A stretch of DNA of 56,767 bases, counting the filler, from Sphacelaria rigidula (lineage: Eukaryota), in assembly GCA_964200075.2 (NCBI GenBank). It is 3 parts of 3 records of this genome, joined end to end, with 100 filler letters (N's around TTAATTAATTAA, not from the genome) between each part and the next. Parts side by side here need not be neighbours in the genome. Positions count along the whole stretch, not along the records: positions 1 to 18,861 come from CAXNAA020000775.1; 2 more parts are not named here. The stretch is one strand, 5' to 3'. A model generated the notes under the pieces. The model was given only the letters and a program-made list of their open reading frames with translations. It searched no databases and had not been told where the DNA came from. The position numbers and the translations under genes are program-made. Shown piece after piece: positions 1 to 56,767 of this stretch (positions are counted from its first letter, which is position 1; every line of letters begins with the position of its first letter).

Positions 1-671
1 AGGTGTGTTGTCTTCCCCTGCCCCCGCCCCGAAGGGGGAGGGTTGCGGAGGCAAAAAACCAAAGAAAAAAAAAAAAAAAAGAGCCCCCCCCCCCCCCCCC
101 CCCACTCCTGCACCGCAGTGAACCGCACTGCGCTGTGCCGCACCGCACCGTACTGTATACTGTACCGTAACTAGGTTTCTACTATTCAGTACTGTGTTGT
201 GCACTGCACTGGATTGTGTGCCGTAAGGTACGGTACTTTCCCGTACAAAAACAGTGCAGCACCGTACCTTGAGGATCCGTACTCTGCACGGCTGTTCTGG
301 TTTCTGTGTTCTCGAATCGCCGAGCTCATCGGTCAGCTTCGGTCCTACAAATTTCGGCCAGATTCCATCCTGATGTAGTTTGCGCTCCGATCGCGATCTG
401 TTTTTGGCTCAGAGCAGCTGACAGACGCACTGAAAAGGACCGGGGCAAGGAAATGAAGTCGGGGGTAGAGGTGATGATATTCATTGGCGGCGTGACTACC
501 TCAGTCAAGTCGCCTGATGAGCCGACAACGCCGTTCGCACAACCTCGTTTCGTTTCCCACGGTGCTCCTATGATAACCGCACGGCGTGTGTCGGGGGCTC
601 GCGGGACGCCCCGAAACCTAAGCGGCCACGGATGCCCACCTCCGCTGTGTCGACTTGCGTTCTCGTTGCAG

Positions 672-873
672 CCGTTCCGAGAGCAGCTGGACGAGGCCGG
701 GTTCAGCATAAACACCGCTCCCGAGGTTGCCGCCGGCAGCACCTACGCGATCAATCTCGTCGGCCACCTCAGTTACGACTTGTTCTTCGAGGAGACAATT
801 TTTTCGGGCCTGGGCGAGGTCCAGATCGACGAGCTGTTTAGCCTCATCGGAGCCGTGCTTGCGACCAGCAGGG
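672..873 (+). CDS. Probable internal exon of an unidentified gene
   Basis: Pyrimidine-rich acceptor (ttctcgttgcag|) at 671, an open C/G-ending-codon frame PFREQLDEAGFSINTAPEVAAGSTYAINLVGHLSYDLFFEETIFSGLGEVQIDELFSLIGAVL, and a possible GT donor at 874. No family recognised. Confidence 0.35.
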
Positions 874-1695
874 GTGGGAAGGCGAGTACAGCGGCGGGCG
901 GTCTAAGTGTTCATTTTGTGGCATTTTCTGATTTTGTTCGTGATCGGCGATTTTCTGGCGCTCTTTTCGCTCGCCGCCCCTTATCGTATCGGGGATCTAA
1001 AGAGGTTTGTCTCCGCTCGACATTCTAAGAATAAAAAATCATCTGTGCTCAATATTGAGTGACTTACGGGCTGACTGGTCATGGGGGGGGCCTGTCACAT
1101 TTCAGCCCAAATTGTTATTCTCCTGTACTTTCGGTCGATCGAGCCCGTCCCGATCATAGTTGTAAGAAGATGTGCAGTTTTAGTTTTTGAAAAGTCCGCC
1201 TACTCTCTGCACTAGGGCCGAAAATGTGTGTGTTCACGGCCAATAACACCCTCCACGTAAATGGGTGTTCTAGTCGTTTCTCCCGAAAACATCAACAGAC
1301 ACTCACTCGGGCACTGTGTTTCGAAGATGATCTATTTCGTTGTACCAAAATACACCGACGCTAGCAATTTCGAGTTCTATCGAAGAGTAGTGCTCGAGGC
1401 AAAGCCCGAAACCCCCGCAAAAAGTTAGACCGCCCACTACTGTGGGGGTAAGGACAAGAGGAGTGCTCGACCGTTTTCGTTGTTGTCGAGCCACCCTACG
1501 TTGCTTCCGCGAACCGGGCATGTGCGTCATCCGTGCCCGGCTTCGTCGTATTTCTTTGTGAAATTGGCCTCGCGGTAGCGTGGGCGCAGGACCGATCGGT
1601 CACCCACAGCGCGAACTTCGCTCGGTCACAGTCCTTGTGCACGATATCTCCTTCGTCTTGCCATTTGATAGGTTGATGACCCCGAGTAGGGTTCG

Positions 1696-1696
<1 letters not shown>

Positions 1697-1768
<72 letters not shown>
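1697..1768. repeat. Poly-G homopolymer (72 nt)
   Basis: Uninterrupted G run; the length may be a sequencing artefact. Confidence 0.9.
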
Positions 1769-1769
<1 letters not shown>

Positions 1770-3539
1770 GAGGCGTGGCCGGCGGGTGCGACGAGTAGGC
1801 CGCGATGGCGGTGAGGAATTTTGTTAGGGGCTCCGTTACACGCGCAGTCTTGGTAGGAAAGTCCTCCTAAAAACGAAGCTAAGCGTGACCGTCGGGAAAA
1901 CGTTTCTGCGGATACCACCCCCCCCCTAGATCACTGCGCGGGGCTGGAGCCTCTTGACGGACAGCCGGTTCGACCTGTCCAACGGCCACGCTGAGCCGAG
2001 CTTTGCGGCATTATCGACCGTTTACCGTTATCGGTTGGGAAAGGGAGCGGCCGACGAGCGCAGCAGCCGGTGCAGTACCCGAGACGCCCGACGCGGGGTC
2101 GGTAGGAAGCACACGTGGCCGGAGTGGCACACCGGCGTCGAAAGGGGTTCGGTGAGTCGTGGGTGTGCCGTACCGTCCTGTTACGCCAGCGATAGGTTTT
2201 GAAAAACGTATTGCTCACTGCAGTGGTCTTCTTAGATCAACGGCAATACCCCTCACACATGAACACGCAACTACTTGAGGCGGTGGCTGGCAAAAGCTTC
2301 TGTGGGACAAGGTGGAAACCTACATCGACAACGGCGCATATAGAGCGGTAGCGATCGACGCCTCTCAGCTACCTTAGCGGTTGGCGATAGATAGTGGTGG
2401 CCGCGATTCGGGTTGCCCTGTGAACAGCAAACACATTGGTGGCCGCGATGCGAATTCTATCGTGACCCTCGAAAGACATTGGTGGGCGAAAGTTTGATCC
2501 TGTCGTGACCAAAAATATGTATTGGTGGCCGCAATTTTGAGCCCACTGCAAGAAGCAAAATGTATCGATAGACAACTTGGCCCCTTCAGTGTCACGGCGA
2601 TGATACATTCTGTGCCTTGTCCCGAGTCTATCGTCGCCTACAGTAGCTATCGATAGGCATTGATGCCAGTCGATTACGACTGACGTTGAAGATTGGCGGC
2701 CAAATTTTCGGGGCCATCGCAGCGCCGATCTTCTGTTACATAGTCTACTGCCCGGGGTATATGCACATCTCACCCACACATGAAAGTACTGTGAGCGCTC
2801 ATGTCCATCACTCACGAGTACCAACGCCACACCAACAACAAAACTTGTACGCCCTTGTCCACACATATTGCGGATGCTTACAACATACAAGCGTTCCAAA
2901 GTTGTAGAAACGTGACGCCACATACTCACAACTCGCATTACTGTGTACCCACTGCATGTCTACCTGCGGCTTCCCTACCGTACCTTCACGGAGTATAATA
3001 TGCTCCGTGCGTAGTACGTTGCGATGTAGGTGCGACAGTAGACGACAGAGGATATCTATCGGTAGGCATCGTATGTATCTATCGATATTCGTTGCCGCCA
3101 TGAGTAGATTTATCACGCTACCTATCAATGGCGATTTCCGTCATCAACCTATCTCGTGTACAATCTGTCAAAAGCAGTCGTCGTCCTCAACAGATTTGGC
3201 ACGCGGTTTATCCATGACCGTTGCCGTCATGGAAAGGTTTGGAAAGCTACCGATCGATACATTCGGTCGGCCGCAATAGATTCCCGTGCAGGGAGGGTCA
3301 CGACAGACTGCTGTCCGGACAACAGTGTGGGAAAGTGGGTCTATCGGTAGACATTACCGACGACAAGAGAAAGAGAAACTTGCCGATCGATGGCCATGAC
3401 GGACGGCAATCTTGGCACCTGCCGCAGCAGATTACATCGCTACTGCGATGGGTGTCGTCTGTTGTCCAGGGGATGCTCTAAGAACTTCTCTTTCCTTCAG
3501 GCCGTTCTCAGTGACGATGCATCGAGCCTGCTATTGACA

Positions 3540-4920
3540 CATGGTGGTGATCGGCAAATCAGCGCGCGTCTTCAAAAACATGTGGCACTGCGATCCGACG
3601 AGGTCTTATCAAACGGAGTGCCAAACCGTACAGGCTGGGCCGCCGAAGATTCGAACAGGAATGTTGAAACGCACGTGTCTTGGGCTCAACTTTGAGTCGA
3701 ATTTGATGCAATTCCGACATGATGCAGAGGACATTCATGCCGAGACCCCGAAAATCACCCCCCGTATTTTTGTTGCTTTTCTCCGTCAGTTATTGGCGAT
3801 TTTGCTTCGACAAAACTGTCCTGAAATATTTTCGTCGCCGATAACCCACGAAGAAAAGCAACAAAAACACGAGGGGGAGGATTTACGGGGTCTTTGCATG
3901 TACGTCCTGTCCATCGTGTCGAAAGTCCATCGAAAACAATCCTAAATCGAGCGCAGAATGTGGGTCATTACGTCGACAACCGGTTTCTGTAGGATATGGA
4001 CGTGGACCAGTTACAAATAATTTGAAGGCATTTATGCTGTTCGATTTCAAGCTGTTTTCGATGAAATTTTGACACGATGTACAAAATGTATGTGCCAATA
4101 CCGAGCCTTTCGTCCCATGTCATATTTTCTTCTTCGTGAGTTATTGGCAGTTCTGTTCAGGAAAACCTGTTCTGAAAGGTTCCGTCGCCAGCAGCTCCCG
4201 AAGAAAAGAAAACAAAAAACACGGGAGGCAACTTCAAGCTGTTTTCGACCAAATTTTGACACGATGTACAAAACGTATGTGCCAATACCGAACCGTTCCT
4301 CCTACGTCATATTTTCTTCTTCGTGAGTTATTGGCGATTCTGTTTAGGAAGAACTGTTCTGAGAGGTTCCGTCGCCAATAACTCGCGAAGAAAAGGAAAC
4401 AAAAAACACGGGAGGAACGAAGGGGTGTTGGCACATACGTCCCGTACATCGTGCCAAAAACAATTTAATCGAGAAGGACTGCATTTCGAGCTCGGGAATT
4501 ATGCTGCAACTCGTGCTGCACCACGCGGCACAAAACTGACTGTAACCGAAAGTCCGATATCAGCCGTTGTGCTTTGGCTAATTCCGCCGCGCATACTACC
4601 GTCAACTCTCTACTCTTTCGCACTTGACTACAGCTTGGTGCTTCGTTTGATGAGACCTTGTCGGATCGCAGTGCTACATGGATTTCAAGACGCGCGCTGA
4701 TTTGGCGATTGCCGCGATGTGTCATAGTAGGCGCAAATCGCCAGTTAGAACGAGCTGGAGCAAAGCGAGCGCCTTGGGCAGCCCAGCCTGTACTCAAGCG
4801 CCGAAACGTAGAGAGTTGAGGGTACTATACGCGGCGGAATTTGCCAAACAAACGGCTGGAATTAGATTCTCCTCGGTTACAGTCGGCTGTGCCGCGTGGT
4901 GCTGCGCAAGCTGCGATCGT
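3540..4920. mobile_element. Foldback/MITE-like composite repeat with nested inverted repeats
   Basis: ~3552-3620 is an inverted copy of ~4640-4710. Internal ~187-bp units at ~4046-4232 and ~4233-4450, plus a related unit at ~3700-3950, are each self-complementary (ttcttcgtgagttattggcga...tcgccaataactcgcgaagaa). ~4515-4615 is an inverted copy of ~4805-4905. Confidence 0.7.
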
Positions 4921-5277
4921 ACAACAACACGTGTCGCACTACGCGCGCAGTCTCCAAGAATGCACGCAGACGAGGCCCCCAGCGCGCCAACGCGTCTGGT
5001 AGTACTGTGCGAACCAACGAGCAGTGTGTGAAGACCTCTGAGCCAAGAGGAGAAGGAGACGAGTTGATTTCGAGAGAATGACGCGATTCCCGACCTCAAT
5101 CTCGAGTCGTTTTGGATTTAATTTTGACACGGTGCACGGCTTGTGTGACACTCTTCCAGGGTACCGCGTGTCGAGTATACCCTCCTGGACCCGTCTCTGG
5201 AAAATTGCCAGTGATGCCCCCGAAGCCCACACCACGTCTCGCCCGTTGCCTCCCGCCTGCTGTCGTCCGTTCGTTAG

Positions 5278-5895
5278 GCTTGGGACGCTCATGACCGCGT
5301 CCTGGGCTTCTCTTCCGTGGGGCGTACGGCGGGCGGGGGACATCATCTCGCCAAGATTGATGTCATGACTCTCTTTGACGAGCTCCTGACCGCCAACATT
5401 TATCACCGGGTCGGGCTTGAGGTGGGATTTGGAACAGGTTACGTTGTCGCCGCGTATCTCGGGCGTGGCTTCACCTCGGTCATCGCCCTCGACACCCCGG
5501 GGAACGGCACCACCGTGATGAACACCTTCGAGCCGGACCCCCGCGTGGTCCTTTACGAAGGATATGGCGAGCACTTCAAGTTGCACCATATGCTCGACGC
5601 GCGCGTCACGACCGTGACGTGCATAGTAGGCGACTCGTCACTGACGGAGCATGTCGCCGACCTCTTCCTGTCGAGCCCCTACGCGTGCGAGCTGGCGTTC
5701 CTCCTCCCGCATCGGGACTGTGACGCCGAAAAAATGCTCCGGGACAGCGGTGCTGTGGACATCAGGGCGCGCTTGGCCGTGAGGTTGGCCCGATCATCTG
5801 GTACACGCACCGTGGTAGTGGCGGTGAAGAAGCGGCCCCCGAAGGGCAAGAACAAGATACGCTGCTCCTGCACCCGTCACGAGCCGGACATCTGA
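5278..5895 (+). CDS. Class I SAM-dependent methyltransferase-like protein, terminal exon (upstream exons unresolved)
   Basis: Acceptor ccgttcgttag| at 5277 opens a 205-codon frame ending in TGA at 5895. Motif I-like GLEVGFGTG, followed by VIALD (acidic residue ending beta2) and VVLYEG; C/G-rich third positions. Confidence 0.6.
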   Translation, partial: AWDAHDRVLGFSSVGRTAGGGHHLAKIDVMTLFDELLTANIYHRVGLEVGFGTGYVVAAYLGRGFTSVIALDTPGNGTTVMNTFEPDPRVVLYEGYGEHFKLHHMLDARVTTVTCIVGDSSLTEHVADLFLSSPYACELAFLLPHRDCDAEKMLRDSGAVDIRARLAVRLARSSGTRTVVVAVKKRPPKGKNKIRCSCTRHEPDI

Positions 5896-6129
5896 GGCAG
5901 GGGTCACGGAGCCAGTGCGCACCCCCGCTCTCCTGTTGGAACCCAAGATGCCTACATTCTTACGGACAGAATAGCAGTAGGATTGGGGCCTTCCCCCGGC
6001 AGCAGTACAAGCACAGAGAGTACTCGCGGTACGAGCTGGGCCAGCCTAGGCTTAGTTTGGAGCATGCAGGGCCATTCACGGGGTGGGGGTAAGAGTCTGG
6101 CATGGACAATCCATGGGGCACAACAAACG

Positions 6130-6490
6130 AAGGAAGTATACATGGCCCCACCGATACTTTTGCATTTTAGGATCGAATGGCTTTTCACGAGAACGTGGAA
6201 TGTGGTCGTTCCCTTTCACTCCTGGAAAGAAGAGCAAAAACCTCCTCGGGTCCGCGCACATCTATTTGTACCGTGCTCTATTGATTGTTATTGATCGTGC
6301 GTACCAGAAGTCAGGGTCCAACCCTGAGTATTGAATCACGAATCGGTCGTCTGAGAACGAGGTCGGCAAAAATTCGCAGCAGTACCTTCAAGTCTGCTCA
6401 CGGGCCCACGTCTGGTGTTTGTGTCCTGGAGGGTTGTGTGCCACCTCGGCGAGGCATCGTGAAACAAGAGACGCTTTATGGTGAGGTTGT
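6130..6490. repeat. Diverged direct copy of 9290-9630 (unidentified repeat or decayed coding segment)
   Basis: Colinear similarity including the shared block ccagaagtcagggtccaaccctgagtattgaatca and gagaacgaggtcggcaaaaattcg. Confidence 0.85.
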
Positions 6491-7584
6491 GGTTGTCGTT
6501 TCGGTTGACTCTTTTCCCCCTACCTTTTCACGACGTAAGGTCTGCATTGGGACGAGCAAACGTTTCGGTTTCTTTTCTTCCTTTGCCCTGCGTGCCCACC
6601 GTTGACAACGTTTTCGTGAAATTGAGAGTAGAGCGCTGATTGAGAGTGGCTTCGATCACTCGCTTCAACTCGGCCAATTTCTCACTCCGTGTGTGCTTTT
6701 CTTCGCCTTCGTCACTCGCGTGAGCTCACGACTACACATCGATAGGCTACTCGGGAATAGCAAGAGCCTCAGTGGCAAGCTACTGCAGAAAGCATGTTGG
6801 GCGTCGTGGGAGGGCATTTCGGAAGTAAAACGATCCATGCACTAATTGACCGCTTTCCACTCTCAATCGTCTCCTCTTCCAGCAGGGGGCAGCGAAAAAC
6901 AAAATCCAGGACACGTAGGCCCCTAGATCGAAAATTCGAGATTTCGAGGGGGGCGGGGGGGGGGGGGGACACCCAGCCGTTTGCCCCCTGTTTTTTTTTC
7001 CCAGGCGTTGGCGGATGCGGTCAGCTGCCTGCCGTGGACAGTATATATCTATATATATATATATAGGTATAGATATATATACATCACGTATCGTATGTGA
7101 TGTACTATTTGTCATGTATTATGTTTCAGACATCAAATTTCATGTATGAGATTCCATACCACCTCTGTTCCGGAATGTGAGTCCGATTTGGACAAAACGC
7201 GAACACAACCGACGTGGCGATCTTCCTTTGCAGTCGCGAGTTCGATTCCCACTTCGAACACATTGTTTTTTTTCCGAGAGAAGCACCTTTTTTCTTCTTC
7301 ATTTATTCTCCCTTCACGTTGTTCTTTCGCTTGAAGGGTCCCAATTTTGGGCACCCTGTAGTTTTCCCTCCGGTCACAAGGGAAGATGTATTTTTCTCCC
7401 TCAGAGTATCCCTCCACAGGTGGCCACGTATGGTCACGTTCCACATAAAGGAAAAGGTCGGGAAAAAATATGTATGTATCCCTCGCTCCGTGCGGGAGAG
7501 AAAAAGGACACGCTAGTTTTCTTTACTCCCCAGATATCTGGAAGATCCCTCTCGGGGAAAAGACAAGCCACGGAAGGGGGTGCA

Positions 7585-7691
7585 ATGCTACGGTAGGGGT
7601 GCACTTTTTTCGCGAAATTTTGTCTGGGTCAGGGGCTCCTAACAATTCTAATCTCAGAAATTATTTCTGTACCCCTACCGTAGCATCACTC
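7585..7691. repeat. Small inverted-repeat element (16-bp arms ATGCTACGGTAGGGGT)
   Basis: 7585-7600 and 7671-7686 are perfect reverse complements. ~7632-7691 recurs inverted at 13736-13792, with 21 bp perfect. Confidence 0.75.
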
Positions 7692-8369
7692 AGGGGTTGA
7701 AAGTCGATCATCCCCTGCTTTTGGCCACTTCTTCAACCACACTACCTGTCCGAGAACGATGAATTGAAAATGGCGCGAAAACCCCTTTTCCAACGCCACC
7801 AGGTGCGAAACCGGGCTTATTTCTGGGAAATAGACATCGGACTCATGTTCCGCAACAGAGGGAGTATATTATATTTCATGTACGGTATTTCATATGCTGT
7901 ATGTAATATCATACAGGTCTGTATTATTCGTGTGCTCGTTCTCCTCAACATATGCCATGTATACTATATCCATATAGTATACATTATTTACAAGTATACA
8001 GGCGAATGACTATCAAGGGGCAGTATAAACTATTTCGTATAAAGTGTACATGTGATCCTTATATTTTGTATTATATATAGAAATATGTGAAGGAGCAGAA
8101 GCAAACATACACACCGCAACGCCCACCAAACGTTTCGGATTTTGTCAGTGATCATTGATGAGTTTCTTGCAACAAAAATAACAGAAGATATCCGAGAAGT
8201 CAGGATAATTTGAATCGTCGAAACAATGCCTTCCGGCATCCGAGGTCATCGGGACAGAACGGACGAGGAGCAGAAGCAGATACAGGGACCCCGCCGAGCC
8301 CACCAGACGTTTCGGTTTTCGTTAGCGTCTATTGATCAATTTCTGACGGAAAGATTATCACAAGAAGAA

Positions 8370-9283
8370 AAAGAAGAAAAAAAACAAAACAGTGTCTACT
8401 GATCAATCCCTTGCGGCAAACTCGACAAGACAAATATCGAAACAAATCATGACAACTCTAGAAAAAAATGCCCTCCGCGAGGCGGGCTACGTGTCCGAAG
8501 GATCTATCCGCGCTGCCCCCTGCCTCTACTCTCAACTTCAAGAAAGCACTGCTTGCTGTGACGGACTCCTGTTACGCATGCGGTTCTCTTCAGCCGTCGC
8601 ATGCTGACAAGAGCAAAAACCTGCGGTCGTGCGGTCGCTGGTGTCCACGTTCGACCCACCGTCCCTCGAGTGCGGTACGACCGAAAAAAACGAAAGAGAC
8701 AAGACAACGGGGCCTGGAACGGGATCTGGAGGTCCCACGGCCGCTCGCGGGGTGAGGGTGGGAGTCGAACCCTCAAGCCTGGCGAGGACAGTCCACGGGA
8801 CCCGAAAGAAAAGATGATCCCAAGAAGAAAAAAAACAAAACAGTGTCTACTGATCAATCCCTTGCGGCAAACTCGACAAGACAAATATCGAAACAAATCA
8901 TGACAACTCTAGAAAAAAATGCCCTCCGCGAGGCGGGCTACGTGTCCGAAGGATCTATCCGCGCTGCCCCCTGCCTCTACTCTCAACTTCAAGAAAGCAC
9001 TGCTTGCTGTGACGGACTCCTGTTACGCATGCGGTTCTCTTCAGCCGTCGCATGCTGACAAGAGCAAAAACCTGCGGTCGTGCGGTCGCTGGTGTCCACG
9101 TTCGACCCACCGTCCCTCGAGTGCGGTACGACCGAAAAAAACGAAAGAGACAAGACAACGGGGCCTGGAACGGGATCTGGAGGTCCCACGGCCGCTCGCG
9201 GGGTGAGGGTTGGAGTCGAACCCTCAAGCCTGGCGAGGACAGTCCACGGGACCCGAAAGAAAAGATGATCCCGAGAAGAAAAA
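8370..9283. repeat. Near-perfect tandem duplication, 451-bp period
   Basis: Identical ORF translations at 8392/8843, 8468/8919 and 8629/9080; only isolated mismatches seen (e.g. 8760 vs 9211). Confidence 0.95.
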
Positions 9284-10131
9284 AAAGAAAGAAGTATGCA
9301 TGGCCCCACCGACACTTTTGCATTTCAGGATCGAGTTTTTTTTCACGGGAACGTGGAAATCGGTTATTGCCTTCCACTCCCGAGAAGAAGAGCAAAACCC
9401 TCGTCGGGTCGACGCACAACTGTTTGTACCGTGCTCTATTGACTGTGCATGCCAGAAGTCAGGGTCCAACCCTGAGTATTGAATCAGGAGTGGGCCGTTT
9501 GAGAACGAGGTCGGCAAAAATTCGGAACAGTACTTTAAAGTCCACTCGTCGCCCCACGCCTGGTGTTTGTGTCTTGAAGGGTTGTGGGCCACCTCGGCGG
9601 GGCGTCGTCAACGGAGATGATCTTCAGGGTGAGGTTTTCATTTCCTTTGCGTTTTCTCCCGCTACTCTCAGGGCGTTTCTTTCAGTACGAGAATGTCCCA
9701 ACCTCCCTTGCCCCCCGGAAAAGTGGAGGCCATTTGTTTCCATTCAGCATATACCTTATCCTCGCGTGCTGCCAGCCATGGCTTGTTTGCAGTTTCCCCT
9801 CCTCACGGAGAGTCTTCTGCTGCATGCTGTAGATGAATAAATTTCGGATCGGTCACCGCTTTGAATGGGATTGGATGCTACTGAAGACTTTCAACGTGAG
9901 GGGTCACATTTTGTACTGTTCTCAACATTTTTGGAGGAAAACCAAGGTAAACGACGCATTTTTCCTCCTCTCCGGCGGCGCTCCCGCGGGGCCGTTTCAC
10001 CACCCGGGGGGGAAAAGGGGCGTTTGCGGCTCTCAAAACACTTCAGGGCCGGCACCAATAAAATCATGCACGCCCAGGCGTGTGAATGCCTCAAGAACAC
10101 CGCAATGAACGCGCCCGACGGTCCCAACCGT

Positions 10132-13100
10132 CTACGAGCTATCTTTCTCTCCCGCAGAGGCCTCGTCGCGATTGTGACGCATGACACAGCGGTTATACCA
10201 CTGGGTGACGGAGTCATTGCCTTTCTGTTTCTCCGCCGCGTCGAGCATTTTTTCCACCTGCGACTCATAGGTATCACACGGCTTGTTGGCCTGGTTTGCG
10301 AGCGAGCGGGAGGGTCGGGGGCACGCGGGCGGGGGGCATGGACGCTTACAGGGTGCGGATCCATTCTCCATGCGAACGGCAGCAAGAACGAACGTGTTGA
10401 GGTATAACTTCTTCTCACTGGCTCAGTGCCGGCGCGTACAAATAAGAAGCGCGGGGTAGTCAGCCGCGCCATGCCATCCCACAGAGCTCGAAACTCTCAA
10501 GCTGATTAGCCGGGTCGGGGTAGGTCACCTGCACGAGAAGGAGCAACGATTCCATGTACTTTCCGGCTTGTCTGTAGCGGTTGTAGGTGCTGCTCGACGC
10601 CCAGGCGTTGGCCTGCCTCAGGGTCACCCGTCCGTGGCTCCTCAGGTTCAGCCCCTCCCCCGTGCCCTGGACGAAGGCAGGGCCACGACCGGCCCAGCAC
10701 TCCCAGAGGGAGCTGAGCTCACGCCCGGGGGTCCCACATTGGCCCAGGCCGGGGAGCTTCCCCGTGAACCATCCCTCTCGATGGGGCTGAGCTTCTTCTG
10801 GCTCCGGCTTTTTATCGAGCAACCGGCGGAGCCTGTCCGCCCCTTCTCCTGTCTCCGACGCCAGTTGAACAGCCACCTCCATCAGCTTCCGCGCTGTTTT
10901 CTCGGATCGTTCCACCAGTTCCTGAAGGGAGTCAAGCTGTCGCATCGTCCCGTTTTTTTTTTCGTTTTTTGCGTCGGGTGGGAGCGAGGGGCGGGGTCAA
11001 CAGGGATCAGGGGTTTGCCACCCGAGGCAGGCGGCACGAGGTCAGTTCCACGCGTATCGAAGCATGCGCACCACACAGGTCGGGGAGCGAAACAGCACGG
11101 TGCGTTATGACCTTCTCACCCGAGCAGTGATGGCTTCTTGCCTACTCGACATAAGGTTCAGCTCGTCCGCCACGGCGGGGGATACACCAGACTTCAGCCG
11201 CGCAGCCGCCTCCTCCCCCTTGAGCTTGCCAATCTCCGCCAGCGCAGGCTCCGCCCAATCCAAGAACAGCCGGCTGTTGAAGGGATACTTCTTGTAGAGG
11301 GCGAAATCGGGGAAGCGAGGGCGCAACTCCACGGCCCCCCGGCAGAGGACCAGCCGGAGATGACACATGAGCTCCAGGGTAGCTCTCTCCGTGTTGGTGG
11401 TTGCCGTGCAGCCACCCCATTCGCCGCCGGCCTCGAGTTTATCGAGGGCGGCCGTGAACCCCTTGAAAACCTCGCGACACAACGCGGGAGGCACTTCTAC
11501 TTCCTGCCGCGCGCAAAAGTATGTTGCCGTTGCTGCCGTCTGCCCTCTCCCCACGGCTCCGCTTTGACTGATGGCAGACATCGTCGACAGAGGGCGATAG
11601 ACCAGGGTGCTTGTACCGATCGATCCTCCTCTCGAATCCTTCGCGTGAGTTACGCATTGTGTCTCGAGGGGCGGCACCCTGCCGCGGCGGCGGCGGATAA
11701 ACAGGGGCATGCAAGGAGGGGGTATCACAAGGAAATCGCTTAGTCCTATTTGTGCCGCTAACGCGATAAGAAAAGAGCATGACCCACTCGCACGGCGGAC
11801 ACACGATCGATCGTACGCTCGTGCGGGGACTGGTACCAGCCGCCGGTGTAGCAAGCGACCCCGGCCATAGTGTCCCGGGACTTCACCCTCACCTATTTCG
11901 AGCATCCTCCTGAGATGCGCTGACACGTGCACCGTGCACCACCTTTCCCCAGACGCCGGCGCCCCGGTGCAGCGAGCGCACGCTGGAGTACTGGGCACTT
12001 TCCGTGTACGGCGTCCCATGTCGCTGCCCCGTAAATACCCGAGCTGTGTACCACTTTGCCCGGTCTTCGAAGTTTGGAAGGTCGTCCTTGTCGACATCAA
12101 AACGCCAGAAAAGATAAAGCGCGAGGGAAAAGATAGGGCAGAGGGTGACGTCCAACGCTTCCAAGCACATGATGCTCCTGGCGCGGCCGTATTTTATCGT
12201 CTTTCCTTTCCTTCAGACGCAGAGAGCATGGCGACACAAAAGATGCGGGCGGGGGGGAGCAATCGGCTCTGTGTTCAGGAATCGCCACGTGACCTTCACG
12301 TAGCGGTCATTCTCGGAGTCAACCTGCCAACGCGGGTGATTTATGGTTGCAGGCAATTGCCGGAGCCACACGCTTGAGCAGCAACTGCGAAACAAGGGAG
12401 AGGGTTTCCACCCTACAGGGACTGATGGCTCGTCATGTACTCACGCGCCCACTCACTCACTCACTCACTCACTCACTCACTCACTCACTCACTCACTCAC
12501 TCACTTACTCACGCCATGATGAAGCTCAATCGGGGACATACTCACCTCACAGTCACGAGCATTGCCCGAGTGGGTGCCCGCCCGACCTGGGGGGTGAGGT
12601 CTTCAGGCAGAAGAGCGAGGTTGTTGAACGTGAGACCCCTGGTCAGCTCGCCGCGACAGATCAGCGCGTGCCTGGCGGACAGCGAAACGTGGGCCGGGGT
12701 CGTGCCGTACGTGAGAAGTCTTGTGCACGAGACCTCTCACTGTTAATCGAGGTCAAGATCGTGTAGTTGGTGTGAATTCGGGTTGGAGTTTACTCGAGTT
12801 GGAGCTACGCCGAGTTGCATTATTGAACGACTCACCTCAGGTTTGTATCGGCCAAGAGTCGGAGCGAATCTCCTGGCAGCGCCGGGTTCGACGCGGTTGC
12901 GGAACGGAGGACAAAAGAGGCACACGACGGTGGTGGGCGCGTTTATCGTTCGTGGCTGAGACGGTGGGGCGTGTCGTCGATTCATCTATAATTGCTACTG
13001 CAGCCCACATAGTGTGTGCTCCGCCTCGCGGCTTGACCCCAGCTTACTTGGGTTTTGCCTGGGGAACAGCGTTCCTGCCATCGACCTGTGTCGTGTCTTC

Positions 13101-16100
13101 CCGTACGTTGCGATAGCTGCGACGCCGTCGAGGTACTCTCCTCTCGATTGCGTAAGAGCGCCCGCGTGCTTCTCGTGCACCGACCGCATAACCAGCACAA
13201 CCGAGTCGTTCGTACAGGGTTTCGCGACACCAGCGGAGAACTGACGAGGGTTGATGTGCCTCAGGTGATCGGCCCACGCCGACAAGTTGGCGATCGACGT
13301 CTGTATAGACCCACTGCGCAAAGCATGCAAGGCGGGGACGCACTCACGCTCAGCTACCCGTTTCTGGTCATTACCTCATAGCGTGCTCAAAACACGTCGG
13401 CGGGCTTCTGTACAGGAGCCCCTCCGATCTATTACGCGGCGGTCAGGGTGAGGACATCGGCTGCTGGACGCGTGCTTTCGGGGGGGGGAGGCATACGCAT
13501 TTGTCGCTTGCCTTAGTCGTTCGACCGTTGACCCTGGGGTTGGGGGTCCTAGGTACCATAACGTACGGACTGTTCTACTTGGGAGTGTTGGGTCGGAAAA
13601 TTTGTTAGGTGTTCATATTCCCTCCTCCTCCTCCTCCTCCTCCTCTCTCCCCCCCCCACCACCACGTTCACCTCCGAAAGACTGCTTGACCCCCCCAGAA
13701 TGAAATGCAGATGCCAAGAAAAAAAAGCAGCCGCCGAGTGATGCTACGGTAGGGGTCCACAGATATTTGCTGACGTCAGAATTGTCAGGAGCCGTCGATC
13801 TCATGCAAAGCATCACTTGCTAAGAAATGTTAGAGCACGCCAGGATTACTACTCCAATGTGCTGGGGATATCCCGAATGAACTTGCAAACGAGGATGCCC
13901 CGACCCATTTTCTTTGCGCAATCTAGAATCGTGACGAGCCCCTGAACTAGACAATATGTCAAGGGTAGGTCGAGTAGAGTGTGTACGTTTGAGTACTCGA
14001 GTAGAATACTCAAGTATTTACTCTACTCGACGTTTGAGTAAATCGAATACGGCCTCAAATACTCTACTCGAATTTTGAGTAAGCACTCTCGGTAATTCTT
14101 GAGTATAGAGTATCACTCGAGTATGACCTCAATGCTCTACTCAAAATTCGAGTAGATTGAGTATGATCTCAAATACTCTCCTCGGATAATTGAGTAGGTT
14201 GAGTACGACCTCAAGTACTCTACTCAAACTTTGAGTTTCAAAAGTATGACTCTTGCAAAATACCAGCATTGCTCCACCCATGCTCTGTGCGTGTTCGGTT
14301 CACGCATTCAAGTTCCTCCCCCCCCCTATCGTAGCACGGCTCACCGTGGGGGGGGAGGAGTAGCGGACGCGGTCATTTCGACAGGGCTGGACGCCCTTCG
14401 CCCAAGGTAGCCTCTTCGAGTGTTTTTCAATTTTCCAGGAGAGCTGAGCTAGTCCAGAGGATGCCTATCTCGAGTGTACTCAAGGCTGAAAAGTAGCACC
14501 ATTCCATCCTGCTTGTAAAGATTACCCAAATTGAGGATGACAACAAAGTGAAAAGTTGGAGATCCCGAAGGAACAGACATTTCTTCGTCTTCGACGACTG
14601 CGGCACCGGGGAGGCTTCGGAATTATGCAGACACACGTACTACTTCACGCGGAGCGGAACCCGCAACGATGGGGGGGGGGATTGCGGAGTCTGTCAGGAT
14701 GAATCACTCACGCGTGAACGCTCCGCCTCCTTTCTCTCTCCCGGTCGCCTCGGAGATCGCCGCGACTTTCCTGCCATCGAATGAACGCGATGAGCTTCAC
14801 GTCGCGGGGTCCAAACGGTGCCAGGGGACGGGGTTGCAGGGCGAGCGTCAGGCGGGCATTCGGCGTCGCTGCACAAGACGAAAACGAGCCAACACCAAAA
14901 CACGCGGAGCGCCGCATGCGCCGGGGCGCAACATCGCGCTTAGGGGAGGGAGGAGGGGGGGGGCTAGCGGGGTACACCGGCCCCCGACTTGCACTCGAAT
15001 GACGCACCTTCGCGGGGCTGGGATAGTACAAGGAAGCGGCGCTCAGGTCCATGTCCTCGCGCAGATCCCGCCGTGTGTCCATCCACGCGCAGAAAAGGGC
15101 TACATTGGAGTTGGCAGCGCCCTGCGAGTGTGCGGATCGACGCTTGCGAGCGGCATTCTGAAAGGGGAGACAACGCCGGGGTTGGGGTTAGCGGGATGGG
15201 AGGTAGGTGAGTCCGCACTGCACAACGTGAGACGCGAGGTTTCCCCTTGCGAGTGGTCGATTCTTTGCCCTAGCTCGGGCTCCGGCTTACTCTCCTCTCA
15301 CCCTCAGCGAGCGCTTCAGCGCCCGATGCCTTCGGTAAACAGATACGGCACTACACTGGCACCTTCTCAGCGAACGCCTCGCGGTCAGCCCTCTCGCTCA
15401 TAGTCAGGTCGCTGTTGTCGACGCCAGAGGCTGCAACCACAAACATATCTGCTCGCTTCAGCTCAAGGTATCGGCCACGGATGACCTCGTCGCTATCTGG
15501 TCGTCGGCCGGCGTGCCGCAGGCGAGGAGGGTGGAGGAGAAAACACCGGTTAAGATGACGGCGGAGGAGCGCAACACGCGGAGCGCGGGATCGACGGTCG
15601 CAGGCAACCACGGAGCACAATACCAGCAATCGCAAACGAAACCCCGGTGCACGATGTCTACCTTGAGAGGAATCATCTCCAGCGCCGGGCGATGGCCCCG
15701 GTGCCGCGACGTTGTCGAGGTATCGTTCACACGACACTGCACCCTTGCCCACCCCGCTCCTTCTCGTCGCCGCAGCCCTACCCGTTGCGCCTTCGTCCTC
15801 AGACGTTTCGCCGCTGCACTCGCTTCCGCTGCTGCTGTCGGTCGTGTAAAAGCCGTCGGCGCTATCCTGCGGCACACGTTGGGGGCGGGCGGGGAGCGCA
15901 AGCTTTGCTCGCAGCGGGTGGACAAGCTCCTCCCCGCGTAGGCCGGGCCCGTATCGTGAGATCAGTCGGTGCCTGCGTAAGGTGCCGGCACCTCGTATCT
16001 TCATCCCATGAACGAGAGGAACACGGCAACGTACAACGTACCTCTGTGGGCACCCCAACGTTGGGGCGAGATGGCTCGGGGCTACGGTTGAGAACCGGAC

Positions 16101-16125
16101 TCTCTCGACCATTCCTCGCCGCGAG

Positions 16126-16170
<45 letters not shown>

Positions 16171-17110
16171 TGACAAGATGAGAAGAAACGGTCAGAAGGA
16201 AAGAAGCTGCAAAAGGAGACTAAATACGAAAGCAACGTTGAAAACAATAACGCACCCCCCCGTACCCAAGGTTACGGTCGGGGTCCGCGGCAAGTCAGTC
16301 TGTTTACGATAGCAACCCCCCCCCCCCCTCCCCTCGCCCAAAACAAACAAGAATAGGAGAAAACAAAAAACAAAGGAACAGCCCAAAACTGCCGCGAAAA
16401 CAGTTTTCCTGCCGCGCCTGATATTTCGTTTCAGGGCTGCATGAAGCGCTCAACCCTTAGACCACGAGATTAGTCTTTCTGGATCACGCATACTTTTTTT
16501 CACTTGAAATTGATGCCGATCCATCAGGAGACTAACCTCGCGGTCTAAGGGTTAGTACAGGCGACATTTACAAGACCGGTCCCAATCGCGATAAATCCCG
16601 ACCGCAAGCAGCTGTTTTCATTTCGATTTGCGTGTAGTTTTTGCCTTCCCAAAGGAGCTACTCAAGGGGGGGCAGGACTGTCGTTGGAAGTGGCAAGTGC
16701 GGCCCTACTTTGGCAAACAAACTTACGGGCTCGCTGCGGATGTCCTCGTCGCCGTGGCCACCGCCGCCGCCATCCGAGGACTCCGAGTCAAACCGGGCAT
16801 CGTGGACCCCGGACCCGCCACCACCCCTGGCGGCATTTTCGGCGGACATCCGAGAAGCTTCCCTCGTGGCAACTCTCTCCACGTCGTCAGCTGCGGCGTC
16901 GTCGCTATCGTCGGACCCCGCTCTCCGCCGCTTGTTTCTATTGACGATCGCGGACGCAGCTCGCGCCTCATAGCATTCGAAAATCTCTCTGTTTTTCGTC
17001 GTGGAAGCAATCGCTGCCGATCGCTTGACCCCTGCTGCCCGCGTCGAACCCGCGTTACCCTTTCCCTTGGCCCGGCCTCTTTCTCTCCCGAGGTTGGCAC
17101 CTTTCGCCAT
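10132..17110 (-). CDS. Crypton-F/Ndc10-type tyrosine recombinase with C-terminal GCR1_C-like domain, 12 exons, ~1001 aa
   Basis: Hand-spliced exons (minus): 17110-16727, 16043-15662, 15496-15363, 15157-15008, 14794-14712, 13313-13048, 12872-12836, 12671-12546, 12210-11893, 11678-11120, 10936-10529, 10290-10132. All introns are GT-AG and phase-compatible; total 3006 nt with no internal stop. Motifs: LRLLADTNLRHALICRGE, VRKGKTIKYGR, LCPIFSLALYLFWRFD..LPNFEDRAKWY, KVVHGAR, VTH, LVY, YFCARQEVEVPPAL, LRLVL...RFPDFALYKKYPFNS..F, LSSLWECW. Exons 4-10 are well supported by motif continuity; exons 1-3 and 12 are less certain. Confidence 0.8.
12450..12505. repeat. (CACT)n microsatellite in a recombinase intron
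   Basis: Tandem cact units seen directly. Confidence 0.95.
13970..14250. repeat. Degenerate ~44-bp tandem array rich in GAGTA/TACTC
   Basis: Recurring ttgagta...ctcaa.tactctactc units; lies within predicted intron 5 of the recombinase. Confidence 0.75.
16452..16553. mobile_element. ~100-bp MITE with piggyBac-like CCCTT...AAGGG ends
   Basis: Inverted arms aacccttagaccacgagattagtc and gactaacctcgcggtctaagggtt; flanks TCAA/TTAG resemble a decayed TTAA target site. Confidence 0.55.
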
Positions 17111-17961
17111 GTCCCACCCTTAGCGGTGCCTGGGGAAAATGCGAGCGGAGAGGGAAGGGAATCGAGCCAACCAACGGCAGGTAGGATGACGCGTGAATGA
17201 ATGAACAATACCATCGTATCTCCGGAGCCACACATGGGCGTCAACGCCGTATACCTGTTGCTACACGGGGGCGACACACGACCATCGCCCCACCACCAAA
17301 CAACAACAAAAAATCGGCCGCGTTACGTTGAAAGATGCTCAGGAGAGCCAGGTATGGATGTACCCTTACCCTAGATCCCCCCCCCCCCCCTGAAGGTGTA
17401 CAGGTAGCGTCACTACTCAAGAAACTCCACTTTGAGGCGAGGCTCAATTGTTATTCATATCACCGAGCCAAGCATAATTTTCTTGAAGCCAATTTCTAAC
17501 TTTCCGCACACGCGCAGTGATGACGTTTTCAAAAGCCAATATCTTTCACTTCCCGCGCGCGTACAGAATGATGTAATTCTTCAAAGCGAAAATCGTTTCT
17601 TACGAACGGATGTAATCGAACTTCAGTACCATATAGCGAGACATGTCGTTCTTTTTGCAGTGTTGCTTGGACAGATTATCTGCGGGAACCTCGCAGTATA
17701 CAGCAAAACAAAATGGTTGACCAGTACAGTCGTGGTGTACGGTTTCCCTGTGCAATAGATGTAAATAAGCACAATCACTTCGGGGTGAATCGCAAGACAA
17801 GCATCATACTCTATCATACATGTATGATATAATACATGCCGATATATTGGGGGCAACATGGCAATGACCAAGAAATGCAGTCACATCTCGTACTATTTGC
17901 TGTATTTATACGATATACTAGTACGTTTACATCTAACAGTCAATCAATCATCGAAATTGAG

Positions 17962-18365
17962 CATAGAGCTTTTCATTGAAAACGAAAATCCAGCAAGTGA
18001 AACTCTTCGTATCCACACCAAATCTTCGACATATGATACCATTCCTTCACCTACTGGCAGCTTTTCGCGAAACCTCCGACATGCCCTGAAAAATTGGATT
18101 TCGATTGCCGAAATGCTGGGGTCCGTCGTGAAGAAACGATTTGGGGGAATGGGTGTAATCCGATCGGATCGCAGAAACTTCCCGAAATCGACTCTTCACA
18201 GGGGACCCCAACATCTCGGCAACCGAAATCCAAATTTTTATGGCATGTCGGAGGTTTCGCTAATAGCTGCCAGTAGGTGAAGGAATGGTACCACATCTCG
18301 AAGATTTGGTATAGATACGAATATTTAAATTCTCCCGGTTCTCATCCTCAGTGAAAAACTCCATA
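17962..18365. mobile_element. ~400-bp imperfect palindrome (foldback MITE)
   Basis: ataccattccttcacctactggcagc (~18037-18061) pairs with gctgccagtaggtgaaggaatggta (~18266-18290); centre atccgatcggat at ~18163. The right arm is homologous to ~45005-45185. Confidence 0.8.
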
Positions 18366-18409
18366 GGTCACTACTCGTCTAAACGAGTGCAGTCGTGGAT
18401 GTTTTTTTA

Positions 18410-18740
18410 GAACACAACGAGCATGACTCGTGTGCTGGATCCGTTACCTTTTTTCCAGCGGGCGATGACTTGTGCGCTCGAATCATTACTTTTTTCTACA
18501 ACGAGATATGACTCGTGTGCTCGAGTCATTATTTGTTTACAACGAGCGATGGCTCGCGCGCTCGAGTCATTACTTTTTTCTACAACGAGCAATGACTCGT
18601 GTGCGTGAGTCATCCATTTTGTTGCACGACGACTAATGACTCGTGTGCTCGAGTAATTCATTTTCTCACGACGAGCGATGAGTCGAGTGCTCGCCCTAAA
18701 AATGTACCACTCAAGAGATACTCTCCGCCGCTCGAGTATA
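18410..18740. repeat. Degenerate ~42-bp tandem array (atgactcgtgtgctcgagtcatt...acaacgagc)
   Basis: About 7 contiguous diverged units with no unique spacers. Confidence 0.85.
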
Positions 18741-18861
18741 ACTCTGATCTCTCTGTGTGTGAGGGGGGGGGGGGGGGGGGGGGGGGAGTTTTTTTTTTGT
18801 CGTCCTAGTTGGGTTCTACATGTCACGTCCACCTTTCGCGGGGGGGGGGGGGGGGGGCGGG

Positions 18862-18961
18862 NNNNNNNNNNNNNNNNNNNNNNNNNNNNNNNNNNNNNNN
18901 NNNNNTTAATTAATTAANNNNNNNNNNNNNNNNNNNNNNNNNNNNNNNNNNNNNNNNNNNN
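18862..18961. other. Assembly gap with synthetic six-frame-stop linker TTAATTAATTAA
   Basis: 44 N + TTAATTAATTAA + 44 N; identical structure at 37818-37917. Confidence 0.95.
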
Positions 18962-19671
18962 TTAAAAAAGAAAGAGCTCCTGTGTTGACCTTTCTCCTGT
19001 GTGACCCCGGCGGATGCGCCCACATATACCGAAAGGTGTAGACCGGCGTCTAGAATAGATGGGACGACAACGCACACATCCCAAATGACGGTATCATCCT
19101 CCTTCCGACTGCATGCGGTCATGATAAGTCATTGAATTCAATATTATCCCTGTTCTTCGGCATGCACCTACGGAAATAAAACGAGACAAAGTTTTCCACA
19201 TGACCAACGTAACAGGTGTCTCGTTCACGTGTCCATGTTCCCCAGCTGCTACGAGAATGGCCATGCGGGACTCTAGCGGGGTAGGAAGACGGCCAAGATC
19301 GTTTGTTCGGCAGGTTGACCGTGTATTTCAGTGCCAGCCGGCACAGATAGGCCTAGCTTATAGCTCCGTGAGCCCGTTTTTTCTCCTTATTCATTTTTTT
19401 GTATATGCTTCTCCCTCATGTTTCATGCCCCATTTCAAGCTTTTCATGTACACTATACATGGTACAATGGGTCCCATAGTACGACCATCGTACAAAATCC
19501 CGATTACATTATTCAATTCAACAAGGTATCAAATATATGGGATACACAGAAACTTTTTTCGGATCAGACCCGCACCCACGGCACTTTGGAGTATTGAATA
19601 TTGAAGCCTGTCTGGTGACGGAAACCTCAAATTAAGGTCAACCTTGGGCGCGCTTACGGAGCTGAAGCCTA

Positions 19672-20470
19672 CGAGCTGGGCCAGCCCAGAAACGGTTTCA
19701 ACCTGGCAGAGCAATATCTCATCACCAGAAACGAATTGGGCCGTGGTCCGCAAATCGTATTAATCGTCGAATCAATGGGTTCCCATCTGCTCATAAGTTT
19801 AGGCCCATATTTTCTCGTTGATTAAAACACATGTCTAGTAATTCCTGTGCGCCGATACTAAAATCTCTACGAATCTCTCGAATTACGCATTTAGTCGATG
19901 ACGACAAAAAATGGTGTGGAGAACCGCAGAAGAGTACTGATTAAAAAAAAAATGAGCCTTCATTTTCTTCATTTTTTCATAGAGATTGGGGCTTTTTCGT
20001 GAAGAATAGGTCTTCACCACACCAACACGCCCTCAACAGGTGAAAAAATGAATGAAAAAAATTCTGGTCCACTGAGTTTTGTTATTTATGCCCTGGCGAG
20101 GGCCCAAACGCGGGTCGATGAGTGGCTTGCGAAATACTGTTCCGAACTTCTACCGATCCGATTCTTGGAGCGAATGCACTGGGCAATATCTAGAGTTGAA
20201 CCCTGAACTTTGGTGTCGACAATGCACAGAGCATCATGGAAAATCGGGAAGAGGCACATGAAGGTTTTTTTCCGTCAGTCAAGGGCAATAACCAGTTATC
20301 AGGTTTCAGCAAAACGCCCTCATCTCACGAAAAAAAAAAACTTCATGTGCTTCCCGATTCTTTATTTTGCCCCATGCATCATCCACACCAAATTTCAGGG
20401 TCCAACTCCAAATATTGGCCGGCGCATCCGCCTGCAAACTTTCATGCAGCCTCTAGGCTGGCCCAGCCCG
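19672..20470. mobile_element. Non-autonomous TIR element with TA target duplication (Tc1/mariner-like MITE)
   Basis: TA-CGAGCTGGGCCAGCC ... GGCTGGCCCAGCCCG-TA. Confidence 0.7.
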
Positions 20471-20779
20471 TAGGTCCGCCGGACAGTTTACACCGTGCCA
20501 ACAGCCTTTCGGCGCTGCAATTTCTACCGTTTCAGGAAAAAAGTGCCGGTCCACTGGGATTTTCCCCTGGTTCGAGTCGTTGTACACACGGCGGGCAGCT
20601 CACACATGATCCATCGTGATTCGGCGTGTGTTTTTCGCGATTCAAAGATGGTCATGGGGAGCTTGCTCAGCACTTCAACCTCAGAAGAACGGGTGAATAA
20701 ACTTTGAACCGAAAAGAGAAGTGAAGAGAACACCTGCACGTTCAGACCTCCACCACTTGTGGCGGATCACAGTACACAC

Positions 20780-27145
<6,366 letters not shown>

Positions 27146-27538
27146 CCTTGTAGATTTTGACACGCGCAGCGTTGTGCCAGGTGCAGAATTTGCCGGGGAC
27201 TGACTGCTGTTCGGTCAAGTCCCAAAGTGGCTTTATACCTTTTTATTTTGTTTGTTCTCCTCTGCTTCTTGGACAGTTAAGGGTATAGATTGTGTTTCTG
27301 TAACCGTCGGATTTTCGCGCGGTTTTCCCTCGTTTGCGATTCGAAAGTTGAAGATTCTGCGACACTACTTCCATGATCTCACAGTCCCATCTCACAGTCC
27401 CGTCAACTTCTAGCCGTACCGGACACGAGTACCAGTACTGTTGTATTCCAGGACTTTCTCCCCACAAAACACAAAGTACGGTACTGCACAGTACCGTACG
27501 AACAGTGGGTTACGGTGTGAAGGAGATCGATAGTTAAA
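27146..27538. promoter_or_regulatory. Putative bidirectional promoter region
   Basis: 393 bp between divergent ATGs (27145 minus, 27539 plus); inferred from geometry only. Confidence 0.55.
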
Positions 27539-30500
27539 ATGGCGGTGGATGTGCGCAGGGGAAGAATGGAAAAACGCGGAGCAGCGGCGGATGGGGTCCC
27601 GGCCCCGCCGGCGTCAGTGTTCACGACACGGCGAAAGCTTTTTCGGCGAGCAAGCCTGACGTCCTGGGGGAAGGATAACCTTGGGATGACCCGCGCAGCT
27701 GCAGATATCAATTATAAAGAGCTGATGCTCACGGTGCAGCAACAGAAGGTCCGGCTTCCATATGTACAGACAGTGTTGTCATCGTTTGAATAAATGCAAT
27801 ACAGTACATCTCACACCACCACCGTAAGCCGAACTGCTGAGAGCGCGGGTTCGGCTTGAATCTAATGAACACGCCTACCCTATCGTTAGAAACCTTTGCA
27901 GGACATGCACTGATAAACAGCCAATGGTGATCCGTGGCATAAACAACCGCTCATCAAGTAGCGCTCGTCCGCTTTCTTCCTTACTTCGCCACCGATCCCA
28001 CTATAACAGTACCAGGATAAAGAAAAGGCAGCACAGCGGAGAGTGTCCTACACAGAGAGCTGCGAGGGTGAGCAGATGTTACGGCAACGAAACGAAAGAA
28101 GGGCCAGGCTTCTCTCCCGCTCTTGCGCACGAAGAGACTTCTTGACCGCCTGGGAGATGTGAGGTTCAGAAACCCTTTGTGTCCTCGTCAACTTGCAGCA
28201 AGTTGGACGCAACGCAACTACGGCCTGTGTTACACCGGGGTAAAGGATTCACTCTTCGGACACAACCACGAGTAGAAAGGATCGAGTACATGTCATAACG
28301 CAATTATCGTATGTGGTCGTTCCCTGTTTCAACGTCCAGCGCCATGTAGAGCAGAATCATCTTGATACCTGGAGTGGTACAACAGAACAAATAAATATTG
28401 GACAACCGCCCTTCGCAACTTGCAGGGAAGGTCGAGCAAAATGGAAATCGAATCAACAAGCCCTCTGTCTCTACGAAAGACGTCTTTTAAACTACGAGCT
28501 AGCTGTACGAACACGGACTTCAGCTCAGCAATGCATGTCAAGAGCTAGGCACGCCAACGACGCCTACGGTGGCATCCAATGGTTCGAAAAGAACCTCGAC
28601 AAACTCGGCCTAGATCCGGGGGGAGACCACGGGGGAAGTGGTGCTGGCGCCGGGGGAGACACGCTCTTGCCGGACAAAGAGACTCAGGCAACGTTCCGCT
28701 CCAAGCTCCTGCGCACCGTTCTCGATCAAAATTTTGTGCCTAGTAGCAACGCAGAGGTCATGGCCGAGCTGCGTTTCCGTGGAAATGCTTGCCGTCGCGC
28801 CCGGCGTGAACGAGAGCACCGCCGACTCAAGACCGAGGTTGATCAACGACACGCAAAAGCCGAGACGGACGCTCAGCGTGCTGCAGACGAGCACTTGGAT
28901 TCGATGCTTGCGGCGGGCCAGAAAAGACGGATGACTGCCGCGGCTCATTGGGAGCTTCGTCGGGTCCGTGAGCAGCAGGCTATTCGAGATGTTGAACGCT
29001 TCAAGGAGATGGACGTAGCCGAAGAGGCTGCGTTCGAGAGGGCTTTCCACGAACGCTCGAAGTGCGCACGAGAGCAATACGCGGTGGGCAAAGCTGGGCG
29101 AGAAGAGGTGGCTGAGTCGTTTAAGATCAAGCTACGGCTGCACCGCGATAAAAAGCGGCAACGCGTGCACCACTTGTGCGTGGAAATTGCTCTCAAGATC
29201 GTAGATCTTACGGTCGTTGCGTCGGAAACCCGGGCGGACAGGGGAGCACCATTACCTCCAAGCTTATGGATGCGCCTGAAGCTACGGTTTTGTTCTCCTG
29301 ATCCATTCTTCGAGGCGAGCGTCCATCCAGACGCTGCCAATAAGCCCCTAAATCCTGTGCTTGAAGCTAACGCGTCGCTGCAGCTCCGGAATCTGGAACG
29401 GTGTGAAGGTCAATGGCGACCGCATGGACTCGTTCGGGCAGCTTTTGAAAACGAGTGTAGCCCGTTGGATTTGGCACTATCTGTTGCTCGAGATCTTGTG
29501 GAAACGACATGTAGCACCCCACGCGAAAGTCCTACTGCATTTCACGGTGATGGCAATGCAGATAATGGAAATACTACTGATGAGTGGAATACGTCCCTTA
29601 GGTTGGTGTTTCTTGGGGGTACGGCGGCAGTTTACTCGGAACTCGCAGGCTGGGCAGGGCTGTACTGCTGCGACTTGGAAACGGCGCTGGAATGCGCTAT
29701 GGATCTGGGTACCGAGATGGCTACAGTCAATGCCGCGAGCGCTGGAGGGAAGAAAAAACGGAGGAGCAGCGGTACTCGTAATATCTCGTCGGTGAATGCA
29801 GGTGTAGTGGATGGTGGTCTAACCGGGGGCACAGCGGGAACGGTGGAACACAATCAAACCTCTGCTGCCCGCAAGGCGTTTGACCCCGAAGCTCGTAAAG
29901 AAGATGTAGTTGCGTTCAAAGAGGCGGCGGCAGCGTACCACGCGCTTCGCACCAACCCAAAGAAGGCAACGGCATCAGTTTCTCTTGCCACACTGACAGA
30001 TATTCTTGTAAAGCACCTTGCGTGCCGATCGCCGAGCGGAAGACGGGGCTGGATGCTCACAGGCTACCCACGCTCTGTGTTAGAGGCAAAGTTGCTTGAG
30101 AACGCGCTGACAGGGTACATGGATGATGACGTGGCAACAGAGCTCGGGGTCGGGGTCAAAGGCTCCGCATCCGACGCAAGGAAGAAAAAAGACAGCTCAG
30201 TTCCCGCGGAGAATATTTGTCCATCCACACCCTCCAAGTCCGGACTAGATGCGATATTGCACATTTCAGCATCGCGTCCACCAAAAACGCTGCCACAATT
30301 ACGAGACGTATGTGGTAGCGAAAATTTAGACGGTGGACACGACATGAAGGGGTCGGACCCAGAGGATGATCAGAATGACGTAGCAGAGCGACCAAGGTCA
30401 AGCGCTGACCGGACGAAAATGACTGAAATTTCGGGACAAGATTCCGACGAGGATACAGAAGAAAACGCACACGAGGAGGCAGATGCTTTCGCACCAGAAA

Positions 30501-33500
30501 GGCAAGCTCTAATCGGGTGGTGGTCGACGTTCGAAGGTGGCCAGTTGGTATGCGAAGTTCCACAGGAGGACAACGACGAGCGCTTGCTCGAAACTCTTTT
30601 TTTACTGGTGATCCTGGCACAGGAACGAAAGGTAGGGATGGAGCAAGACGTTTGTGAGATCCCTTCAATGAAAGCTCCCGACTGTGGTAACGAACCCCTA
30701 AAACCCGTTCCTGACCTTCGTGACGTACGATCCAGTCGAGCGAAACCTACGCCACGTGCAACGCTTCGTCAACATGTTAGAGAACAGTCATCGGTTTGAA
30801 GCGAGAAGTCTGCGATAACATCTCAAAATGTAAAACACCGTTGGCGTTATCCATTTTTTTTCGTCAACCATGTCTTTGCAATCCTTCAAGGAGAAGTACG
30901 AAGCTTGGGTGGGAGCAAACAAAAAAGCCAAAGAGACACTGGCAGAAGGAGAGACCGGTCTAGAAACTACTAGCGATGTGTCTTCCCCATCAGTGGCCCA
31001 CCGATTTTCGCCTCTCGCCTCCGCGCTGAAGGAAACTCTTGAAGATATCAGGGTCCGGCGGCGAGGGCGTATGTCTCACGCGACAAGAATACGCGTGGAG
31101 TCTCTTACTGGAGAACGAACAGTCGACTTCGCAGGTGTTAAAGAGGCAATCACGTTGGCAGAAGACCCTAATGACTCCAGCGCGAAAAATGTTCCTGATG
31201 GCACGAAGAAGGTCCTCTCCACACGGGAGGCTTTACAAAATCTGGAGGAAGAGTGCGCAGCTTCCTATGTGGTGGACTGGATGACAGCCGCTGAATATTC
31301 GTTTGCCCGCGGATTGCGCACACCGGACAATCGATGGAGCACCGTGTGCCTAAGACTGGAAGCCGAGATATCCGAATTCGTCTCGCGTACAGAGGAAGCG
31401 GCGGCCTTCGATAGCCGAGCTCGTGGCCGGAGCAGGACGATGATCAATAAAGCATGCGGGTCCGGCACCGAAGACGCTTGCACTCACGCGCCACCCGCTG
31501 AATCCGATCCCGTTTGGAACGCAATTGACGCATTTGAGCTGGAGGCGGGAGACATCGTCGACGATAGACATACCACGGTGGACGCGGTGTTTCACGAGAT
31601 TGACACTGAAGCCCAGCGGCGGGTGTCCACATGGGTACAAGTTGCTTCGGCTGCTGCCGCTAGTTTGTGCTCCGCGGAGCGCGGCAACTACGTTACAACC
31701 ATTGCCAATTTGCGCTCTCTACATGCCCTCTTTGGTCTCGAAGAAGAATCAGGCGCGGTCGATTTGCAGACCGCAAGGATATTTACTCAGACTGCCGCCG
31801 ATGGCCTCGAATCTGAGCTATCGAACCCAGCAGCAAACAGCCGCAACCTCTTCGACACCTGCGGTGGGCTAGATCTTAGAGAAGAGGCGAAGTTGGCGTG
31901 TGAGGAGGCAAATACGGCAGCCACCGTTGGCCCTGTCGATTCCATTCTTGACGGCAAAAGTGAGGCGAACTCGATGGGGAACAGCGGCCAAGGAGCTATT
32001 TCGGTGCGTGACTTTACAAGCGTAGATGAGATCGCTGCGGCGGACCACGATGCAGACGGTGGTGCCACGGTCGACAGGCGCTGCGATACAGTGACAAGTA
32101 GCAGCCGCTCAATGACAACACAAGATGAACCCCTCATTTGCGGTGACAAGGATTCCGAGGCTAGACCCAGCCGTACCAACAGTGCTCGGGACGCGTTTTT
32201 GACGGCCATGTCGAAAAGCAGGTACTACTACATCTGCCGAGTGTGGGGCGTGGTAACGAGACTTTTGAGAGCAGTAGAACGGTGCGATGTGTTGACACAT
32301 TCGGCTGTTGCACGTATGAAGCTGATGAAGCGTCGTCGCGTACACCTGGAACACAAGTCGGTGGACGTAGCTGTCGCAGCCGTGAAAAAAGCGTTGGCAG
32401 ATGGCGACACCGATCAGATAGGAGATTTTGTCCAGAACGGAGTTCCGGTGAGTTTTCAGCTTTTGCAGTGGAACCGTAATCCAATGGGTGCCCGCCATGA
32501 CCACGGATTCTAGTTGAACATTCGAGTTGACACTAGAAGGTTCACTAGAAGGTCCACGCTGAAAATTAAAGATTGAACCTTCAAGTTTCGAGTGCAACAT
32601 TTTTTCCGGAAAGCTCAAGTTATACGTTTTACCTGAAGTTACCGTCATTTTAAAGCTCCTGAATCTTGAATATTTTCACTCGAACCTTCCCCGAGTTGAC
32701 ATCGAAGGTTCAACTTGAACCTCGAATCGAAAAACCTTGCACCGTCGACTTTTTTCCGGCAAGGAACCTCACACCTTCAATGCGAGATTCCACGTGAAGG
32801 TGCAAGGCTGAGTACGAGGCTAACCTTATACCTTCAGTTCGATCCAGTGGTTCACCTTGAACCTTAAACTTGAATGAAGGATCCAACTTGATGGTGGAGT
32901 TTGTTTGGTCGATTCGATTGATCGGTCGCGTATCATTCGCTAGACTTGTACATATCCAGCCGTGACCAAGAAACAGATACACCCGAGGTGAACAGGCGGA
33001 AACACGTGTCGAGGTAAACTTGAAAGAGGATAAGTGTGAAAATAAGATGGAAGATAAAATGGAAGTAGAAAAGGATAGAAAAGAAATGGAAAGGGATAGA
33101 GAAAAAAATGAAAAGGCACAGAAAAAAAAGGGGGGGAGGGGCAGCTCAGGAAAACGCCAGGATAAGATCTAGTACCGGTTTGAGATACCTCCTACGCGGC
33201 CCTGCCGCCTGGCTTCAGGAAAGGAGACTACACGAAAATGAACATGCCAAAACAATAAAATAAAATAAAGGAAAAGAAAGAAACAGGAGAATAAAGGGCA
33301 ACTTTGAAAAACAAGGAGAGAGGAAGATACCGACGAATAAAAAAAAACACCAAGAAACGCAACCTGGGCACGAACCAGAACATGAACAGAAGATATAGCT
33401 GGGGAACATCGCTAGAGCCGAGTGAAAGTTCAACTTGAAATTTGGTTGGAAATTCAATTCAAATTCTTGTTGGACCTTCATGAAGCCCACATTGAATGTT

Positions 33501-36318
33501 TAAGATGAACGCCCGAGCTGTAATTTGAACCTTTATTTTGAACATGCAAACTTGAAGGTCTACTTTCAACTTGAACGGTCGACTTTTAACGTGAACTGCG
33601 ACTTGATTTCGAGACGACAGCGCGAGTTGGGGTTCAACACCTTTTTTTTCAGTGTTCTGTTTTGTTTCGTTTCTTTTTTCCAGTTTTTGAATGTCGCGGT
33701 TTACGTGGAAACCGTGTATCTGCCGTCGAGGATTGTATACCCGGAATTTTCGGCAGGACAGACATGCCACCACCGGTCAATGTGTCCAGAGGTGTAGGTT
33801 CGAACCAGCTGACTGAGCTCATTTTTTCGTACGACCTGCCCCATCCGTTACACTGGCCCTCACTTCCTGACCTTGTGGCATTTTAACGTCAACATCGACC
33901 ACACGCTTTTGTCTCGTTTTTCAGCTTTGGGTGGAAGACGACGATACGTTCGCTGCTGATCCGGGTGTCGCCCTCGCGTGGGGAAGGAACGCCCTTGGCC
34001 TCAGCCACATCGCCAGCCTGACTGCCACTCTTCGGCACAAATTTGGAGCCTTAGCACCGGCTGCAGGTAGCTCTCACGACGCTAACATTGAGATTCCTTC
34101 GGCACCAGAGCTCGCAGATCTCGTCAAAATTTGGACGGTACAACAAGTGCCTATGGCACGGCAAGAGGGTTCCAATGGCCGTGCGGGAGAGGAAATCCCT
34201 GTCGCATGGGTCAAAGCTGAAGGCGCCGACGGGTACATTAGTGCGCTCTGCAGAGCGGTTTGTCCTGCAGGTTCCGGAGAGAGAGCTCGGTGGAAAAGGT
34301 AGTACGTTGTGAAGTTGGCCGCTCGATCGTGACATCTGTTCCATGTCAAATATACGCTTTCTTGTCGCATAGTCGAGGCTGGCCAGACCACCGACAAACA
34401 AGCAACCGCCCTACGTATCGGACTTGTGTCAGACATTGTGAGTTTTCGCCCCGACTTTCCAACGCAATCTGCGGCAACAGATCCAGCGTGAATTGTTCCT
34501 CAGGACAGCTGAGGAAATTACATGTTTTGCCGACCCATGCATGATATTCGCGGTTGCCTTATTTCTCGTGTAGCACCCGCGAAATAGGCTTGAATCGCCC
34601 GTTTTCGTCGCTCCTGCTCTTTGTAGGTTGGTGCATTGCCTTCTGCTCGGGCACATTCATGCCCTGCCAAGCCTCGACGAGCTCCGCACCATGCGAGACT
34701 CCGTTCAGGCTAAACTATCCCCGGTGGCACTACCTGTGTCCAATGAATCGCTAACGGCACCCGAATCAAAGATCTCGTCGGACGACCAGAATCTAGCCAG
34801 CGAGCAAGAACCGAATCTCGGGTTATTTATTGCCGAAGACCAGTTTGCCGCTGAAGTTCCACTGTGGTTCGAGGGAGCTGCGAGCATTGGGACAGAGTCA
34901 CATGGAGCTGGAGGGAGCCGGGACGGGTGCATAGTTGGACGTGGTGTGTCGCAAAGAGTCAAAGCTGTCTATGCCGAGGCGTGGAGTGACAATGAAGGTC
35001 GGTTGGACGCGTTAGATCTATTTTTAACGTTGTGCTGCGTGCCGGCTGAGAGGGAAGAGACGATGACGGGGGTCGGCAAAGACGATCCGAAGCCAGAGGA
35101 TGACGGTGAGAGTTGCTGCGTCAGGATTGAGCCAACTCCCTGTTAACACTGTCTCCATGTATCCTGCATGCTTCAAGTGAACTTTTGCCTCTAGGAGCCT
35201 TGCAAGATCAAAGCGAAGATGACCAAGAGGAACACTGTCGAGATTGGAGGCAATTGAAGTTTGGTCGATGCTTCTGCAGCTCTGACTGCTGCCGTAGCGC
35301 TGAAGGAGACTACAGACATGACTGAGACACGCCAAGATACTACCCTGACGATAGTGGATGACATGACGGTTGTTGTGCGTTCACAGAAGTATCAGCAGTA
35401 CCGCTCATGTAGTGTCGCTACAGACATGAAAAGACTAGCCATCATTGTTGGTCAACGCTTTTGTCTAGAGACAGTTGTCGGCTCTCGCCAGGGTTTCATG
35501 AAAAAGACTAAGCCTGCCGCCCAACGCACGTTCGCCCCCTCCCTCTCGTACTGACTTATTCGACAGGGATCCACTTCTCCGCAGGGCTCTTCAGAGCGTT
35601 CACCCTGCTGGCTGATTCAAACGTTTCCTCCAAGACAGACGCAACCAAATCCAGTTGCCCCGGACCCCCTGTTACTCGGCCTCCCCCCATCAACGACACA
35701 TCCTCTATCGCACAAGAGCAGAATCGAACCCCGACGTCAGATCCCGTGGTTCATGAACCCAAAGGTAACCCACACGTGACACTTGCCCAACTCCGGGCTA
35801 TCCTCCAGCACGAAGGAATGTCCATCGACGACGTTGGTATGATATTTGAGAGCGCTTGGGAAATGGACCAGGTAAAAAAAGAGCAAAAGAGGCAAAAAAC
35901 CTTGACACCGAACGACATCTATGAAGCTGACAAGACTGCTTCGGCCACTCGAGAAGATGGAAATCACCATGATAAGAGATCGACAGGTGACCAAAATGCA
36001 ACGGCTTGCGAAGGTGTAGCGCCATCGAGCGAGACGGCCCGCGGGGAAAATATCGCACCGACCATAGACTCAGAGGCGGAGCAGGGCGAAGGAACAAAAG
36101 AGGCTGCAGAGGCAACCGCGATGGCGAGGGAGGGTACACAACCTGAACGATTGTCAACAGTTGACGCTGGTGCAACAAACTATACGACAAAGCCACTGAA
36201 TGAGCCCAGAGTAGTATCGTTCTTGGCCGTGAGCGCTAGTAGTGCCGTGTGCTCTTGGGTGCGAAACGGTGCGTACACGTTGCCATCGTTTGGTGTCACT
36301 TCTGGGTCTGATGTCTAG
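27539..36318 (+). CDS. SPEF2: SPEF2/KPL2/CPC1-like flagellar central-pair protein, 7 exons, ~1908 aa
   Basis: Exons 27539-27748, 28010-28158, 28426-30631, 30891-32447, 33925-34298, 34627-35105, 35567-36318 (5727 nt, phases consistent). Coiled-coil region (RRAREREHRR...), PLPPSLWMRLKLRF, adenylate-kinase-like GWMLTGYPRSVLEAKLLENALTG resembling the SPEF2 GWxLDGFP...A.LLEEALTG motif, SGLDAILHI, RWKRLVHCLL, LDALDLFLTLC, GLFRAFTLL. Length fits the family as I recall it. Confidence 0.75.
32500..33610. repeat. Intronic repeat built from TTGAA/TTCAA-rich motifs with a purine-rich middle
   Basis: Dense ttcaacttgaa-type motifs at ~32510-32900 and ~33420-33610. Confidence 0.6.
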
Positions 36319-37817
36319 GCTGCTTTCTAGGGCATGTCGAATTATATTGTGAGTTAACTTGATCAAAGCCTCCCGAAACTTTGTCTACTGTAAACGCCGC
36401 AGACGATTTACTAGTACATACGTATAGTACAACACAGGAAAAATAATCCACAAGTGTCTATCCAAGACATTTCACATTTTACAGTGGCGACACCAAGCGA
36501 TAACTTTGCATGCTTCCTGGACAGGGGCTCCCGGGCTCGAAGGCCGGCCTCGATCAGCGCGAAAACATAAGATCTTTCAAGTTTGAGCAAGCAAGTAAAA
36601 GTCATGAAATGTATACCTGTAGGGGATTAGGAAACTGGTGGATGACGCAAGTAGAGTTCACAGACTCCTGAAGTCTCATGTGGAAATTGTTGAGTTGGCA
36701 ACCCAAGGCATCAAAAGAGAATTACGAGAAAAAGGCGTACAGTATTCTCACTGTTAGCCGCCAAAAAAGGTGCCTCTGCGTACCTTTTCTCGTCATAGAA
36801 TGCAAGAGACTCATCAAACAGGGGGTAATGTGGATACCATCACGCAAGGGGGAGGGGAAGGGAAATCCCGCAGATATCTTCCGAAGACACACCCATATCT
36901 ATATCACCTATTGAAATATGTTTGGCAGCACCGACCTTCATATCATGTTTTGAAATTATGCTCCGTAAATGCCATCCCAATCTACAGTGCTCCACGCACT
37001 CTTGATAATTTTCAATTTTGGGAGCACCGACTGTCCCGCTTCCCCTCCACTGGCGGTTCGGAACCGCGCGAAATCAAATCATCGTCGGAACGGAAGATCT
37101 TCGTTTGCCCGCCAGATATTAAAGGTCAGTAGAGTTTTTACGACCGCATCGGACACTACTGGGGGTACGAAAAGTTTCTTCTCCATGAAAGTGCGTGTTT
37201 TTCAACCTGCAAAGCGTTTCGTGCGCATTATTTGCTAATACGAACGGTAACTTGTCGATTTCTGTTCCGTTTTCCACGGACTGGCTAATGCCAATCCCAG
37301 AAAAGTTTGGTATTGCTGTTCGACGGAATATTTGCGTGTTTAGGCGGACCCGAGGCGGCCATCTTCTCTCCGGTCTTAAGAGTCGTTTTAATTTGGTGGA
37401 TGAAGTTGAGAAAAATCAACTGTTCAGCTTTCATACCCCTTGCGAACTCCGGTCGCGAGGAAGTCCCGTAGCAACAAAAGCTAGCTATGATCGGGTTTGC
37501 CTGCCGTACTACCGACAGCGTTGCGTGAAAGCCACAAAAACTTTGCTGTCGGTGGTTGATGGCGTGGGTCTCAAATGCAACGACAAGTGGTGGATGGTAG
37601 AGCACTCTCGATCAGCGTATAATGCATGACTTCCTGACGTCGCAATAATTCTGGAAAGCTACTCGTGGTGTACCCAGGTGTTCACGCGACCAGCGTGTGC
37701 TCCAGGTTGCACCATGGACAGACTCCTATGCGCCACACTAGCAACAATTAGGTCACCACCATACGTATCTTTTTTCACTCCGTATGTCAAAAAGGTCTCT
37801 ACAAGTGTTTGATCTCT

Positions 37818-37917
37818 NNNNNNNNNNNNNNNNNNNNNNNNNNNNNNNNNNNNNNNNNNNNTTAATTAATTAANNNNNNNNNNNNNNNNNNNNNNNNNNN
37901 NNNNNNNNNNNNNNNNN
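37818..37917. other. Assembly gap with synthetic linker
   Basis: N44-TTAATTAATTAA-N44. Confidence 0.95.
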
Positions 37918-38699
37918 CCCCCCCCCGGTTCCTCAATAGCATTGTACGCCGTATACGTCGCACAATGTCGTCTATCAGGTCAGCTCCATTATGTCAACGA
38001 GGCAACGGGACAGAAGAGTCATACCAGACCAGGATCGGATCAGACCCGATCAGATCAACAGCAGACGCGTGAGGGCGACCAATCAGGTCGCTCGCAGACT
38101 AGTGGAGGGAAGGGTGATCCATACGACAGAAAGGAAGGACCGGGTGCTCGTGGAAGGTATCAGTGCAATATCTGGCGTTGCCAAAGTATAACACCGCCCG
38201 TGGTTGGGTTTCCCTCTATCCTCCCACTAGTTTTTGTTCAGCCGCGCCATCATTTCTGCTCAATGGACAATTGTGATATATTATTGCGCAGGATCTTGCG
38301 AGAGTGTAGTGCCTGGCGCCTCTCGAACCTGGAACTAGAGCAGTTGCCATCGGGAGTGTCATACTCCGTGACGTGAGGTATTTATCATTCCCCGCCTCTG
38401 CTGATTCTTTTTTGTGAGCTTTACTCTGACAGTGGAGGAGATATGCTATGGTTGTCATTTGTAGACGGTAGCCGCTGCGTCCGACTGTTCAAATGGTCAC
38501 ATCATCTGCTAGTTTGCGCAGAGTAATGCGTCCTAATCCCAACCCTTCCCGTATATATTTTCGTTTCCGTCATGGAAAGCTCGAGAATCCGAGTTGGCCA
38601 AGTTAGATGTAAGGCGACCGGCTGGGGAGAGTGCTGATTCAATGTCCATATGGTATATGTGATGGCAATGTCCTTCTCCACCCGCGACCGCCGCTATAG

Positions 38700-41600
38700 C
38701 GGGGATCGCTGTGTTGGGGAAACCAAACCCAACCGGCAAGCAAGTAACATGGCCACAGGTATGGAGGAGACACTGGAGGAGACACAGAGGAGAGGGACAT
38801 GATCTATTGGTTAGTCCATTTGTCAATTGTGATGCATCATTCAGGCTAGCAGTGTGCTATGTCGACCGTATTGGACTCGAAACTCAATACCGCGGCTGCG
38901 GATATTTACCCAGACGTGGGGCATAGTCACGAAAAATGCGTTGATGGCGATGAAACATGAGTGAAAATAACTACTGGACTCGGCGGACTAGAGCTGGCGA
39001 CCGACGCGGGCTGGGAAGGCTCAAGCACCTTCGCTCTGATCCCAAAACGAAATGCATGTATCTTGGGTATGTGGACCGAGGGATCACCGAAACACATACA
39101 CTGCTGGTACAGAAGGGTGTCAAGAGGTGTAGATTAGATAAAGGAAGGCATGAAGAAGGGCTGGAGCTAGGCCCTACAAAGGGGAGGCTACGGTAGCAAG
39201 CTACAGCGCTCGTAACGGGACTGTCCACGCTGAGGTGGTCTCGCAAACATGGAAAGTGATGGGTTCTGACGTCATAGCCCTGCAGGAGACAGACACATGA
39301 GGCGGGCAGGACTGCGTCCCTTGCAGTAGAATATAGCGTTTTTTGTACGGGGCTGATGCAAGGGGAAGGGCTAGACAACATCGGGTTTGGTTGGCGGCCA
39401 GCAAGTCGATCATCAACAAGGTTTCGTGGACACAGGCGTTCGCCATCGAGTACCCATACCCATGCCCTTTACCTGGCGAGTCGAACGCTTTCACGTTTCA
39501 GTTGCCTTTCCCCCCTCATACATGCTGAAATCAAGAGAAGAGAGAAACTTATTCTAGACTGAGTTGGGCAGCACTGTGAGTCAAGTTCTCAAAAAAGACC
39601 ACTTGCTTGTGGTAAATGCTACCGCCCGGATCGGGGTACGAACAAATACAGGAAGATCGTAAAGTAGCAGAGGCGTGCGGCCGAGACTCCCGAGCGATCA
39701 ACAGCAATGGCACTGCATTGCTACAAGTTGCAGCTGACGACAGGCTTTCCTTGGTCATCCCTTTTTTTACACCCCCAATGAGGCACGTCGCGTGCGTCAG
39801 ATGGTATTGCGAGCCACCCCACGGGCAAGAAACGGTTGCCTACATCACGACTCCTTGGCCGATTTGTACGCAGCAGACACCTATGTACCCCCACCGGACG
39901 GAAATCGATTAGTCGGCAAGCAAACATGTCGAGCACCGACAGAGCAACTCATGCAGCTTATCGTCAGCTAGCTCAAAGAGCACAAGTTTGAAAAGGCTGT
40001 CGATGAATTGGCTGCAACGTTTTGGCGATACAGTTGTAAGATCCGCCTAGGTGATCATGACATGTCCGACCGGACAGCCCCGTGTTCAAGGGTGATTCGA
40101 GGATTCTCCACTCCGATCCGAGTTTGAACGGAACTGAAATGAGCGGGAGAAAACCAGGTTTCCGATGAGAGTAGCGCTGAGAGATAGCCCCGTCATGGCA
40201 GGAAGTTGAAAGAGGTGATACAGGCTCGGTGGGTGAGTTACTTGCATTTGTATACGAAGAAACTGGAGGCGTACATAATAATTGGGGGCATGCGAGGTCA
40301 TCTTGAAAGGGAATGGGTGTCAGCGGGAGAGAAAGTAGAGAACCCACAATATATCAAGAACGAGAACGGGAAACTGCTGCGGTACAAGGGGTTAGCGTCT
40401 TGGAAATAGAAGCGGTACTTCTCTGCCTTCATGGATGAAATCGGCAACCATCTAACCGCACCGCCATCGAGAACATCACGGAACGGCCGAAGGTTATGTT
40501 ACTAGGAGACTCGCCAGTCCTGGATGAAAAAAGGAGACACTGAAAGTTATGGCTAACGGTGAGGCGATGATACCGGACGGACCTCTTGCCCAACTCTTAC
40601 GGCTTGGATTGATCGTCGAGCCTTCGTCAATCCTGCATCACTCCCACAGCATCATCGTTGCTGCGTGGACAAGTTCCGCGGGATGGAAAGATCACCACGA
40701 TCGGAGTGCAAAACAAAGAAGATGGACAGGACCGTCTGTGGTGGCGATGGAGACAGATCTCTCGTGGCACATACTAAAAAATGTCTTAAATTGGTGGCTG
40801 CTACGCTGGTAGTTTTTACGAGGAGGCGGCGATCTTCCCGGAAGAACATCCCAAGCGGCTGACCACGACATGATGCCCTCGGTACGTCGACTGCAGGAGT
40901 TGGGACGGGCGAGCAATGTTCCATGGAACATATGCTCTATCGACCTGCACCAGGCGTACAACTCTGTGAACCGGACACTTCCGTGGGAAGTGCTTCCCGG
41001 GTCCTGAGTCCCGTCGTTAATGATCAAGGTCTTCCGCGTTCATTCACGATGTCATGCGTACTCGGATAAAGCTGAATGATAGCCAACTATCGAAGTGGTT
41101 CCATATCTGTCAAAGACTCAGGTAAGGATGCGTTTTGTGCCCGCTTCTTTTCAACATCCTCGGCGCAGCACTGGTCGATGCGATCGTATAGCGTTTCGCG
41201 GCAAACTTGGTATGTCTGGATGATGCGCCAGGAAGTGAGGGCAGTAATGTCGTCGAGGAAACTGCGACAGAGAGGGCGCGGCGTGCGACACAGGGAATGC
41301 TGTTCGCGGACGACGCCGGCATCGCCTCAAGCTCTCCACGAGGGATTTGAAGGATGACGGCTGTGATCGTGGTGGAATGTCAGGAGTTCGACCCGCACAG
41401 TATCAGAGACCATGATGGAGAGTCCATACGCATGCGGTATGTGGCTCCCGAGAGACCGCACTGCACATCAAGGTGGGCAGTCTAAGGGTATAGTCAGACG
41501 ACAGAGTTCGCCTCCGTTGGTGATGCTGTCAGCGCAGACGTGAATATATCTGTCGAAATCAACCGCCGCATTTTGCGCTGCGGGCGCACGCCCCCCAAAG

Positions 41601-42340
41601 CATAGTTGCCAATTCTGCGATCGGCTCAACACCCGGCTCTTTTTAAATATTCAGCAACTCAAAGCGGAGGGGGTGAAATCTATGCAGCACGGACGTGCTA
41701 CATGGGCTCTGGGGCCATAATACTCCTAGAGGTCTGCGCACTACCCACCACAAGCTTTCATGATGAGCAGTTGATTCCGCGGGAAGGATTGCTGTGGCAC
41801 CAAACCTGCACAAAAGTGTGCTTGAGATGGTTCTATGCGGGCGTATCAAGATGGTCGTCCGCAAGTGCCGACTTTGGTTCGCGAGGGACCTTGTCCGACG
41901 GGACGCACACGTTTGTCTCCTGAGGCGCATCATGTTCGGGTATTGGACCGCACAAGGTTCCAAGGAGGCTGGCCGGACTCTCAAACATTGGGGGGACTGC
42001 CTCTGGGGAAGTCTACGTGCTTCACGGGTTTCCCACGCTAAAGCGAACCAAACAAGTAGTATATTTACGGTACGGAAATCAAGGATTCGCAAGATCAGGC
42101 TACTCCGCGAAGAACATGAGCAAATAGCACCTAGGAGATGAGAAAGGGGTGGGCTATTTACGGGAAGCGTGGCAACGCCGAGCTACGCCAATCGGACCTA
42201 CGCCGCATGCAAGAGGCTGTTGGCTTGAGAACTAGGCACAGAAGAGTCACCACCGCCGGCACAACAATATCAGCAACTCGCGAGGAATCCAAGATGGATG
42301 AATTCGAGAGAGTGACTCGCCTTGCGCTCGACAAGGGATG
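38700..42340 (+). mobile_element. Decayed non-LTR retrotransposon (LINE, RTE-like; APE + RT)
   Basis: Fragmented motifs: DVIALQET (~39270, APE endonuclease), DMMPSVRRLQELGR...IDLHQAYNSVNRTLPWEVL (~40870-41000), decayed LRQGC..PLLFNI (~41115-41160), MLFADDAGI (~41297), RLWFARDLVR...RRIMFG (~41870-41940). Many stops and frameshifts. Confidence 0.85.
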
Positions 42341-42734
42341 AACGGGGGAGGCGGGGGTAGCATGGCAATCGATATACCCATGTCTTACCCCTTTGGTTGT
42401 CAAATTGTTTCATTTCCTTGGTGTGCAACTGCAGCGATATTGCCATCTTTGATGCTAAACACGTAGTTCTGGTTTGTCACTGACTCTGTCGTCCCACTAT
42501 TTTCTTCTTCATTCCCTGATTTCTACGCTCTCTTCACCCTCCCCTCTCTCTCTTCCCCCCTTCTACAGATTCCTCTCCTTTTCTCTCCTTTCTCTTGTAC
42601 GTGTCTTTTTCTTTGTATACCGCATGAGTGTTTCTCGCGCTTGCAAAGCTCGCGGGCGAAAGTTTCAATTCAATGCATTGATCCTCAGATTTATGAGTAA
42701 TGCGATCTTTGAATGTGTGGGGAGCAATCAATCA

Positions 42735-42865
42735 TACCCTGGACAATAGAATACACGGTCGAAAAATGTACTGCGTACAGTATGGAATCTATTGTCTATA
42801 ATAGACAATAGATTCCATACTGTACGCAGTACATTTTTCGACCGTGTATTCTATTGTCCAGGGTA
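42735..42865. repeat. Perfect 131-bp palindrome with TA ends
   Basis: 65-bp perfect arms around a single A at 42800: TACCCTGGACAATAG...CTATTGTCCAGGGTA. Confidence 0.95.
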
Positions 42866-44259
42866 CGCAATCAATCTACCTTCGCGGCCCCGTTTTGTTT
42901 CATTTGGTTTTATTCTTGTAAGGCCGCCTGACCTGAAGCCATGCCACCGAGGCCTGGCCTTTTTCGTTCTTTTTTTCTTCTCCTCCGTCTTTTCGTCTTT
43001 CCATTGCAGCCTTGTCTGTTTTGCCTTTCTTCGTAATCCCCCTCTCCCGACTTTATTTCCTTCAACGCTTTTCCCGATTTTTGACGTTCGGTATGTCTGT
43101 CTCGGATCTTGTGACCACGGCTGGATTATGATTTGTAGCGGATGATGGGATGTCAATGTCCTACACTATTTTGTAGATTCATGAATCGAAGCAGTTACGG
43201 CCGGGGAGGGGATGAGTTCATCCCTTAAAACTACGGACTCACACCTAGAGAATTCCAAAAAGGGGAGGGGTTGAAAGCATGGCAGAAAGAAAGAGGAATG
43301 AAGTACGACTACGCTCGGTAGTTGTGCTGCTCTGTAGCCCGCATGTATGGTTTCTTACGCGGCCCCACAAAATACACCTTGATCGCTACCTCGGGGAGGG
43401 TTTGCGAAACGAAGACAGTCAGAAATGCAGGTGACTTGGCTTTTCTCAGGACACAGCTAACCTGTACCATTGTGTTCATCTATAATAATCAGGTGTTGGC
43501 TCGATTATTTTCGCCAGGTTGCTATCGCGCGAGCACATCTGTGACTTTCGTTTTCACGTTTTTGCTCCCACTTACAACCCTTGGCATCGGTTCTCGGACC
43601 TCCTCGACGCCTCGGAGTCAGTCCTAGCGACCAGAGCAAAAGCACGCCCTAATCGTTTTCATGCTCATGCCGCCAGTAAGCTGTTTGTTCGACCACACTG
43701 TAGAAAGCTATAAAATCGAACATCTAGCAGGTGTATACTATTGCGATGACTTACAGTAGCTAATGCCGGAGGTGCGTGCACCTCTGGACAGTCATCATCT
43801 TTGGCATGGAAAGCGAACATTTTGCCATCATCCATTCGCGGTGATTTACCTGGCAAAAAATGATAACTTCAACAGTTAGGTATTTTACCGACATTCTTTT
43901 CTGGATATCGCAAATGCGTACATCACTTGCTTCGGTTATCGTTCGAAACCAATTTCTAATGTACAGCCAGCGTAGGTCGCCCCACCAGCCTCACGCCGCG
44001 TTGCATCACATGGATGATGCTGATGTGCCTTCGGTAGATGTCTTTTGGAGCTTCTGAATCTCCAAGTGCAGAGTGCACGGAAGCAGGTGTATGGTGTCTG
44101 TTTTTCTGTCGAAACGTCTATGGGTTGGATAGGGGTGGGCACCGGATCTCCCCCCCCAAAAGAAGCGGTAACCGGATAAGAGGCATTGTTGTAGGAAAAA
44201 AAAGCCCTGTTTAACCGCTTTCTTCAGTAGGTTCAAGGCCGCTTCTTATAGGAAACAAA

Positions 44260-44590
44260 AAAAGTTATGTAAAAATGCTGTTTTGGTCCTTCTTCATCGT
44301 TTGACGCCGTAAAAGAGAGCTAGGGGGAGTTTGACACATTGGAATGACTTCCTCTACTCCTTGAGATGGTTCCCGGACACCTTCGCGTCATCCGGTGGGC
44401 GCAATCTTTATTTCGGCCAAACAAGCACTTTTGTCCAGGAAAGGTCAAGAACGGTCAAATCTTGAGGTGTCCTGGAACCGCCTCAACAAGTAGAGCAAGT
44501 CATTCCAAGATGTCGAACTCCGCCTAGACCTCTTTCATGGCTTAAAACGACGAAGGCCCAAAGCAGCATTTTCACACGACTTGTTTTGTT
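44260..44590. repeat. Imperfect ~330-bp inverted repeat (MITE-like)
   Basis: ttggaatgacttcctctact pairs with agtagagcaagtcattccaa; aaaatgctg pairs with cagcatttt. Confidence 0.75.
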
Positions 44591-45194
44591 TGTTTGCTAC
44601 AGTTTGGTATCGGGTATTGGGTCGAAAATATATTGCCCCGAATACGTATAGGATACTTATGTTTTCTAAGCGTGATTTTTGGGCCCTAGCGTGATTTGTT
44701 TTGGCGAGTCTTAGACCCACTTTTATGGCAGCGAATCCCGATTTTTAGGAGGATTTCAGCCCGTCTACAGACGATTTTCTCCCGTGAATTGATTTTTCGG
44801 AACCCAGTCCGTTAGGCAATGCTTTTCGGCTAGCTGTGAGCAGACCAGATCAATTCTTCGATTTTCTGGGCGTTGACTTTCGATACGTCACCGTTCTGCT
44901 GAAATCGGGACACTCCCGCATCTCCATAGAAAGGTCTTTCGAGATGTCAACGCCCGGGTGTCCGAGTGGAATTCCGGGTGTCCGAGTGGATGCCAAATGG
45001 TTCCGAAATGTTTTTTTCACCTAGGACCCCAACATTTCGGTGATCGGAATCCAAATTTCTATGAGGTGTAGCAATTGTCAATAGCTATCAGTAGGTGAAG
45101 AAATGGAACCATATTTCGAATATTTGGTGCGGATACGAAGATTTTAATCCTCCAGGTTTCTCATCCCCAATAAATGATCCATCCCCAATTTGTA

Positions 45195-48100
45195 AGATCC
45201 CGTGTTTAATGGCTTTGGTTAGAATGTCCGCATGCTGTTCTGATTAAATATACTTCACGGATATGTCACCGCTAGCAACCAACCCCATGAGGAGATAGTA
45301 CCGTATATCAATGTGTCTGCTGTTTGACGAGCTTGAGGGGTTTTCTGCTCTATCGCCCCTTTCTTGCCCTCAAAAACGCCAATGGTTTTCGACCCCAAAC
45401 TGGGCATTAGGAACTTCAGGACCTCCTTGACACCGTCTGCCATTGCTACATACTCTGCCTCAGTAGTAGATAAGGTGACGCACGTCTGCGTCCTACAAAA
45501 CCAAGACACCAGCGTGCCTTCACAGCTAATAGCTACACCGTAAACGGACCGTCGGTCCTCTGCCTTATGGGCGTAGTCTGCGTCAACGTATGTATTCAAA
45601 TCAAAGTTCAACTGAATACATCCCAAGTCGCTAGTCGCTACTCTTCTTGGATAGTAAACCTAGGTCCGACGTTCTACTCAAATACTCGAGTATCTTCTGT
45701 GCCGCCTTTTAGTGAGTCAGCCTGGGTTCATGAGAGAACCGAGCGACTGCTCGAACTGCATTCGCAATATTGGGCCTCGTCTAGTTCGCTATCCACATCA
45801 AGCTCCCCACGATCTCACGGAAAGGCACATCCACCACGGTCTCCCCTTCGCTCGCATGCCTGAGGTCTAAAGGAGGGGTAGCGGGAACGGGACTAGTCTT
45901 TTGAGACGTCAAAACGATTTAGCACACTCTTGATGAATTGGGTTCGTGAAATCTCCAGAGTATGTTCTTCCCTGTCCCTTTTGTACTAACTCCCCATGTA
46001 CCACTCTACCTCCCCGAGGTGTTTAGTGGGAAATCTCTGATTGAGTGCACCGACTACTACCTAAGTCACTTCCTCGGCAGCTGCCACCACGATATCGTCC
46101 ACATCTAAGACCGTCATCGCCACAACGTTTTCAGCAACCCTCAGTCAAAACACACGGGGGTCTACCAAGCATTGCTGGAAGCCACACCCCACCAGGGTTG
46201 ACAAGAATAGTTGATACCATGCACGACCACTCTGCTTCAAGCTGTACAAAACCTCGTTAAGGCAGACTACCTTACCAGATACGGATCCACAACCTGGGGG
46301 CAGGCGTAAGTAGATATCGGTGTCCAACTGCCACATGTCATAGCCGCCACTAACCTGTTAGACGTGGCAGATGTCGTAGGGGCAAATGTGTCGAAGTAGT
46401 TTACTCCCTCTACCTGACTATACCCCATGGCTACCATACGAGCTTTCGCCTGATCAACAACTCCATGTGAACCACTTTTCCACTTATAGACCTACTTGCG
46501 CCAACAATGTTCAACCCCTCTGGAATGCCAGCCACGTCCGCGAACGTTCCGGCAGCCATAAGCCCATTACACTCTATCCTCATCGCCTCCATCCACACAT
46601 CCAAGTATTGTGATGAACACGCCGCAGGGTGTGACAACGGCTCCGGCCCCGCTTCCTTGATGAGACATTTAGGGAGCTCGCCCAGTTTACGGGTGACGTC
46701 CTGTACCGCCAGCAGGCCATGGATGTTTCCCCCCCCTTCATCGGGTCCTAACATTGCCACGGGCCCAGATGCTTCGCCCGCGCCTCGCTCTGGTTCGTCC
46801 AAGTTACTCGCCATTTCTAGATCCAACCAGATTTGACTCGAGTTGCCGCGCCGCAGTCCGCGCTGCCGTTGGAACTCAAACACTTTCGTCCGATGTAGAC
46901 GGTTGCTCTCCTCCACCGAGTGGTAGCGATCTGCAGACAGCTCACTACTCACCGATAACAAAATAAACACCTAAAGAATCAGTTGTGTTGTGGGGGGCCG
47001 GCTGATTTTCATCGCCAAGAGAACCCCGCTCACCTTCACCACCATGGTCTGCGCTCTTCGCTGGAAATATCACTCGACGCTGACGGGGATTTCCTCTCCC
47101 CAGTAGCGGGGATGGAGTCGGTGCAGCAGAGTCGAAATCGTCTAGCCCTCCTGGCTCTGAAGTCTCTCCCAGCTCCGGTGTCCCTCCCGGCTGTGACGTC
47201 CCTCCGAGATCCGATGCTCCTGCCAGCTTTTGTGGAGCTGACTGCTGCAGCTGTACCGGCGGCACCACTACGACCGGCGGCGCCTCCCAGGTGACGTCCC
47301 TTGTTTCCACTACTTTATTGGCACGCGTCAGCATCCGCAATGAATCGCGGGGGTGGTTGATGCCGGGCCCGAGGTAAAAGCTACTCTCGTACTCGGGAAA
47401 CGACTTTGACGGTCGGTTCCAGCGGCAATATCTCGGACGAACAAATGGGTGTGGTGATGCAGGTGCTGCCTCACCGTACCACATCTCGTACGACGACTTG
47501 TTTCCTGGGTTGGACGTCGTCGCGGTGTGATTGAGGGCGTCACATGCCCAATACATCGCCTCAGCCCAGAGGGTCGCCGATGTTGGCAGTTTGACATGTC
47601 CAAAGAGGATGGGGACTTGGATGCGAGCAGCTAGTACGGCGTTTTGAATGATGCTCAGAGCTCTTTCGGCACCGCCGTTCAGGTTCGGACACTTCGCGCT
47701 GGCGAATTCCTGCTTGATACAGTAGGGCCTACACACTCGTTAAAATCATCACCGAAACACTCTCCTCCGTCGTCAGGCCTAACGATTGTCACTTCCAAAG
47801 GTACACCATACGCACGTACATCAACCAAGAACTTCCTACAAGCATCAGCGGTATCAGACTTACGCTCGAGAAAATATACCCATGCGTACCGGGTAAAATC
47901 GTCCTTCAATATCATTATATACTTCTTCCCAAGCAACGAAGGAATTTCCTCAGGACCGCTAAGATTAACTAAAACTCCTCCTAGCTTTTGTAAAGCACGA
48001 GATTTCGTGATGTTTGCGATTGATTTCCTACACCCCTTTGCCATAAAACATCCTGCACACGGTTTCAAGTTACCCAGTAACTCTATACCTGAAGAGTTTG

Positions 48101-50085
48101 CTGTCTCTCAATTAAAATTCATTTGTATGTACCTGTACGCAGTAAAAAACGTTGACGTCTACCGCAGTTTCGCTTGAGTCAGTACTACCGGGGGCTACAA
48201 CAGGGAACGCCAGGGGAACAGGGGGGGCGGATTGCACTGAACTTTTAACAGACTCGAGAACCAACAAGGGGAACGGGATGTAGTCATCATCAGGATCAAT
48301 CCTTTTACCATACGTGAAGTACCCACACCCATCACTCCAAAACCTAAGACGCTCATCCAGTAGGGTCACACTCTTGTCGGAGTCATCAGTCGAGAAGCCT
48401 ACTCCTCGCGTGTGCGCAGCCACTACTGAGGATACATTGCAAGCTAAATCCGGTACGTATGCGACCTTCTCAAGCCTTACTTTTTCTCCGCAGCCCTGTT
48501 GGGGGAAACTACAGTCAATGACCCACAACACTCAACGTTGATGAGGGTATTATTACCGATTTTAACCTCGTCTTCAGATGGTTGCACATCACGGTACATT
48601 TCAGCTGATTTAGTCATATGAAATGTTGCTCCACTATCAGCTATCCACCTGTCACCATCATCGTCACTGCTTTCAATCACTCCTACTGTATCCTCCTTAC
48701 GTTGTCGCATACCAATCGACAAACACGCTCGGATATCAACAGAGCCACCCTGTGATTTCTTCGGGGCTGGGATGACGTGTGCGGTACAGTCAAACCATAG
48801 GTGTCCTGGCCCTAAGCAGCGATGACACTTGTTTCGCATGTCGTCATACTTCTTGTCCACGTTTTCAGTGCTTTCATTTTGGTCGTTTTTATCTGCTGCA
48901 GCACCACTGGAAACACCCCCACCTCCTTTGGGACCACCCTTGGCGCCATCTTGATTGCGATTTCGCCGGGAGGACTTGCTCGTAATGAGATCTTATCCGA
49001 CGTCACGGTTCTTCGTACTCCTCCTTCACATATGCGTTGGTCTCTGTCGTACGATAGCCCCTATCTCTGCCCGGGTTATGTCGTCTCTGTAGAAGATTGT
49101 ACGCTGTTCGTACCCGTAGTCACTTGTAGGTACCTCAGCTATCTTGAGGTTAAGATCTTCTACAGGGACGTTACCCCGAGTGATACTAGTACACCCACAG
49201 TCTTATCTACGCGCGCGAAAAGCTTCGCCGAATGTTTTTTTTTTTCATCCGTATCTCGTTGAAAAGGCGTTTCCACTTCGATTTTTACGAGAGAGTTCTC
49301 GGGGAGAAACCAATCAACTAAAAGCGCCATCCTACACTCGGGGAGTTTGTGTCAAGCACCCTACTGAGTAATTCACGGTCCGTGACACTCTATGTCAAAT
49401 ATGTCATAGCAGTACGTGCTCGTCTTATGCTGGTCTCACTAAACCCTTGGTCGACCAAAAACTGTAAACTCACTGAGGGGTCGCCTACGTGCATATCAAT
49501 TGTCGTACTGGAGGCCTGCACACAATCGTTGGATAAAGCACACCCATCAAATCGTCTCTTCCACAATGGAAAATCACCACTTCCTCCTAACTTGGGATCA
49601 GCAGCTTTGATGCTTCTTATTTCCCTAGCATTCAACGCGAAAGTTCTACCTCCTACAGTCCTAACCTCACCGACGTCTGGCAGGAGGCTATCGGTGGTGA
49701 CTACACCCCTGCGACCGGAAGCAGACCCTGCACGCTCCACGCTCATAGTACCATCGAGATACGACGGTTGATCTCCGCCGACGGACCTTTCAATTCATCC
49801 GCCTCTGCTTTCCTGGGCAGTCTCGACCCGTGACAGCCTTCCTACCAAGGTCCTTGTCTGCGCCTCGAGCAGCGCCCTCAATTCTTCCACTGCGTTGTCT
49901 CGATCAGCCATCTCAGAGCAACGATCCAAGTTTAAACTTATACGTCGACGTATTCGAAGGATCGTGTTGATCAGATGATCTTGGAGCAACAACAGCCCCT
50001 TCCTGTGTGCTCAAACAGCTCACTGCCCGCTTACAGTGACTGAGAAGAAGATGATGCGTTGTAAGTCTTTATTATAATTATCCTC
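45195..50085 (-). mobile_element. Decayed Ty1/copia LTR retrotransposon, 3' truncated
   Basis: Order on the minus strand: gag (ATG 49911; PKLGGSGDFPLWKRRF), zinc knuckle CHRCLGPGHLWFDC, protease WIADSGATFHMT, integrase (CAGC; LKDDFTRYAWVYFL; RPDDGGE; NGGAER; LWAEAMYWA), RT (IYLRLPPG; LYSLKQSGRAW), RNase H (YVDADYA..RRSV; LSTTEAEYVA; QHADILTK). IN before RT defines copia. Frameshifts present; no matching LTR pair found. Confidence 0.93.
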
Positions 50086-53000
50086 ACGCAGAAAATTGGG
50101 TCAAGGGAGGTGAGGGAGACGAGTAAGGGCGTAGGGCGTAGAGCACTACCCTGTGACGACAGCCTACGATCCAAAGCCTATAGCGTCGCAAGATCCGCGA
50201 TACACTTCCCAAAATATAGAAACTCGGAACAATTTTCCTTCCTCCAATCACAAGGAACGTCCTCCGTAACCTCGCCAGAACAATCGAGTGCTCCGCAATT
50301 TTCCCGCTCATGCTTCCGGCTTCTGTCCGTAAATCAACTATATTGCACACACTTACCACCTTTCACCGGCAATCGTAAACGTGCAAGAGTAGTGGCGGAT
50401 GGTATGGGCTCGCGGAGTGTTGCAACGAAGTTCTTGTTCAGAGCTGTGAAGACGTCGTCAGAGACCGCTTGGCAACGTTTCGTGCGCACCATGGACTCAC
50501 AAAGAGTGCTGCTCAAATAAACAACACAGCACAGTAATTACGTGCAGAAAGTTACGCTAGAGTGGATTATACCTGTGCTACCGACAGTGACGTTGCCCAC
50601 GCGGATTGCCGTAGGTTTTGAACTTCCGGACGGATTGCCGCCCAAACGAGTCTCGGATGCGTGCAGCCTTTCAGGGACTAGGCTTGCACCTTTTACGCAT
50701 GCGCTGGGACTCCCTGTGCGTGTCATTTGGCTGCGCAGGGACAGCACAACCTGGGATCGAAATTGCTTTTACGTTCATCCTGTCCACAAAAACGGACGCT
50801 AAGCTTTTATGTGTCATTCGTCGGTCGTGAATGGATGCGACGTCTACCGTTGCTCTGACCCAGCATACGCAGCCGAAACTCGGAACAGCTTTCACGGTAT
50901 TAAAGGCTGCTGGCCTTGATCAAGGGGTGGTCGTGACTGGGTATGTATCGGGTTCGTATTATGAATGTTTTGTGTCGTGGAGCACTGTTTTCCCTGCCAT
51001 ACAGCTCCAACGCTCGAATACAAGTACCCCTGTGCCCATAACCACATGATTGAAAGGTGATTTGGTGTCTTTTCTTGGCCAAAAAGGTATTACGAACATA
51101 TTTTTTTGGAGCTGTTCTTGTTTTTCACCACGTGTATCCGTGTGCGTGTACGTCGATCACAAACCGATACCAGGAATGGACAAGACCGGCGACACAGCGG
51201 TCGAGACGCGAAGAGAAGGAGAGGTGGGCGGGAGGAAATTGATCCGTTGGACCCCCTGGGCAAGGCTGGTGGGAAGTGGTCGGACGGACTCGTGCAGGTT
51301 CGTGTTTATCCTCTTGTGTACGGTGTATATCCGTTAGACACGACCAGGGAATGATGGTCGAAGCCATTGACCACAAGGCTCTGATAGAAAATGGTTGAGC
51401 GTCCCCTGGGCTACAGCTGGCGATATTTCTGGCCCCGAGTAGAAGAACCGTGATTGAAACCAAGATTTTACTCCCCAACCTTGCGTGTACGGTGTACGTC
51501 GGTTGCATACAACACTCGGGAGTGATTCCTACCGCCCATGCTCTTCAATACTCGAACTTGACTGTCACATGATCGTTGTGATTATTACACGAAACTGAGA
51601 ATTGTCGCCTGTCAGTATCCACGAACAACGGTGCAGAGTTGGCTTCAGTCGTGATACTGCACTAGTCAGTCGAAACTCTGCACCGATTCTACCGTCAGCA
51701 TTCCATGATACAAATTTCGCCAAGAGAGGGTCGTCGAGCGTGAAAATCGATTGCATGTTTTTGCTATACTTCATGCGGATTGCGATAAACCGTCCTCCGC
51801 TTGTGTCGATTTTTCTTGCCACTCATCCCTCCGCTGTCTCAGGTGGGAGAGCGGATGGCAGACAGCACCGCCAGCGGACCGCTGTGGCAGCAACGACCCT
51901 ACCCTGCCCCTGGAAAAATTCTGCGTGCCAAGGCGCCAAGCGAGTCGGAAACTGCTGGACCACGACAACGAGGCTAAAGCTGTAACAGCCATATATCTTT
52001 TGCAGATTGGGTGACGTTAAGAGGCCGCGAGTGACATGTAGATACTGTCGGGGTAGGTTATGTTCGCGACGCCAAATCTGAGTGCAGGTATTTGTCCAGT
52101 ACATTTGGCTGGCAATCGAGGATGGAAATATTTGTGAAGTGCAGCACATGTAAAAAACGAGGGGCGTGTGGGTGCATACGTGAAAAGCTACGGGAGGGGG
52201 CTGTTGGAAGACGAGGGCGTTGTGGAGAGCGGAGATTATAGAAGGGCTATTAGAGATTGGGCTCGTGTGGACAAATATTGGCGGTACGTAAATATGAGGC
52301 AGACGTTGGTGCGGACGTTGGTCATCCGACATACCGCTTCTATGCGCGGTTTCAAATCTTTCGGGTGCAGGACTGTGGACACTCGAATTGATGCCAGTAC
52401 AGAACGGTGTCCGTCTCGTTAGTTTCGCAAAAAAATTCTGTGTCCCTCGACGCACGTGCATCGGTTCCCAACGCGGATCGTTCGTGTTCTGTGGCTTGCG
52501 TGGGTGGCGCACCAATTGCTACTCTTGACGGAGGGCCATACCCCCAAAATGTATTCCTTGCCGGTTTTGGTCAGCAGTACGGTACACAGCTGGCAAATTT
52601 TTCCCATGGCGAAAAATTGAAACTAGTTGTCATGGGTGCGGTTGTCGCGATCAGTATGATGGCCATTACGTCCTCCTGAACGGATCGGCGATGTCGGTAT
52701 TCGTCACGAACTCACGTTGCAGTGGCGAAAACAACGTACGAAAGCAGAATCGGCAGATTATGGCCAAACATAGGTGGCATCCGATGAAAGTGGGGACGAG
52801 CATGTATGCCTTGCCTTCAGGGCCGTTGTAGCGTACAAGAAAGGGCTGGTGGATTGCCCGCGACTTCCCAGCTATGCTGAGCACTATCCCGCCTCATCAC
52901 CCATTTTCTCTTGCCGCATGTAGCATATAGAGAGCAACACTGAATGTTACAAGTATTAAAACCGGAAAATGATCAAATCTGCGTCTTTTCCAGTAAAGTG

Positions 53001-54750
53001 AACGGGAGTTGGGCAACAAAAAAGTTGGATCACCGGATCTGAGTGTGAACAACGGGAATTGGATCTTCAGGAGGGGTTGATAGTCCGTTGTGCTCCTCCT
53101 GTGCGCTGAACGCGTTTTCGTCCAAATCGGCACCTGTTGCGCCGAGTTGAGGTCTACCGATGTCCCAGCTTGCCTGGAGAACCATATGCACCTCCCTCAC
53201 CTGAGAGTTCGCGGTATGCCTTGGGTTGCACAGGCGGACAAATGGCACCCTGAAGGACACCTGTACAGGGTTGAGTGACCTTGTACAGCATCTGCAATGC
53301 CTGGTACCTCTACCAGCATTTTGTATAGCGTTCTCTCTACATCCTCATTGTGAGCAAGGCTGTGGAGGCACTCCCACTTTGAAAATTCCAAACTATTTTG
53401 CGCCAAGATCCGTAGAATCATTTATTCAGCAGAATCTGTTCGAAATAAATCCTCTTTTTGTCCCAGTTTCCAATATTGGGCAAAGAGAGGGTACATTCCG
53501 AACAGCTTCTCCGAATCGATCCTCTCCTTGCCCAATTTCCAATACTGGGCAAAGTGAGGATTCATTTCGGACAGCTTTTGCTGTGTACAAATCCCATACA
53601 CTGGCAGAATTGGAATTTTTACAGCGGGAGCTGCTCGAAATAAATACCCACTTTGCCCGCCGATTCATCCATAAATCGGGCAAAAAGAAAAAATATTGCA
53701 AACAGCCTCAGCTGTGCAAGTCCAACATACTGTACCGTAATCGACGTGTGAGATTCGAGAGGCACAGGAAACTGTTGAAAACCTGTGAATTTGCCCCTGG
53801 ATTCACATGTCACTTGGGGCAAGAAGAAATTTTCAACAGTACGTATGTATTACGGACAAATTCCAATTTCACAAAGTGAAGTTGGTTTCTGCTGCACGTG
53901 AAAATTCGACCGAGGGGTGTTTTGCGACTGCGTTTTAGCGTCGTGATTCTTGCGATCGGATCCTTGCGGTAGTTTTTTTTGCTCGGTTTTTCCAGTCTAA
54001 AACCCTTATCGAATGCGTTTTGGGGGGGATAACTTCGTCAAACGGGCACTAAACGCATCCTGCTCAAAGGGGCACCTGGACACACAGCTGTTGCCGCTGT
54101 TTACCAAATATGATCCTCCGAATCGAAGCCTTGAGTGAGAACCCCCAGCATTTGGTGCTCATGTATTACGCAGGGTGATCTTCATCTATATAGTATCATG
54201 CTCCAAAACTCACCTGACACGGGGGCAACGCCCCCGCACAGACAGTAGCAATGCTAGCGGATCCTACGTCCTGAGAGTCTGTGACAGTCTGGCAGCCGGC
54301 AAGGTGGTTCTATGGTAGTGTCTTTCTTGCGATGTCAGCTTACAGAGCACTGGAGCAGAGTTTGCAGTTGAATATTTCGGCGATTGCCGACGTGCGACAA
54401 TACCCATGCACCTGGCGCATTATTTCCTCCTCCCCACTTTAAATCGATTATGACCTGTTTGCGTGTTGTTACCCTCATATTGTATTAATATACTGTAGCA
54501 TTTCAATACGAGAACATATCGCTTGTTTCTCCCCGTATTGGACGCTGGCTTTATTCTTTCAACGCCATCACCAGCAGTAGCCACGCGTGCGAGACACACC
54601 CGATGTGCACAGCTCGCGCAGGGGGATGCGCACAGCTGTATCTTCTAGCACTTAGCCTGCTGAGGAAGCATTGACTTATCAGCGGGCAGTACGGACCAGC
54701 GCTTTCCGGCATGGTGGCTATCACGCGCAAGGTGCGTGGGCGTGGTAGCA

Positions 54751-54864
54751 CGCACGGGGGGCCACTAGGGTGCCTGCAACCTCAAATTTGGACGTTACAA
54801 ACGTTGCACAAGGTCTGTAACGTCCAAATTTGAGGTTGCAGGCACCCCGGTGGCCATCCGTGCG
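54751..54864. repeat. 114-bp hairpin (MITE or pre-miRNA-like)
   Basis: gggtgcctgcaacctcaaatttggacgttaca pairs perfectly with tgtaacgtccaaatttgaggttgcaggcaccc; the outer stem is imperfect. Confidence 0.85.
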
Positions 54865-56767
54865 ATTGAAACGCAGACCGTCTCTCGCATGAGGAAAAAC
54901 GGCAGCAGCAGCGGCAGCAGCAGCAGCAGCAGTATCGGCACCGGCTGATTCAGACCCATCCCCAGCCGTACACATTTACTGGCAATAAAGATACCTCTGG
55001 TGGTGGTGGTGGTGGTGGTGGTGGTGCTTCTCGTGCGGGAGGCGGTCCGCGTTTCGACGTGCGACAGTACCCATGCACCTGGCGCGTTATTGCCCCCTCC
55101 TACAGTACTAGTAGTATTTAGAGTAGACTACGATGTGTTTGCGTGTTGTCACCCCCGTACAGTAGTAGCTTTTTCAGTACAAGTACATATCAGCCGTTTT
55201 CCCCTGTATTGGACGAGGAGTTGGAAGACGAGATAGCCCCCGATGATGACCATGCCCACTGTGATACTGGAAGTGATGGCGATAGCGATGATGGTGATGA
55301 TTGCAATAGCAATGGTGATGACGGTGGAGTCTCGAGTTGCGGTGGCGCAGTTGGAGAGTGAAAGCAATAGGTTCACATACAGGTCGGGATGTGGACGCGA
55401 ACATACAGTTCAGGGCGGGGTCGAGATGCCGTCATGTATCATGGATGGGGTGTTGCGATGGGGTGTATGGCGGGATCATACGAAGCGATTTTGGGTTGGA
55501 TGCAAACGATTTTTCTTTCGACTGAGATATTGCTGCATCATACATGCTCAAACCGGATTGGAAAGCTCGACCGGTATTTGCAGTACAGTGCATTCGTGCA
55601 ATCAATTATTCAAGTTGTGCATCGACCGTCGAAGAAGGAGATCAATAGTGTTTTTTTATGCACCCTTCTTCACGACAGTGGGCGCCCAATCATCCGCTCG
55701 GCACATCACTGCGTTGGCAGTGATATCCCCCCAGCACGTCACTGACGAGCAACTTGACGCTAGAGATTTTCTTCTGGACACGGGCCTCGAGACGAACAAA
55801 AGCGAGAACATCGTCGACAATCAAACAAACCTATTCGCACGGACAAATCGTTGTTATTGTCCGTCGCCCGCAGCAAACCAGGGGTGGGCGGCACGTACAA
55901 CCACGGACGCACTTGCTACTCCTCCCCAAAATTGCACATCAGCGCTGTTGTGCGGTACTTCTGAGGGCTTTTTGTCATAACGGCTAGGCTCTTCAAACCT
56001 CATTTTCATGACGAACCGCATTTGGTAGGATCCCTTGTTAATTGGTTGTCTCTCAAACCGGCACAAGTCGCTGGTCTGTTCGCGTGATGTTTCACCGTTT
56101 CTGTATCACTTGTTTCCCACCCTAGCATACTCGATTAGAACGGCACGTGATTTCTCGTGATAATGAAGTTGTGAACCGTCACTTCACGATCACTACCACG
56201 AAATAACAGCCGATCCCAATCTTTGGGGTTGAACTATAAAATGACGTTCAACCCGCAAATCGCTTCCGTTGGGAAAATACCAAACAGTAGCACAAAAGGA
56301 AGGTATTTTCCCCTAGAACTCCGCAGGAGGAGCTGGGCAGTTCGGGCTAGGTGCACCCAACGAATGCGTTGTACACGTCTCGATGGCGATACCACCAGAG
56401 AGAGAAGCAACGACAGAGAGGAAGCTCCTCGCCCGTGTCCTTTGTGTGTCCTCGCTCGGTGATTATCAAACGCTCGAGACTGGCATCATGCATGTTACTA
56501 GCATGAACCGAATTTTCCATGTTGTGCCTAAAGACCGACCTGCGGAGAGATCTCGTCTCTTCGTCTTGCCTGAGCACCTCATCATCGATGCGAAGATCAA
56601 TTTCTCTCTGGCTCTCTTTTTGGACAGCACGCGCCTCTGTGCGCTGAAGAACATGTCCTTGAAAAACAGGGCAATATTTCCGTCACCGCTACTACTGTTC
56701 TCTGTCACACACATGCCCGCAAGGACGGTGCTGCGGCAAAACCAGATAAATCCAATATGAACTTAGG

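Follow-up and report, generated by a model that had tools for sequence, protein, structure and literature searches.

A transcribed, intron-rich gene for a Crypton/Ndc10-type tyrosine recombinase in the brown alga Sphacelaria rigidula

The minus strand of the Sphacelaria rigidula stretch analysed here (the window, meaning all 56.8 kb of it) carries one intact, transcribed gene with 12 coding exons, which runs from an ATG at 17110, with an in-frame TAA upstream at 17122-17120, to a TAG stop at 10134-10132 and encodes 942 amino acids (Table 1). Its exons are delimited by 11 joints, each present in contigs of two sequencing runs, X1 and X2 (one contig per run for each joint), and 11/11 read CT..AC on the plus strand, which is GT..AG on the strand of the gene. 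None of these joints occurs in X6, a DNA run from this organism, in which the contigs read straight through the introns. Although the run type of X1 and X2 is listed just as "RNA?", a guess, we take both as RNA because the spliced forms are found there and are absent from the DNA run; a processed DNA copy confined to the X1 and X2 samples is a formally possible alternative. The X6 contigs cross exons and introns with zero variant letters within the exons, and the stretch is present in all three DNA samples of one study.

The joints bear out much of an initial annotation of this DNA, which had proposed that a hidden but intact 12-exon gene could be spliced together across 11 introns. In particular, they confirm a micro-exon of 37 nt, flanked by joints 12871>13047 and 12670>12835 (the shorter side of each being 37 letters), that rebuilds ...LRLLADTNLRHALICRGE... 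and has ARLLADTNLRH as its counterpart in a relative from Nemacystus (P0002), as well as the junction 12209>12545, which rebuilds VRKGKT as predicted. The frame of 3006 nt given there has to be shortened: the coding sequence supported by the joints sums to 2829 nt, 177 nt less, and therefore some of the exon bounds behind the longer figure must differ from the joints. The joined 2829-nt frame has no internal stop, and 0/1000 shuffles of the same letters were stop-free. Beyond 17132, on the upstream side, the X1/X2 contigs carry 26 loose letters that constitute a further 5' UTR exon; these letters are absent from the whole window even when three mismatches are allowed, and the exon is therefore unplaced. 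At the other end, the 3' UTR continues below 10000, and an RNA-type contig extends 543 letters past that position. Elsewhere in the window, runs of N occur at about 18862-18960.

Table 1. Parts of the recombinase gene and repeats within its introns. Joints are given as listed; with the listed +1 cut, for example, joint 10289>10528 corresponds to intron 10291-10528.
Feature	Position	Strand	Evidence or remark
Coding exon 1, aa 1-128	16727..17110	-	Joint 15865>16726 in X1 and X2; upstream TAA; frame
Coding exon 2, aa 129-197, acidic, Ser-rich	15662..15866	-	Joints 15865>16726, 15496>15662
Coding exon 3, aa 197-241	15363..15496	-	Joints 15496>15662, 15157>15363; aligns to Nemacystus P0191
Coding exon 4, aa 242-291, N-terminal (core-binding-like) domain begins	15008..15157	-	Joints 15157>15363, 14794>15008; aligns to P0191
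Coding exon 5, aa 292-319	14712..14794	-	Joints 14794>15008, 13313>14712; aligns to P0191
Coding exon 6, aa 319-408, N-terminal domain (..WADHLRH..)	13048..13313	-	Joints 13313>14712, 12871>13047; tblastn with P0002; boundary at the same start point as relatives' fragments
Coding exon 7, micro-exon, aa 408-420	12836..12872	-	Both flanking joints in X1 and X2
Coding exon 8, aa 420-462	12546..12671	-	Joints; RGE column aligned with CryptonF-type proteins
Candidate catalytic codon R426 (exon 8)	12655-12653	-	
Coding exon 9, aa 462-568	11893..12210	-	Joints; Pfam NDC10_II; alignment A3
Candidate catalytic codons K465, H554, R557 (exon 9)	12203-12201, 11936-11934, 11927-11925	-	
Coding exon 10, aa 568-754, remainder of catalytic domain	11120..11678	-	Joints; NDC10_II profile positions 231-314; alignment
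Candidate catalytic codons H579 and nucleophile Y595 (exon 10)	11647-11645, 11599-11597	-	
Coding exon 11, aa 755-890, helical linker and, from about 10786 downward, conserved C-terminal domain	10529..10936	-	Joints; alignment A2
Coding exon 12, aa 891-942 and TAG, C-terminal domain ends	10132..10290	-	Joint 10289>10528; P0002 aligns over ..EKMLDAAEKQKGNDSVTQWY..
High-copy unit of 102 bp with 25-nt inverted ends, inside intron 1	16452..16553	.	Outside gene product
Composite high-copy repeat inside intron 5 (1398 nt)	13458..14445	.	

Three repeats are nested within the introns of the gene, and the ORF is intact with canonical splice sites at 11/11 introns. Rfam and tRNA scans of the introns returned nothing real, the single match, to mir-1277, being a (TA)n run, and a search for terminal repeats around the gene yielded microsatellites, nested repeats and chance matches only. 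A flagellar-type host gene lies close by, a scan of 22 large ORFs detected no viral family, and tblastn finds one locus of the recombinase gene in the window.

The protein comprises five parts, namely a disordered acidic/basic N-terminus (residues 1-241), a core-binding-like domain (242-405), a catalytic domain (406-745), a helical linker and a C-terminal domain (approximately 805-942). The N-terminus in exon 1 is of low complexity, first basic and then acidic. Exon 9 alone matches the Pfam family NDC10_II (PF16787) at 42 bits (E 8e-11), above the gathering cut-off of 26.3 bits, while the relatives P0001 and P0002 reach 78.5 and 67.9 bits, respectively, the latter with E 1e-18 over profile positions 27-316 of 317. 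In addition, a profile that includes the brown-algal clade matches yeast Ndc10 at E 9.9e-26 and, weakly, Cre at the H..R..W..Y stretch (Cre residues 289-328). The candidate catalytic residues picked out by the initial annotation are all in place: R426 (RGE), K465 (GKT), H554 and R557 (HGAR), H579 and Y595 align with the catalytic columns of CryptonF-type proteins, and almost every clade fragment spanning these positions retains them, the exceptions being P0003 and P0024. R557 and H579 are 22 residues apart, and H579 and Y595 are 16 apart, a distance rightly flagged as longer than the usual value of about 9, since the fifth catalytic residue precedes the tyrosine by 9 in 40 of 47 pattern-matched CryptonF-type rows (57 examined). 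Judged by its sequence, the protein is a Crypton/Ndc10-type tyrosine recombinase with a complete catalytic set.

Structure prediction points the same way. The AlphaFold model of P0002 (pLDDT 75) has a two-domain recombinase fold, for which Foldseek against the PDB returns Ndc10 first (E 2.5e-7), followed by Flp (E about 1e-3), XerH and Cre, at probabilities of 0.98-1.00 for these four. The initial annotation had looked to such a model for the active site, and here just the overall fold was obtained firmly: the tyrosine-bearing stretch (residues 248-269 of the model) has a pLDDT of about 40, so the active-site geometry is of low confidence. The P0002 sequence alone had no match among PDB sequences, and searches of PHROGs and NCBIfam gave no matches.

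A different picture emerges for the part of the protein that follows the catalytic domain. Pfam detects no GCR1_C in P0002 at E<=10 and none in 14 clade members at E<=1. Moreover, an HMM built from 30 GCR1_C domains gives the best brown-clade C-terminal sequence just E 0.46, compared with E<=2.5e-12 for the held-out CryptonF-type controls, 12/12 of which it found, and hhalign of the two domains yields a probability of 0.25%. The domain is nevertheless conserved, with 22 invariant columns in alignment A2; the profile from this alignment has a chance match only in the PDB (E 2). Modelled from A2, the domain has a mean pLDDT of 52, below 50 across most of its length, whereas within the P0002 model it is helical with pLDDT 58-86. 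By these comparisons, it appears to stand where CryptonF proteins have GCR1_C and to fit no known family.

Relatives of the gene are found in the brown algae Nemacystus, Scytosiphon and Ectocarpus sp. 12 and in further assemblies; those from a search of annotated proteins, which is weak for long proteins, fall in these three named species only and lie on short contigs of 1.2-2.6 kb. For exon 9, just 12 relatives occur in 5.8 billion clusters, on 1-5 contigs each, and neither a metagenome contig scan nor two viral contig scans contained a relative. The family is low-copy in public data. In Nemacystus, known at the protein level only, the gene model P0191 consists of three full copies and one partial copy (3.5) arranged head to tail. 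Against P0002, which comes from a second gene model (g8109), these copies show 92-100% identity, the partial one 95%, so that Nemacystus has four or more near-identical copies. In Ectocarpus sp. 12 there are two copies, 89% alike, one of them with H>R in HxxR and a garbled tyrosine region. Identity between the Sphacelaria and Nemacystus proteins amounts to 59% in the catalytic domain, 48% in the C-terminal domain and 21-25% in the linkers, and intron positions are common to relatives down to 36-43% identity. Such shared introns and domain-wise conservation fit both an element and a host gene.

The initial annotation had placed the gene with Crypton-F, on a YR+GCR1_C architecture, and with Ndc10. 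The Ndc10-type recombinase stands, as NDC10_II scores above its cut-off, while the CryptonF assignment is not supported, given that GCR1_C was detected by none of the three methods although the controls scored, and that the recombinase falls outside the CryptonF-type proteins in trees. In these trees (FastTree and an LG+G4 quick tree, both unrooted without an outgroup and both with a long-branch warning), the brown-algal clade is one side of a branch with 100% support and a stem of 1.68 changes per site. On this sequence evidence, the clade appears as a separate long branch beside CryptonF-type proteins, where unrooted trees do not separate a sister of CryptonF from a lineage derived within it. 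The nearest outside relatives do have the CryptonF architecture, with NDC10_II in 83/83 and GCR1_C in 44/83 at E<=0.01, in 42 of those 44 at or above the Pfam cut-off.

What, then, is the locus? We see about an even chance that it encodes the recombinase of a Crypton-like DNA element, resident and low in copy number; the activity, substrate and mobility of the enzyme are ones that we infer. In such an element, the enzyme would clamp DNA, and Y595, assisted by R426, K465, H554, R557 and H579, would attack a phosphate to form a 3'-phosphotyrosyl link; the element would then excise as a circle and re-insert at a short matching sequence. Movement of Cryptons by an excised circle and re-insertion was reportedly proposed by Goodwin. 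The first observation of Crypton activity is recent and comes from Chlamydomonas, with CryptonF-1_cRei as the observed case (PMC9977147). A circle inserting into a resident copy would produce a head-to-tail array like that of Nemacystus, and it is because of these head-to-tail copies, together with the two Ectocarpus sp. 12 copies, one decayed, that we favour an element. We also do so because the relatives sit on short contigs in three named species only, and because their nearest outsiders have the CryptonF architecture. An element would fit, too, with the very low copy number at which Cryptons are typically held, according to the part of PMC3212892 available, and with the intron-rich transposase genes of brown-algal DNA transposons described in the accessible text of PMC12477816. 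Against it, no termini were found around the gene, and the window holds a single locus. The case is weakened further because exon variants are zero in the DNA run and all three DNA samples hold the stretch. Likewise, a perfect ORF with canonical introns despite three nested repeats fits an old, fixed locus kept by selection.

The same observations are what make a domesticated recombinase possible, although we give this less than even credence: a Crypton-derived gene, fixed in the brown-algal ancestor and kept by the host with its catalytic residues, that would perform or regulate a host DNA transaction, the Nemacystus array being an ordinary tandem gene duplication. Besides the single invariant locus, present in all listed DNA samples, this explanation would account for the 11 spliced canonical introns and further 5' UTR exon, for an ORF intact despite intronic repeats, for intron positions shared among distant relatives, for catalytic residues and domains that are kept while linkers drift, and for the few relatives of exon 9 and the few contigs that carry each. 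In the portion of PMC12477816 consulted, moreover, no Crypton figures in the Ectocarpus TE library, which was curated by hand, and the word itself is absent. Domestication is harder to reconcile with at least four near-identical Nemacystus copies in two gene models, with a decaying second copy in Ectocarpus sp. 12, and with relatives in three named species only (subject to the weakness of that search for long proteins). In addition, the described Crypton domestications have all lost their catalytic site, as stated in the available part of PMC3212892. A bolder form, which we consider somewhat unlikely, is a catalytic Crypton domestication kept by hosts across brown algae that, unlike the described ones, preserved its active site and gained a C-terminal domain and a Flp-like spacer.

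It seems improbable that the gene is a relic, an ancient Crypton-like copy that has lost the ability to move, is still transcribed and owes its intact frame to luck or recent arrival. One copy in the window with no ends found is what a relic would leave, and both the unusual distance of 16 between H579 and Y595, where 9 is the norm, and the low-confidence modelling of the tyrosine region might be signs of decay. However, the stop-free 2829-nt frame, unmatched among the shuffles, and the intact GT..AG ends of every intron argue otherwise, and the 16-residue spacing occurs together with the six catalytic residues in 13/13 clade sequences covering them; conserved across the clade, spacing and residues therefore indicate a lineage trait under constraint rather than decay.

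Endogenous phaeovirus copies are common in brown-algal genomes. Descent of the gene from a phaeovirus tyrosine recombinase (integrase) is still very improbable. A large tyrosine recombinase is indeed present in every phaeoviral and endogenous-virus genome of brown algae, according to the accessible part of PMC13236599. Here, however, 11 spliceosomal introns interrupt the gene, a flagellar-type host gene lies close to it, and the large ORFs scanned included no viral family. The two viral contig scans and PHROGs came up empty, and a viral structure library had no match at E<=0.001, its FirrV-1-B4 protein reaching E 0.19 where Ndc10 in the PDB reaches 2.5e-7.

Few eukaryotic DNA transposons are as poorly understood as Cryptons. 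The papers searched contained no description that we could find of a Crypton or of such a recombinase family in brown algae, in keeping with the novelty suggested by the initial annotation. The locus is a lineage extension of known Crypton-type recombinases, a brown-algal branch with its own unrecognised tail domain. As an example of this distinct lineage it is full-length, transcribed and, by its residues, catalytically complete, and it combines a new accessory domain with an unusual spacing in the active site. It is a concrete candidate for deciding whether active DNA elements of the tyrosine-recombinase type exist in brown algae or, should the gene prove to be fixed, whether such an enzyme can be kept active by a host. 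A catalytic domestication, if true, would imply that a multicellular lineage has a chromosome-maintenance step, or a programmed rearrangement of its DNA, where none is known. Furthermore, intron-rich, single-copy element genes of this kind are missed by repeat-based TE discovery and by ORF-based reading.

Compared with known systems, the brown-algal protein is closest in plan to CryptonF of fungi and oomycetes, including CryptonF-1_cRei of Chlamydomonas. Both have an NDC10_II-type recombinase with the N-terminal domain before the catalytic one, the same R, K, HxxR and Y columns, a further conserved domain about 60-130 residues past the catalytic domain, and low copy number (for CryptonF, from the part of PMC3212892 available). 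They differ in that the brown-algal protein is without GCR1_C, has H rather than W at the fifth catalytic position, 16 rather than 9 residues before the tyrosine, and scores 68 bits against NDC10_II (P0002), compared with about 90-255 for most CryptonF-type proteins. CryptonS of oomycetes and the diatom Phaeodactylum, compared by description only from the available part of PMC3212892, which gives its termini as TATGG, likewise resides in stramenopile hosts and has no GCR1_C and a conserved C-terminal region of its own. The tyrosine recombinase of phaeoviruses and endogenous viruses is also large and resident in brown-algal genomes, as far as the accessible text of PMC13236599 goes, but the present gene is intron-rich, sits in a non-viral setting and has just a weak fold match to FirrV-1-B4, the one phaeoviral protein listed.

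Flp of the yeast 2-micron plasmid belongs to the second-best fold match group (of the P0002 model) and is without family-level sequence similarity. Its catalytic residues include R308, W330 and Y343; by this numbering, Flp shares both the distance of 22 from R to W/H and a long spacer from the fifth catalytic residue to the tyrosine. By analogy, the spacer may reflect cleavage in trans as in Flp, which is speculation. Finally, Ndc10/Cbf2, the CBF3 kinetochore subunit of budding yeast, shares the Pfam family and is the best structural and profile match, whereas it has GCR1_C and has lost its catalytic site (according to the part of PMC3212892 available). Loss of catalytic residues is the hallmark of domesticated Crypton genes such as Ndc10, Gcr1 and the DUF3504 genes; the brown-algal protein keeps all six.

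The recombinase gene is real and well supported: a single reading frame in pieces on the minus strand, from 17110 to 10132, which looks broken in a plain list of open reading frames. Contigs of four public runs were aligned to window positions 10000-17400. X1 and X2, runs of the same organism as the window and typed only by guess ("RNA?"), have contigs that skip eleven stretches, with one contig per joint in each run. At 11/11 joints the intron ends read CT..AC on the plus strand, hence GT..AG in the direction of the gene. By contrast, contigs of X6, a DNA run of the same organism, continue through the introns and show 0/11 spliced joints. Eleven introns have junction support; two of the joints flank the micro-exon at 12872-12836 and one rebuilds VRKGKT (12209>12545), both as initially annotated.

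Splice joints of the recombinase gene (last place before > first place after, window positions)
Joint	Contigs
15865>16726	X1 + X2
15496>15662	X1 + X2
15157>15363	X1 + X2
14794>15008	X1 + X2
13313>14712	X1 + X2
12871>13047	X1 + X2
12670>12835	X1 + X2
12209>12545	X1 + X2
11677>11892	X1 + X2
10936>11120	X1 + X2
10289>10528	X1 + X2

The twelve supported exons total 2829 nt, not the 3006 nt first proposed, and translate without a stop into 942 residues; 0/1000 shuffles of the exon letters were stop-free. The proposed start, an ATG at 17110 with an in-frame TAA upstream, and the stop were correct. Upstream of ~17132, the X1 and X2 contigs carry 26 extra letters not found anywhere in the window, and therefore there is at least one additional 5' UTR exon, which may sit within the N letters around 18900. 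In run X5, labelled as another organism, two low-depth contigs are identical to exons 11 (10702-10920) and 10 (11120-11383), one beginning at most 5 letters from the exon 10 boundary; they represent either a very close relative or carry-over between samples.

Several other features lie in and around the gene. Intron 1 holds a 102-bp unit (16452-16553) with 25-nt inverted ends, 92% complementary, and a summed word depth of ~35,000 versus ~58 in its flanks (DNA run), probably a miniature inverted-repeat element of very high abundance, as well as an (AT)20 microsatellite (16128-16167), from which a microRNA-family match arose by chance. Intron 5 contains a composite high-copy repeat (13458-14445; summed depth 1,600-24,000, DNA run) that includes a 42-bp tandem array (14119-14236); contigs of all runs break at this composite repeat. 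Intron 8 has an (ACTC)18 microsatellite (12439-12512). Directly downstream of the 3' UTR are two tandem copies of a 451-bp unit (8371-9290), 99-100% identical. Roughly 1 kb ahead of the start codon, a 201-nt inverted repeat without spacer (17963-18364; 79% complementary) adjoins a 43/84-bp tandem array (18414-18693), followed by N at ~18862-18960. Further away, the plus strand has two very long open frames at 28244-32513 (851 and 559 aa), probably a host gene of flagellar central-pair type; the former shows a weak CPC1/SPEF2 D5 match just under Pfam's cut-off (E 1.4e-5). A minus-strand fragment (48477-48992) contains a beta-barrel domain of Pol polyprotein type (E 2.2e-9) and is likely an LTR-retrotransposon remnant.

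The NDC10_II match expected of such a recombinase was found. Exon 9 by itself exceeds the Pfam cut-off (42 bits, E 8e-11), and a Nemacystus decipiens relative, P0002 (631 aa), which spans exons 6-12 with 49% identity over the aligned part, covers profile positions 27-316 of 317 (E 1e-18). Among 1.84 billion representatives, P0002 has 354 phmmer matches at E<=0.001, the near ones exon-sized fragments and the distant ones proteins of 400-1100 aa. Of the 150 matches listed, the 83 of at least 300 aa all contain NDC10_II, and 44 of the 83 also contain GCR1_C at E<=0.01, 42 of these reaching the cut-off; this pairing is the architecture of CryptonF. The named ones are fungal (Tilletia, Trichomonascus, Diaporthe). 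Against solved structures, a combined-alignment profile matched yeast Ndc10 (E 9.9e-26) and, weakly, Cre residues 289-328, while the AlphaFold model of P0002 (mean pLDDT 75, pTM 0.63) retrieved Ndc10 first (E 2.5e-7), then Flp (~1e-3), XerH and Cre. With the window gene, Crypton-type recombinases extend into the brown algae, in a variant that has a new accessory domain and an unusual spacing of catalytic residues.

No brown-algal description of such a Crypton family was found in the papers searched, Ectocarpus and Phaeophyceae included, nor any paper on Ndc10 and brown algae. A Saccharina sculpera repeat table lists 2 Crypton fragments of 111 bp in total. A curated Ectocarpus transposable-element paper covers DIRS/Ngaro, PAT-like and many DDE superfamilies, with no Crypton in the text examined (PMC12477816). 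An earlier library entry is possible in supplements, Repbase or Dfam.

As to its nature, we lean slightly, at about even chances, toward a resident low-copy Crypton-like element. In Nemacystus, gene model g14002 (P0191, 2910 aa), separate from the model of P0002 (g8109), contains a head-to-tail series of three full copies, 92-100% identical to P0002, and a partial one, 95% identical, with NDC10_II in 5 stretches. A recombinase inserting a circle into a resident copy would produce exactly such arrays. Also counted for an element are the two copies in Ectocarpus sp. 12 (89% alike, one damaged), the named relatives' contigs of 1.2-2.6 kb from only three species, the very low copy numbers reported for Cryptons (PMC3212892) and the intron-rich transposase genes reported for brown algae (PMC12477816). 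The near-identical Nemacystus copies and the damaged Ectocarpus copy weigh against a domesticated, still catalytic recombinase, which is a somewhat less probable but serious reading, and the gene would be of greater interest if it proved a fixed, active host enzyme. In favour of a fixed gene are its one locus within the window, exons without variant letters in DNA contigs, presence of the stretch in all listed DNA samples (all from one study), and a frame still perfect with high-copy repeats nested in introns 1 and 5. Moreover, fragments of relatives break at the window gene's exon ends (residues 408, 462, 568, 754 and 890), and in two P0191 copies an in-frame intron is kept precisely where exon 9 meets exon 10. 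The catalytic domain is 59% identical to Nemacystus, the C-terminal domain 48%, the N-terminal domain 43% and the linkers 21-25%, and exon 9 has only 12 relatives in 5.8 billion clusters, with 1-5 contigs each. A dead relic fits this conservation poorly and is improbable. Phaeoviral origin is very unlikely because the gene has introns, its neighbourhood is non-viral, scans of viral contigs were empty, and the sole phaeoviral protein among viral fold matches scored E 0.19.

Residues ~805-942 are strongly conserved in the clade of the window gene, with 22 invariant columns across 14 sequences (C-terminal alignment A2), including G, W, L, P, G, C, W, G, G, P, L, R, H, G, W, S, S, R, Y and G. The YR plus GCR1_C architecture initially proposed did not survive: GCR1_C is undetected by Pfam in P0002 at E<=10 and in 14/14 clade members at E<=1, an HMM from 30 GCR1_C domains, which recovered 12/12 held-out CryptonF-type proteins, scores brown-clade sequences at best at E 0.46, the reverse HMM has no matches outside its own clade, and hhalign gives a probability of 0.25%. 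By these sequence comparisons, the domain, helical in the P0002 model (pLDDT 58-86) and too poor for fold search when modelled alone, is distinct from GCR1_C. Kojima and Jurka 2011 (PMC3212892) define CryptonF as YR plus GCR1_C, so the window recombinase falls outside CryptonF, and that filing is unsupported. The clade was represented by three members with a near-complete recombinase domain in two unrooted trees without outgroup (FastTree, 60 rows; IQ-TREE, LG+G4, 31 rows); they form one group with 100% support, on a stem of 1.68 changes per site and >3 changes from every CryptonF-type row, with long-branch warnings in both trees. Exon-9 sequences are 71-78% identical with HGAR in a window-like set and 63-68% identical with HAAR in a Nemacystus-like set. 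Compared by description only, the clade resembles the stramenopile CryptonS, which likewise is without GCR1_C and has its own conserved C-terminus (PMC3212892).

The catalytic candidates held up: R426, K465, H554, R557, H579 and Y595 align to the R, K, HxxR, W and Y columns of CryptonF-type proteins and are retained in nearly all clade fragments covering each position, except in members P0003 (H>R, Tyr region disrupted) and P0024. R557 and H579 are 22 residues apart. The 16 residues from H579 to Y595, rightly noted at the outset as longer than the usual ~9, recur in 13/13 clade sequences spanning both, versus 9 in 40/47 pattern-matched CryptonF-type proteins (57 examined), and the spacing is a trait of the lineage. 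The P0002 model is weakest at the active-site stretch (pLDDT ~40, P0002 residues 248-269), so no active-site geometry is claimed. Flp, which cleaves in trans, has spacings of 22 and 13. Together with Flp's rank in the fold search, these figures prompt the speculation that the window recombinase might likewise cleave in trans.
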